Assembly (NCBI GenBank): GCA_951406725.2
Contig: OX597822.1
Span: forward strand, 106,144,001-106,208,000
Source: Octopus vulgaris
Taxonomy: Eukaryota
Length of the DNA stretch: 64,000 nt
Reading direction: 5' to 3'
Shown: piece by piece, positions 1-64,000 of the stretch
Position numbering within the stretch: the first letter of the stretch is position 1
How the letters are laid out: every line of letters starts with the position of its first letter
Program-made: the position numbers and the translations under genes
The notes under the pieces: model-generated
What the model was told of the DNA's origin: nothing
What the model saw: only the letters and a program-made list of their open reading frames with translations
The model's database searches: none

Positions 1-366
1 ATATATATATATATTGCGTATGTCATATTCAAAAATGTAACAAGTTGAGTAGTGAGTACTTACTGAAACTTTATACAATGCTTTTCTCTTTTTAAATCAT
101 TCGATTAAATATTCTTTACATTCTTTTTTAACATTTCGAAATTACAACAATTTAATCTTAGATGAATCATAGTTATAATAAAAAAAATAATCTCAACTCC
201 ATTTATATCTGGAGTTCGATGCAGTTATAAATAGGTTAAGAAATTCTCGCAAGTCATTCGGTTTTAATTAACCTTAAATTTATACATATAAGCATTGTTG
301 AGAAAAATTATATGTAGAATCTTAAATAAGATGCTGAAGGAAGATTGTCAAAAAATAATAATATAA

Positions 367-432
<66 letters not shown>

Positions 433-485
433 GGACAGCCATACAGATATAGATAGATATATGTATATATATATATATGTATATA

Positions 486-546
<61 letters not shown>

Positions 547-817
547 GTATATGTATACCTATATATGTATATAGATGTATATACAAATATACGTCTTCAG
601 TGATATCCCTGGTATCATCGGACGTTTCGGATCTTTCAACGTCATTCACCCTCCTCCAGGTGACCTTATGGACGCCCAACCTTCCGCCTTCTTTTACATG
701 GCTTAGAAATATTGGAGGACGGTTGCAATAAATGAGTGAGTCTGAGAGGGGTATGTGTTGGATAAAATCATTATTAACTGATCCTCCTGTATGATGTCCA
801 TAACGATTTAGCTTTAT

Positions 818-867
<50 letters not shown>

Positions 868-879
868 TTATACATATAC

Positions 880-919
<40 letters not shown>

Positions 920-931
920 TTATACATATAC

Positions 932-1003
<72 letters not shown>

Positions 1004-1865
1004 ACATATGCATATAGACGAATTCGGTTTTCTGCATGGTTATATTTTCTTTCCCAAACATTTCTTAAGAGAATATAATTCAATCAATTGCCATAGCACT
1101 CAAATCCTTAAACGCTAATATACTTATTTAAGAATCTGTAGAACGGACCGGAACGATACCAGTTTCTCTCACACTTGCGCAAGTGATAACATAAATAATC
1201 TCAAAATCAATGAAAGCCATGAAATGAAACGTTATCAATGTTTTACAATAATATAATGATAATTCCTCCAGCGGGTTTAAATCTAACTAATATTATAATT
1301 AACTTGATTCAAACACAGCGACAAAAGATATGGAAGTGTTGTAGAGAATGATAACTATAAAGCTGATCGTGTACTGTTTATATCGTAGCAAACTGGACAG
1401 GAAGGCGGTCGCTCGATGAATCTGAAATAGCAGTCAAGTCTTTCTCAGATCACAACTAAATGCAACTAAAACAATAACCTACGTATGTTTCGATTCTGGG
1501 CCCTTAATAATGCATAGTTTCGAACATTTATTTTACACTAATGCTTCGAACTATGCGTATATAAGGGTCCAGTATCGAAACATACGCAAGATTTTTGTAA
1601 GGTTTTTCTTAGTTTGCTTTTTTTCTTTTGGAAAATGCATTTGTATTCAAATTTTAACTTCAAACTATGATACTAATAAATTAAATATACATTCTCAACT
1701 CTCCATTTTCTAACCTTGATAATAATTCTTATAACAATCCTAAACATATCGTGGAGATTTTTTTCTAATATGAATTAAACCAGTGAAATTTTGTATTGAT
1801 TAATCTCTAATGAGGAAACGACATCCTTGAGATGACTGTATATATATATATATATATGTATATAT

Positions 1866-2226
1866 AACAATTATCTGAGAGAGTATTTTTCCTAACTTAC
1901 AGGGAAAAATTCAATTTAGAAATACTAAATCAAATTTCACAAAATATAATATATATATATATAAATTAGAAAAAAAATACCTTTTACTAATTCAAAATGA
2001 ACAAGAAAATTACACCATCTAGAAAATTACATATAATAGAAATATTTAAAATAAAATAGCAATAAAATACCGATGATTAAGTAAATTGCAAAATAATAAT
2101 AAAAACGTATATATTTGGTATATTATTGTTATTTTATTTTTAATATTTCTAATATATGTAATTTTCTAGATGGTGTAATTTTCTTGTTCATTTTGAATTG
2201 GTAAAAGGTGGTTTTTTTTTCTAATT

Positions 2227-2230
<4 letters not shown>
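1866..2230 (-). mobile_element. Fold-back element with single-copy tail in (TA)n
   Basis: Inverted arms ~1961-2071 / 2118-2230. Tail 1866-1950 contains aacttacagggaaaaat, shared with the tail at 18958-19050. Confidence 0.65.
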
Positions 2231-2256
<26 letters not shown>

Positions 2257-2257
<1 letters not shown>

Positions 2258-2460
2258 ATTAATAGTTATCGCCAAGCTAATATGGTAGTCGATAAATATA
2301 AGACTAAAGCTGCCGCTGATTAGCTCTTCTTGGAGCTAATCAGCGGCAGCTGTAGTCTTATATTTATAGACTACTATATTAGCTTGGCGATAACTATTAA
2401 TATCCAGTACCGCTGCCGTAATCTCCTTTAGAGAGACTTAGAAATTTTAATATTTCTATT
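2257..2460 (+). mobile_element. 70-bp-arm hairpin element with tail
   Basis: Arms 2257-2326 / 2333-2402 with a 6-nt loop; ~60-nt tail into (TA)n. Confidence 0.65.
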
Positions 2461-2496
2461 TTATATATATGTGTGTGTATATATATATATATATAG

Positions 2497-2573
<77 letters not shown>

Positions 2574-4365
2574 TATATAAGAAATAATATGTATATGTAC
2601 AGATACATATATAGGTACAGGTCGTCATCAAAGGTGCAATTAATATAAATACGTAAACAAACGAGTTAAATGCGTAAACAACGAGAAAGATGGACAAAAA
2701 CAGGACAAAAAGATAAATGACAAATGTAGCCTACACAAGATTCGATCTGAAAACGTTAAGATACGGAACATGTTCGTCTGACGCGGCAATACTTCTGATA
2801 TACTTTGTCACGTCAAAATCGCTTTAATTCAGTTCCAGTCCATATTCTTACTCAGTAATGCTGCATTAAGTTTTGGGTTTCAGTTAAAACGCGTTCGTAG
2901 TAACATAGTAATACTGTATGAGTTTTCATATAAAACATTTCTTTATTAGTAACACGTTCCCCGCTAATTCGATTGCTGTTTCTATTTTTACTCCTCGATG
3001 CTTCGTTAACGTTTAGTTTTAAGCCAAAATGCTTTTACTGCAGATATGACATTTCTTTCTCCGTAAAGTATCTTTCATTGACCATTTTGTTTGTCTCTTC
3101 CTATTTCTATCTCTCGTGCTTTATCTCTAGTCTGACCATTCTCTTCATCCAAGCAAACAAGTGCGGCTTCAATTAATGGACCTCGAAACAATGTTGACCC
3201 ATGTTTGGACACTTGTGTGTGTATGTGTGAATACACATACAGGCGCACAAATATAGACACACTTACATGTAGATGCAGACACATCACACATTGCTAAAGA
3301 CACACACAGTACATGCATTCATGTGTGTTTGTGTGTGTATGTTTATATCTTATTTCATAAATCATTGTGTGCGTGTGTGTTTGTGTGTGTATGTGTATGT
3401 GTGTTCCTTATAGATTCGATAACTTAGTTGCCGATTTTGACGTATCGGTTATCAAAAGATTCAGTAATCTTTCGTCTACCAAATGAACTTTATTTTCATT
3501 TACAGTTGCATTAGAAAAATTTAACATTATAATCTTTCTATAAGTCAATAATCGTAAACGACATTTTATACCACACGACAACCACCACCATGTCACATTT
3601 TCTATATGCGTGTATGTATTTGTGAATGTGTGCATGTGTGTGTATGTATGAGTGTATTTGTATATTTGTTGCACACGTTAGGCCAGTGACTGAAAAGTAT
3701 ATGTGCGTGAACGTCTGTGTGTGTCTGTCTTAGTATATGTATGTGACAGTATGCCAGAGTGTATGTGTGTGCGAGTGTGTGTGTGTGATAATTTTTATAC
3801 GTTAGACCTCGGACAATTAAACACACACACACACACATCTACACATACATATACAAATGTAGTGAGATATGACAGAACTATTTTATCGCTGTGACATAAT
3901 TTAGTTGTGCTTGGGCAGACGCCAGCCAAGTAGGGTTGGCGACGTAGTAATACAAGCAAGAACTTCCACCTTAGAGTGAATTGCACCGATTTTGAAAGAG
4001 TTTACATTAGTTGCGGCCTGAACGTTGAACGAACGACAGCGGTCACTTTGGAGTACCACTGTTTGGATTTTCCTTGGCATCATAGAGAGTTACGGTTTAA
4101 GCAGCATTAACGATTATCACTGTATGCTGAAATATTCTTCTGGTTTTTTATAACCAACAAGAACATATAACTGATTTGACAGTTTATTCATTTCGACACC
4201 AACAAAAAGTTACACAATGAATATTGTTTACCCTGAGGTGCTTCGGCATTGACAGATTTTCAGTTCGAAATTCTATTATCATTGCAATATGGATATTTTT
4301 CAATAAAATATAGACATTTTGTAATAATTATGAGAATATATCTTTATATTTAATGCTTGCTAATC

Positions 4366-4601
4366 TGAATAAGAACAACAGTAATCCGGGCAATGCCAGG
4401 TCATCAAGCTAGTATATATATATATAAATATATATAACAAAGTGGAGTTGTAAGGTACCACACAAGGGGAATTATATATGAAAGAAGGTTTGAAAAATGC
4501 AATTGTAAAAGAATTTTAAAATTGCACTTTCAAACCTTCTTTGATATATATATGTATACTAGCTGAATGACCTGGCGTTGCTCGGATTACTGTTGTTCTT
4601 A

Positions 4602-4605
<4 letters not shown>
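4366..4605. mobile_element. Two Helitron-like 3' ends, tail to tail
   Basis: ccgggcaatgccagg..CTAG|T at 4409-4413 and the reverse-complement counterpart starting at 4559. Confidence 0.6.
4436..4550 (-). mobile_element. Small fold-back element with tail in (TA)n
   Basis: Imperfect inverted arms aaagaaggtttgaaaaatgcaatt / aattgcactttcaaaccttcttt; ~35-nt tail on the left. Confidence 0.5.
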
Positions 4606-4642
<37 letters not shown>

Positions 4643-5438
4643 CAATTATGAATAATATATATATGATATATAAATATATATATATACATACATATATACA
4701 TACATATATACACACAGAGATATATATGTGTGTGTATGTATATATATATATATGTATGTATGCATATACATGCATATCGAAGATGACATTCTACTCTGAA
4801 TTTCGCTTAAACGAGGCTGTTCACTTGAGCTATTAAATAATGGTTGCTCTATACAAATCATATTTTGATATATTTTAGTTCTCATATAATACTACACACA
4901 CACATACACACAAACAAAACATACGCACACACACACAGACTTACTCATACATATATTTATTGTGTGTGTGTGTGTGTGTGTGAAATATCCATTTTTTCCG
5001 ACAGCTTGTTGCAATAGCTGCTACGTAATGTGGCAGCAACAAATACAATTAGGTAATTATGATTATACATAATTATAATCATCGTCCACGTAAGAAACAC
5101 CTCATCAGTGGTGCTATGAATTTGAATATATCCACATTGATGACACCCCTTTCCATATTATTCAGATTTATAGTAGTTATCACTGTGAGTCATACATGCT
5201 TTATAAATAAAATTACAAATAATTGTAATTCCTTAATTGTATTTGTTCCTGCGGAAGAATAATTAACATTGAAACAACTGTAGAAGAAATGAGTATTTGA
5301 AATATCACTGCTTGATTTTTTTTTTTCGTTCTGTTCATCCGTATATCCTATCCCACGGGTTACGTAACATTATACGTGGGTATGCATTATGCATGTGAAT
5401 TTTTGCTGGTGAACTAGATGTTTTATATTTAACTCTAG

Positions 5439-6342
<904 letters not shown>

Positions 6343-6543
6343 ACAAAATTAGAGAATGGAGAAACATACTTAAATCAATAAAACATCAACTATCCGATGA
6401 TACTCAATCCATACTTTAATACACCATTACATAGGAGTAAAGGCAATATATAAAATGAAATGAGATATACAGTAATAGTAAAAGTAAAAAGATAAAGAGA
6501 TATAAGTAAAAAATTACAAATACAATATGCAAATAAATCAAAA

Positions 6544-6651
6544 CTGACAGCTGTTTCGGCAGTGAGGACAGTCATACCTCATTTAACCTATAAGCCATAA
6601 AGGCAGGTATAAATGAGGCATTAACAAAGATGCCCCACGGCCTCTTCAGAG
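6544..6651 (-). ncRNA. Hammerhead ribozyme motif with extended helix II (left arm copy)
   Basis: Reverse complement of 9698-9805. Confidence 0.65.
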
Positions 6652-6999
6652 AATTAAATTAAATTTGTTATAATAGTGAAAAATATTATATAATCATATA
6701 CATATAAATATAAAAATATAAAAAAGTAAAATATAAAAACTTATACATCATAATGCTACACTTGTATAATATAATACACATTTGTACAAAAAGGAAGGTA
6801 ACCAGAACAAAATAAAACAAAATATATAACAGTGTATATATAATATTAATAAGTACCGATATCATACATATTTAGCTAATAGTTTTTTTTATAAAAAAAA
6901 AAAAAAAGGCTAACACATATGGAGATGAAAAATAATAATAATTAAATCCGTGGTACAGTTCATAAAATTCTAAAGCTATAAAAGTTAATAAAAATTACT

Positions 7000-7033
<34 letters not shown>

Positions 7034-9316
7034 GTAATAATAATAAAAAATAATAAAAATAGATACAGTTAAGTTATCACCAAGTCCATCCTTCCAAGAT
7101 CGAAATAACTATGAGTTAAGAAATGCTGACCACTAGGTAAAGAAAATTTAGATTAATTCGATTGGCTATTGGTTTGAAATTTAAATCACAAAAGAAAATT
7201 ATACGGTTGGTTAGTCAGGGAACGCCAATATTCACACACGCATCTACAGATCAATCGCACATACACACATAGTTATATGTATATACATACACTTGTACAT
7301 ATACATAATCATAAGCAACAACTAACACTTAGATAAACAAATAGGGAAGCAACCATGCTAACACTAAGTCCTTCAAAATTATAACTGAGCCTCAATAACA
7401 AAAAAAAGAACCATCCATGCATTCTATAAAATATTTAATTAAGATATAAATGTATTTTTAAATATCAGTATGTTACTAATTCAGATAATTATTTCATGGG
7501 TAACTTAAAATTTATAACACCGGTTTGTTGCAGAGTAAACATACGGTTGTTAGGTTTATCGTAAGTTTGTTATGATTTAAAGTACGCTAAATTATAAAAT
7601 ATAAAATATAAAATATATTAATTTAGATATTATAAATAAGTCACTTATTAACTTAATAAATATAGTGCCAAAATATACCAGTTTAGGCAATAAAAAATAG
7701 AGGGGGAAGTATTAATGTAAACGCTTATTAGAACATCACAGAAATTTTAAATAAATTTTATATTATAAAGACTTAATATGAAAAGAGATAAAATAAATAA
7801 AAAGGAATAAATGTATTTGCCTTGTAATGTGTGATTTTTGAAGTTTTCCAATATTGCATAGTATATTGCAAAGTATATATGTATATCTTGGTTAGATACC
7901 TAGCTCTGGATAATGTAATGATATTGTATAATATGTAATATATGAGAGCCTTTTGTGAGTTTGGTGGGTTTAGGTTGAGATTATGGGTTTTTTGTATGTG
8001 CTGATTTGGAAGGTTTTTTGTTTTTTTTTTTTATTATATATTTGGTCTTTTTGTACTCACCTTAATTTGTATCTTATGCTATTCACTGATAAACCTTTTT
8101 CATTTTTTTCATTTTCTCATTTACATGCATTTTGCTTTATAATTGTTACCAGCTTCATATATTTAGTTTATATCTATAGTCCTCTGGATCTGTACTTTAA
8201 ACTATCCTTCCATACATATTTACTTTCAACAATATAAAATATATATATTCACTTTATTTATTTTTATTTATTTCCCATTTTATTGTAATATTATCAATAT
8301 TTGCATCTAGTCTTCTATTTATTTATTTATTTGCCTATTTAAGTGTGGATGTTTACATACATATCAAGTCATTTAATTTGTTACCTATTTATTCTTTACT
8401 TATTTACTTATACTGGTGTAGTTTTATACATACATATCTATCATTTATTTTTATTTTTATTTAATTTTAATAATATATGAATACATATATACTAGTTTGT
8501 ACTTATAATTATGTGTATAACCGTATTTATTCCTTCGTATTTATTCCTTTTTATTTATTTTATCTCTTTTCATATTAAGTCTTTATAATATAAAATTTAT
8601 TTAAAATTTCTGTGATGTTCTAATAAGCGTTTACATTAATACTTCCCCCTCTATTTTTTATTGCCTAAACTGGTATATTTTGGCACTATATTTATTAAGT
8701 TAATAAGTGACTTATTTATAATATCTAAATTAATATATTTTATATTTTATATTTTATAATTTAGCGTACTTTAAATCATAACAAACTTACGATAAACCTA
8801 ACAACCGTATGTTTACTCTGCAACAAACCGGTGTTATAAATTTTAAGTTACCCATGAAATAATTATCTGAATTAGTAACATACTGATATTTAAAAATACA
8901 TTTATATCTTAATTAAATATTTTATAGAATGCATGGATGGTTCTTTTTTTGTTATTGAGGCTCAGTTATAATTTTGAAGGACTTAGTGTTAGCATGGTTG
9001 CTTCCCTATTTGTTTATCTAAGTGTTAGTTGTTGCTTATGATTATGTATATGTACAAGTGTATGTATATACATATAACTATGTGTGTATGTGCGATTGAT
9101 CTGTAGATGCGTGTGTGAATATTGGCGTTCCCTGACTAACCAACCGTATAATTTTCTTTTGTGATTTAAATTTCAAACCAATAGCCAATCGAATTAATCT
9201 AAATTTTCTTTACCTAGTGGTCAGCATTTCTTAACTCATAGTTATTTCGATCTTGGAAGGATGGACTTGGTGATAACTTAACTGTATCTATTTTTATTAT
9301 TTTTTATTATTATTAC

Positions 9317-9350
<34 letters not shown>

Positions 9351-9697
9351 AGTAATTTTTATTAACTTTTATAGCTTTAGAATTTTATGAACTGTACCAC
9401 GGATTTAATTATTATTATTTTTCATCTCCATATGTGTTAGCCCTTTTTTTTTTTTTATAAAAAAAACTATTAGCTAAATATGTATGATATCGGTACTTAT
9501 TAATATTATATATACACTGTTATATATTTTGTTTTATTTTGTTCTGGTTACCTTCCTTTTTGTACAAATGTGTATTATATTATACAAGTGTAGCATTATG
9601 ATGTATAAGTTTTTATATTTTACTTTTTTATATTTTTATATTTATATGTATATGATTATATAATATTTTTCACTATTATAACAAATTTAATTTAATT

Positions 9698-9805
9698 CTC
9701 TGAAGAGGCCGTGGGGCATCTTTGTTAATGCCTCATTTATACCTGCCTTTATGGCTTATAGGTTAAATGAGGTATGACTGTCCTCACTGCCGAAACAGCT
9801 GTCAG
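9698..9805 (+). ncRNA. Hammerhead ribozyme motif with extended helix II (right arm of the large inverted repeat)
   Basis: ct CTGAAGA ggc..(85 nt, paired)..gcc GAAA cagctg TC ag; helix III palindrome ACAGCTGT; helix I is weak. Confidence 0.65.
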
Positions 9806-10362
9806 TTTTGATTTATTTGCATATTGTATTTGTAATTTTTTACTTATATCTCTTTATCTTTTTACTTTTACTATTACTGTATATCTCATTTCATTTTATA
9901 TATTGCCTTTACTCCTATGTAATGGTGTATTAAAGTATGGATTGAGTATCATCGGATAGTTGATGTTTTATTGATTTAAGTATGTTTCTCCATTCTCTAA
10001 TTTTGTAGTATTAATTTACGGTAATATTATTACCCTTACCCATTTAATACAATAGATGAACTGATTGCTTGACAATTTCTAACATCTATGTATTAATTTT
10101 GTTGGGTACCTATCTAGCAGTATATTGGATATATATTATCCCATGGTGGGTTGAATTTTCAACCCCTATCTCATTTTATAACCTATATATTTATATATAT
10201 ATTTATATATATATATTTATATATATATTTATATATATATATATATTATATATATATTTATATATATATATATTTATATATATTTATATATATATATATA
10301 TTATATATATATTTATATATATATATATTTATATATATATTATATATATATATATTTATATA

Positions 10363-10630
<268 letters not shown>

Positions 10631-10681
10631 GTATTTATTTATTTATTCAAAGATATATATATGTATATATTTATTTATATA

Positions 10682-11200
10682 CTAGCAGCATAGCCCGGCA
10701 TTGCCAGGGTATGTAAGAGCCCCTGGAGCAGACATGATGCTCGCTGTGAATTTTTAAAAAATTCCTGCCAATTTGTGAAAGATATTGTCGAAAATATGTC
10801 ATCTTGTATTTGAATGCGATTTCCGAAAATGGCGTGATTTTATCGATTTTTTCTGATGGTAAGGTATTGCATGGAAAGCTAACGTCAGAATTAAGTTTCT
10901 TAGGGTAACATTAAGCTTCACCATGAGTTTGGTGAAAATCGATTGCAAGTTGCGAAAACCACAACAGAAAATGTGTCGCAAATAAAAAGCTTAGATTCTC
11001 GACCCCATGTCGAATTTATCGATTTTATTCAGAACTGGGGGAACTTTTTAAAATTTTTGCTGCGTTAGTTTTGAATTATGACATTGGGCTGTGTGTGTGT
11101 CAAGTTTCATCAGAATCGGTTGAAAGCCGTGGTCAGGGTGAGGGTACAACCTGACAGACACACAGACACACAGACAGACAAACTTCCGTTTATATATATA
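10682..11200 (-). mobile_element. Non-autonomous Helitron-like element
   Basis: On the minus strand it ends with a ccctggcaatgccggg hairpin then CTAG|T; 5' end runs into (TA)n. Confidence 0.7.
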
Positions 11201-11210
11201 TATATATATA

Positions 11211-11266
<56 letters not shown>

Positions 11267-11579
11267 GCGTTCGTACCAATTCATATTTATCAAACGGCGG
11301 TGCATCAGCATGGCCGCAGTTCTGAGCTGAAGTTAGAGAGAAAAAATATAACTACGCATTTCGAATTGCTTAGGCCCTACATCATACAGCTATTTATGTG
11401 TGTGAGTGTTCGTGAGAATGTGTTTGTGCTTGTATTTGTATGAGTTTCATTGGATATTTTATGTTGTAATAAATAATGTACTAAATACTATTTAGGACTT
11501 AATAATTACTGTGAATGCTACATCATCATCATTATCATTATCAGTATTGTTGTTGATGTTACTGTTTCTAATATTACTG

Positions 11580-11790
11580 ATGGTGGCGCTTGACAGAATC
11601 GTTAGCAGGCCGGGCGGTACGCTTAGCGGCATTTCATCCGTCTTAAATTTCCGAGTTCAAATTCCTCCGTGGTCGACTTTGCCTTTCATCCTTTCGTGAT
11701 CGATAGAATAAGTACCAAAAGAAAACTGGTGTCGATGTAATCGACTTACTCTTCCCCCGAAATTGCTGGCCTTGTACCAAAATCTGAAAT
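11580..11790 (+). mobile_element. SINE family S3, diverged
   Basis: cagaatcgttagc...gagttcaaattcc...gtcgactttgcctttcatcctttcg; followed by the ATC/ATT tract. Confidence 0.8.
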
Positions 11791-12077
11791 CATTATTATC
11801 ATCATCATCATCATCATCATTATCATCATCATCTTCATTGTCATCATCATCACCATTATCATTATATTATTATTGTTATTATCATTATTATTATCATTAT
11901 TATTATTACTATTATTATTGTCATTATTGTTATTATTATTATTATTAACATTATCATTATTATTATTATTATTGTTGTTGTTGTTGTTATTATTATTATT
12001 GTTGTTATTTTTATTATTATTATTACTATTGTTGTTATTTTTATTATTATTATTATTATTATGATTATTATTATTAA

Positions 12078-12170
<93 letters not shown>

Positions 12171-12220
12171 CATTATTATTATTATAATCATTATTATTAT
12201 TATTATCATTGTTATTATTG
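11790..12220. repeat. (ATC)/(ATT)n microsatellite abutting the exon A acceptor
   Basis: Seen directly. Confidence 0.97.
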
Positions 12221-12223
12221 CAG

Positions 12224-12376
12224 GTTGCCTACGTGTTTTATCTATGAAATTCAGATCGACGCATGCCCCTCCGGGGGACACATTAATACACCCAGGTGAT
12301 ATACTACACTCCATATATTTTATTGCGTCGGGCTCTATAGAAATATCTAAAGATGATATAGTCATGGCAATTTTAG
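12224..12376 (+). CDS. KCNH2-like: Internal exon A of an Erg-type KCNH voltage-gated potassium channel; N-terminal half of the cyclic-nucleotide-binding homology domain
   Basis: ttgcAG acceptor and GTacgt donor, phase 1 at both ends. Encodes (G)[50 protein letters not shown](G), matching h[55 protein letters not shown]. Confidence 0.96.
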
Positions 12377-12455
12377 GTACGTATGAACTTCCTCCGGTAA
12401 ATATACATTGATTTTTACGTTTTGTATCTTTCGTTGTGTATTATTATAATACAGA

Positions 12456-12688
12456 AAGGCGGGTAGCTGGCAGAAACGTTAGCGCGCCGGGCGAAATGCT
12501 TAGTAGTATTTCGTCTGTCGTTACGTTCTGAGTTCAAATTCCACCGAGGTCGACTTTGCCTTTCATCCTTTCGGGGTCGATAAATAAAGTACCAGTTTCG
12601 CACTGGGGTCGATGTAATCGACTTGATCCCTTTGTCTGTCCTTGTTTGTCCCCTCTATGTTTAGCCCCTTGTGGGCAGTAAAGAAATA
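12456..12688 (+). mobile_element. SINE family S3 in the intron between exons A and B
   Basis: Full copy with near-perfect TSD tatt(a/t)taatacaga. Confidence 0.9.
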
Positions 12689-13174
12689 TATATTTTAATA
12701 CAGATAATACGGTAAAATTATGTGTGATAGTAAGTTAGTTAGCTACAAATGTCAATGCGGTAGTTTCATCAAATGCTTGTAGATATATTACTAAGTGTAT
12801 TTAACATTTATTTTCTTATTGTATTGACATATTCAAGGGAGATAAATCTAATCTATACAAGTTACCCAACTGATAAAAGTTGAAAACACTCCAAAATTCG
12901 TCGAATCTTTCATGTATTTTTGTTTCTAATAAATTAATTAACTAATTAATGTATTTTTGTTTCTAATAAATTAATTAACTAATTAATTTGTAAATTATTA
13001 ACTAATTAATTTATTAAATACGCACTTTTAAGAAACTAAATAAATACAATTTTTAACAATGACTGTTGGTCTTTAAATTAGATGTTTCACACTTATATTT
13101 TTCGAAAAAGTTTCCTCATAACTTTACAATACAAGATGGCTGATATTTTACGAATGTCTTCATTAATATTCCAG

Positions 13175-13368
13175 GTAAACACGATATTTTTGGTGGCGAC
13201 ATTAGAGATAAAGGACCAGAAGGAAAAGCTTTATATACAGTTCGTCCGCTTTCTTATTGTGATATCAATAAAATCGATATTGCAGAACTTAAAGAAATCC
13301 TTAGAACTTATCCAGAATTTGCAGGAGATTTCTTATTAAAATTTCAGTTAACTTTTGATTTAGAGAAG
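13175..13368 (+). CDS. KCNH2-like: Internal exon B of the KCNH/Erg channel; C-terminal half of the CNBHD including the intrinsic-ligand strand
   Basis: tccAG acceptor and GTaagt donor, phase 1 to 0, in frame with exon A. Encodes (G)KHDIFGGDIRDKGPEGKALYTVRPLSYCDINKIDIAELKEILRTYPEFAGDFLLKFQLTFDLEK versus hERG GKNDIFGE...VRALTYCDLHKI...YPEF...ITFNLRD. Confidence 0.95.
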
Positions 13369-13436
13369 GTAAGTATTCAACTACAATTCCTGGTATTCTC
13401 TTGACTCTTGTACCGTTTATTAATTAGATACATAGA

Positions 13437-13850
13437 AGGAGTGTGTGTGTGTGGTAAGTAGCTTGCTTAACAACCACATGGTTCCGGGTTCAGTCCCACT
13501 GCGTGGCACTTTGGGCAAGTGTCTTCTACTATAGCCTCGGGTCGACCAAAGCCTTGTGAGTGGATTTGGTAGACGGAAACTGAAAAAAGCCTTCCGTATA
13601 TATATATATATATATATATATCCATGTATGTATATGTTTGTGTGTCCATGTTTGTTTCTCCACCCATCATCGCTTGACAACCGATGTTGGTGTGCTTACG
13701 TACCCGTAACCTAGTTGATCGGCAAAAGAAAACGATAGAATAAGTACTAGGGTAACAAAAGAATAAGTCGTGGTGTCGATTTGTTCGACTAACGGCGGTG
13801 CTACAGCATGGGCGCAGTCAAATGACTGAAACGAAATAAATGAAAAATGA
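13437..13850 (+). mobile_element. tRNA-derived SINE family S2 (CORE-like ttgggcaagtg, internal TA/TG microsatellite)
   Basis: Homologous to 37030-37444; B-box gggttcagtccc; tail aaatgactgaaac. Confidence 0.85.
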
Positions 13851-15935
13851 AAGAACAAAAGAAGATAATATTCGATAAAATAGTACATGTTGGTACATCA
13901 TAGAGGGATGTATTACTTTATCCTATTCAACACACTTTGTAAACTAATTTTTAACTGATAACAACTTTATTTTTTATTAAGTCATTTAAATGTGTGGCGA
14001 TTTACGCACTCCAAATAACTCCTCATAATGTGTTTTGTTTTGTTTTTTTTCTTTTTGGAATTATCAGAAATATTTTACGAATCTACACACACTGGAATTC
14101 ACACGATTACGTAAAAAACATTTGTTTGTGTTTGTATGATTTAAGAGCGATTTGGCTATTATTTTTAGTACATCTCAAGATCACCTGAGACCTTCCTAGC
14201 TTGGTATGTATTGATATGTTTCAATAATGTTCACATTAAAAACACATATATGGAATGATAATGTACCCAAAAGCGGCCCATTGCTGGGATTTAAGCAAAG
14301 AATTCGGCCTGTCCGTATTTTTAACTAAACTCTGATTTTTATAAATATCGTAAAAGAGTGGAACTTTACCGATTTGTGGGTAGCGAATAGGAGTTAAATA
14401 TTTTGCTTTTAATTTTTTTCCAAATCGATTAAATTCCCATGTGTAGGACACAAATTCACTAAAATTTACTGAAAATCAAAAAAAAAACAAAAATTCTATG
14501 CGGGATTATAAAGGGGTGCTTAAACCGGAATTCCACCAAATGTGATTCTTTACCTAATAACCGATTATGTTATTAAGAAATTTGAAAGTTTAATGCGTAT
14601 TGGAATCATTTTTCTGCATATTTCTGTGTATTTCTCTTGCTTTGGTTGTAACCTATGCAGAGGACATTTTAGCAAGCTCCAATGTGCGTTATTTAATGCA
14701 TACTGAAATCCACCATATAATGTATAACATTTTGTTTCGTTTATTCATAAAATCATTTTTATGAAAGATTTTGTTTTATTTAGACATTCATTGGTGTTAA
14801 TTGCACAATTTCCTGAAATTTAATATCACCACTAAGATATAATGTTTTAGCAACTTCCAAATGTGATTGAAATAAACATTACACATAGCTATCTGTTGAT
14901 GAAATAAAATTAAAGATAATTGACTATGTAGTATATTAACTGAATTAAGCTATGTCACGAGAGGAGATGGAAGGGGGGGAACCGGAACATCGTAAACTTA
15001 CAGATGTTTATGTCTGTTCTGACATTATTTATACGATTATGACAACGACGACGATGATGTCAGTATAAGAGCAAAAATGATTTGGAGAAAGATGTGTCGT
15101 TGTGCATCATTTATTAGTGGGTTTGTAGCAAACCTAAAAACAGTAAAACTAAGATTGGAACGTGTTTATAACGTTATAGTCGGTAAATTTCATGGCCTAA
15201 CTGGATAATGTATGCATGAGAGACTGAAGTATATATATATATAATATGCATATTTTATTTTGTTTTTTCTTGGCTCATCATTTTATTTAATAAATTTTAA
15301 TGTGAGTTTTGGAAATCCTTGGATTCTTAATAATTTACTGACAAGTTTCCCTATCTTCGGATGCATTGGTCCTTAATAAAATTTCTATTTTGTTATTTAG
15401 ATTTTGCTCTTTTCACAAAATACTATTTTCCTGATATATAAATATGTATATATATCAACGTTCAATGAGAAACGTATATCAAACAAAAATTTCTCTATAT
15501 TTTAGAGTTAGATATGAAATGGGGAATTAAATCTGTAATTTGGAAATAACAATTTTTTTTATCTTTCTATATCTCTTCTTTAGAAGCAATTTAATCGTCA
15601 CCTTAAAGTTGACTTAGAATGACCCTGTTTTAAATAGATCGGTGAATAAATAGGTTAAGTTTCATTGAACGCATAAAGAAATTGTTTGATACCATATTTA
15701 GTGTATAAGCATTCATAACATAACATATACGATGTTCTCAATCACTTCACTCGTTCTAACATAGTCTAATGTGACTTAGTAATGCATCACCTTTAGAAAA
15801 AACTGCAAGATGTTTTCAAGGATATATTGAAAATTCTAGGAGTGTAATATGCGTACAGACATTTAAAACCATACTCACACACACACGCTGACATGCACAC
15901 ACACTCACACTCACACACACACATAGATAATACTC

Positions 15936-16088
<153 letters not shown>

Positions 16089-16090
<2 letters not shown>

Positions 16091-16367
16091 TAAATGTAAA
16101 AAAATACAAACTGGGACAAGAACGTGAAACATTTAGAAGACGATACAAAAAACACGGACGGGACATTCGAAGCCTTCAATCTTCAGTCAAGAACCGGATC
16201 ATCTTCGCAATTTCGGCTGATTAATCTTGAAGATTGAAGGCTTCGAATGTCCCGTCCGTGTTTTTTGTATCGTCTTCTAAATGTTTCACGTTCTTGTCCT
16301 AGTTTGTATTTTTTTACATTTACATATATATTAAGCGTCGACGTACCCCTTTTGGTCCTATACGTAA

Positions 16368-16368
<1 letters not shown>
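16089..16368 (+). mobile_element. Fold-back element with tail between (GT)n and (TA)n
   Basis: 97-bp arms 16089-16185 / 16228-16324 with one mismatch seen, 42-nt spacer, ~44-nt tail. Confidence 0.7.
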
Positions 16369-16409
<41 letters not shown>

Positions 16410-16689
16410 ATTTGTAAAACATTTAGGGAGTCGAGGGAAAATGTCTTGAGGCTTCTTGTTACAATCTGAGAGCTAAATAGCAAAGCAAACTTGTTAGATT
16501 AACATTTTTGAAAGAAGATTATTATAAATACAAGTAGCCAAACGAATCAGAATTAGTTTATGAAATGGATATACAAGAAAAGTGATTGGACAAGCATAAA
16601 ACTGAGCTTTGACTCAAATTGGTCATTTGTTGTTAATATTCTTATATATTATAGGTACACATCTATAAATCAAGGTTTCTTATCTCGGT

Positions 16690-17240
16690 AAGCAGTATAA
16701 AAGTAAGCGACACCGAAAATCAATAGACACATAACATTCTTAGATTGACATCTAAATATAGGCTGTACACAACTAGAAACTGCTAAAATGTCGTATGATC
16801 AAATAAGAGCAAAGTTATTTGCCAAAGATAAAAACAGAAAATTAGAAGGTCAATAAAGAATCATATAAGGATATTTACAAATTTTATGATTACATCTCAA
16901 CATTTGATGATTTGCCTATGAAATCATATGAGAGATTATAGATTTGTAGGGAAAAGATGATTTCGATCAATTATGTTTCACGGCATACATCAAAGAAAAT
17001 AAAGAGTTACTTTAAAGAAAACAAAAGTAAGTTAATAATATAGCTTCAAATTCACCAGACCTGAACCTCATTGAGAAACTATGGTATACAATCAAATGAC
17101 TATTTAATATACGGAAACTACTATATAATCATCATCTGGCTGATGGTTTCTCTAAAATATGGAATGATCAAATCGGCAATCAGACATCATTTTTCAGAGT
17201 TGAGTCGAATTAACAGTCAATAGACTGAAGTTGATTGAAC
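16690..17240 (+). mobile_element. Decayed Tc1-like transposase remnant
   Basis: HTSKKIKSYFKEN and ASNSPDLNLIEKLW (Tc1 SPDLNPIE motif) at ~16980-17095, with stops; boundaries approximate. Confidence 0.7.
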
Positions 17241-17659
17241 ATAAAAATATGTGATTAATTATTGATTGATTTGTGAATAAATCTAATCTTTTCTTGTAGT
17301 ATTTTTTTTCCTAATGCGACATCACTAATTCACACGTGTGCTCTTGAAGAGCAAATATTAATATAATTGTAAATTAAAGCATCGTTTGTGCAAATAATAT
17401 TCTTGCAACTCAGCAATTTTTTTTTAATATATTCATCAACTAAATTACTATTTAACAATGCTTTTAATAGATTTCTTCAGTAATTCACATTATTTTTTTG
17501 CATATATTCAATATATTTAACTTATACACTTCCAATTATGTTTTTGTATGCAACGATTATAACACAAAGAAGAATTTGCTTCTAATGTGCTTCATACATA
17601 CATACATACATACATACATACATACATACATACATACATTCATTCATATACATATATGA

Positions 17660-17702
<43 letters not shown>

Positions 17703-17763
17703 TATATATTCATATATGTATATATATATATAAATATATATATTCATATATGTATATATATAT

Positions 17764-17800
<37 letters not shown>

Positions 17801-17850
17801 GAAAAAACAAGTCAAAAATAGAAAATGCTAAGATGATTTTATAGTGAATC

Positions 17851-17909
<59 letters not shown>

Positions 17910-17912
<3 letters not shown>

Positions 17913-18480
17913 GGTTGTCCGGAAAGTTCGTGCCGATTGTTAAAGGAAAGAAAAAGGTCAATAAATATTTGCCATTACATTTTTAATCAACCAGATATGA
18001 ACCATTTTGTTGCACAATGCGTCTCCATATTTCCTTTAACTTGAAAATACTCTTCTCCCAGAATTCAGGTGGTTTCACAGCAAAGAATGCATCAAGGTAT
18101 CTTTTTTACGTCATCCAAGGAATTGTAATTTTTACCATTAAGACTATTCTGCAGAGACCTGAATAAGTGGAAGTCTGAAGGAGCAATATCTGGTGAATAT
18201 GGAGGGTGGGGTAACACATCCCAGCCGAGCTGCAGCAATTTTTGTCTGGTTCCCAAAGCATCAATTGCCGAAAATGAACTCTTCCATTTTAAAGGGTTAC
18301 AGAATTAACACAGGTTATAGGAACATAAACTTTCATCCACTAAAAGATAGCTTAAACTGTGCTCTAAATGGAGGTGTAGTGAAATCCTATATTATGGACT
18401 CAACCATATTCTAAAATAAGTCGAAAGTAAGTCGAAAGGTAAGCTACTATAAATCGGCACGAACTTTCCGGACAACCCAA
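17910..18480 (-). mobile_element. Internally deleted mariner (DD34D) DNA transposon
   Basis: 29-bp TIRs ttgggttgtccggaaagttcgtgccgatt in a TA context. Minus strand encodes LGWDVLPHPPYSPDIAPSDFHLFRSLQNSL..., frameshifted. Confidence 0.92.
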
Positions 18481-18664
18481 TATATGGACCGCTCGCCTGT
18501 GATATATATAATCTTAAGTTGTTATGTAATACTTACATATTAAAAGGGAAGCAAGTTAACAATCTGCTTCCATCAGAAAAAAACGGGGACATATAACACG
18601 CACGTGGTTTCATACTTATTCAAATTACACAACACCCTTAATATAATATACTATAATATACTAT

Positions 18665-18731
<67 letters not shown>

Positions 18732-18736
18732 TTAAA

Positions 18737-19046
18737 TTAGAGATAAAACCACTATTAGGCAAATCAAACAATGAAAAACTTAAGCCAATACATAAAATTA
18801 ATTAATTTATATTATTTTATTATTATATTATTAAAATGATATAAATAAAATAAAATAAAATAATTTTTAAAAAAATATATAATATAAATTAATTAATTTT
18901 ATGTATTGGCTTAAGTTTTTCATTGTTTGATTTGCCTAATAGTGGTTTTATCTCTAAGTTAATATAATATAATATTTTACTATAAAATTGGATTCAATCC
19001 TAAATCTGATTTTTCCCTGTAAGTTTGGATTTATTCCCTAATATTT

Positions 19047-19050
<4 letters not shown>
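18737..19050 (+). mobile_element. Fold-back element with tail in (TA)n
   Basis: Arms ~18737-18813 / 18880-18957; tail contains atttttccctgtaagtt. Confidence 0.65.
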
Positions 19051-19084
<34 letters not shown>

Positions 19085-19355
19085 TATGTATATATATATT
19101 TATTTGTTTATTACTAGTTGTGTATAGTATTCATGTATGCTTGGTGCATAGTTTAATTATATGCATGTGCATTTATATGTATGTGTGTGTGTACATATAT
19201 ATTTATATGGTGCTAGGTAATTTGACTCCGGGTAATTCGGCTGCCAGTTAATTTCAATCCTAGTAATTTCGCTCTTAATATTAGAAAAAAAAATAAGTAC
19301 ATGAAACATTGAAATTTGTTGTTGTTGTTGTTGTTGTTGTTGTTGATTTACATGG

Positions 19356-19742
19356 TACTCTTTTACTCTTTTACTTGTTTCAGTCATTTGACTGCGGCCA
19401 TGCTGGAGCACCGCCTTTAGTCGAGCAAATCGACCCCGGGACTTATTCTTTTGTAAGCCCAGTACATATTCTATCGGTCTCTTTTGCCGAACCGCTAAGT
19501 AACGGGGACGTAAACACAACAGCATCAGTTGTCAAGCAATGCTAGGGGGGACAAACACAGACACACAAACACACAAACACATATATATACATATATACAA
19601 ATATACGACAGGTTTCTTTCTGTTTCCGTCTACCAAATCCACTCACAAGGTATTCCTTGGCCCGGGGCTATAGCAGAAGACACTTGCCCAAGATGCCACG
19701 CAGTGGGACTGAACTCGGAACCATGTGGTTGGTTAGCAAGCT
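19356..19742 (-). mobile_element. SINE family S2, 5'-clipped, nested in the MULE remnant
   Basis: Reverse complement of the S2 sequence. Confidence 0.85.
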
Positions 19743-19956
19743 AGGAAAGTATCCTTTCAGTCATCGGGTGTTTTATTTAAAAAGTTTACATGTTCACCTG
19801 TGGTCCATCCCTGCCTCATTCCTTACTGTTGTTGAAGTCAATGAGATAGTGGCGAACTTTCCTTGCAGTTTAATAGTAGTGAAACTGATGTAGACAGATT
19901 ACTTGAGTTTGCAACAGATAAACTTAGTGATTCACTGATGACTTAGTGAATGTAAA

Positions 19957-20344
19957 GTGGAAGCGCAATGGCCCAGTGGTTAGGGCAGCGAACTCGCGGT
20001 CATAGGATCGCGGTTTCGATTCCCAGACCGGGCGTTGTGAGTGTTTATTGAGCGAAAACACCTAAAAGCTCCACGAGGCTCCGGCAGGGATTGTGGTGAT
20101 CCCTGCTGTACTCTTTTACCACAACTTTCTCTCACTCTTACTTCCTGTTTCTGTTGTACCTGTATTTCAAAAGGGCCGGCCTTGTCACTCTCTGTGTCAC
20201 GCTGAATATCCCCGAGAACTACGTTAAGGGTACACGTGTCTGTGGAGTGCTCAGCCACTTACACGTTAATTTCACGAGCAGGCTGTTCCGTTGATTCGGA
20301 TCAACCGGAACCCTCGTCGTCGTAACCGACGGAGTGCTTCCACC
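19957..20344 (+). mobile_element. tRNA-derived SINE family S1, inserted in the MULE remnant
   Basis: A-box tggcccagtgg and B-box ggtttcgattccc; 12-bp TSD agtgaatgtaaa (19945-19956 / 20345-20356). Confidence 0.9.
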
Positions 20345-21410
20345 AGTGAATGTAAAACACTGGGCAGGTGATGGGACATTTAAGTGCTTCCCAACTGTAT
20401 TTTATCAGTTGTACAAGCTTCATATTCAAGTGGGTTCATTGTGTGTTCGGAAATTGTTTGCATTACTTTCAAACAAAAATCAAGAAACTTACACCTGCCT
20501 TATTAATAAGCTAAATGAATTACGCCAAGGACTGAGCCCTGAAACATTATTAAGGATTTTGAAATAGTTCACATTAATAGCATTTTATCAGTGTTTCGCA
20601 CTGCTTCCATCTCGTTGTTGTCTTTTTCATCTATTTCAAAATGTGTACAGAAAAGTATGCGAATTTGGTTTTAAGGAAATATACCATCATGATAATGAGT
20701 TTAGCATTAAATCAAATGTTTTTTAACGCTGGTTTTTCTTTCTCCCGATGATGTGATTAACAGAATCGAAGATCTTGTAGGTGACGACGATCTTCCGCAA
20801 GAACTGGTGTCCTACTTTGAATTATCGTACATAGGATGCGCGCGAGGTAGAGGAATTAGACAACGAATACCTTCTTTATTTCCCATTGATAGTTGGAATG
20901 TCCGCTTTAGAACAGAATCGAATGTGCCTCGCACTAAAAACCATTTGGAGGAATATCACAACGCACACACATCCGAATATATGGAAATTAATTACTGCAC
21001 TGAAAAGGGAAGAACACTTTGCATAACTGAGAAAGGTTGAATTTAATCGAGGTGAGATCTGCGAGACCAAATGAAAGCATAAAGATATAAGCAAACGGCT
21101 TCAGATATTTATTGAGCGATGAAGACCCGAAAATAAGATGGATTTTTTACGAGAAATAGCTCGTAACCTTAATCATTTTTGAAGCTTTTAGTAATGTTTT
21201 TACATTTTACTGTATTTTATCTACATTCAACGTTATATCGTTTTCTAATATCGGGAATGAAATTACCAGGAATGAAATTGAATGGCAGTCAATTTACCGG
21301 GGGTTCAAATTACCGAAGTCAAAATAGCGGATTTTGAATTACCAAGAGTCACATTACAGGTCACCATATACATACATATATATATATATGTATATATGTA
21401 CATATACATA

Positions 21411-21456
<46 letters not shown>

Positions 21457-21460
<4 letters not shown>

Positions 21461-21670
21461 TAATTAAGGGTAAAATCAATTAGTTATTAATTAATTTCAC
21501 CAAGTAGTGTTCAGTATGTAAAAGGCCCATTCAAGGCATATTCAAAATATTACTTAATATAATTAAGGGCTCAGTAAAATAATTTACTTTGCCACATACT
21601 GAAATTTTTAGAAATAGCAGCCAAAAAATTTCTTTAGCCATTTCTACTACTTTAAGAAGAATCTCCCTGA
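21457..21670. mobile_element. (TA)n-embedded repeat terminus; related segments at 33900-34050 (rearranged) and ~59700-59795 (followed by a hammerhead)
   Basis: Shared taagggtaaaatcaatta and agggctcagtaaaataatttactttgc...tagaaatagcagccaaaaa segments. Confidence 0.55.
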
Positions 21671-22237
21671 TATATATATATACATATATGTGTGTGTATG
21701 CATACATGCACGTATATATACATATATACATACGCATATATACATGCATGTGTGACTATATATGTGTGTGCTGTACGCTGTGTGCACTAGAATATTAAAA
21801 AAATAACTATGTAAACTATATTTATTGGTTTGTATACCTAAGCACATAACTCTAAAGTAAACTTAATTTTGAAAAGACATCTAAATTTAATTACACTGTA
21901 CATCTTATGTAAACTGATCAAGCGTGGATGTGCTTCGTTGCATTTCTATTGAGGAACACAGCATAATTTCTAACATTCTAATACCGGTTTCTAGTAGTTT
22001 GCATCGATATTTACATATATATTGACAGACGGAGACACACACACGCATATGTGTACGCATATACGTCTTTGTGTCTATGTATATAAATCTATCTATATAT
22101 ATGTATATAGATATATATATATATATATGCATATATAGATATATGCATATATATGCCTATATAGATACATGCGTTTATATATATATGCATGTACAGATAT
22201 ATGTATATATATATATATATCTTTATACATATATGCA

Positions 22238-22326
<89 letters not shown>

Positions 22327-22566
22327 AATATATGTATATACATGTGTGTATGTAAATATACATATACATATATGTATATATGCATATATATATATGTATA
22401 AATATACATATATATATATGTATACATGTATATATATGTACATATACATATGTGTATACGTATATATGTATATGCGTGTATATATATATATATATATATA
22501 CATGTACGAATATATTTGCATATATATATATATATGTACATATGTACATATATATATATATCTGAG

Positions 22567-22616
<50 letters not shown>

Positions 22617-23331
22617 GTAAATATGTATATGAGTATGTGTGTGTTTGTATGTATTTATGTGTGTGTGCGTGCGTGTTGTTTGACATCGAATGAATGGAAA
22701 CTACTGAATATATGTTGTAAGCTATATGTTTTATCTGAATCGTATTCTTTTATTTCGATGCTATGAGCGGTTCTTCCGAATCAGAACAGTATGATTGTTT
22801 GAGTAAGTTTTAATTTCCAAAACTCATGAGTTCAATTTTTTTTTCTTCATTTAGCACAACGTTTTTGTCCTCCTTATGACTACAGCTTTTGGACCAAATT
22901 AATGTTTTCTTCAGTTTTCTTTTTCCTTGATATTGAGTCTTGAAATCATTTGCAAATATTTGTATTTTACTGAGCTCTCTTGACGTTCGAGATCTCATTT
23001 GCAAATATTATAAATATAAGCAGGCGCAATCACAGTTCCTTGCGCGACATTACCAGCGACTTTAACGGGATTGACAGGATTCTATTGGTCTATATCATAT
23101 ACGAGAAAAACGCCTCTCCCCCGTCCAACGGATGGTGCTGAGTTGTCAAACATTTAAACCAAATTTTCTCAAAACAACTTGTCCGGCCGTCCCATAGGCG
23201 TCCCCTTTGAGAAACACTGATTTAACCTAAATTTGAGACACCAGCAAAAGTAGAAATAAAGATAGATTTTTTTCTATTCCAACGAAAAATGAGTTTATTC
23301 CCACAAATATGCATCAGAAGAGTTTAAAGTA

Positions 23332-23557
23332 CTAGTAAGTACATCGCAACAGCTGATGTACTTGCGCGTAAAAATGCACGTTCTCACGGTTTTATCGATC
23401 GCATTCTCACCTGGAATTGCTTTCTGCTTCAAGACTTATACACGCCCTGAAACCGTCGGTATCAACATATCAAATTTGAGCGCAATCGGATGGAGGATGC
23501 TCGAGATCCTAGAAGACACACACACCCAGACAGACAGAACGGATTTAATATAATAGA
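23332..23557 (-). mobile_element. 226-bp mini-Helitron
   Basis: A|TC start, 9-bp hairpin aagtacatc/gatgtactt, CTAG|T end, no TSD. Confidence 0.7.
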
Positions 23558-23741
23558 TTATGCAAGTCGCAGCTCGTGTACCGAGGCTCGTGCTCTTGGT
23601 TTCATGATAAAGGCGATGTCTGGTAACATCCATCAGTCGCGGTAGCCAGCTGAATGTTCGAATCAAATGGCTGACAGAAACACACACTTTTATATACAAG
23701 TGTGTACGTGTGATTGTGCATATATACATGTATGTGCGTAT

Positions 23742-24113
23742 GTGGAGGCGCAATGGCCCAGTGGTTAGGGCAGCGGACTCGCGATCCATAGGATCGCGGT
23801 TTCGATTCCCAGACCGGGCGTTGTGAGTGTTTATTGAGCGAAAACACCTAAAGCTCCACGAGGCTCCGGCAGGGATGGTGGTGATCCCTGCTGTACTCTT
23901 TCACCACAACTTTCTCTCACTCTTACTTCCTGTTTCTGTTGTACCTGTATTTCAAAGGGCCGGCCTTGTCACGCTGAATATCCCCGAGAACTACGTTAAG
24001 GGTACACGTGTCTGTGGAGTGCTCAGCCACTTACACGTTAATTTCACGAGCAGGCTGTTCCGTTGATCGGATCAACCGGAAGCCTCATCGTCGTAACCGA
24101 CGGAGTGCTTCCT
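23742..24113 (+). mobile_element. tRNA-derived SINE family S1
   Basis: Near-identical to the other S1 copies; TSD tatgtgcgtat(gt). Confidence 0.9.
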
Positions 24114-24191
24114 TATGTGCGTATGTTTGTTTGTATGTATCTGTGTATGCACTTACTTCCTATTCACATATATATTTTTCTTTGTCTGCAG

Positions 24192-24303
24192 GGAACTTTG
24201 GCGCAAATTAAAACGAAAGGAAAAGTCGAAGATGAAACGTTACGCTTCATAAGACAAAAGCGACCTCGACTACAATGTAAACGTAGAAATGAAATTAACG
24301 ATG
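24192..24303 (+). CDS. KCNH2-like: Internal exon C of the KCNH/Erg channel; post-CNBHD basic segment
   Basis: Pyrimidine tract ttttctttgtctgcAG and GTatgt donor, phase 0 to 1, fitting exons B and D. Encodes GTLAQIKTKGKVEDETLRFIRQKRPRLQCKRRNEIND(G); FIRQKRPRLQCKRR resembles the hERG FSRQRKRKLSFRRR basic stretch at the same position. Confidence 0.85.
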
Positions 24304-24629
24304 GTATGTAGGATTTGATTCACAAACAACTACTCTTGCATAATATTCTCAAGCCTTTTCAGAAATTTTTCTTTTACAATACGTAATATAACAGGTAATT
24401 GGAAGACATGTATTTCCATGCAATCACATTAACAGGTTAATGCTAATTAAATTCTTCGAGACAAGTGTATAAAAAATATGAATGTGACGTTAAAACACAT
24501 AGGATGCCTTATTCATTCTGTTATACATAAGCCTTATTATTTCTATATATAAATACACACATACAAACGTACACTCACACACAGACACAGAAAAGGACAC
24601 ACATACATACACACACACTTTACAGTTCT

Positions 24630-24945
24630 AAATAATGAGAAAGTCAATATGAGAAATACAGAAAAAATAGCAAAGTATCAGGACCTATGCATGGAATTAC
24701 AGAGGCTATGAAATGTGTGGTGAATAAAATGTGTCACCGTAGTTATAGGTGCATTAGGAATTATTCCTAAAGATTTGAGCAGATGTATGGAGGATGTAGG
24801 CATAAAACCTAGTTTCGTGCAGCTTCAGAAAACCGTATTACTAGGATCTGCTAGGATATTTAGCATGTGAGGTTACTTGATGTAGCTCGATGTTATGAAA
24901 TATTTTCCAATAGTCTAATCTGTTGTGCATAAATGAAATAATAAC
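24630..24945 (+). mobile_element. Decayed 3' end of an RLE-type (R4/Dong-like) non-LTR retrotransposon
   Basis: EKIAKYQDLCMELQRL*...VTVVIGALGIIPKDL...LQKTVLLGSARIFSM*. Confidence 0.75.
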
Positions 24946-25140
24946 AATAAACTTAATGAAATACTAAATACAAAGTCCATGATATGGAAATGGAAAAAAT
25001 GTGTAAGTTGCAAACCACTACAAAACCTATTATAATAGGAGCACTAGGGTTAATAAAGTGAGAAACAGAGAAATATATAGACACAATACCAGAAAAACCA
25101 TGCTTAAATTAATAACCTCAATGTGCACATTTTGCGAAGC
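24946..25140 (+). mobile_element. Second, older R4/Dong-like C-terminal fragment
   Basis: KYKVHDMEMEKM..KPIIIGALGLIK*ETEKYIDTIP. Confidence 0.6.
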
Positions 25141-25460
25141 GTAAATTACAGTCTAAATTTCATAGTTCCATAGGAATTTTTCTGAGCACGTGTGTGTACA
25201 CCATTTTTAACTTATCAACTTCTTGCAATTCTTTATACCTTATTATCATCAAATATATAGATACAATACCAGAAATATATAGACACAATACCAGAAAAAC
25301 CATGCTTAAATTAATAACCTCAATGTGCACATTTTGCGAAGCGTAAATTACAGTCTAAATTTCATAGTTCCATAGGAATTTTTTCTGAGCACGCGTGTGT
25401 ACACCACTTTTAATTTATCAACTTCTTGCAATTCTTTATACCTTATTATCATCAAATATA
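25071..25460 (+). repeat. ~200-bp tandem duplication
   Basis: aaatatatagacacaataccagaaaaacc...ttattatcatcaaatata occurs twice, with a 22-bp partial unit between. Confidence 0.9.
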
Positions 25461-25782
25461 TTAAGAGCATCATATCCCCTATGCATCTCAGGTGCTTCAG
25501 AAGTATCCAGTGGATAATGTGTATATGAAGTAGATTTGAAAATAATCCTATTTATTATAGACTCAAGGCCTAAACTTAAGCGGAAGGGGGCTAGTCCTGA
25601 CATCGATCCCAATGCCCAATTCGTACTTACTATATTGACTTCGAAATGATGAAATGCAAAGTCCACCTCAGTGGCATTAGAATTCATAACGTAAAGAGAG
25701 ACGAAATGCGGCTAACCATTTTCTTTCATCATCACCATCATCATCATACTACTACTACTACTAATACTACTACTACTACTAC

Positions 25783-25831
<49 letters not shown>

Positions 25832-25832
<1 letters not shown>

Positions 25833-26318
25833 GGATATGACTGTCCCAATCGATATAAACGTATCTGTCAAGACCTACCAAAAACTGAGCAAGTATAAAG
25901 ATCTTGAAATAGAAATCAGCAAAATGTGGAAGCTGAAGACTAAAACAATACCTGTTGTCATAGGTGCCCTGGGAATGATAGCGAAAGGGACTGATTGCTA
26001 CCTAACTCAGATACCAGGAAACCCCAAAATGGCAGAAATTCAAAAGATAGTGCTCATGGGAACTGCTCATATCCTACGCAAAATACTCTCTATGTAATCC
26101 CAACGTTTAAAACAAACTTTTTTGTTTATTTATTTAATTTTTTTTTATTTATTTATTCATTTATTTTTTTATTTTTATGTATTAGACATTCACTAGTACA
26201 ACACCATAAAAAAAAACCCAAATATATGGTACAGAACTTCCAACCTGTTGTCTCTTGAGGTCTCTGGGTGAGACTTGGAGCCAACTTGTACAGACATAAA
26301 GCAAAAGTCAAACATAGA
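25832..26318 (+). mobile_element. 5'-truncated R4/Dong-like non-LTR retrotransposon (endonuclease C-terminus plus 3' UTR) in (TAA)n
   Basis: Intact DMTVPIDINVSVKTYQKLSKYKDLEIEISKMWKLKTKTIPVVIGALG...IQKIVLMGTAHILRKILSM*; (TAA)n on both flanks. Confidence 0.88.
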
Positions 26319-26459
26319 ATAATAATAATAATAATAATAATAACAACAATAATAATGATAATAATAATAATAATAATAACAACAATAATAATGATAATAA
26401 TAATAATAATAATAACAACAACAACAACAACAATAATAATAATGATAATAATAATAATG

Positions 26460-26499
<40 letters not shown>

Positions 26500-26501
<2 letters not shown>

Positions 26502-26682
26502 GCTTCAAATTTTAGCAGAAAAATCCAGCAGTTTTAGAGGAGGGGGTAAGTCGATTACATCGACCCCAGTGCTCAACTGGTACTTATTTTATCTACCCCG
26601 AAAAAAATGAAAGGCAAATCGACCTCTGCTGCATTTAAGCTTATAACGTAAAGACGGACGAACTGCCACTAAGCATTTTGCT
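26500..26682 (-). mobile_element. SINE family S3, partial
   Basis: taagtcgattacatcgaccccagt...tgaaaggcaaa. Confidence 0.7.
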
Positions 26683-26684
26683 TC

Positions 26685-26728
<44 letters not shown>

Positions 26729-26746
26729 TATTATTATTATTATTAC

Positions 26747-26775
<29 letters not shown>

Positions 26776-26778
<3 letters not shown>

Positions 26779-26930
26779 TATGTTTGACTTTTGCTTTATG
26801 CCTGTACAAGTTGGCTCCAAGTCTCACCCAGAGACCTCAAGAGACAACAGGCTGGAAGTTCACGTTGTTGTTATGCCTAGTGTGCCATATATTTGGGGGG
26901 GGGTTGTACTAGTGAATGTCTAATACATTA
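26776..26930 (-). mobile_element. 3' UTR-only copy of the same R4/Dong-like element
   Basis: Diverged reverse complement of ~26175-26318, within (TTA)n. Confidence 0.8.
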
Positions 26931-26970
26931 ATTAAAAAAAATTATTATTATTATTATTATTATTATTATT

Positions 26971-27547
26971 GAGTGAGAGAGCAGTTCATGCCATCAAAGT
27001 GACACTGGGGTAAAATATACGAAGCCCAATATACCCATCATGACTACCCGTCTGATAAGGGTACACCAGGCACATGCATCACAACCATATGTGCGCGACA
27101 TGGTGATCTCATATCAAGATAAACAGCACATGACCTTGCGGGTGGGGCCCAGTTAGAATTTTCTTCAGGTTGAGTAGCCCATCCCGCTGAAAAGGTCCCT
27201 GAATAAGGGTTGTTTAAGGATGTTTAAAGAACCACCCATGTTTCCAGAGGTGAATTATTCAAACCCCAAAGAATCCCTCTCAACACACTACTTCTGCTCG
27301 TGATCAGAGATGCAAATATCGTCAGCCACTAAGGGACATGCTCAACTGGTTATGGTCAAACAACTGACAAGCAAATCTGTGGTATTGAGCAGAATATTTG
27401 CTGTAGCCCATCTTTTATACCAAGACAAAACAATGTACATGATAACACTTCCAATCAGTTAAGATCAGAAGCCATGAGAGCCACTGCCTGGTAATGCATC
27501 AGGGCAATTATGGTACTGCATCAGGGCAATGGTACTGCATCAGGGCA

Positions 27548-27549
<2 letters not shown>
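26971..27549 (-). mobile_element. Non-coding ~580-bp retroposed element in (ATT)n
   Basis: Homologous to 49413-49819; triplicated ggtactgcatcagggcaat at its 5' junction. Confidence 0.75.
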
Positions 27550-27619
<70 letters not shown>

Positions 27620-28465
27620 CTAAAGTACAGAGAACAACAGATATGAACTCAGCACTGAAAGTAATTTATTACAGATATTTAACGAAGCCGGAAAAAATCC
27701 TGCAAGACGATTTCCTGTAGTATCGCCTCGCATATCTCCAGAACATATTTAAGTTCATAATTCGTATAATTTAACAGTATTTAATGTTAGGAAGGTTTTT
27801 TTTCCTGCTGTTTTAATCATGAATATTTATTTTAATGTTTCACAAAGTTTAAGTTACAAATCGTTGTAGATTTTTATCAGAATTCAATTCTTGATTTTTC
27901 ATTATTTTAAAAGGAATATTAAAGTTCATTAATAGAAATTAAAATATTGATGATTAATTAATTTGTATTGGCATTGTACCCACTCCACAGCTATATAGAA
28001 TTGCTTTGTTTTCATCAATAATGCTATTAGTAAAGGCATAAAGACCTTTACGTAGTATTTCGTTTCAGCGATAAATCAGAGGTTTCGTGCTCCACAATTT
28101 TTCAGTTATAAATTTATAGGAAATTGCTATGTGTTTTGAAATATTGCTTGTCTCTCAAGTTGTGATAATTTAGTTTGATATGCTTGCATGTCAACAAAAA
28201 TGTTATGTAAATTTTCAAACCATCCAAACATAATTTTCCTCTTTTGTTGATTTTATGTTCATGAAAAAAAAATGCTATAATAATAGTCAAAGGAAACGTG
28301 GAACGATGCCTTCTTGAAATTGCATTTTAATATCATCTTTCAAGACTAGTCTGAACAATTCAAATTGTTGGTTTCATTTTACAGGGAATTCTCGGAGGAA
28401 GAGTGAGTACATTAATAATCTCACGCAGCCAAGCTTCAATTCTTGTTTGATTTCCTTCCCTAATG

Positions 28466-28512
28466 CATACTTCCATACTTCCATACTTCCATACTTCCAT
28501 ACTTCCATACTT
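28466..28512. repeat. 8-bp tandem repeat (catacttc)n, ~6 copies
   Basis: Seen directly. Confidence 0.95.
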
Positions 28513-28550
28513 ATGAATGTATATATATATACATAAACATTTATATGTAT

Positions 28551-28657
<107 letters not shown>

Positions 28658-29725
28658 CATACAAATGTATATATGTGTGTATGAGTGGGTGTCAGAAGAG
28701 ATTGAAACAGTGAAACGCCACCATGTTTGTAATGCTAACCAAACAATCTTATGTAATATTTTCATGTAATTATTTTGTAACTATGTATTTTTAATGTCAT
28801 TGCTATAAGCATCTTTTACGTTATAATATCAAAAGTGTTTACAATAAGAATATTTAAAATACATTTAAAATATATTTCAGACATCAAAAAGAATATGAAT
28901 GTGTTTGAAATATTTAGATACATATGACGCAGTTATCAAACTGAAACGCTCGAAATAATGAGTGTTGCCTAATTAATTAATATATCAATATTAATATTAA
29001 TATATTACATAAATATTAAGAATTGCATATTTTAATACAAATATATAGAAATATAATTATATGAATAAATATTAGTATATATGTACATTTAAAAGATTAA
29101 TATGTTTATATATTATATTTGTCTTATTTGCCGGTATCCAAATAAGAGAAATACACATTATTAACCATCAATCTTTCATGAGCGTCAAAATATACTTTGA
29201 AATACAATACCAATTCTTTCTCTAGTCTACAGTTTTCCTTTTATTATTCTCCTTCAGACAATATTTCAGGTTAGAATTAAGAAACGAAATGAATGAGTGT
29301 TATTTATTTCGGCATGGTAATTGTCCGGCAAGTAAAGCGATCTGAAACCGTTTTATTAAAGTAAAGCAATTAAAGAGTGGAAGACACGTTAGGTAATCAT
29401 AATCACACAAAAATCCAGTTCCATGGAATTGTGTCAGTGACCAGGTCACAGATAGTGCGCTGAATATTCTAACCAATTAATAGATAATTGAATGAAGGTT
29501 ACATTTTTCGTGTGTTTATGAATGGATAACATGATGTCCACGATCTAAAATTAAGTAGCAATGATAATAGAGTGACATAATCATAAGCCGTAGTGAATTA
29601 CTAGAAACACTATACTAACTATGAAATTTATTTTAGTCTATAAATCAAAATTTTGAACATGCTATGCATTATTGCTTCAAGAACTTGTTTGCATGTATAT
29701 ATCTGTGCATGCACAGCTACACACG

Positions 29726-29767
<42 letters not shown>

Positions 29768-29820
29768 CGCACACACACACTATATATCTTATAATATATA
29801 TATATATATAAGATGTATAT

Positions 29821-30156
29821 GAAGGCGCATGGCTCAGTGGTTAGAGCGTCGAGCTTACGATCGTGAGGTTGTGAGTTTGAATCGGAGCGGGCTGCGTGTT
29901 GTGTTCTTGAGCAAGACACTTTATTTCACGTTGCTCCAGTTCACTCGGCTGTAGAAATGAGTTGCGACGTCACTGGTGCCAAGCTGTATCGGCCTCTTTG
30001 CCTTTCCCTTGGATAACACTGGTGGCATGGAGAGGGGAGGCCGGTATGCATGGGCGACTACTGGTCTTCCATAAACAACCTTGCCCGAACTTGTGCCTGG
30101 GAAGGTAACTTTCTAGGTGCAATCCCACGGTCAGTCATGACCGAAGGTGGTCTCAA
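29821..30156 (+). mobile_element. tRNA-derived SINE family S4 (CORE-like cttgagcaagacactt)
   Basis: A-box tggctcagtgg, anticodon-like cttacgat, B-box-like gagtttgaatc; distinct 3' body. Confidence 0.75.
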
Positions 30157-30617
30157 AATAAGATTTAAGATATAAGTTAGAAATATGAAAACCATCTAAG
30201 GGATAGATGTATCCAGAGGCACTCCTGGTAATTGCCTCAGTATGTATGGTCCTTGTTATAAATGTATATAAACAGTAAAAAATATTTTTTAAATATACAG
30301 TAATCTCGGATTTTCACCTATCGCCAGTGTTTTGGAACATAGCACACGCGAGAGTCGAATGATTACTATACGCACACACACATATATTTATATGTACATG
30401 TCTAGGTTATGAGAGGTAATGGTGTCAAGAAGACCGAAAGGTGTCAGGTAATACTGAGAAAGTGCTATGGACAGACTATAGTTAAGCTCCAGGCTCGTGA
30501 TTATGCGAATAAGGAGTCCAACGTAGGTCATATATTAACATGCATATAGATAAAAAATTAACAGAATGAGATAAATGCCAAGGCTGTGAAAGATTTCAGA
30601 ATATTTATAACGAGAAG

Positions 30618-30665
30618 GTCTTACAGCTGTTTCCGGGATATTTTATATATCCTTTCATCGGAGAC
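30618..30665 (-). ncRNA. Minimal hammerhead motif, CCGAUGA core variant
   Basis: Minus strand reads gtct CCGATGA aa ggatat ataaa atatcc cg GAAA cagctg TA agac. Confidence 0.6.
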
Positions 30666-30825
30666 GGTGCGAGAGAATGGTTAAGCAATAGTTATAATAG
30701 AGAAGATATGAAATTGAGAGTAAAGTGGAGGAATGAAAACAGACGTTATTTAAGCAGAATGGGATACATATACGTTTCCTGAGCCTTGTGTATAAGTTCC
30801 AATAGTATTTAAACTTTCTGGCACC

Positions 30826-30873
30826 GTCTCCGATGAAGGGATATATACAATATCCCGGAAACACCCGTAAGAC
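30826..30873 (+). ncRNA. Hammerhead motif, CCGAUGA variant with damaged helix III
   Basis: gtct CCGATGA a gggatat ataca atatccc g GAAA cacccg TA agac; the palindrome is broken relative to the opposite-arm copy. Confidence 0.5.
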
Positions 30874-30940
30874 CTCTTTATAAAAATTCTGAAATCTTTC
30901 ACAGCCTTGATTTTATCTCATTCCGTTAATTTTATATATG

Positions 30941-31221
<281 letters not shown>

Positions 31222-31250
31222 TGTGTATATATATATATATGTACATATAT

Positions 31251-31304
<54 letters not shown>

Positions 31305-32695
31305 ATATACATATATATACATGTATATATATATATATATACATACATTATGTATGTACGTGTGTATGTATATATATGTAGGTATAGATGTGGATATAGA
31401 TACGATGCACGTTTGTATAAAATAATATTGATGAAATATTGATGTCTGAAAACTCATAAAATTTATATCACTAATGTCACGAATGTATATGGCATCATTT
31501 CCATCGTTATAAAGTTGAATCCCTTATGATAAATCCCAATACAAAAATATTGATGTACAGAAAATAAAGTTAAGCAACACGAAGCGCGTACCGCAGGGGA
31601 TGAAAAAACGTTACACGTATTTAAGTCAAATCTTAAAGCTACGTTTTTGATCATTCAGAAAAAAATTTCGACATGATTATTATAAGTTTTATTAAATATT
31701 TTTAAAACAATGCTTACTAGTAACGTTCATTATTCTCCTCTTGCTTCTTTATATACGAACTAATATCTATTGAAGTATTTCAAAGAATATTTCGTTTAAA
31801 ACATGAAAGTCTTAGCAATTTAATATAGTTTTAATTATTAGACGTTGTGTATTACAAAACGGTGCATATATGTTTCAGCCTCTTCCTCAAAACTATTGCT
31901 GCATGATTAGAACTCTCTTATTGGCAACAATAAGATTAATTAGATTGCTTTCATTTTAAACAGATATAATTGTGAATGCTGGATAAAACTCATTCCAAAC
32001 ATTTAAAATTTTTCCTTCTTAAAACTAAATTTTTCCTTCGCTTCGCTTTACTTATTTTCTACTTTATCATTCTTTTATTTAATATTTTCAAATAATCTTT
32101 TATAATTCTTTATTCCCTGCTGTTCCAAAATTCTGTTCTATATTATTTGCTTGCGAATTTTTCATGTATTTTGTGGAAATGTTATAATATTTCAAATTAT
32201 GAACTACTTATTGTTAAAGCAACTGTATAAATATATTCGCACATTCATGCAAATGGAAATAATATATATTCTTTCCAATATATTCCGATTATACACAAAA
32301 CACTTATATATTATACATATATATATATCCGCATAGTATGCATGTATATAACAACGTCAGAATCTATTAAATAACGACTAAAGAATATTTTTAAAATTTT
32401 CCCGTTTTCTATTTTGTTACTTTTTTTATATTTTTCTCTCTCATTTCTAAAATATATATTATACATATTGGGTGAACAGCCTTAACTATACTATATACAC
32501 ATAACAAAAATACTAACGCATGTAACTGCATAGCCAAACACATGAACACACAAACCCATCTTGCAATATATGTGTGTAACTGCATGTGTTTATGCGAAGT
32601 TGTATATAAAAACAATTTAACATTGAATTGGAGATTTACTAAATACTTTTCGCGGTGTACATTTCTATAAAGCATTTACAAGGAAAACTTTGACA

Positions 32696-32861
32696 GTGAC
32701 TTCGACGTTTCGGCTTACCTGCTTCGTCAGATGATCTGACGAGCCCATCAAGCCGAAACTTTGGAGTTACTATTCGAATAAACGCACATACTCGATCTCC
32801 TTATAATTGCAGCCAAGTCTGCTTCAATTCCGTCTGTATTTGTTAGACTTAAATTTCTACC
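32696..32861. mobile_element. Micro fold-back centred next to hammerhead cores
   Basis: gtgacttcgacgtttcggctt...tcgtcagat g atctgacga...aagccgaaactttggagttac; CTGACGA..GAAAC occurs on both strands. Confidence 0.45.
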
Positions 32862-33096
32862 ATATGTTGAATCAATCACTTTTCACAGTAATTATACATT
32901 GACATTCAGAACAAATTAAATAGCATAGTCATGCTTACGCATGAACACATTATGAGGCCATGGTTGGAGCCCCTCTATTCGCTTTGACCTAGTGGTAAGC
33001 AATTGCAGCAATAACAACAACAACAACACTAGCAATCTGATCACCGAAATTATTTCATATTTAACAAGCTTTCTATCCCACATTGGTTATAGTCTC

Positions 33097-33163
<67 letters not shown>

Positions 33164-33382
33164 AAGGCGGCGAGCTGGCAGAAACGTTAGCACGCCAGGC
33201 GAAATGCGTAGCCGTATTTCGTCTGCCGTTACGTTCTAAGGTCGATTTACCTTTCATCCTTTCGGGGTCGATAAATTAAATACCAGTTACACACTGAGGT
33301 CGATGCAATCGACTTAATCCGTTTGTCTGTCCTTGTTTGTCCCTTCTGTGTTTATCTCCTTGTGGGTAGTAAAGAAATAGAT
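33164..33382 (+). mobile_element. SINE family S3
   Basis: aaggcggcgagctggcagaaacgttagc head to gtaaagaaatag tail. Confidence 0.85.
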
Positions 33383-33819
33383 ATTTAAACTCACACTATT
33401 TGGAAACAAGTTCTAATATCATGAAAAGAGAACACCAGCATGACTGCATTCCAGTTACTAAAACCAATAACAATAGCAGTATATAATATACATTTCAGAG
33501 AATATTTCTGCTGAATTGACATTTATTTTTCCTTCATATATCTTTTTGTTATTGGTAACAGTTATCCGGAAATAATTCCAATATTTTCACCATGTCTGTA
33601 AATATTGCCATCTATATCGTGATTACCATCATATCATATTAATTTTCCCATCTTCTAAATCAAAATCCAGTAACTGGATATTCCTCGTTTGCGGTAAATT
33701 GGTATTACGTGATTGCTCTTCGCTACAATTCTAATTCGGGTAAAGAGAATACTTCTATAGCGATTTAACAAAGTTGCACACACACACGTGTGCACACAAG
33801 TAGGTATCTACACACACAC

Positions 33820-33899
<80 letters not shown>

Positions 33900-35556
33900 C
33901 AATGATTAAGGGTAAAATCAATTAATTAATTAATGGTTAAAATTGGCTAATTAATTAAGAAATGGCTAAAAAAACTTTTTGGCTGCTATTTCTAAAAGTT
34001 TCAGTATGTTGCAAAGTAAATTATTTTACTGAGCCCTAATTATATAACGTAATATATATATATATATATATGTGTGTATACACACATACATATTTATATA
34101 TGTATATATATATATATATATACATATACAAATGTATACATGTATGTATATATATATATATATATACACATACGTATGTATATATGCATATATATATATA
34201 TATATACATACATATAATTTATATATATACATGTATATATATATATATATAATTTATATATACATATACCACGAAAAGGATGAAAGGCAAAGTCGAATGA
34301 CGTACGAAATTCTTCCAAGTATTTTTTCCCGGTGTGCTAATAATCCTGCTAGCTCGCCACGTTTCTATGTCACTATATTAACCTAATCTAAAAACAGCAT
34401 TATTCCTGGTGTATGAGGGATACACTTTATATATTATTCTTCAAAATAACACACAAATAGTGAAAGATTATAGTTAAAATAGCTTCTTTTGCTGCAACAT
34501 AAATGCTATCAATGGTGTCTGTTAACAAATACAATTTTAAAATCTAATACAGCTGAATTATAATATCATGTAATAATATAAAATAGCGAAGATCATTTTT
34601 CTGTGAAGATAACACCACACTTTTATAATAGAGTGAGACATATTCGATCGTACGTCAATGATTATTATTTTGATGAAAGTCTGACTGAAAAAAAAAACTT
34701 TAAACTCAGAGAATATATTTATCGAGAAAATATCTTAAATGTTTTAGATTTCATGACATTTTATACTAACGTCAGATTTACAAATGTTAGACATAAAGCT
34801 AAAATTGGCACATACTTAACGAAATTTAGTTTCCTTCCAGTGCATTTTCATTTTATAATTTTAATCTCAATAACAATTTTGGAATTGTAATTTGATCTGA
34901 GGTTGCATTCTCTCCCTTTTCTAGATTTTATGCTCAACAGCCGACATGTTGTAATAAATATAGTTTGAGAGAATCTGACTGGAAAATGTGGACAGACAGT
35001 TATAACGGCTTTACTTTTAAGTTTGCAGGCAGAATCGTTAGCACGTCGGGCAAAGTGCTTAGCGGCAGTTCATCCGTTTTTACGTTCTGTATTCAAATTC
35101 CGCCGAGGTTGACTTTGCCTTTCAGCTTTCGGGTTCGATAAACTAAATGGACTTCTACCGAAATTTGAAACTAATATTAAGTTTGCTGACCTGACCTAAA
35201 CCGGGCTAAAATCAACAATCAAAGCTATAAGTAATACAGTTCAATTAATATTTGATACGATTCGCTTTTCTCTAAAAACACGATGTTTAAAACCTTTATG
35301 CCCAAATATTATAATTCTTAGGCATTGCTTTTACTTACTTCCAATTATTAATTAATTAATTAATCAGTTCACCAGATGAAATATATTAGAATGAATTTTA
35401 ATTCTTTAGCACAGTGTTTTTGTCACAGTGCCCAGCAAAGAGTATGTTGGTTCACTGCAAAAAACATGTAGATACAGCGCAAATTTCATGTACATTATTT
35501 AAGGCTCTGGAATAGTTTTACATATTTGAGCCTCATGTAAAGAACTTGTTATAATT

Positions 35557-35675
35557 TAAAACAAGGTACTCTATACAATAATACAAGGTACTCTATACAA
35601 TAAAACGAGGTGCTACATAAAATAAAACAAGGTATTCAATACAATAAAACAAGGTATTCTGTACAATAAAACAAA
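35557..35675. repeat. ~22-bp minisatellite (aaaacaaggtactctatacaat), ~5 copies
   Basis: Seen directly; degenerate units without spacers. Confidence 0.9.
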
Positions 35676-36176
35676 GATGTCTGGTGGTCAAATATCCATC
35701 ATACACAAGACCAAACAAAATGAAAATTACGTGACCTTTTTGTCTCGGCGCTGGAGGTAGCAGGGATTTAGAGGTAGCGATGTAAGAGAGAGTGCATTTT
35801 GCACCAAAATGCCAGTGTGAAAGTTTCTGTTATGGTAACTACGGCGGTGAAGTATGTTCTAAAAGAACATCTACGTTTGAGAAGGGATATATAAGGTAAA
35901 CTATAGTTATGGGTAATTTTTTCTCGCCCTCAACATAGCAGTATATTGCAAATGTAACAACTGGAGGGATATATAGCTGCATCAGTAGTCCATTGGTACT
36001 CATTTGCAGTTAAGTTGACTGGAGCAAATATAATGACTTGCTCAAGGACTTGACGTACTACCCGGCCCAGGAAGCGAACCCACAATGGTATGATTATGAG
36101 ACTAAGATTCTAACCATTAGATTACGTGCCATCAGTTCTGGACAATGTAGTGAATACTTTTTCTTTTATGTATATG

Positions 36177-36212
<36 letters not shown>

Positions 36213-36247
36213 CGTGTGTGTGTGTGCGTGTGTGTGTGTGTATCTAT

Positions 36248-36570
36248 GTTTGCTTACCAACCGCATGGGTCCGGGTTCAGTCCCACTGCGTGGCACCTTG
36301 GGCAGAAGTCTTCTACTATAGCTTGTGGATTTGGTTGACAGACCGAAACTAAAAGAAACCCGTCATGTGTGTTTGTGTGTCCATGTGTGTAAGTTTGTGT
36401 GACTGTGTTTGTCCCACCACCACCACCCCCGCTTGACAACTGATGCTGGTGCGTTTACGTCCGCGTAACCTAGCGTTTAAGCAAAAGAGACCGATAGAGT
36501 AAGTACTAGGGCCGATTTTTCGGACATGGCCGCAGTGACATAACTGAAACAAATATAAGAGTAAAAGAGA

Positions 36571-36572
<2 letters not shown>
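36248..36572 (+). mobile_element. SINE family S2, truncated and internally deleted
   Basis: Homology to the S2 body and tail. Confidence 0.75.
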
Positions 36573-36607
<35 letters not shown>

Positions 36608-36690
36608 ATCCGAACAAAAAAAACACAACGTGAGGACGTGGAACAAATAAAGTATTATTGGACGCTCAGTGAAGAAGGGAAGAAGGAGGA

Positions 36691-36723
36691 TTTAACGTTT
36701 CGAGCGGAGTTCTTCGTCGGAAA
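36691..36723 (-). ncRNA. Minimal hammerhead-like motif (CCGACGA core)
   Basis: Minus strand reads ttt CCGACGA a gaac tcc gctc GAAA cg TT aaa; ACGT palindrome; ~90 nt from a (TA)n junction. Confidence 0.45.
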
Positions 36724-37029
36724 CATAGGAGAAGGAAAGATCCAGAGAAGGGAAGACAGAGGGAAAAAAATCGCCAACGGTACACACGAGGTCAGGATGA
36801 AGTTTTTTACAGAAAAATTTCATCAAAAAGTGGCAGCATATTAAAATACCTTTAAAGGTTAAAATCATAAACAACTTATAAACAAGAGCAAAAGAAATGT
36901 ATTTCTGTAGTGAGTATAATATGTGGAAATCGACGATTTAAAATTCTGTTATCAGCATATTGGCAGGGAAATAATATTCTTTTGCTCTTGTTTATAATAT
37001 GTATATATATATATATATATATGTATATA

Positions 37030-37444
37030 GGCGCAGGAGTGGCTGTGTGGTAAGTAGCTTGCTAACCAACCACATGGTTCCGGGTTCAGTCCCACTGCGT
37101 GGCATCTTTGGCAAGTGTCTTCTGCTATAGCCCCGGGCCGACCAATGCCTTGTGAGTGGATTTGGTAGACGGAAACTGAAAGAAGCCTGTCGTATATATG
37201 TATATATATATATATGTATATATATATATGTATGTGTGTGTGTGTTTGTCCCCCTAGCATTGCTTGACAACCGATGCTGGTGTGTTTACGTCCCCGTCAC
37301 TTAGCGGTTCGGCAAAAGAGACGGATAGAATAAGTACTGGGCTTACAAAGAATAAGTCCCGGGGTCGATTTGCTCGACTAAAAAAAGGCGGTGCTCCAGC
37401 ATGGCCGCAGTCAAATGACTGAAACAAGTAAAAGAGAAAGAGAA
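37030..37444 (+). mobile_element. SINE family S2, full length
   Basis: ggcgcaggagtggctgtgtggtaag head through gaaacaagtaaaagag tail, within (TA)n. Confidence 0.9.
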
Positions 37445-38368
37445 TATATATATATATAGCCCTTTCTGAACGAACTAGACAAAATCCGTTTCTAATGGCG
37501 CCTCTCTGTTGTGCCTTACATTTCCGCACCCAGCTAGGTATGTTATGTTTTTCACTCACAGTTTTGGACAAATTGTTAAGTACAAGTACTTCAATCATCT
37601 TTCGGTTTTTTAAACTACATATTCACCTCCTCACCATCAATCATTATCTGTAACATTCCTATTATAAAGGTGGTAGATAATCTCCCGTTTCCTTTCTTTC
37701 TCTCTCTCTCTCTCTCTCTTTCGCGCGCGCGCTTTCTCTCTCTTTCTTTCTCCGGTGGACAAAACGAGAAGTATTTTGTAAGATGTTCAAGAGTCACGTG
37801 TACTATTATAAATTTGTATATTTCACATTAAAAATGTATATGCAGAGATTCACATGTCATCATTGTCATGTAGCTGTTGGCATGTTTACATTAGAATAAG
37901 CATATATATACGTGTGTGTGTGCGTATATGTATATATGTATATGCGTATGTGTGTCTGTGTATGTGTGCACGTGTGTGTGTCTATATGTGTGTGCTTCCG
38001 TCTATGTCTGCAAGGATTGGATGTGATTAATATTTCAGCTTTATATTCCTACATTGTTATATTTAGGTATATTTTTAGTCGTATATCGGTAGAGATTATC
38101 CATAGATTGTACGAAGGAGGAGGATATGCTATACATATAAGTTGCCGTATGTGCGTGTGTGTATGTGTATGTTCATGTGTACGGTATGTTTTGCAATATT
38201 GAGGGTTATATGTGTATACTTTCTGTGTATGTGTGGATTTACTTTATGTATACTTACAGATTATATATGCACACGCATATAAATGCCATTTCTAACTATA
38301 CATAAAATATATCTATATTCATATTGGATGCGAGTGTAGATTATTTTATAGGTAAAGATTATGTGTGC

Positions 38369-38406
<38 letters not shown>

Positions 38407-38495
38407 GAGAGTTCACGAAAAAAACAAAAGACGAAGACAGGTGGTGTACAAAACAAACAGATGTATTAGTATAACGCTCAGGAATAGAAAAAGTA

Positions 38496-38529
38496 TTTTA
38501 CGTTTCGAGCCTACGCTCTTCTACAGAAA
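38496..38529 (-). ncRNA. Minimal hammerhead-like motif (CUGUAGA core variant)
   Basis: Minus strand reads ttt CTGTAGA a gagc gtag gctc GAAA cg TA aaa; lies in a ~180-bp element between two (TA)n tracts. Confidence 0.45.
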
Positions 38530-39237
38530 GGGACACAGAAAAAAAAAAACAATTAGAGAAACAAGGAAAAAATGTGTGTAGTGGCTATATATATATATAT
38601 ATATATATATATACCAAAGTATGTATATTTATGTATATTTATGTATGTATGTATGTATGTATGTATGTGGATGGATGGATGGATTGTTTCTAAGCATACA
38701 TAAAGGAAGAGGATGTGTGAGAGGGAGAGAACTAGTAGAAATATTTTTAAGGGACTGCTATAGCTAAATACTGTCCTTTAACCGATACCTCTCTTCCAAT
38801 TTACTTCCCCATTTGTAGGTACGATGACATTGTGTGTAAGGAAGATAAGTTTCTTCACCAAAACGACTTCCTTCTGCTCCGTATTTAAGAGTCCTTTAAT
38901 GAATGAAAAACAAAGACCGCTATTTACTTATTAGACACAGACCTAAGAGGGATGCATTTGCTTTGTATGAATTTAGACTATGTTTCACCTTTTCTGCCAA
39001 CTAATGAAGTAGAAATTATAATTACAAATCTCTAGTAATGAAATAGTCTAGTTGGTATTAATATATTTAGTGGAGTGAGCTAATAAAATTTAATTAATTA
39101 AAATTGCACCCGTAATTACATTGGTGAAGAGAGAGTATCATCAATTTAATGAGTATTCTGAATGAGTATCCTGATTGGCTTTAATTGATGAAAACTTGAA
39201 TGCTTGAGAATCGGAGTGAGTCTGACCATTAGCAATA

Positions 39238-39279
39238 CGGCGACATGTTTTGGTTCTATTAAACCTCATCAGCGAACCG
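39238..39279 (-). ncRNA. Decayed hammerhead motif
   Basis: Minus strand reads CTGATGA ggtt taatag aacc AAAA catg TC gccg; G12 is mutated to A and helix I is imperfect. Confidence 0.4.
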
Positions 39280-40175
39280 AGTCAAACAAAGAAGCATCGG
39301 CATAAACAACCAATCATCTTTATATAATAACTGTTTCGATATAGTAAAGTACGATGGATACATATGCTTTTTCTTCTTCCTGGTAACAAACTCCTTTCGA
39401 TGTTATGTTACACGAACGACGATGCAAATGGCTCACCAAACAAAACAAAAACAGAAACGAAGGGAAATTACTTATAAAGATATCACTCATGCTGATTTCT
39501 ATAGTCTCATGTATTGGAATGTTGCCTCTATTTTACCAACATTCCAGTGCATGAGTCATAGAGAACAGTACAAGGCATCATAATAGTCAATCTTCTATGA
39601 AGAGAATATTCACTTTACTATCGATAATTCAAATTGATAATTCAAAATGTTAATTCAAATTACACTCAGATCATTTACTATATGAACTATTTGATTTGAG
39701 ATAATATCCATAATTAGATCTATGCTTAGATTCCATCTGCCTTCCAAGAAAACCGACTAAATTATCTGCAAATAATAAACAAACAATATCAACTCGGAAA
39801 TATTTTATCTGATTCATCTTTTCTTTAATATACATTATATATCAATACATAATCAAATTTTAATGAACCAATATTTGCAATCACACGCTCACGCATAAAT
39901 ACATATACACATACATGCCATAAATACGTAGCTACAACTTCTGAAATTTAAAAATCATGTATTTTAAATTTTCGTGTATGTTTTAGAAAAAGCTCCAGAT
40001 TTCATTTAATGGAAATATATTCCCAATTAATAAAACGCTCCATTTTTTTTCTCTGAATTTCATATTTGCTATCACTGTCATGACGAAGTAAGGATGGAAG
40101 TTATAAGTGGCAGATTGATTCTGTGATAATATGTAGCTATGGTGTCTGAAATTGATCCTGTTGACAGTTTTAAAC

Positions 40176-40740
40176 TGCACTCCGTCGGTTACGACGGCGA
40201 GCGTTCCAGATGATCCGATCAACGGAACAGCTTGCTCGTGAAATTAACGTAACGTGCAAGTGGCTCAGTACTCCATAGACACGCGTACACTTAGTGAAGT
40301 TTTCAGGGAGATTTAGCATTACTCAGAATGTGACATGTCTGGCCCTTTGAATTACAGGTACTACTCATTTTTTGCCAGCTGAATGTACAGGAACAACACG
40401 AAATAAAGTGTCTTGCTCAAGGACAAAACGCGTCGCTTGGAATCGAACTCACGACCTTACAATCGTGATCTGAATACCTATTTCTTTACTACCCACAAGG
40501 AGCTAAACACAGAGGGGACAAACAAGGACAGACAAACAGATTAAGTCGATTACATCGACCCCAGTACGTAACTGGTACTTATTTAATCGACCCTAAAAGG
40601 ATGAAAGGCAAAGTCGACCTCGCCGGAATTTGAACTCAGAACGTAACGGCAGACGAAATACGACTACACATTTGTTTGGTGTGCTAACGTTTCTGCCAGC
40701 TCGCCGCCTTCTGAATACCCTTAACCGCTAAGCCACGCGC
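40176..40740 (-). mobile_element. Older modular SINE (S4-type tRNA head and CORE-like segment, S1-type 3' body), interrupted by S3
   Basis: Minus strand reads gcgcgtggcttagcggttaa..gagttcgattcc..ccttgagcaagacactttatttc..cgttaatttcacgagcaagctgttccgttgatcgg..gtaaccgacggagtgc. Confidence 0.75.
40479..40709 (-). mobile_element. SINE family S3 nested in an older SINE head
   Basis: 10-bp TSD tctgaatacc (40469-40478 / 40710-40719). Confidence 0.9.
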
Positions 40741-41207
40741 GATCACAGCTGGAATTTTTATTTCGTGTTTATATAAAATCTTTCCTTTATTTCTAAAATT
40801 GTTTAGGCGACCAACTTGCAGGATAGAGCTTCGGGAAAATGCTCTAAGGCATTCATTCCGACACTTTACTCTCAACTTCGCCTTCAGATTATTTGTGGTC
40901 AATAAAATAAATATCAGTAAAGTACTTACCAATAATTGGGAGCGATGGCCCTGTGTCAAAATTTGAAACGGTTTAGTACAGCAAGATGGCAGAATCGTTA
41001 GAGTGTAGAGAAATCTTTGCAGAATTTGTTCTGGCTCTTCACATTATTAGTTCGAATCCCGGCGAGGTCAGGTGTGCCTTTCAGCATTTGGTGATCGATA
41101 AAATAAATATCAGTCAAGTATTGTGGTCGGTGGTATCGACTAAACCCTCCCTTCAAAATTACAGGTCTTTTACATAATTAGGTATGATTAATTCTCAAAA
41201 TTGTGAA

Positions 41208-41612
41208 GGTAGCAGGAGTGACTGTGTAGTAAGTTGCTTGCTTACCAACCACATGATTCTTGGTTCAGTCCCATTGCGTGGCACCTTAGGCAAGTGGCTT
41301 CTACTATAGCCTCGGGTCGACCAAAGCCTTGTGAGTGGACTTGGTAGACGGCAACTGAAAGAAACCAGTCGTATATATGTATATATATATATGTGTGTGT
41401 GTGTGTATGTCTGTGTGTCTGTGTTTGTCCTCCGCAACATCACTTGACGACTGATGGTGGTGTGTTTACGTCCCCGTAACTTAGCGGTTCGGCAAAAGAG
41501 ACCGATAGAATAAGTACTAGGCTTACAAAGAATAAGTCCTGGGATCGATATGCTTGACTAAAGGCGATGCTCCAGCATGGCTGCAGTGAAATGACTGAAA
41601 CAAGTAAAGAGA
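41208..41612 (+). mobile_element. SINE family S2, full length
   Basis: Homologous to 37030-37444. Confidence 0.85.
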
Positions 41613-43568
41613 GTAGCCTAGTTGATGGATTCATTGGTGCCGTCAAAATGTTTTGCAGTATTGCTTCCGGCTCTTAATATTCTGAATTCAAAACTCCGCG
41701 GGGGTCAACTTTGCTTTTCGTCCCTCTGAGGTCGATAAAATAAAGTACCTGTCAACTAATGGGGGAACTGTTTAGGAATATGAGATTTTTGCTTTTAAAA
41801 CTAGAAAATACCATGGAAAAAATAGGAAATAGTATTAGCACAATTTGCAGAATATTCTTAATTGGATTCATGACAAGAAATCTTGTGATACCAGTTCCCC
41901 TGTATGTCTGAAAAATTATGTATTAGTGGGCATGCTTTACAGTTACATAGAATTTGTTTTTGCTCATTGCGCTGACCTATCATCAAAAGCGTTCCAACTA
42001 TTTCCATCTGGTCCTTTCTTCAGACACGACGTATCTTGGCTGCGTCATCTAATGCTTCCGTCACATTTCAACACGATAGGTTTCAGTTTGAGAGCTATCA
42101 GTCTTTTATTTCTAGCCGGTTAAGCGACCACATAGGGGTTCCTTCACTTGGATCACATGTTTTGATGTAGTAGAGGTTAAACAGGAGGAACAGAGAGGTG
42201 AGTATAATGGGTAGGGCTGCTGGGGGGAATGAGGACGTTTGATGTTTTGGAGGGAGTGTCAGGTTAATCGAAGTTGAGGAAAGGATAAAAGATAATCTTA
42301 TGCAATTAATTAGATAGATAGAAGTAATTACATAGAAGATATTTATAGTTTGTGTTTCTGAAAAAAAAAAGATTATTAATATTTTATTGATATTTTTAGA
42401 AAAGACGCTTCAGCATTCGATATTCGATTAAATCGATTTCAATATGTTGTTAACAGTGTTTGTTTTATCAGAACCAGGAGAGGTGAATGGTAAAGTTGAT
42501 GGTAGCAAAATTCATACACAAATCAATGAGGCAACAAATTCTATGCTATGATCTACACAATTTGGGACCCGGCTGTCTTGTTGCTTTTTACCACCGCTAT
42601 AATATGATGTTTATACGAAATGCGATAAACACATAACAGATTTGTGATTTTTCTCGTATCAGAACAGAATAAAACTAAAATCCAAAATAATACCATATAA
42701 TATAGTTTTCTTTGATTTTTTCTTCTATAAGGTCCTTAAAACGATAGCAGGCATCAAAAGACGATAAGTGTTATATAAAACTATATTATTATGTTACATA
42801 AATAGTAGCTGTCTGGCGTAGTCTACGATATGTCAAAATATGTTAATAAGAAAATGTATTTCAGCAGAAATATTTTTGAGTATCTCTGCATAAATTTATA
42901 GTAAGAGCTGTATATGTGAGCATGTATATTTCTATTGTGAAATAAATATATACTTCCATTGCAACATCATTTAATTAATACAATTAAAATATCTTCATAT
43001 ATTTTCCATGTCTTTTATACTCAGGATGAAATACGTGTGTGTGTGAATGTGTGTATGTGTATGTGTGTGTGTGTGTGTGTGCGCGATTATTTGTATTAAT
43101 TCTCTGTATGTTTTTATTGATTTGTTTTAGAATAGGAATTACTTTTCATTAATTTTTGTATATTCTAAATAAGAAAGAGCAAAATAAATGTATTAATATT
43201 TATTTTTATTACGTGAAGCGAATGGTTCTCCGCCGGTTTCAAGTCACTCTCAAGCATATTTTTTAGACTGTCACAAGGCCACATATTTCGGGAAAAGGAA
43301 CCCTCGACTATTTGGATTTCAAAGCTTGGCTGGTGTAATTTTTTAATACTCCCTGAAGGGAAAAAAAGGAGGTATACCAGGGTGGAATTTAAATTTGAAA
43401 TATAAAGCCGAAGCAGCTAAATAGGGAAGCCATGCAGTCTTTTGCTCTGCGGATTATGTTAATCCACTACCCTTTAACTATGCAACAAGCAGAGAAAAAA
43501 ATATGTTAATATAATTCAATGCATTATATTGTAAAATAACAATTAATCATTTTACTGATACAAGAGCC

Positions 43569-43825
43569 ATAAGTTCTCAGTATTGTGGTAATGTGTTTAC
43601 ACTGGATTTCTTTCTAAATATATTTCCAAAGATATTTTTTCAAAGTAATGTTGCTGATTGGCTGAATCGTTACAATCTCAGACAAAATTAATGCGGTATT
43701 TCACCCTCGGTTTTTTATGTTCTGAGTTCAAGATGGTGAGGTTGACTTTACCTTCCATCTTTTCTGGGGTCAGCAAAACAACTTACCAGTCAAGAACTGC
43801 AGTCGATTTCTCTCTCTCTATCTAC

Positions 43826-43867
<42 letters not shown>

Positions 43868-43991
43868 AACTTTCTGTCTAACTTTCTATCTATCTATCTA
43901 CCTATCTACCTATCTATCTATCTATCTCTCAGAATCAGCTTCTCTATGAAAACAACCAATTCCAAAGTATTGCAGTGGAAGAATAAAGTCG
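43569..43991 (+). repeat. Segment duplicated at 46256-47460 (degenerate S3 plus CTAT tract); empty-site version
   Basis: Direct homology on both sides of the LINE insertion in the second copy. Confidence 0.85.
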
Positions 43992-44030
43992 CCAAACTTT
44001 TGATAGAGTATGACACATAATGAGAATTAT

Positions 44031-44094
44031 TTGTTGTACTAAAATTAGTTGTTGTACTAAAATTAGTTGTTGTTCTAAAATTAGTTGTTGTACT
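44031..44094. repeat. 18-bp minisatellite (aaaattagttgttgtact), ~3.5 copies
   Basis: Seen directly. Confidence 0.9.
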
Positions 44095-44878
44095 TTATAT
44101 TTTCGGAATAAATCAGCTGTATATATTTTCTTTATATTTAGGGTTGGGTAATTAAATATATATTGATGTTGATTTAATATATACTCCACCCTTGAAAAAA
44201 GAGTTGGCTTTGTTCCTAGTACAACGAAAGCCAAGACATTTTAGCTGTATGCTAAATTGGTTGTCCTTGTTCTGATAATGATTTTATTCTTGCTGAGTTC
44301 CACATTGCTTTTGATATTTTAGGGTGAGAAAAGCAATTATTTGTAATAATATATGGCAATTGATTTCATCGACTAATATTTTTCCTCTAGAAAAATTGGC
44401 TTAGTTGCTAGTGAAAGAAATTAATTTTTCCTAAACAAAAGAGGTAGTATGTTGATTTGTCGTGTGAGAAATAGAAAGTAACGTTGGGAATAAGGTTCTT
44501 TGTCTGAGAAGAAATGGCAAAGGCTTTATCCGGAATGTTAATCAATACTTCATCATCTTATGACAGTCGAACATACAATTGTGTTTATTTCTTATTCAAT
44601 TCACGCCTATACAAGCAAACACTAGCCTACCAATTCTAGAGGTTATACTCCTGTAACATTTTCCTCCACTGTGCGAAAATTGATTGTCAAATCATCAGGT
44701 AAAAATGAATGAGGTCGCAGGTGTGAGTTCATTACGAAAAATAAATGGTTTTGTTGAAGAATAGATGATAGAAGTCTTAATCAAAATTTCTTGGAAACAA
44801 CGTAGAGGATTTTAACAATTCATGAGAATAAGAACCAACGCTGTATTTCTTTCTTAATAACCCCATCTTTATCAAGCA

Positions 44879-45276
44879 CTAGCAGTATCGCCCGGCGTTG
44901 CTCGGGTTTGTAAGGGAAATAACTATATAAGCATTTTTAGAGAGTTATAGCCAAAAAATAGCAAAACAATGCATTAAAAATGGAAAAAAAATGATGGTAA
45001 TTTTTTTTTTAAATTGTTGACGCATCGTAGACATTTTTAGAGAGTTACTTCCCTTATATAATAGCGAAAAAATGCATTAAAATGGAAAAAAATGATGGTA
45101 AATTATTTTTAAAATCGTAGACTCATCGTAGACGCGCGCTAATACCCAGAAGGGCTCGATATGAATCACAACTATAAGATACCCGGTTTCGGTTAAACTG
45201 CACCGCAAAATGTGGGAGTAGTTAGGAATCTAAATTGTAGGAGACAGACACACAACTTGACATTTATATATAAAGA
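44879..45276 (-). mobile_element. Non-autonomous Helitron
   Basis: A|TC...cccgagcaacgccggg hairpin...CTAG|T. Confidence 0.8.
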
Positions 45277-45530
45277 TTTCCAAGATATACTCAACAGATA
45301 TAACACAATGCAAGATAATGCACTTAGTTATCTGTAAACGAAAAAAAATCATGCAAATTTAGGAACTTATCATGTACCTTGCCTTTATAAAATCGCTATG
45401 GAGTTTATTTCATTTTTTTCTTTGCTTTGCGTACAAAAAGTATTTAAGAAATGTAAGCTGCTTTAAATTATCTAATTACAATCTTTCGATATTTCGATAA
45501 GATCGAAAACGTTATTGATATTATATAACA

Positions 45531-45927
45531 CTAGCAGTATCGCCCGGTATTGCTCGGGTTTGTAAGGGAAATAACTATATAAGTATTTTTAGAGATGTAA
45601 AGTATAATAGCCATCTCAATATGGCTAACCACAAAGTGGGGTGTTACTGTAGCTTTTTACGTTCTGAGATTTAATAATACATTTTTAGAGAGTTACTTCC
45701 CTTATATAATAGCAAAAAATGCATTAAAAATGGGAAAAATTGATGGTAATTTTTTTTTTTAATCGTAGACTCATCGTAGACGCGCGCTAATACCCAGAAG
45801 TGCTCGATGTGAATCACGACTATAAGATACCCGCTTTTGGTTAAACTGCACCGCAAAATGTGGGAGTAGTTAGGAATCTAAATCGTAGGAGACAGACACC
45901 ACACAACCTCACTTTTATATATATAGA
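45531..45927 (-). mobile_element. Non-autonomous Helitron, same family as 44879-45276
   Basis: Same termini; different internal module. Confidence 0.8.
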
Positions 45928-46550
45928 TTACTTGATATTTGATGCTATGATCAACATTCTAATTCTCGGTTTAGGATCGCTTGTAGTTTTTACAAACGTT
46001 ACCATTTATTTAGCCCATATAGGTCAAGTAAAGCTGAACAGTTCAGAAGTTCACTTCGCAGTCACGAGATCCTTGGTTTGATAGTATCATGGGGCATCTT
46101 GGGCAAATGTCATTTTCCACAGTCTCGAATCATCTCATACCTTGTGAGTGATATTGGGTACACGGAAACTATAAAAACCCTACAGGTGAATTGTAATCCG
46201 AAAGGAACGGTATTGTTACACACTGTATCACGCTAATTCTATTTCAGAATTAAATATAAGTTCTCAGTAATTTCTTTCTAAATATATTTCCAAAGATATT
46301 TTTCAAAGTAATGTTGCTGTTTGGCTGAATCGTTACAATCTCAGACAAACTTAATGCGGTATTTTACCCCCGGTTTTTATGTTCTGAGTTCAAAAGATGG
46401 TGAGGTTGACTTTGCCTTCCATCTTTTGCGGGGTCAGCAAAACAACTTACCAGTCAAGAACTGCAGTCGATTTCTCTCTCTCTACGTATCTATCTATCTA
46501 TCATCTACCTATCCATCTATCCATCTACCTATCTATCTATCTATCTATCT

Positions 46551-47311
46551 CAGCTGAGTCTATCGTCAATATTGTCACGCCTCCTTCCTTCAAACGGGAA
46601 GGAAAAGCTATTTTCATCATCCTTGTGGCTATGGCGAAAGAATACATCTGGTGGACGCGTCTGAAAGGATTGGAGACAAACACTTTCCTCTCTGGTCAAT
46701 CTCTCGTCAACTTCTTCAAGTACCACTTGAAAAGGAAAGTGAGAGTAGAGAGGCAAGTTTTGCTAGCGAACGTTTTAAAAAAGATGGGTGAATGTAGCAA
46801 GGATGGCACGTATGAATGACGAAGCCACCTTGAGCATAATCCTATGAACCCAGAAATTGAAAACAGAGGGTTACCCACTTGCAAACAAATGTGGTAACAT
46901 ATAACAATATTGACCAAGGTTACCGTGGTCTTTTTCGTAGGCTTTTCTTCCCACGGATAAACCTTACTTGCTTTCCCCTTTACACCATATATCATAACAC
47001 TGTGATACACGATCCCTATTGATCGTTTCTTTTTCCTCTTCCCCTTTTTTTCCCCTTTTTACTTCTTTTTTCATTTCTCTTTTCTTTTGTTCCTTTTCCT
47101 TTTCTTTTTTTTCTTTTTATTTTTTATTTTATTTTATTTATTATTTTTTTTTGTTCTTTTCTTCCCTTTTACGATCCCTCTTGATCGAAAACCTACGCCA
47201 CCCCTTTTTTTTTCTCTTTTGCTTTTTTGTTTTTTTCATCCCCCAAAAGAAAAGCTCTACCTTGTAACTCGTCCCATCTGTGTGCAGCCCTGTGTGGCCA
47301 ATAAAGAAACT
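46551..47311 (+). mobile_element. 5'-truncated Tx1/L1-like LINE 3' end inserted in (CTAT)n
   Basis: LVAMAKEYIWWTR...FFKYHLKRKVRVER ORF2-like C-terminus, T-rich 3' UTR, AATAAA at 47300, (CTAT)n on both sides. Clade assignment is tentative. Confidence 0.7.
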
Positions 47312-47317
47312 TATCTG

Positions 47318-47399
<82 letters not shown>

Positions 47400-48191
47400 A
47401 GAATCGGCTTCGCTATGAAAACAACCAATTCCACAGTATTGCAGTGGAAGAATAAAGTCGAGTACATGTGTTTGTAGAATACTAAGCCACTTATACGTTA
47501 TTCTAAGAACAAGCAACAAAATTCTGATTATCGAACGACGGAGATCCACCATTCATTATACGCATTAATGCGAGATGAACAGAAGCATCCTTGTAATTTT
47601 AATCAGCTCTTCCCATGTTATTTTAGAATGTGTCATCCACCTCAAACTCCGTGAGGATGAAATGCAAAGTCAACTTCAATGGAACTTGAACCTAAAATGT
47701 AAAATTGCATAACTAAACACCGCAAGATTTTCACTCCGAAGCTCTAACGATTCTGCAAATTCTCCCATCGTCTTGCAAGCACTAAATTTAATTGGAAGTT
47801 AATGTCTGGAAACTGAACATGTTTAGAATCTTCAAGATGGTCGCGGTATTCCTATCATCTTAAAAATGAAGGGTACATTAGATAAGGTGACGTTAGGTAA
47901 ACAAGAGCATGAAATTACCGGGTGATTTGTATGTGTTTAATCGTAAGTCTCTTTGATTGATATTAACCTGTAAATCTGTTTGATTGATACTGATGTTATT
48001 TGAAGGAAACATGAATAAATTAAAACCCAATGGAACTGGTATTAGTCTGCATCGGCAAAAATTATTGTATATATATATATATATAGAAAAGCGGAATTTC
48101 GATTATCCCCACGTGGTAAGTTGTAATGTATATATGAAATTAAAAAAAAGGAAAATACGCACACTTACATAGTTTTAATATAATTTTTAAT

Positions 48192-48226
48192 ATATCGACC
48201 GGTTTCGCTATCGCTATTCATGATAT
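48192..48226 (-). ncRNA. Minimal hammerhead motif with A3-U8 core covariation
   Basis: Minus strand reads atatc ATGAATA gc gata gc GAAA ccgg TC gatat: perfect 5-bp helix I, 2-bp helix II with tetraloop, ACCGGT palindrome. Confidence 0.6.
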
Positions 48227-48732
48227 TATGTTTTACTTATTTGAATATATATTTTTTCTTAAGAAGAAATTTGGTCCATGTTGTGTGTGATGAAATTCAC
48301 GAGTGAATTTCTAATATATATATTCGCTTAAATTTAAAGTAAATGCATACTTATTACATGAGTGAGGCTACTTATGGTCTTCTGGTTTAAACTAAAGGTA
48401 AGATATCAGATTCGAAAAATAACTATAAATGCTTTAATGATCTCTTAATACTCCTTTGCTTAGGTCTTTTATCTGTCCAGTCGTGTTACGCCATACAACC
48501 AAAGCAAATACCATCGATTTACATAAGAGGTACAGTAGACAGAACACAAGTAGTAGTAGTAGTCTCCCGCAGCACATACTATATATAATTATAACAGTTT
48601 CTTTATCATAATCGTTATCCTCCTATAACAGCTTGTTAGCTGATATCTTTGTCTATCACTTGTTCAAACCTATTTACCCACATTTATCCTTGTGTCCGTG
48701 CAAACACAGAAACACATCCTATATTTACATGC

Positions 48733-48781
<49 letters not shown>

Positions 48782-48786
48782 TATAT

Positions 48787-48880
<94 letters not shown>

Positions 48881-49183
48881 CTTCTATATTTAACTGTTCG
48901 ATAGTGTGTTGTGCTTCAATGTCTGTTCGCTTATATGCTTATTTGTTTTCCAATGTTGTTTATGAACAGAGATAAAATAAAATTATGTTATTATTCTTGC
49001 TAGCTGCACCCAGAGTTATATTAGATCAATATATTTTTATAACAATTTAGATAATGAACCGACAGGATGGTCACATAGTTTCATTAGAAATAGCATAACC
49101 TTTATTGTGAAATAAATTCAAAGATAAAGATAAAACTGTCCATATGCAAATATATATGTGCGTATAATGTGTTTATATATATG

Positions 49184-49231
<48 letters not shown>

Positions 49232-49412
49232 AACATGTATTGTGTAACGACAGCTGTAGACTGTTAATACCTTAATACCAAAAATAAAAATAATCACAAT
49301 AATCACATTTACATAAACGATAGTGACTATTTCAATAAATTGCTTTTCAAAAAACCCAGAAAATATTACATTGGGCCAAAAATACTGATTTACAAAGAAC
49401 GTGCTCATCTAT

Positions 49413-49853
49413 ACCTTAACCAGTTGAGCATGTCCCTTAGTGACTGACGATATGTGCATCTCTGATCACGAGCAGAAGTAGTGGGGGAGCATCATAGCCA
49501 CGTGTTGCGAGGAAATCTTTGGGGATGTGGATAATTCACTTCTAGAAACATGGGCGTTTTGTTTATCATCCTTAAACAATCCTTATTCAGGAACCTTTTG
49601 AGCGGGATGGTTTACTCAAACTGAATAAAATTCTAACTGGGCCCCACCTGCAAGGTCATGCTCTTTTTATCTTGATATGAGATCACCATGTCGCGCAAAT
49701 ATGGTTGTGATGCATGTGCCTATTGTACCTTTATCAGACGGGTAGTCATGATGGGTAAACTGGGCTTCATATATTTTTACTCCACTGTCAATTGGATGGC
49801 ATGCACTGCTCTCTCACTCAAGAAGAAGAAGAAGAAGAAGAAGAAGAAGAAGA
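49413..49853 (+). mobile_element. 5'-truncated copy of the 26971-27549 family with an (AAG)n tail
   Basis: Reverse-complement homology; ends ctctctcactc(aag)n. Confidence 0.75.
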
Positions 49854-50234
49854 AAAGACCATGAGCACTATACTATGCTTAACAATTGACACGTACATGC
49901 ATAATACGCACATGCGCACATACATTTTATAGTAGTTATAACGTTTATTTTATTAAGATGTATCACTCAGTAGTAAAACTTTGCTTTCCCAGTAAGCAAT
50001 TCAAGGCTGTAGATCCTTTTCCTCGCTCGATTTGAAATTCACGGCCAACTCATCATGCTGTGTTAGACAACACTTGAACCTTAAAACAAACTGACAATCT
50101 TCCTTTCAAGATGCATATTCACACTTGTTTCGCTTGATAGTCCTACTCAATTCCAGACATGCACCGAAAACAAATATTACTGCCTTTCATGGTTAGCTAA
50201 TTTAAAATTCAATCGTTTATTAAAGTTTATATAT

Positions 50235-50298
<64 letters not shown>

Positions 50299-50559
50299 AC
50301 ATGTATATGTATGTATATATATGTATGTATGTATATATATATATATATGTATGTATGTATGTGTATTATATGTATGTAAGTATGTAAGTATATATATTTG
50401 TGTGTTTGTATGTATATATATGTATATATATGCTTCTGTATGTACGTGTGTGTGTGTGCGTGCATGTATGTATATACATATATATATGGCTATTATATAT
50501 GTGTGTGTGTGTGTGTGTGTGTGCATGTCTGTATGCATATGTAACTATGTCATATGATG

Positions 50560-50806
50560 AATGTACGTAAAGGTTTTCGATGTATATCTTCCTTATTACA
50601 TTGCTGTTGCGAAGGTATTGTATTGTCTTCATATTCATGTTTTTAAAATGTCTATATTTAGAAGCAACCCCCAACAGCAAAACCGCTTCAATGACAGCGA
50701 TAAGTTCTTTCGTGCTGAAAACATTTTGCACGCATTTCAAATCAGTTTTATTGCCAATATACCGCATATTTTTTTCTCTGTATGTCTCTGAAGACATAAT
50801 AAACAC
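50560..50806 (-). mobile_element. Possible decayed piggyBac-type transposase fragment
   Basis: STKELIAVIEAVLLLGV followed in a shifted frame by FATAM..GRY resembles piggyBac EIKAFIGLLLLMG...FRATMSRNRF; no termini seen. Confidence 0.35.
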
Positions 50807-51169
50807 TTAGGTATATAAGCACATATGCACATATAAACATACATATGCGCATACGCATAATGTTACACATGCTTTCACACACTGATCAGTAGAAAACTAT
50901 AAAATTGCCGTTATTTTTATAATTTTTTTTTTTGACAGTTTTCAAACAATCTTTCAATTCAACAAGAGTTCTCTCACCTTGACCGTCGAAGTTTCAAACC
51001 ATACCCCAAAAATATGAAATATTCACAAATACGAACAGTGGCCACTGAAGCGCACCTCATTGCCTTCGTTGGCTAATGAAACCTGAGAACCAGTAACACC
51101 ACTATTACCCATCTTGTTTTTTTTATCAACATTCACTTCAATAACACAGAAAGTAGGATATTGCGCAAA

Positions 51170-51551
51170 GTGGAGGCGCAATGGCCCAGTGGTTAGGGCA
51201 GCGGACTCGCGGTCGTAGGATCGCGGTTTCGATTCCCAGACCGGGCATTGTGAGTGTTTATTGAGCGAAAACACCTAAAGCTTCACAAGGCTCCGGCAGG
51301 GATGGTGGTGATCCCTGCTGTACTCTTTCACCACAACTTTCTCTCACTCTTTCTTCCTGTTTCTGTTGTACCTGTATTTCAAAGGGCCAGCCTTGTCACA
51401 CTCTGTGTCACGCTGAATCTCCTCGAGAACTACGTTAAGGGTACACGTGTCTGTGGAATGCTCAGCCACTTGCACGTTAATTCCACGAGCAAGCTGTTCC
51501 GTTGATCGTATCAGCTGGGACCCTCATCGTCGTAACCGACGGAGTGCTCCT
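51170..51551 (+). mobile_element. tRNA-derived SINE family S1
   Basis: 12-bp TSD atattgcgcaaa. Confidence 0.9.
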
Positions 51552-51639
51552 ATATTGCGCAAAACACCAAGTTGCTGAGAATTCATCGAAACCACACACA
51601 TATATGTACCTATATGTGTACGTGAGTGTGTGTGTTTGT

Positions 51640-52036
51640 CTTAATAATCTTGCTTCTGAACCACATGGTCCATATTTCAGTCCCAGTGCGTAGCACAAGA
51701 GCCTTAACTATAGCATTGGGCCGACTAAATTGTTCTGAGTGTATTTGGTAGGCGGACAATGAAAAAAGTCCGTCGTATATGTATGTCAATTTTTTTATCC
51801 TTTTATACCTTTCAGTCGTTTGACTGCGGCAATGCTGGAGCACCACCTTGAAGGTTTTCAGTGGAATAAATCGATCCCAGGACTTTTTAAAGCCTATTAC
51901 TTATTCTATTGGTCTCTTTTGCAGAACTGCTAGGTTACGGTGATGTAAACACACCAACACCGGTTTCAAGTGGTGATGGAGATGGTGCCCCAGCATGGCC
52001 GCAGTCATGTGACCGAAACAAGTAAAAGATAAAAGA
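51640..52036. mobile_element. Rearranged S2 SINE pieces (head +, body/tail -, tail +)
   Basis: S2 head ~51640-51785, inverted 3' half ~51790-51975, second tail ~51980-52036. Confidence 0.65.
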
Positions 52037-52160
52037 TATATATGTGTGCATGTGTGTGTGTGTGTGTGTGTGCATATATGTATGATTGTATCTATGTATG
52101 TATATGTACATGTATATGTGTCTATGCATTTAATAATATGTGTATGTCTTTGATTTTACA

Positions 52161-52369
52161 CAGGGTGACTGTAAAGTCTCGGTAGGTAAAATGGGATGAT
52201 GTACGTTGAAAGCATCTGCCATCTGTCGATATGAACATCCTTCATGTCTCCTGATTAGAACCAATTCAATTCTTTCTTCTTTAGACAAACTGATATTCAA
52301 TCTGTGGAAGAAAAAAAAACAAGAATGTTATTGATATTTCCCTTTTATCCGGATTTTATGATCACCCTA
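52161..52369 (-). mobile_element. Small internally deleted Tc1/mariner-superfamily element (CAGGGTG termini)
   Basis: Imperfect TIRs cagggtgactgtaaagtctcgg / ccggattttatgatcacccta. Minus strand SLSKEERIELVLIRRHEGCSYRQMADAFNVHHP resembles a transposase N-terminal HTH. Confidence 0.6.
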
Positions 52370-52801
52370 TGTTTTATGAGTAACTATGCACATATTCTCT
52401 GTTTCAAAGAGATATGTACTGCATTCTTTTGTTGTTCAAAGATCGAAGAGGAATCATGCCAAATATCTCAAAAGTCGTTATTCAAATATCACCAAAGCCG
52501 TTTCTAGCAGGCCTAATATTGAACGCGAGCCTTATTTCATACTAACCGCCATATCACCTTTTCGCACCAGAGATGCCATTTCTTATTTCGGCGACAACTG
52601 ATTTCAACTCTACCCTGGTGAATATTCCTGGATTGGATTTCTCAACACACTGGAGAGAATCTATAATAAGCAGAAAAGAATATTTTCAAAAAATTTCAAA
52701 CTGACATATTAAAAATTCCCATAGTAAATTATTAGATTTTCTCACATACAGAAATTATCAATATTTTTGTGTGTGTTTGTGTGTGTATGTGTTAATATAT
52801 T

Positions 52802-52861
<60 letters not shown>

Positions 52862-52956
52862 GTGTGTGTATGTATGTATGTATGTATGTATGTGTATATA
52901 TATATATATGTATATATGTATGTATGTATGTATATATATGTGTATGTGTATATGTA

Positions 52957-53033
<77 letters not shown>

Positions 53034-53034
53034 G

Positions 53035-53117
<83 letters not shown>

Positions 53118-53850
53118 ATATATATATATATTATATATATATATATATATATCCCAATCTCTCTCTTTCTCTCTCCCTTTCTTTCTATATCTCTTTCTCT
53201 TTCTCCCTCTCTCTCGCTCCCCCCACCCTATTTGTCTTTCTTTCACACTCTCTCTTTCTCTCTTTCTATATCTTCCTTAATTTCTTTTTGCTTTTATTTT
53301 TCTTTTATATTTCCAAAGCTAAGAATATCTTAGCATGTTAGTTCCGAGCAGTCCAAGACACAAACTCTATACTAATGAAATTAGCAACGTTCGTAAAGTT
53401 TACTTAAGTCAATGTTTTTCGAGTACTGGTTGGATTTGGTTCGTGTAAAGGAAGTAATTGAGCCAAAACTTGATTGGTAAAGAATTGACTAAAAGAAAGA
53501 GATATGGCGGGCGGAGGGAAGCGAAGCAATGTTTGTAAATTTGATTACAACTCATATTTGGCACATGGATGTGAAGGTTACATAACCTTCATTGTTTTTA
53601 TGTCAACTTTCATTTTCCTCTTAGAAATAATTCATTGAAAGAACCGCAGATGGCTGATACAATTGAAGTGCTGAAAGACAAACCCAGAAGTCTGTGTTTT
53701 GTCACCAATGGTGTGTTGAGTTCAATATCAATTTACTCTCAACGGCAGTCCGCCTCGTTGCAAAGTTACATTTAAAAAGAGTAGTATTGATCATCGTTGA
53801 AAGTAATATAAAATTTAAGGGTATTTTATTTATAAGTTTATAAGTTTCAT

Positions 53851-54083
53851 ATAGTGGTTGTATACTGTCAACACAACGTGACAGTCCCGTAAAGAGAATC
53901 ATGCCACCGCTATTTAGCCCTAGGAAGCATCGACGCTTCCTGTCGGCTTTGACACCTTTCCTGTGTCCTTATATTTGCAAAGGAGAGGCAAGCACCCCCG
54001 CCAGCTAGGATTAGCACCTGGAGACATGTTTCTGGGTCTTGCCTGTCATCAGTCCAGGGTAGTAAGTCCTTCTAGCTGAGATG
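53851..54083 (-). mobile_element. ~233-nt structured, hammerhead-containing non-coding element, copy 2
   Basis: Reverse complement aligns end to end with 5439-5670, with many substitutions that preserve pairing. Confidence 0.7.
54017..54058 (-). ncRNA. Type-I minimal hammerhead ribozyme motif (paralogue of 5462-5505)
   Basis: Minus strand reads cctgga CTGATGA caggcaagaccca GAAA catg TC tccagg; helix I cctgga/tccagg, helix III palindrome ACATGT. Confidence 0.8.
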
Positions 54084-54732
54084 GCTGCGACCGCTTTGCA
54101 AATATATAATATTTTCAATGAAATTTATTCACTGGTTACCAAAATTAGAAATATTGAATTTTTAGAAATTCAATATTTCTAACTTATAAGTTTCGTTGCT
54201 CAATTAAAATCTTCCTGAGGATAAATCTAGAAAAATTTAACCTCAGATCATTGTCTGTTAAACCCTACGAACGGAATGATGAGATCTGGGACTCAACTAC
54301 CTCAAACTAAAAATCTATGCAAGAAAAAAATCTACCTGAATTTGTTGCTGTTGTGTCTAAATACACTTTACAGTTTTACGGATGGAGAATACTTGGATAA
54401 TAAAAAGTTGATTATGGTTAATACATCATAGATGTATGTGCAGTGTGTGCGCATGTGTGTGTTTGTGCGGATGCGTGCATGTCTATGTGTATGGCTGTAT
54501 TTGTGTTAACTCTCTTAACGGAAAAGGTAAGTACAAGCGGCGGGAATTTCAGCTGTTTCGTTTCAGAACAAAAAATGGATTCTGTGAAACATATATGTGA
54601 TAAATATATGCTACATAACTGTAATATTCATTTAAATAAACACTTCATATATATATATATATATTATTTATTTATTTATATACTTATATGTATATATATA
54701 TTTATATTCATATATATATACACAAATATTTA

Positions 54733-54780
<48 letters not shown>

Positions 54781-54885
54781 AGGGAAGAAATGGAGCTGAA
54801 CGAAGATTCTACAGAATTCCTTTTATTATTTTCTACACACTTTTGAATAATGCGTAACAAGATAATTCATTTATACATTTCAATA

Positions 54886-54924
<39 letters not shown>

Positions 54925-54938
54925 TATTTATTTATATT

Positions 54939-54973
<35 letters not shown>

Positions 54974-54986
54974 TTATTTATATTCT

Positions 54987-55018
<32 letters not shown>

Positions 55019-55191
55019 CATATATATAATATACATATATATATATATAGATATTATATAATATATATATTATATATGATATATTATATATTATTATAAT
55101 ATATTATATATTATAATATATTATATATAATATTACATATTATATATAATATATATATATATAATATATATATATATCATCTATGTTTCAG

Positions 55192-55401
55192 GACGCACTG
55201 CAAGCCGTCAACGCCTAGGTTCAAAACGTAACTCTATCGCCGATCGGCGACGACCAAGTGACGTTTCATGTCTATCTGGTAGTGATGACGATGACGGAGT
55301 TGGGATTGTGGAGCTTTCCGCCGAGAAGGCTAGCCGGGATATGATCGATGCATCGAGTGAACTGGACACGAAAAAGCGTGAATCCATCAGTTCCATTGCA
55401 G
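55192..55401 (+). CDS. KCNH2-like: Internal exon D of the KCNH/Erg channel; distal C-terminal region
   Basis: tttcAG acceptor and CAG|GTatt donor, 210 bp, phase 1-1. It is a GC-richer island between TA tracts, open in the frame set by exon C: (G)[69 protein letters not shown](G). Assignment rests on splice sites and phase, not on domain homology. Confidence 0.78.
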
Positions 55402-55438
55402 GTATTAATGTTTTCCTAATATTGATTAAATATTGAAC

Positions 55439-55586
<148 letters not shown>

Positions 55587-55647
55587 ATGTATGTATATGC
55601 TGTATATGAGCATGGTATGTTTGCACACGTGCTCGCACATACACGCA

Positions 55648-55687
<40 letters not shown>

Positions 55688-55988
55688 CATGATTCGGTAG
55701 TTCCTTTAGCATTCAAGTGAGACACAAAAATCATAAAATTGATTTGCTATAAGGACTTTTGAGCTGCCTTGCGTGTACATGTGTGTGTATGTGCGTGTGT
55801 GTGTGTGTGTGGGTATGTGTTTGCACATCTGTGTACGTGCGTGTATGTTTGTGCTTGTGCGAGAGAGTGTGTGTGTATATATGCGTGAGTGCGTACGTGT
55901 TATGTATTACGGAATGTATAACTTTTAAGAACGTGTTTTAATATTGATATATTTGGATATATACATATATATATACATAATATATTAC

Positions 55989-56036
<48 letters not shown>

Positions 56037-56102
56037 AAGTAATATAGTATGTATAAATAAATATATATATATATACATATATATATAAAGTAATATAGTA
56101 TG

Positions 56103-56144
<42 letters not shown>

Positions 56145-56193
56145 TTGTATTTAACTTCCCTACGTTATATAAGTTCAAATATTTGTATGAAGT

Positions 56194-56282
<89 letters not shown>

Positions 56283-56816
56283 ACTGCATTTTTGTATATC
56301 TATATGTATATATATATATACTTATATATCTTTGTATAGATGGGGAACAGCTTTTCTTTTAGACCTGTTTAATTGAAAACACGACTGTGTTCTACTTCTA
56401 TCTTCATCAAACAAAAATTTAACTTTATCAAGCACTGCCAACATTAATAAGCACAAAATACAGCTAAAATGCATTACATAAATTAAAATACATGGAAACT
56501 ATAAAATAGATGCGCACATTACAAGAAACAAAATAAAAAATTATTACATTAAACCATATTCTATTCTGTCAGTAATATTAAAAAAACACTAACCGTAAAA
56601 TATATGTTATAAATAGCGAACACCAAATGCAAAGTACTAATGAAAATTCATTTTAAACTTGACTGTTGTAAACTTAACGACTCCAACAGTTACAGTCACT
56701 ATACAAGTATAATATACTTCTGCTGACTCAACGCGTCTTTTACAAGACGGTACAAGTCTAACACACTGCATTGTAACACAGATACTATCTAAAGAAGAAA
56801 TCGTTGATGAACAAAA

Positions 56817-57698
56817 TATAAGATGCATTCCAGGAGTTTTGACACTTTTTTCAGGAAATAAATTTATTAATTTTAATGACGTACAAAACTCTTATCACTT
56901 TCAAAGTAGGATCTCCTTACTTCAGTGCATGTGCTGTGGCACTTCAGTCACTTCGTAAAGGCCGCATGAACTCCTCCAAAGTGAAGATGTCCAGGACTCT
57001 TGTCACAACTTCCTTCATCTTCTTTAGCTTGGGGAACAACAAAAAAGTAACAAGGGGCACAGTCTGGACGCTAAGGTGGGTGAGGTGAGGGACAGTTTTG
57101 GTGCTCCTGTCTGTCAAGTAGTTGGTTACCTGGAAGGAATTGTGAACTGGTGCATTGCGCCGTTGCTGGCGCCACTGATCCAAGTTGAAGAGCTTTGTTC
57201 TTTGGGGGATGAAATCCCTTTATGAACACCTTCAAAACCTCCACAAAGTCATCTTTGTTGACTGTGTGACCAAAGTAAACCCGGTGGGTGTATTTGATGC
57301 CCTTCTTGTCGAAAAAGAAGTTTGCCATAAGCTTCTCGGTGGACTTGGTTTGCCTGGCATTTTATACCGGTGAAAAACAGATGCTGAATTCATACAAGTT
57401 AACCTATAATACCTCTGGAGCATTTTTGCCCAGTGTAACACAAAACTTTCTTGCATAGATAGCTTCCAAATTGCCTTCACTTCCGGACTGTATTCTGCAA
57501 ACTAGTCAGCTGTGACAAGCAGTATTTAGAAGAGTGTGTTCGAAATGCTACTGTTACAACCGTTTCCTTGAATCTGAAAAAGTTGGTTGATCAGCTTGTT
57601 ACGTGTATAGTAATGATATACTAAAATTACTCTAATGCAGGACAATTATAACTGCCTCTCTAAAATGTCTTAAGAAAACTTCTGGAATGCACCTCGTG
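56817..57698 (-). mobile_element. Decayed mariner-type transposon
   Basis: Imperfect TIRs (agatgcattccaggagtttt / aaaacttctggaatgcacct). Fragments FFFDKKGI..GHTVNKDDFVEVL, NAPVHNS and LFPKLKK match the mariner catalytic domain. Confidence 0.8.
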
Positions 57699-58404
57699 TT
57701 TACATTATATAAAATTCTTCAGCCACAAAGGAAACATTAATAATTAAATCATTACTCGTTAAAACAAAATGATTTAATAATTAAATCATTACTAGGTTAA
57801 AACAAATGCTCAGTTAATATATGTTATTCCTAAGCTACCCGACTTATGACACAAAATTGATGGTCAAAAATTGAAATACCGGTGGTGATTTCTGCAGCAA
57901 TCAAGTAGTATCGGTCAACTAGAAAGAGATAGAAACATACACCAACATCATTTCCTTCTTGAAGATGAGGCTGCGAAAGCCGAGACATGTTTATGGCGTT
58001 TTTAGGAATTTTTCAGCAACGAAATCATTGGGAATACGAGAAATGTTGGATATAAAGATAAAACTATAACACATTCGTGTTTTCAATCCAACACACACGT
58101 ACAAATATGCATACATGCATACATTTATAACTATGCACACACACTTTCTCAGTCACACACAGACACACACGCATATACACAGGCATACACAGACAAACAC
58201 ACAGATATAGTTGGAGAGTTGTAGTGATGCAGAATTCACCTATATAGAGCATGACACGTATACATACGTACGTACTTAACGTACATGCATGCATTTATGT
58301 ATACGTACATACATACATACATACATACATACATACATAAATACATACATGCATACTAACACACGTGCATGCTGATACGCCTATAATCTTTATCCGCAAC
58401 AGTA

Positions 58405-58463
<59 letters not shown>

Positions 58464-58466
<3 letters not shown>

Positions 58467-58852
58467 TGGAAGCACTCCGTCGGTTACGACGACGAGGGTT
58501 CCGGTTGATCCAAATCAACGGAACAGCCTGCTCGTGAAATTAACGTGTAAGTGGCTGAGCACTCCACAGACACGTGTACCCTTAACGTAGTTCTCGGGGA
58601 TATTCAGCGTGACACAGAGAATGACAAGGGCCGGCCCTTTGAAATACAGGTACAACAGAAGCAGGAAGTAAGAGTGAGAGAAAGTTGTGGTGAAAGAGTA
58701 CAGCAGGGATCACCACCATCTCCTGCCGGAGCCTCGTGGAACCTCAGGTGTTTTCGCTCAATAAACACTCACAACGCCCGGTCTGGGAATCGAAACCGCG
58801 ATCCTATGACCGCGAGTCCGCTGCCCTAACCACTGGGCCATTGCGCCTCCAC
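58464..58852 (-). mobile_element. tRNA-derived SINE family S1
   Basis: Full-length reverse-complement copy next to (TA)n. Confidence 0.9.
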
Positions 58853-59371
58853 ATATATGTATGTAAGCAATACATAGTGAAGAAAGCTCCAATAGTAATA
58901 ATGGTAATTGTATAACAAGTACCCTGTTTATTCAGTAAGGCTGTTAATCATCATACGACAGGAACATCAACTTCCCTATGTTTCAATGGAACGTAAATTG
59001 TGTTTATTTCTTTAACGTGTATTTACAAATTCATGAACTCATTACATGAGTGAATCAAATAGCATTTGCATTGCAACTGATTCCATGCAGAACGCAATGG
59101 ATGGTTGATATTGCCTTAATTAAACGAATCTCAATATTATGAACCATCCTATTTAAACAGGGATGTAATGTATAACTAAATATATAAATATAAGTCACTG
59201 TTTTTTTTTTAAGTCAAAAGTAAACAGATGAATAATTATTTTTATATCAAAAGTATACCGTTTCATAATGTTTATCGAAAAGTTTCACATACAATTTAGA
59301 TATAATTATGCAATCGTTTTAATTTCAACACAAGTTCTCTAAGCAAATAACTGACATGAAAAATACACTTC

Positions 59372-59450
<79 letters not shown>

Positions 59451-59861
59451 AAACGATCGTAAGATGCTTTAAATAATTAATTCAAAACTTTTAAACTATC
59501 AAATATATTTATACATTATATTTATACTTATACATATTTACATATATTTTTATATTTATTTATATATATTTTAATACAATAAGTATTCTCACACGGGTAT
59601 ATCTTTATGAAGAGTTTGGATATTAATTTCCTTATATTAATAATAATAATACATTATTAAAAAATATGTTTTTATATACAAATATTTTATAATTATAAAC
59701 ATAATTATAATTAGGGGTCAGCTAATTGCTTCAGCACATACCGAATTTAGAAATAAGAGTTAAAAATTCCTTTTCTACTACTGTAATAATCTCCACGACA
59801 GTAACACACTTTTTTTTACGTAGGCAACGAGAAAAACAATGAATCAACACGATTCCGATTA

Positions 59862-59921
59862 GCTACAGACGCGTTTCGAGATTAAAGTGTTTTAATTACT
59901 TACTTCTTTCTTCGGTGTAGC
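59862..59921 (-). ncRNA. Minimal hammerhead motif, CCGAAGA core variant
   Basis: Minus strand reads gctaca CCGAAGA aaga...tctc GAAA cgcg TC tgtagc; 6-bp helix I, ACGCGT palindrome. Confidence 0.55.
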
Positions 59922-60863
59922 ATTTCCAATTATAAAATTTGAAAGTGCTAGTGTTAAATATGCACACGATTGAGCGACATCGTGCAACAGATATCCAACA
60001 AACACTTCCAAAATTTACACGGCCGAATGTGAATACACTATTCATCCCTTGTACCCACGAGTGTGTTACGAGCAGTACCGCAGAAAACTGCAGTATTCTA
60101 TCATGAAGTAAATTATAATTTCAAATTAATAAATATATATATATATATATATGTATGTATTGAAATACAGTTAATAATAGGTTAACAGTTACTAATTCTC
60201 ATATTTGAAGTTTTGGGAAAGCAATAGGAAAAATGCGTAGGTTAGGTATGTGTGTATTTGAAACGCAGGCTGAAACCTATTTCTCAGTTACCTTGATATT
60301 AGTATTAGGATAATTTGAATCCATTCACTAGAAACCTTATCACTACTAAAAAGTTTGGCGAAGCAGTCATTCCGTACGAATAAGTTTCATGTGTCAAAAA
60401 ATTTATTCACAATATAAACATTATGAGTAAAATTTTCCTTTAATTTTGGCAGATCGTTGGTTGAAATCTTTGTAATAAAATTTACACTTAGACAGACAGA
60501 CACACAATTAGGAAGTTTCCGCTGTTCATATAAGTGCTCAGCTGAGACAAATTGACGTCTATATAATTTTATCTTTTTATCTAATTGTTTATAAGTATTC
60601 CCCCGTCGACGTATCATCATTTAAATTATCTACAAGATCATACCTATATTGGTAGTACTAGAAGTACTATCATGTAGATACGTTTGAAATAGGAAGGGAA
60701 ATGTATCTCGAAAGTATGATTGATATATATATATATATATATTATTCTCTAGAAATTTGTTTCCTCCGCATTATGTATCTTTTTTTTAATTTCAATTCTA
60801 AAATTTCTTCGGATCATTATAGAATACACACATTCACACACACAAACACACATACACACACAA

Positions 60864-60894
<31 letters not shown>

Positions 60895-61427
60895 CAGGTA
60901 TGTGTGTATATGTACATATGCATATATATATATATGTAAAATTTACGTGGGTTTGTTAGTGTAGAGCCCTTTTGGAACAAATTGAAGTGAAAATAGGAGA
61001 ACCATGCAGATGTGGCAATTCGCTGGCTCTCAGATTTCCAGGTACTAAGGGAAAGTACCCTGAGAGAGAGAAGCGGGAGAAAAGTTGTGACAGTGAGAGT
61101 AAGAGCATTTGCTAAGATGCGGTGGAGAGGGAGAGAGACAAAATATATAGAGGCAATAAGGTAGTGGACAAAGTAAAAAATGAACAGCTGTAAGAAAACA
61201 GAGCAAAGATCAGCAGAGAGGGAACAATAGAAAGAGAAAACTTACTGACGCAACACTTTACAAGAAGATGAATGATTGGTTAGAAAAGCAAGTGGTAGAA
61301 AAGCAAGTGGTAGAAAAGTGGTAGAAAAGTAAGTCGTAGTAAAGCAAAAGAACAGAAATCACTGGGCATGAAAACATACATACGTACTGTAGAGACATAA
61401 ACACACATGAAATCATACGTATGTTAT

Positions 61428-61652
61428 TTATTTATTGCCCACAAGGGGCTAAACATAGAGGGGACAGACAAGGACAGACAAAGGGATTAAGTCGATTACA
61501 TAGATCCCAGTACGTAACTGGTACTTAATTTATCAACCCCCGAAAGGATGAATGGTAAAGTCGACCTCGGCGGAATTTGAACTCAGAACGTAACGGCAGA
61601 CGAAATACCTCTAAGCATTTCGCCCGGCGTGCTAACGTTTCTGCCAGCTCGC
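61428..61652 (-). mobile_element. SINE family S3
   Basis: Reverse-complement copy. Confidence 0.85.
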
Positions 61653-61784
61653 AGAATGTGTTCGTGGGATACCTCGTGACTGCGAACAATGATAGCTGTT
61701 CACCTGGCTGGTGAGAAAACATTAGCAAGAATCGACAAATAAGGGCAAACAATAAATAAGGCCATGTAAAATGGGCAAATACAA

Positions 61785-62171
61785 TGGAAGCACTCCGTCG
61801 GTTACGACGACGAGGGTTCCGTTTGATCCGAATCAACGGAACAGCCTGCTCGTGAAATTAACGTGTAAGTGGCTGAGCACTCCACAGACACGTGTACCTT
61901 TAACGTAGTTCTCGGGGATATTCAGCGTGACACAGAGAGTGACAAGGCCGGCTCTTTGAAATACAGGTACAACAGAAACAGGAAGTAAGAGTGAGAGAAA
62001 GTTGTGGTGAAAGAGTACAGCAGGGATCACCACCATCGCCTGCCGGAGCCTCGTGGAACTTTTAGGTGTTTTCGCTCAATAAACACTCACAACGCCCGGT
62101 CTGGGAATCGAAATCGCGATCCTATGACCGCGAGTCCGCTGCCCCTAACCACTGGGCCATTGCGCCTCCAC
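61785..62171 (-). mobile_element. tRNA-derived SINE family S1
   Basis: 12-bp TSD gggcaaatacaa. Confidence 0.9.
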
Positions 62172-64000
62172 GGGCAAATACAACACAACACAACAAAATG
62201 GGAATAGTGGCGGATTTTAAGAGGAGGAGTGTGGGAAATCAAGAAGTTAATTTATGCACATATGAGAAATAGTTACGTGTGGGAATATGATGTATTGTTC
62301 ATTGAGTTTCCAGAGATGTGAAGCCCGTCAATCAAAAGTCAGTTTTTGGAATGACCAGATGTGTCTGTTTCTCTCACCTTCTAACCTGCTAAATGATAAA
62401 CATTTCTTTATTAATAAATGTCTGTAAATTGATTTTTTTGCATGTTATGTTTTATTAAGAAATTAAGTGGAAATGTAACAATTTGGGTATAATATAGTTG
62501 TTATATACTTCTTTGGTAGTCATAGGTATAGGCTTGTTGTGAAGAAATTCGCTTCTCAGCTACGTCGTTTCAGAATCGATCTCTCTCCGCAACATCTTCA
62601 GCAAGTATCTTCTACAACTATCTCAATAAGGAAAACAAAAGCCTTGGGAGTGGAATTAAGCAGATGGATCTTCATTCTTCTTCCGTTACCTGGTTCAATG
62701 CTACATCTTGTTCTTCAAGTGCCTTTAACAGATTCACTCTGTTGTAATTGGACTATGTTTGTGATATGTAGGTTAGTCTTTTCTCCCGTGAGTCTCGAAA
62801 GCCCTGGGAAGATGTAATGGATGTTTCTCACTCATATGGCTCTTCACATCGAAAATACTTTTCATTTTGTATTTAGTCAATTCAAAAATTCTCTTAAGTT
62901 TGACTTAGTCTTGTGTATAAATTCATTTAATTTTTGCTATGTAAATATTCTCCCCATTTTGATTTCCCCATTTACAAGATTTGCATAAAAGGGAATTTAT
63001 TTCTTATTGATAATTCCTACGCCATTACTTGCGTCGCTATCACCGATGTTGGGGAGATTGCGAAGACAATGTATACAAACCTTTACTCGAAACCAAACTA
63101 ATATTAAAATAATTAACAAATACCATTATGGAATACGCATGACAGGCGTTGTTAGGCAACATTTATCGAGGTTTTAAATAATTGACTAGCTCTGCGTGTT
63201 GTATGAATATTATATTTAGTTATGCTGGTAAACGTTCATTAAATTTCCATTTTGATCATTGAAAGATGAGACTTAACTTTAAAAAGAAAGAATGCTTAAA
63301 CTATTATTGTAATATCAGTTTAAATCCTTCACTGAATATTGTAATTAAATGCGCAACGTTACGAAAAGCTGTCTCCAATTCTGTTCAGGAGTTACCTTAC
63401 GTACGCGCATGTGTCTGGTGTGTATTTGTGAGTGTGTATATGTATATATATATATATATATATATACATGTTATTGGTGGTGGGCATGGTAGTGTTGTGG
63501 TAAGCTCTTGGCAACTCGATTTCAATTCCCACTTAGAGTGCTTATGTCATTGGGCTTGAATTTTTCTTTAAACACTCTCTAAAATTGCTGGACTCAGGAA
63601 ATATATTACAAAATATTATATTATAAATATCAAATATATACCTGTCATAGCTTTTAAAGAAATATTAATATGAACGAATTGATATGGAAAGTTTTACTTA
63701 GTCATTCTATCTGCTAGATTATAAACACTTCCCTACCGTCGGGGAGTGATAATAAGGTAACCGTACTAGGTGTAGTTCCAGATATACAAAAATATGAAAA
63801 TTCGTTACGGTTGGATGACGCTTTCTCATAACAGCAGCAGAACCAAAATTGAGCTCTTTCTAAAGAACAATAAACAATGAATGGGGAAATGAATGGAAAA
63901 GAGAAATTTAAAGGAAAAGAACATAGATAGTGGAGGTCGTTGTCGTTGTTTATTACAATGGCTACAATAGATAATGTATAATGAGAAACAAAAGAGACAG

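Follow-up and report, generated by a model that had tools for sequence, protein, structure and literature searches.

We consider it probable that a non-coding unit of about 350 nt in the Octopus vulgaris genome is an animal non-LTR retrozyme, one that carries a variant hammerhead ribozyme and shows Penelope-type insertion. This reading is drawn from sequence. What is new is the family together with its C.A hammerhead variant; animal non-LTR retrozymes as a kind are already known, which confines the undescribed RNA element proposed in a preliminary description to the family and the variant. In the literature searched we found no such cephalopod family and no natural C10.1.A11.1 hammerhead, and either may be held in Repbase, Dfam, the supplement of PMC7229834, Lunse et al. 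2017 or most subscription journals, all outside the search.

Two copies of the unit, 83% identical over 205 nt, lie in the window (the whole 64,000-nt stretch of contig OX597822.1 that was analysed) where the preliminary description had placed them. Its account of both as elements of ~232 nt did not hold, as they are cut-down members of a dispersed ~350-bp unit. The copies and related pieces are listed below.

53849 to 54164, minus strand: copy A (subfamily A1), 316 of the unit's 350 nt, 5′-truncated, ending at 3′ end point 1
54160 to 54182, plus strand: inverted piece of the unit at the 5′ end of copy A (blastn and sequence)
54184 to 54194, minus strand: target-site duplication of copy A, 5′ side (11 bp exact; 13 bp with 1 mismatch)
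53838 to 53848, minus strand: target-site duplication of copy A, 3′ side (11 bp exact)
54017 to 54058, minus strand: type I hammerhead motif of copy A, predicted cleavage after 54023
54094 to 54106, minus strand: long stem extending helix I, 5′ arm at its base, outside the range of the preliminary description
53970 to 53982, minus strand: long stem extending helix I, 3′ arm at its base (from the fold)
53851 to 53969, minus strand: hairpin cluster of copy A, bounded by the long stem and 3′ end point 1
5441 to 5670, plus strand: copy B (subfamily B1), 5′-truncated, stopping at 3′ end point 1
5463 to 5504, plus strand: type I hammerhead motif of copy B, predicted cleavage after 5498
5671 to 6340, no strand assigned: (AT)n tract directly 3′ of copy B, the usual 3′ neighbour in the retrozyme family
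2259 to 2463: family C fragment, direct at 2328-2463 (plus) and inverted at 2259-2326 (minus), with no hammerhead
45595 to 45655, minus strand: 3′-end fragment of family D, 62 nt, 84% identity

Copy A is 94% identical to a natural full unit (blastn) and differs from its subfamily consensus at 10 positions; copy B is 92% identical to a natural B unit, with 9 differences from its consensus. Both are likely inert insertions. The 233-nt range of copy A that was first described cuts off the 5′ arm of the long stem, whose 13 nt at 54094-54106 are a perfect complement of 53970-53982. Cut in this way, the sequence folds no better than its shuffles (z -0.4), whereas the full 316-nt copy reaches z -4.1; copy B gives z -3.4. 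A weak Rfam HH9 match at 2292-2361 was rejected as a hammerhead because it is a palindrome formed by the direct and inverted pieces of the family C fragment.

Searching the genome (2.8 Gb, 227 contigs) with both copies, as the preliminary description had advised, recovered a family of many dispersed members. The copy A query returned 2,145 first-look candidates and the copy B query 2,965, with 40 scored for each, and family C gave 3,010. A tight C.A hammerhead pattern, which leaves out family C, matched 1,461 times compared with 2 for the reversed control. The repeat is present in well over a thousand genome copies.

In natural copies the unit is ~350-360 bp long, non-coding, dispersed and joined head to tail, with lengths of 350-352 bp for A/B (from copy flanks), about 360 for the period of C, and 353 nt for D, the last a family found with a covariance model built in this analysis. 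The GC content is 0.42-0.46. Subfamilies A and B, 81% identical, are the ends of a subfamily ladder in which copies average 91-96% identity to their own consensus; the A/B, C and D lineages are 46-59% identical to one another. An older ~350-nt repeat, family E (loci L254, L257-L259, L262 and L264-L266), has copies 63-73% identical. It carries the same C.A hammerhead with an extended helix I, and many of its 1,342 first-look candidates end at one phase; no alignment of E to A-D was obtained.

The units examined have no terminal direct repeats around a distinct interior, and no coding frame is attached to the unit in the sampled copies. A tRNA-derived SINE was considered and found no support: ARAGORN found no tRNA-like head in 6/6 loci, a search that could miss decayed heads, and there was no Rfam match. 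The Rfam hammerhead models (clan CL00010) describe the same core nucleotides and three-helix layout, yet neither copy A nor a 2.6-unit copy gave a match at E values up to 5. Assembled contigs of 4/4 sequencing runs (four organism codes, only presumed to be RNA) cover parts of the unit, in a form in which ends and circles are not visible. A lead from loose contig ends, a seemingly shared 3′ end, was dropped as a flanking MITE at locus L051.

The hammerhead core is intact in 113/120 of the A/B/C copies that cover the domain. The family has C3 U4 G5 A6 N7 G8 A9, G12 A13 A14, A15.1-U16.1 and H17, and the strands CUGAUGA, GAAA and GUC were found in both window copies as first described, with the same predicted cleavage sites, 5498 (plus) and 54023 (minus). 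Family C instead has U3-A8, a core swap seen in 32/33 copies examined and in all 32 with an intact core; this swap has been reported active (PMC3088659). Helix I of the hammerhead also has a conserved internal loop, and loop 2 is A-rich and likewise conserved.

The C.A mismatch noticed in both window copies where G10.1-C11.1 is expected proved typical of the family. Positions 10.1-11.1 are C.A in 72/81 A/B copies with an intact core, a count in which 30 source loci had been chosen by a C.A pattern, and U-A in 7/81, likely through CpG decay. Families D and E also have C.A, and 31/32 C copies have A-U. The mismatched C of A and B lies within a CpG, one transition from a U-A pair, and its retention in the source lineages despite that proximity suggests that the mismatch is kept by selection. 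The same bases can alternatively be read as an extra base between 9 and 10.1, which is known in hammerheads (PMC4209133), plus a second extra base before G12. A U.U mismatch occupies the same place in helix II of the axolotl HHR_Amex2, whose dimer is reported to cleave well (PMC7229834). Perreault et al. give a precedent for a mismatch at 10.1-11.1 and report U3-A8 as active, and their screen rejected mispairs at this position (PMC3088659). A variant occurring more than a thousand times in one genome is missed by Rfam and would be rejected by the published screen, so hammerhead counts in animal genomes may be low.

Helix III is short and palindromic. Among 100 listed matches of the 1,461 to the C.A pattern, a hand count found a perfect palindrome in 73, in 8 spellings and lengths of 6, 8 and 10 nt; in the examined loci, a set enriched by the search patterns used, 122/137 motifs are palindromic. 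A palindrome kept through 8 different spellings points to cleavage as a dimer. In the two window copies helix III is ACAUGU (copy B) and ACUAGU (copy A), as the preliminary description stated. A 4-nt duplication in L096, L022, L023 and other A2/AB copies extends helix III to a 10-nt palindrome, which could form three pairs with a tetraloop in the monomer.

Individual changes in the window copies qualify several of the pairings first proposed. Copy B has the family-typical core, the C.A mismatch, a 3-bp helix II and a helix I of 7 pairs, the seventh of which rests on a private change; helix I otherwise pairs as described. Copy A has a 6-bp helix I, and in its helix II the C.A is followed by a private A.C mismatch. 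The A-U to G-C swap noted between the two copies is present, but a private G>A in copy A breaks the first helix II G-C pair and leaves 2 pairs, making this copy a poor test subject. In the outer helix, the end quoted for copy B rests on private changes. Three downstream hairpins occur in both copies, as claimed; their stems are identical there, so that this pair of copies holds no covariation in them and covariation comes from families C and D.

Across the family, selection on RNA structure, which the preliminary description had suggested from two copies, is supported for the whole ~350-nt unit by predicted folds and paired changes. Circular folds of the consensuses are far more stable than those of 50-60 shuffles (z of -9.0 for A1, -11.6 for A2, -9.8 for B1, -7.4 for C and -5.2 for D), and each of the five shows a long stem that prolongs helix I and hairpins arranged alike; the order in the 53851 to 53969 cluster is that of families A/B, C and D. 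Over the whole unit, using a structure drawn from a single consensus, we counted 9-10 two-sided changes when A1 is compared with B1, where the null expects 2.5, and 22-23 when B1 is compared with C, where it expects about 10; 0/2000 permutations reached either count. Such changes are much commoner when fixed than when private (Fisher p 2e-4 to 9e-12). Against this, changed pairs keep their pairing no more often between subfamilies than they do among private changes (p 0.11-1.0). In the hammerhead domain of 25 chosen copies, 94.1% of 524 cells pair and 10/21 pairs change on both sides, a result that related rows inflate; 10/500 shuffles reach the observed value and slid controls give 0-4. A sequence-based alignment of the four lineages retains 45/81 consensus pairs in all, with many C and D pairs broken.

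A satellite-like or DNA-level mobile repeat, with hairpins kept for DNA reasons and a vestigial hammerhead, scarcely merits credence: hairpins and palindromes do form in single-stranded DNA too, but the change from C3-G8 to U3-A8 and the re-spelled palindromes of helix III would be of consequence for hammerhead catalysis alone, all six consensuses give a more stable circular fold for the hammerhead strand than for its complement (only slightly so in A1), and variable 5′ truncation, fixed 3′ ends and duplications of variable length fit reverse transcription.

Insertion anatomy was taken from 120 loci (L001-L090 and L161-L190), of which 112 insertions were kept, two of these being halves of one event. 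The 3′ ends of 106/112 fall at two phases, with 48 insertions stopping at point 1 and 58 continuing for about 57 nt more, and 51/112 carry an inverted 5′ piece; both shares are biased, the sampled loci being the best matches to queries that end at those points. The fixed ends lie 172 (in A and B) and about 229 nt past the cleavage site, so the 3′ ends are not at the ribozyme cut. In family D, 23/27 insertions end at two matching phases. Variable 5′ truncation, partial tandems and (AT)n targets complete the picture, and this combination of partial tandems and inverted 5′ pieces is as Craig et al. describe for Penelope-like insertions (bioRxiv 2021.04.23.441226). Duplications of at least 7 bp flank 30/112 insertions, compared with 14 in a shifted control, and several lie inside microsatellites; clear cases outside microsatellites measure 8-17 bp, in addition to the 11 bp at copy A and 7 bp at L051.

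Locus L051 holds 2.6 units with three hammerheads at 351-bp spacing, the whole inside one 7-bp duplication within a MITE. A multi-unit copy within a single duplication inside another repeat likely arrived as a multimer. Other tandem loci are L083, L169 and L185. Tandem units of one insertion share non-consensus bases in 6/7 pairs: 5-7 in B, where the background is 1.2 per 200 nt, and 2-3 in C, where it is 0.14. Inverted pieces give a mixed result when compared with their own insertion, the partner ranking 2 to 33 in 10 pairs. Tandem arrays, a check that the preliminary description had called for, were seen in no long form among the 112 insertions, and most copies have fewer than two units.

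A Penelope enzyme is inferred as the partner from this anatomy only. The genome has many GIY-YIG matches (148/150 scored) and RT+GIY-YIG elements with intact 781-codon frames. We examined 30 GIY-YIG loci, another 30 from a second Penelope family, and 3 longer cuts, and in none was the unit attached as a terminal repeat. The unit copies that turned up there are separate insertions, and hammerhead pairs lying 2-3 kb apart had no RT frame between them. Penelope protein matches lie near copies in 3/90 A/B, 2/30 C and 4/30 D loci, and near a MITE control in 2/30; the cases inspected are nested or neighbouring insertions. Five Penelope protein queries had no match in the 64-kb window. According to a 2020 review (PMC7761336), animal retrozymes show no motif that points to a partner. 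One young RT+GIY-YIG element (L128:1745-4087 and L129:1664-4006) keeps its 781-codon frame intact in many copies; a second frame, of 330-360 codons, precedes it, and repeats bearing TGACGTC follow its stop codon in tandem.

In the mechanism that we favour, a multi-unit copy would be transcribed, and two neighbouring hammerheads would pair through the palindromic helix III seen in the copies and cut after GUC. Once the monomer is released, the predicted long stem extending helix I would keep its ends side by side, and it would be closed to a circle by a ligase of the host's RtcB type, the enzyme given for animal retrozymes in PMC7229834. Within the circle a hammerhead stands alone, and with only 2 bp in helix III and the C.A mismatch it likely cuts slowly, which would let the circle persist. 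A Penelope RT/GIY-YIG enzyme would nick AT-rich DNA, and copying would start at one of the two internal points where insertions are observed to end, 172 nt or about 229 nt beyond the cut. Reverse transcription would then cross the cleavage site and stop variably, sometimes after more than one unit, often adding an inverted 5′ piece. The case for the circle comes from the end-joining stem and from known relatives, because a linear uncleaved multimer gives the same insertions. In frogs, 1/9 retrozyme dimers is reported to have cleaved in vitro (bioRxiv 10.64898/2026.07.22.740005).

We offer more tentatively, as a possibility short of an even chance, that these are old, self-standing, viroid-like circular RNA parasites and not recent pseudo-LTR debris, with the fold of the entire 350-nt unit serving as a conserved signal that loads the Penelope enzyme at two fixed internal start points and a C.A mismatch that acts as a selected brake on self-cutting. 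How Penelope-like enzymes engage RNA and make tandem and inverted insertions is an open question (Craig et al. 2021). The family offers testable marks in its two fixed internal start points, a fold retained by lineages of only about 50% identity, and multimers that entered in a single event; were the parasite and brake reading true, the unit would provide a minimal natural substrate with which to work out how such insertions arise during Penelope reverse transcription.

It is unlikely that the unit is instead a non-autonomous derivative of Penelope whose template is a linear multi-unit transcript left uncleaved, with a hammerhead that trims precursors or is weak, and no circle. A linear multimer would yield the same permuted insertions of more than one unit, the mismatch could make cleavage very slow, and the non-consensus bases common to tandem units fit either template. 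That account, however, finds no long array among the sampled insertions to act as master, and in each of the four lineages the long stem is predicted to pair one end of the cleaved monomer with the other. Retrozymes related to it in coral, mussel and axolotl are reported to accumulate as circles (PMC7229834).

The other source that the preliminary description had named, a structured Penelope pseudo-LTR, fared worse than its suggestion of a retrozyme-like RNA, which gained support once the whole family was examined. Solo pseudo-LTRs would be the 3′ ends of 5′-truncated autonomous Penelope insertions, and we judge this very improbable here. They would show the same insertion anatomy, hammerheads are typical of them (PMC4209133), frog retrozymes are homologous to them (bioRxiv 10.64898/2026.07.22.740005), and a small share of copies was sampled. 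Yet in the sampled copies what precedes a full unit is the 3′ end of the unit itself and in no case a common sequence with an ORF, in head-to-tail units with a period of 350-360 bp, and Penelope ORFs near the copies are at the level of the control repeat. Animal pseudo-LTR hammerheads are also described as mostly minimal forms with G10.1-C11.1 (PMC4209133).

The retrozyme assignment is in keeping with described animal non-LTR retrozymes, such as those of mussel (350-390 bp) and axolotl (Rtz_331 and Rtz_353) (Cervera and de la Pena 2020, PMC7229834). The kind is marked by units of 150-450 bp, GC < 50% and target duplications > 4 bp. The octopus unit resembles the described retrozymes in its ~350 bp, GC below 50%, lack of a coding frame, type I hammerhead whose palindromic helix III is short, predicted circle with strong self-pairing, duplications exceeding 4 bp, and Penelope elements in the same genome. 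It differs in that its C.A is common to lineages 53-56% identical, with one lineage having A-U and U3-A8; in two fixed internal 3′ ends; and in copies mostly of less than two units with inverted 5′ pieces in place of long arrays. Expression and cleavage have been shown for the known animal retrozymes (PMC7229834), whereas the octopus unit is known from sequence alone.

With the pseudo-LTRs of EN+ Penelope elements (PMC4209133; Craig et al. 2021) the unit shares partial tandems, an inverted 5′-truncated copy, microsatellite targets, a short tail at one end (57 nt in the octopus unit and 30-40 bp in the pseudo-LTRs), the type I hammerhead and the U3-A8 variant. Unlike them, its sampled copies carry no RT/GIY-YIG frame, the element consists of nothing but the repeat unit, and in the motif helix I is extended and the G10.1-C11.1 pair beside the core is missing. 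Vertebrate retrozymes (Li, Clavereau, Pollet, bioRxiv 10.64898/2026.07.22.740005) are similar in their dispersed monomers, their handful of dimers and their co-occurrence with Penelope, and that preprint supports a Penelope origin for them; for the octopus unit, no homologous pseudo-LTR was found in sampled loci. Local tandem expansion from a terminal repeat is proposed for the vertebrate elements, whereas the 2.6-unit octopus copy lies in one duplication.

The window holds several other features. A near-perfect inverted repeat of ~1.5 kb (6331-7812 and 8539-10018) lies between (AT)n tracts, and each arm has a hammerhead-like motif with a long helix II (~6546-6650, minus; ~9701-9805, plus). 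Two small hammerhead-like motifs stand head to head at 32730 (minus) and 32736 (plus), as in inverted Penelope ends. An exon resembling the ERG/KCNH2 potassium channel at 12235-12390 (plus; E 1e-17 to hERG chains) indicates that copies A and B may lie in or near an ERG/KCNH2-like gene. A ~215-bp repeat with terminal inverted repeats, at about 640-790 and in loci L191-L220, is one that we take to be a mariner-type MITE, and one 24-nt motif of it has 1,381 exact genome matches. Another repeat, of ~390 bp, occurs five times (19957-20345, 23739-24112, 51167-51548, 58464-58855 and 61785-62171), its copies being 92-97% identical.
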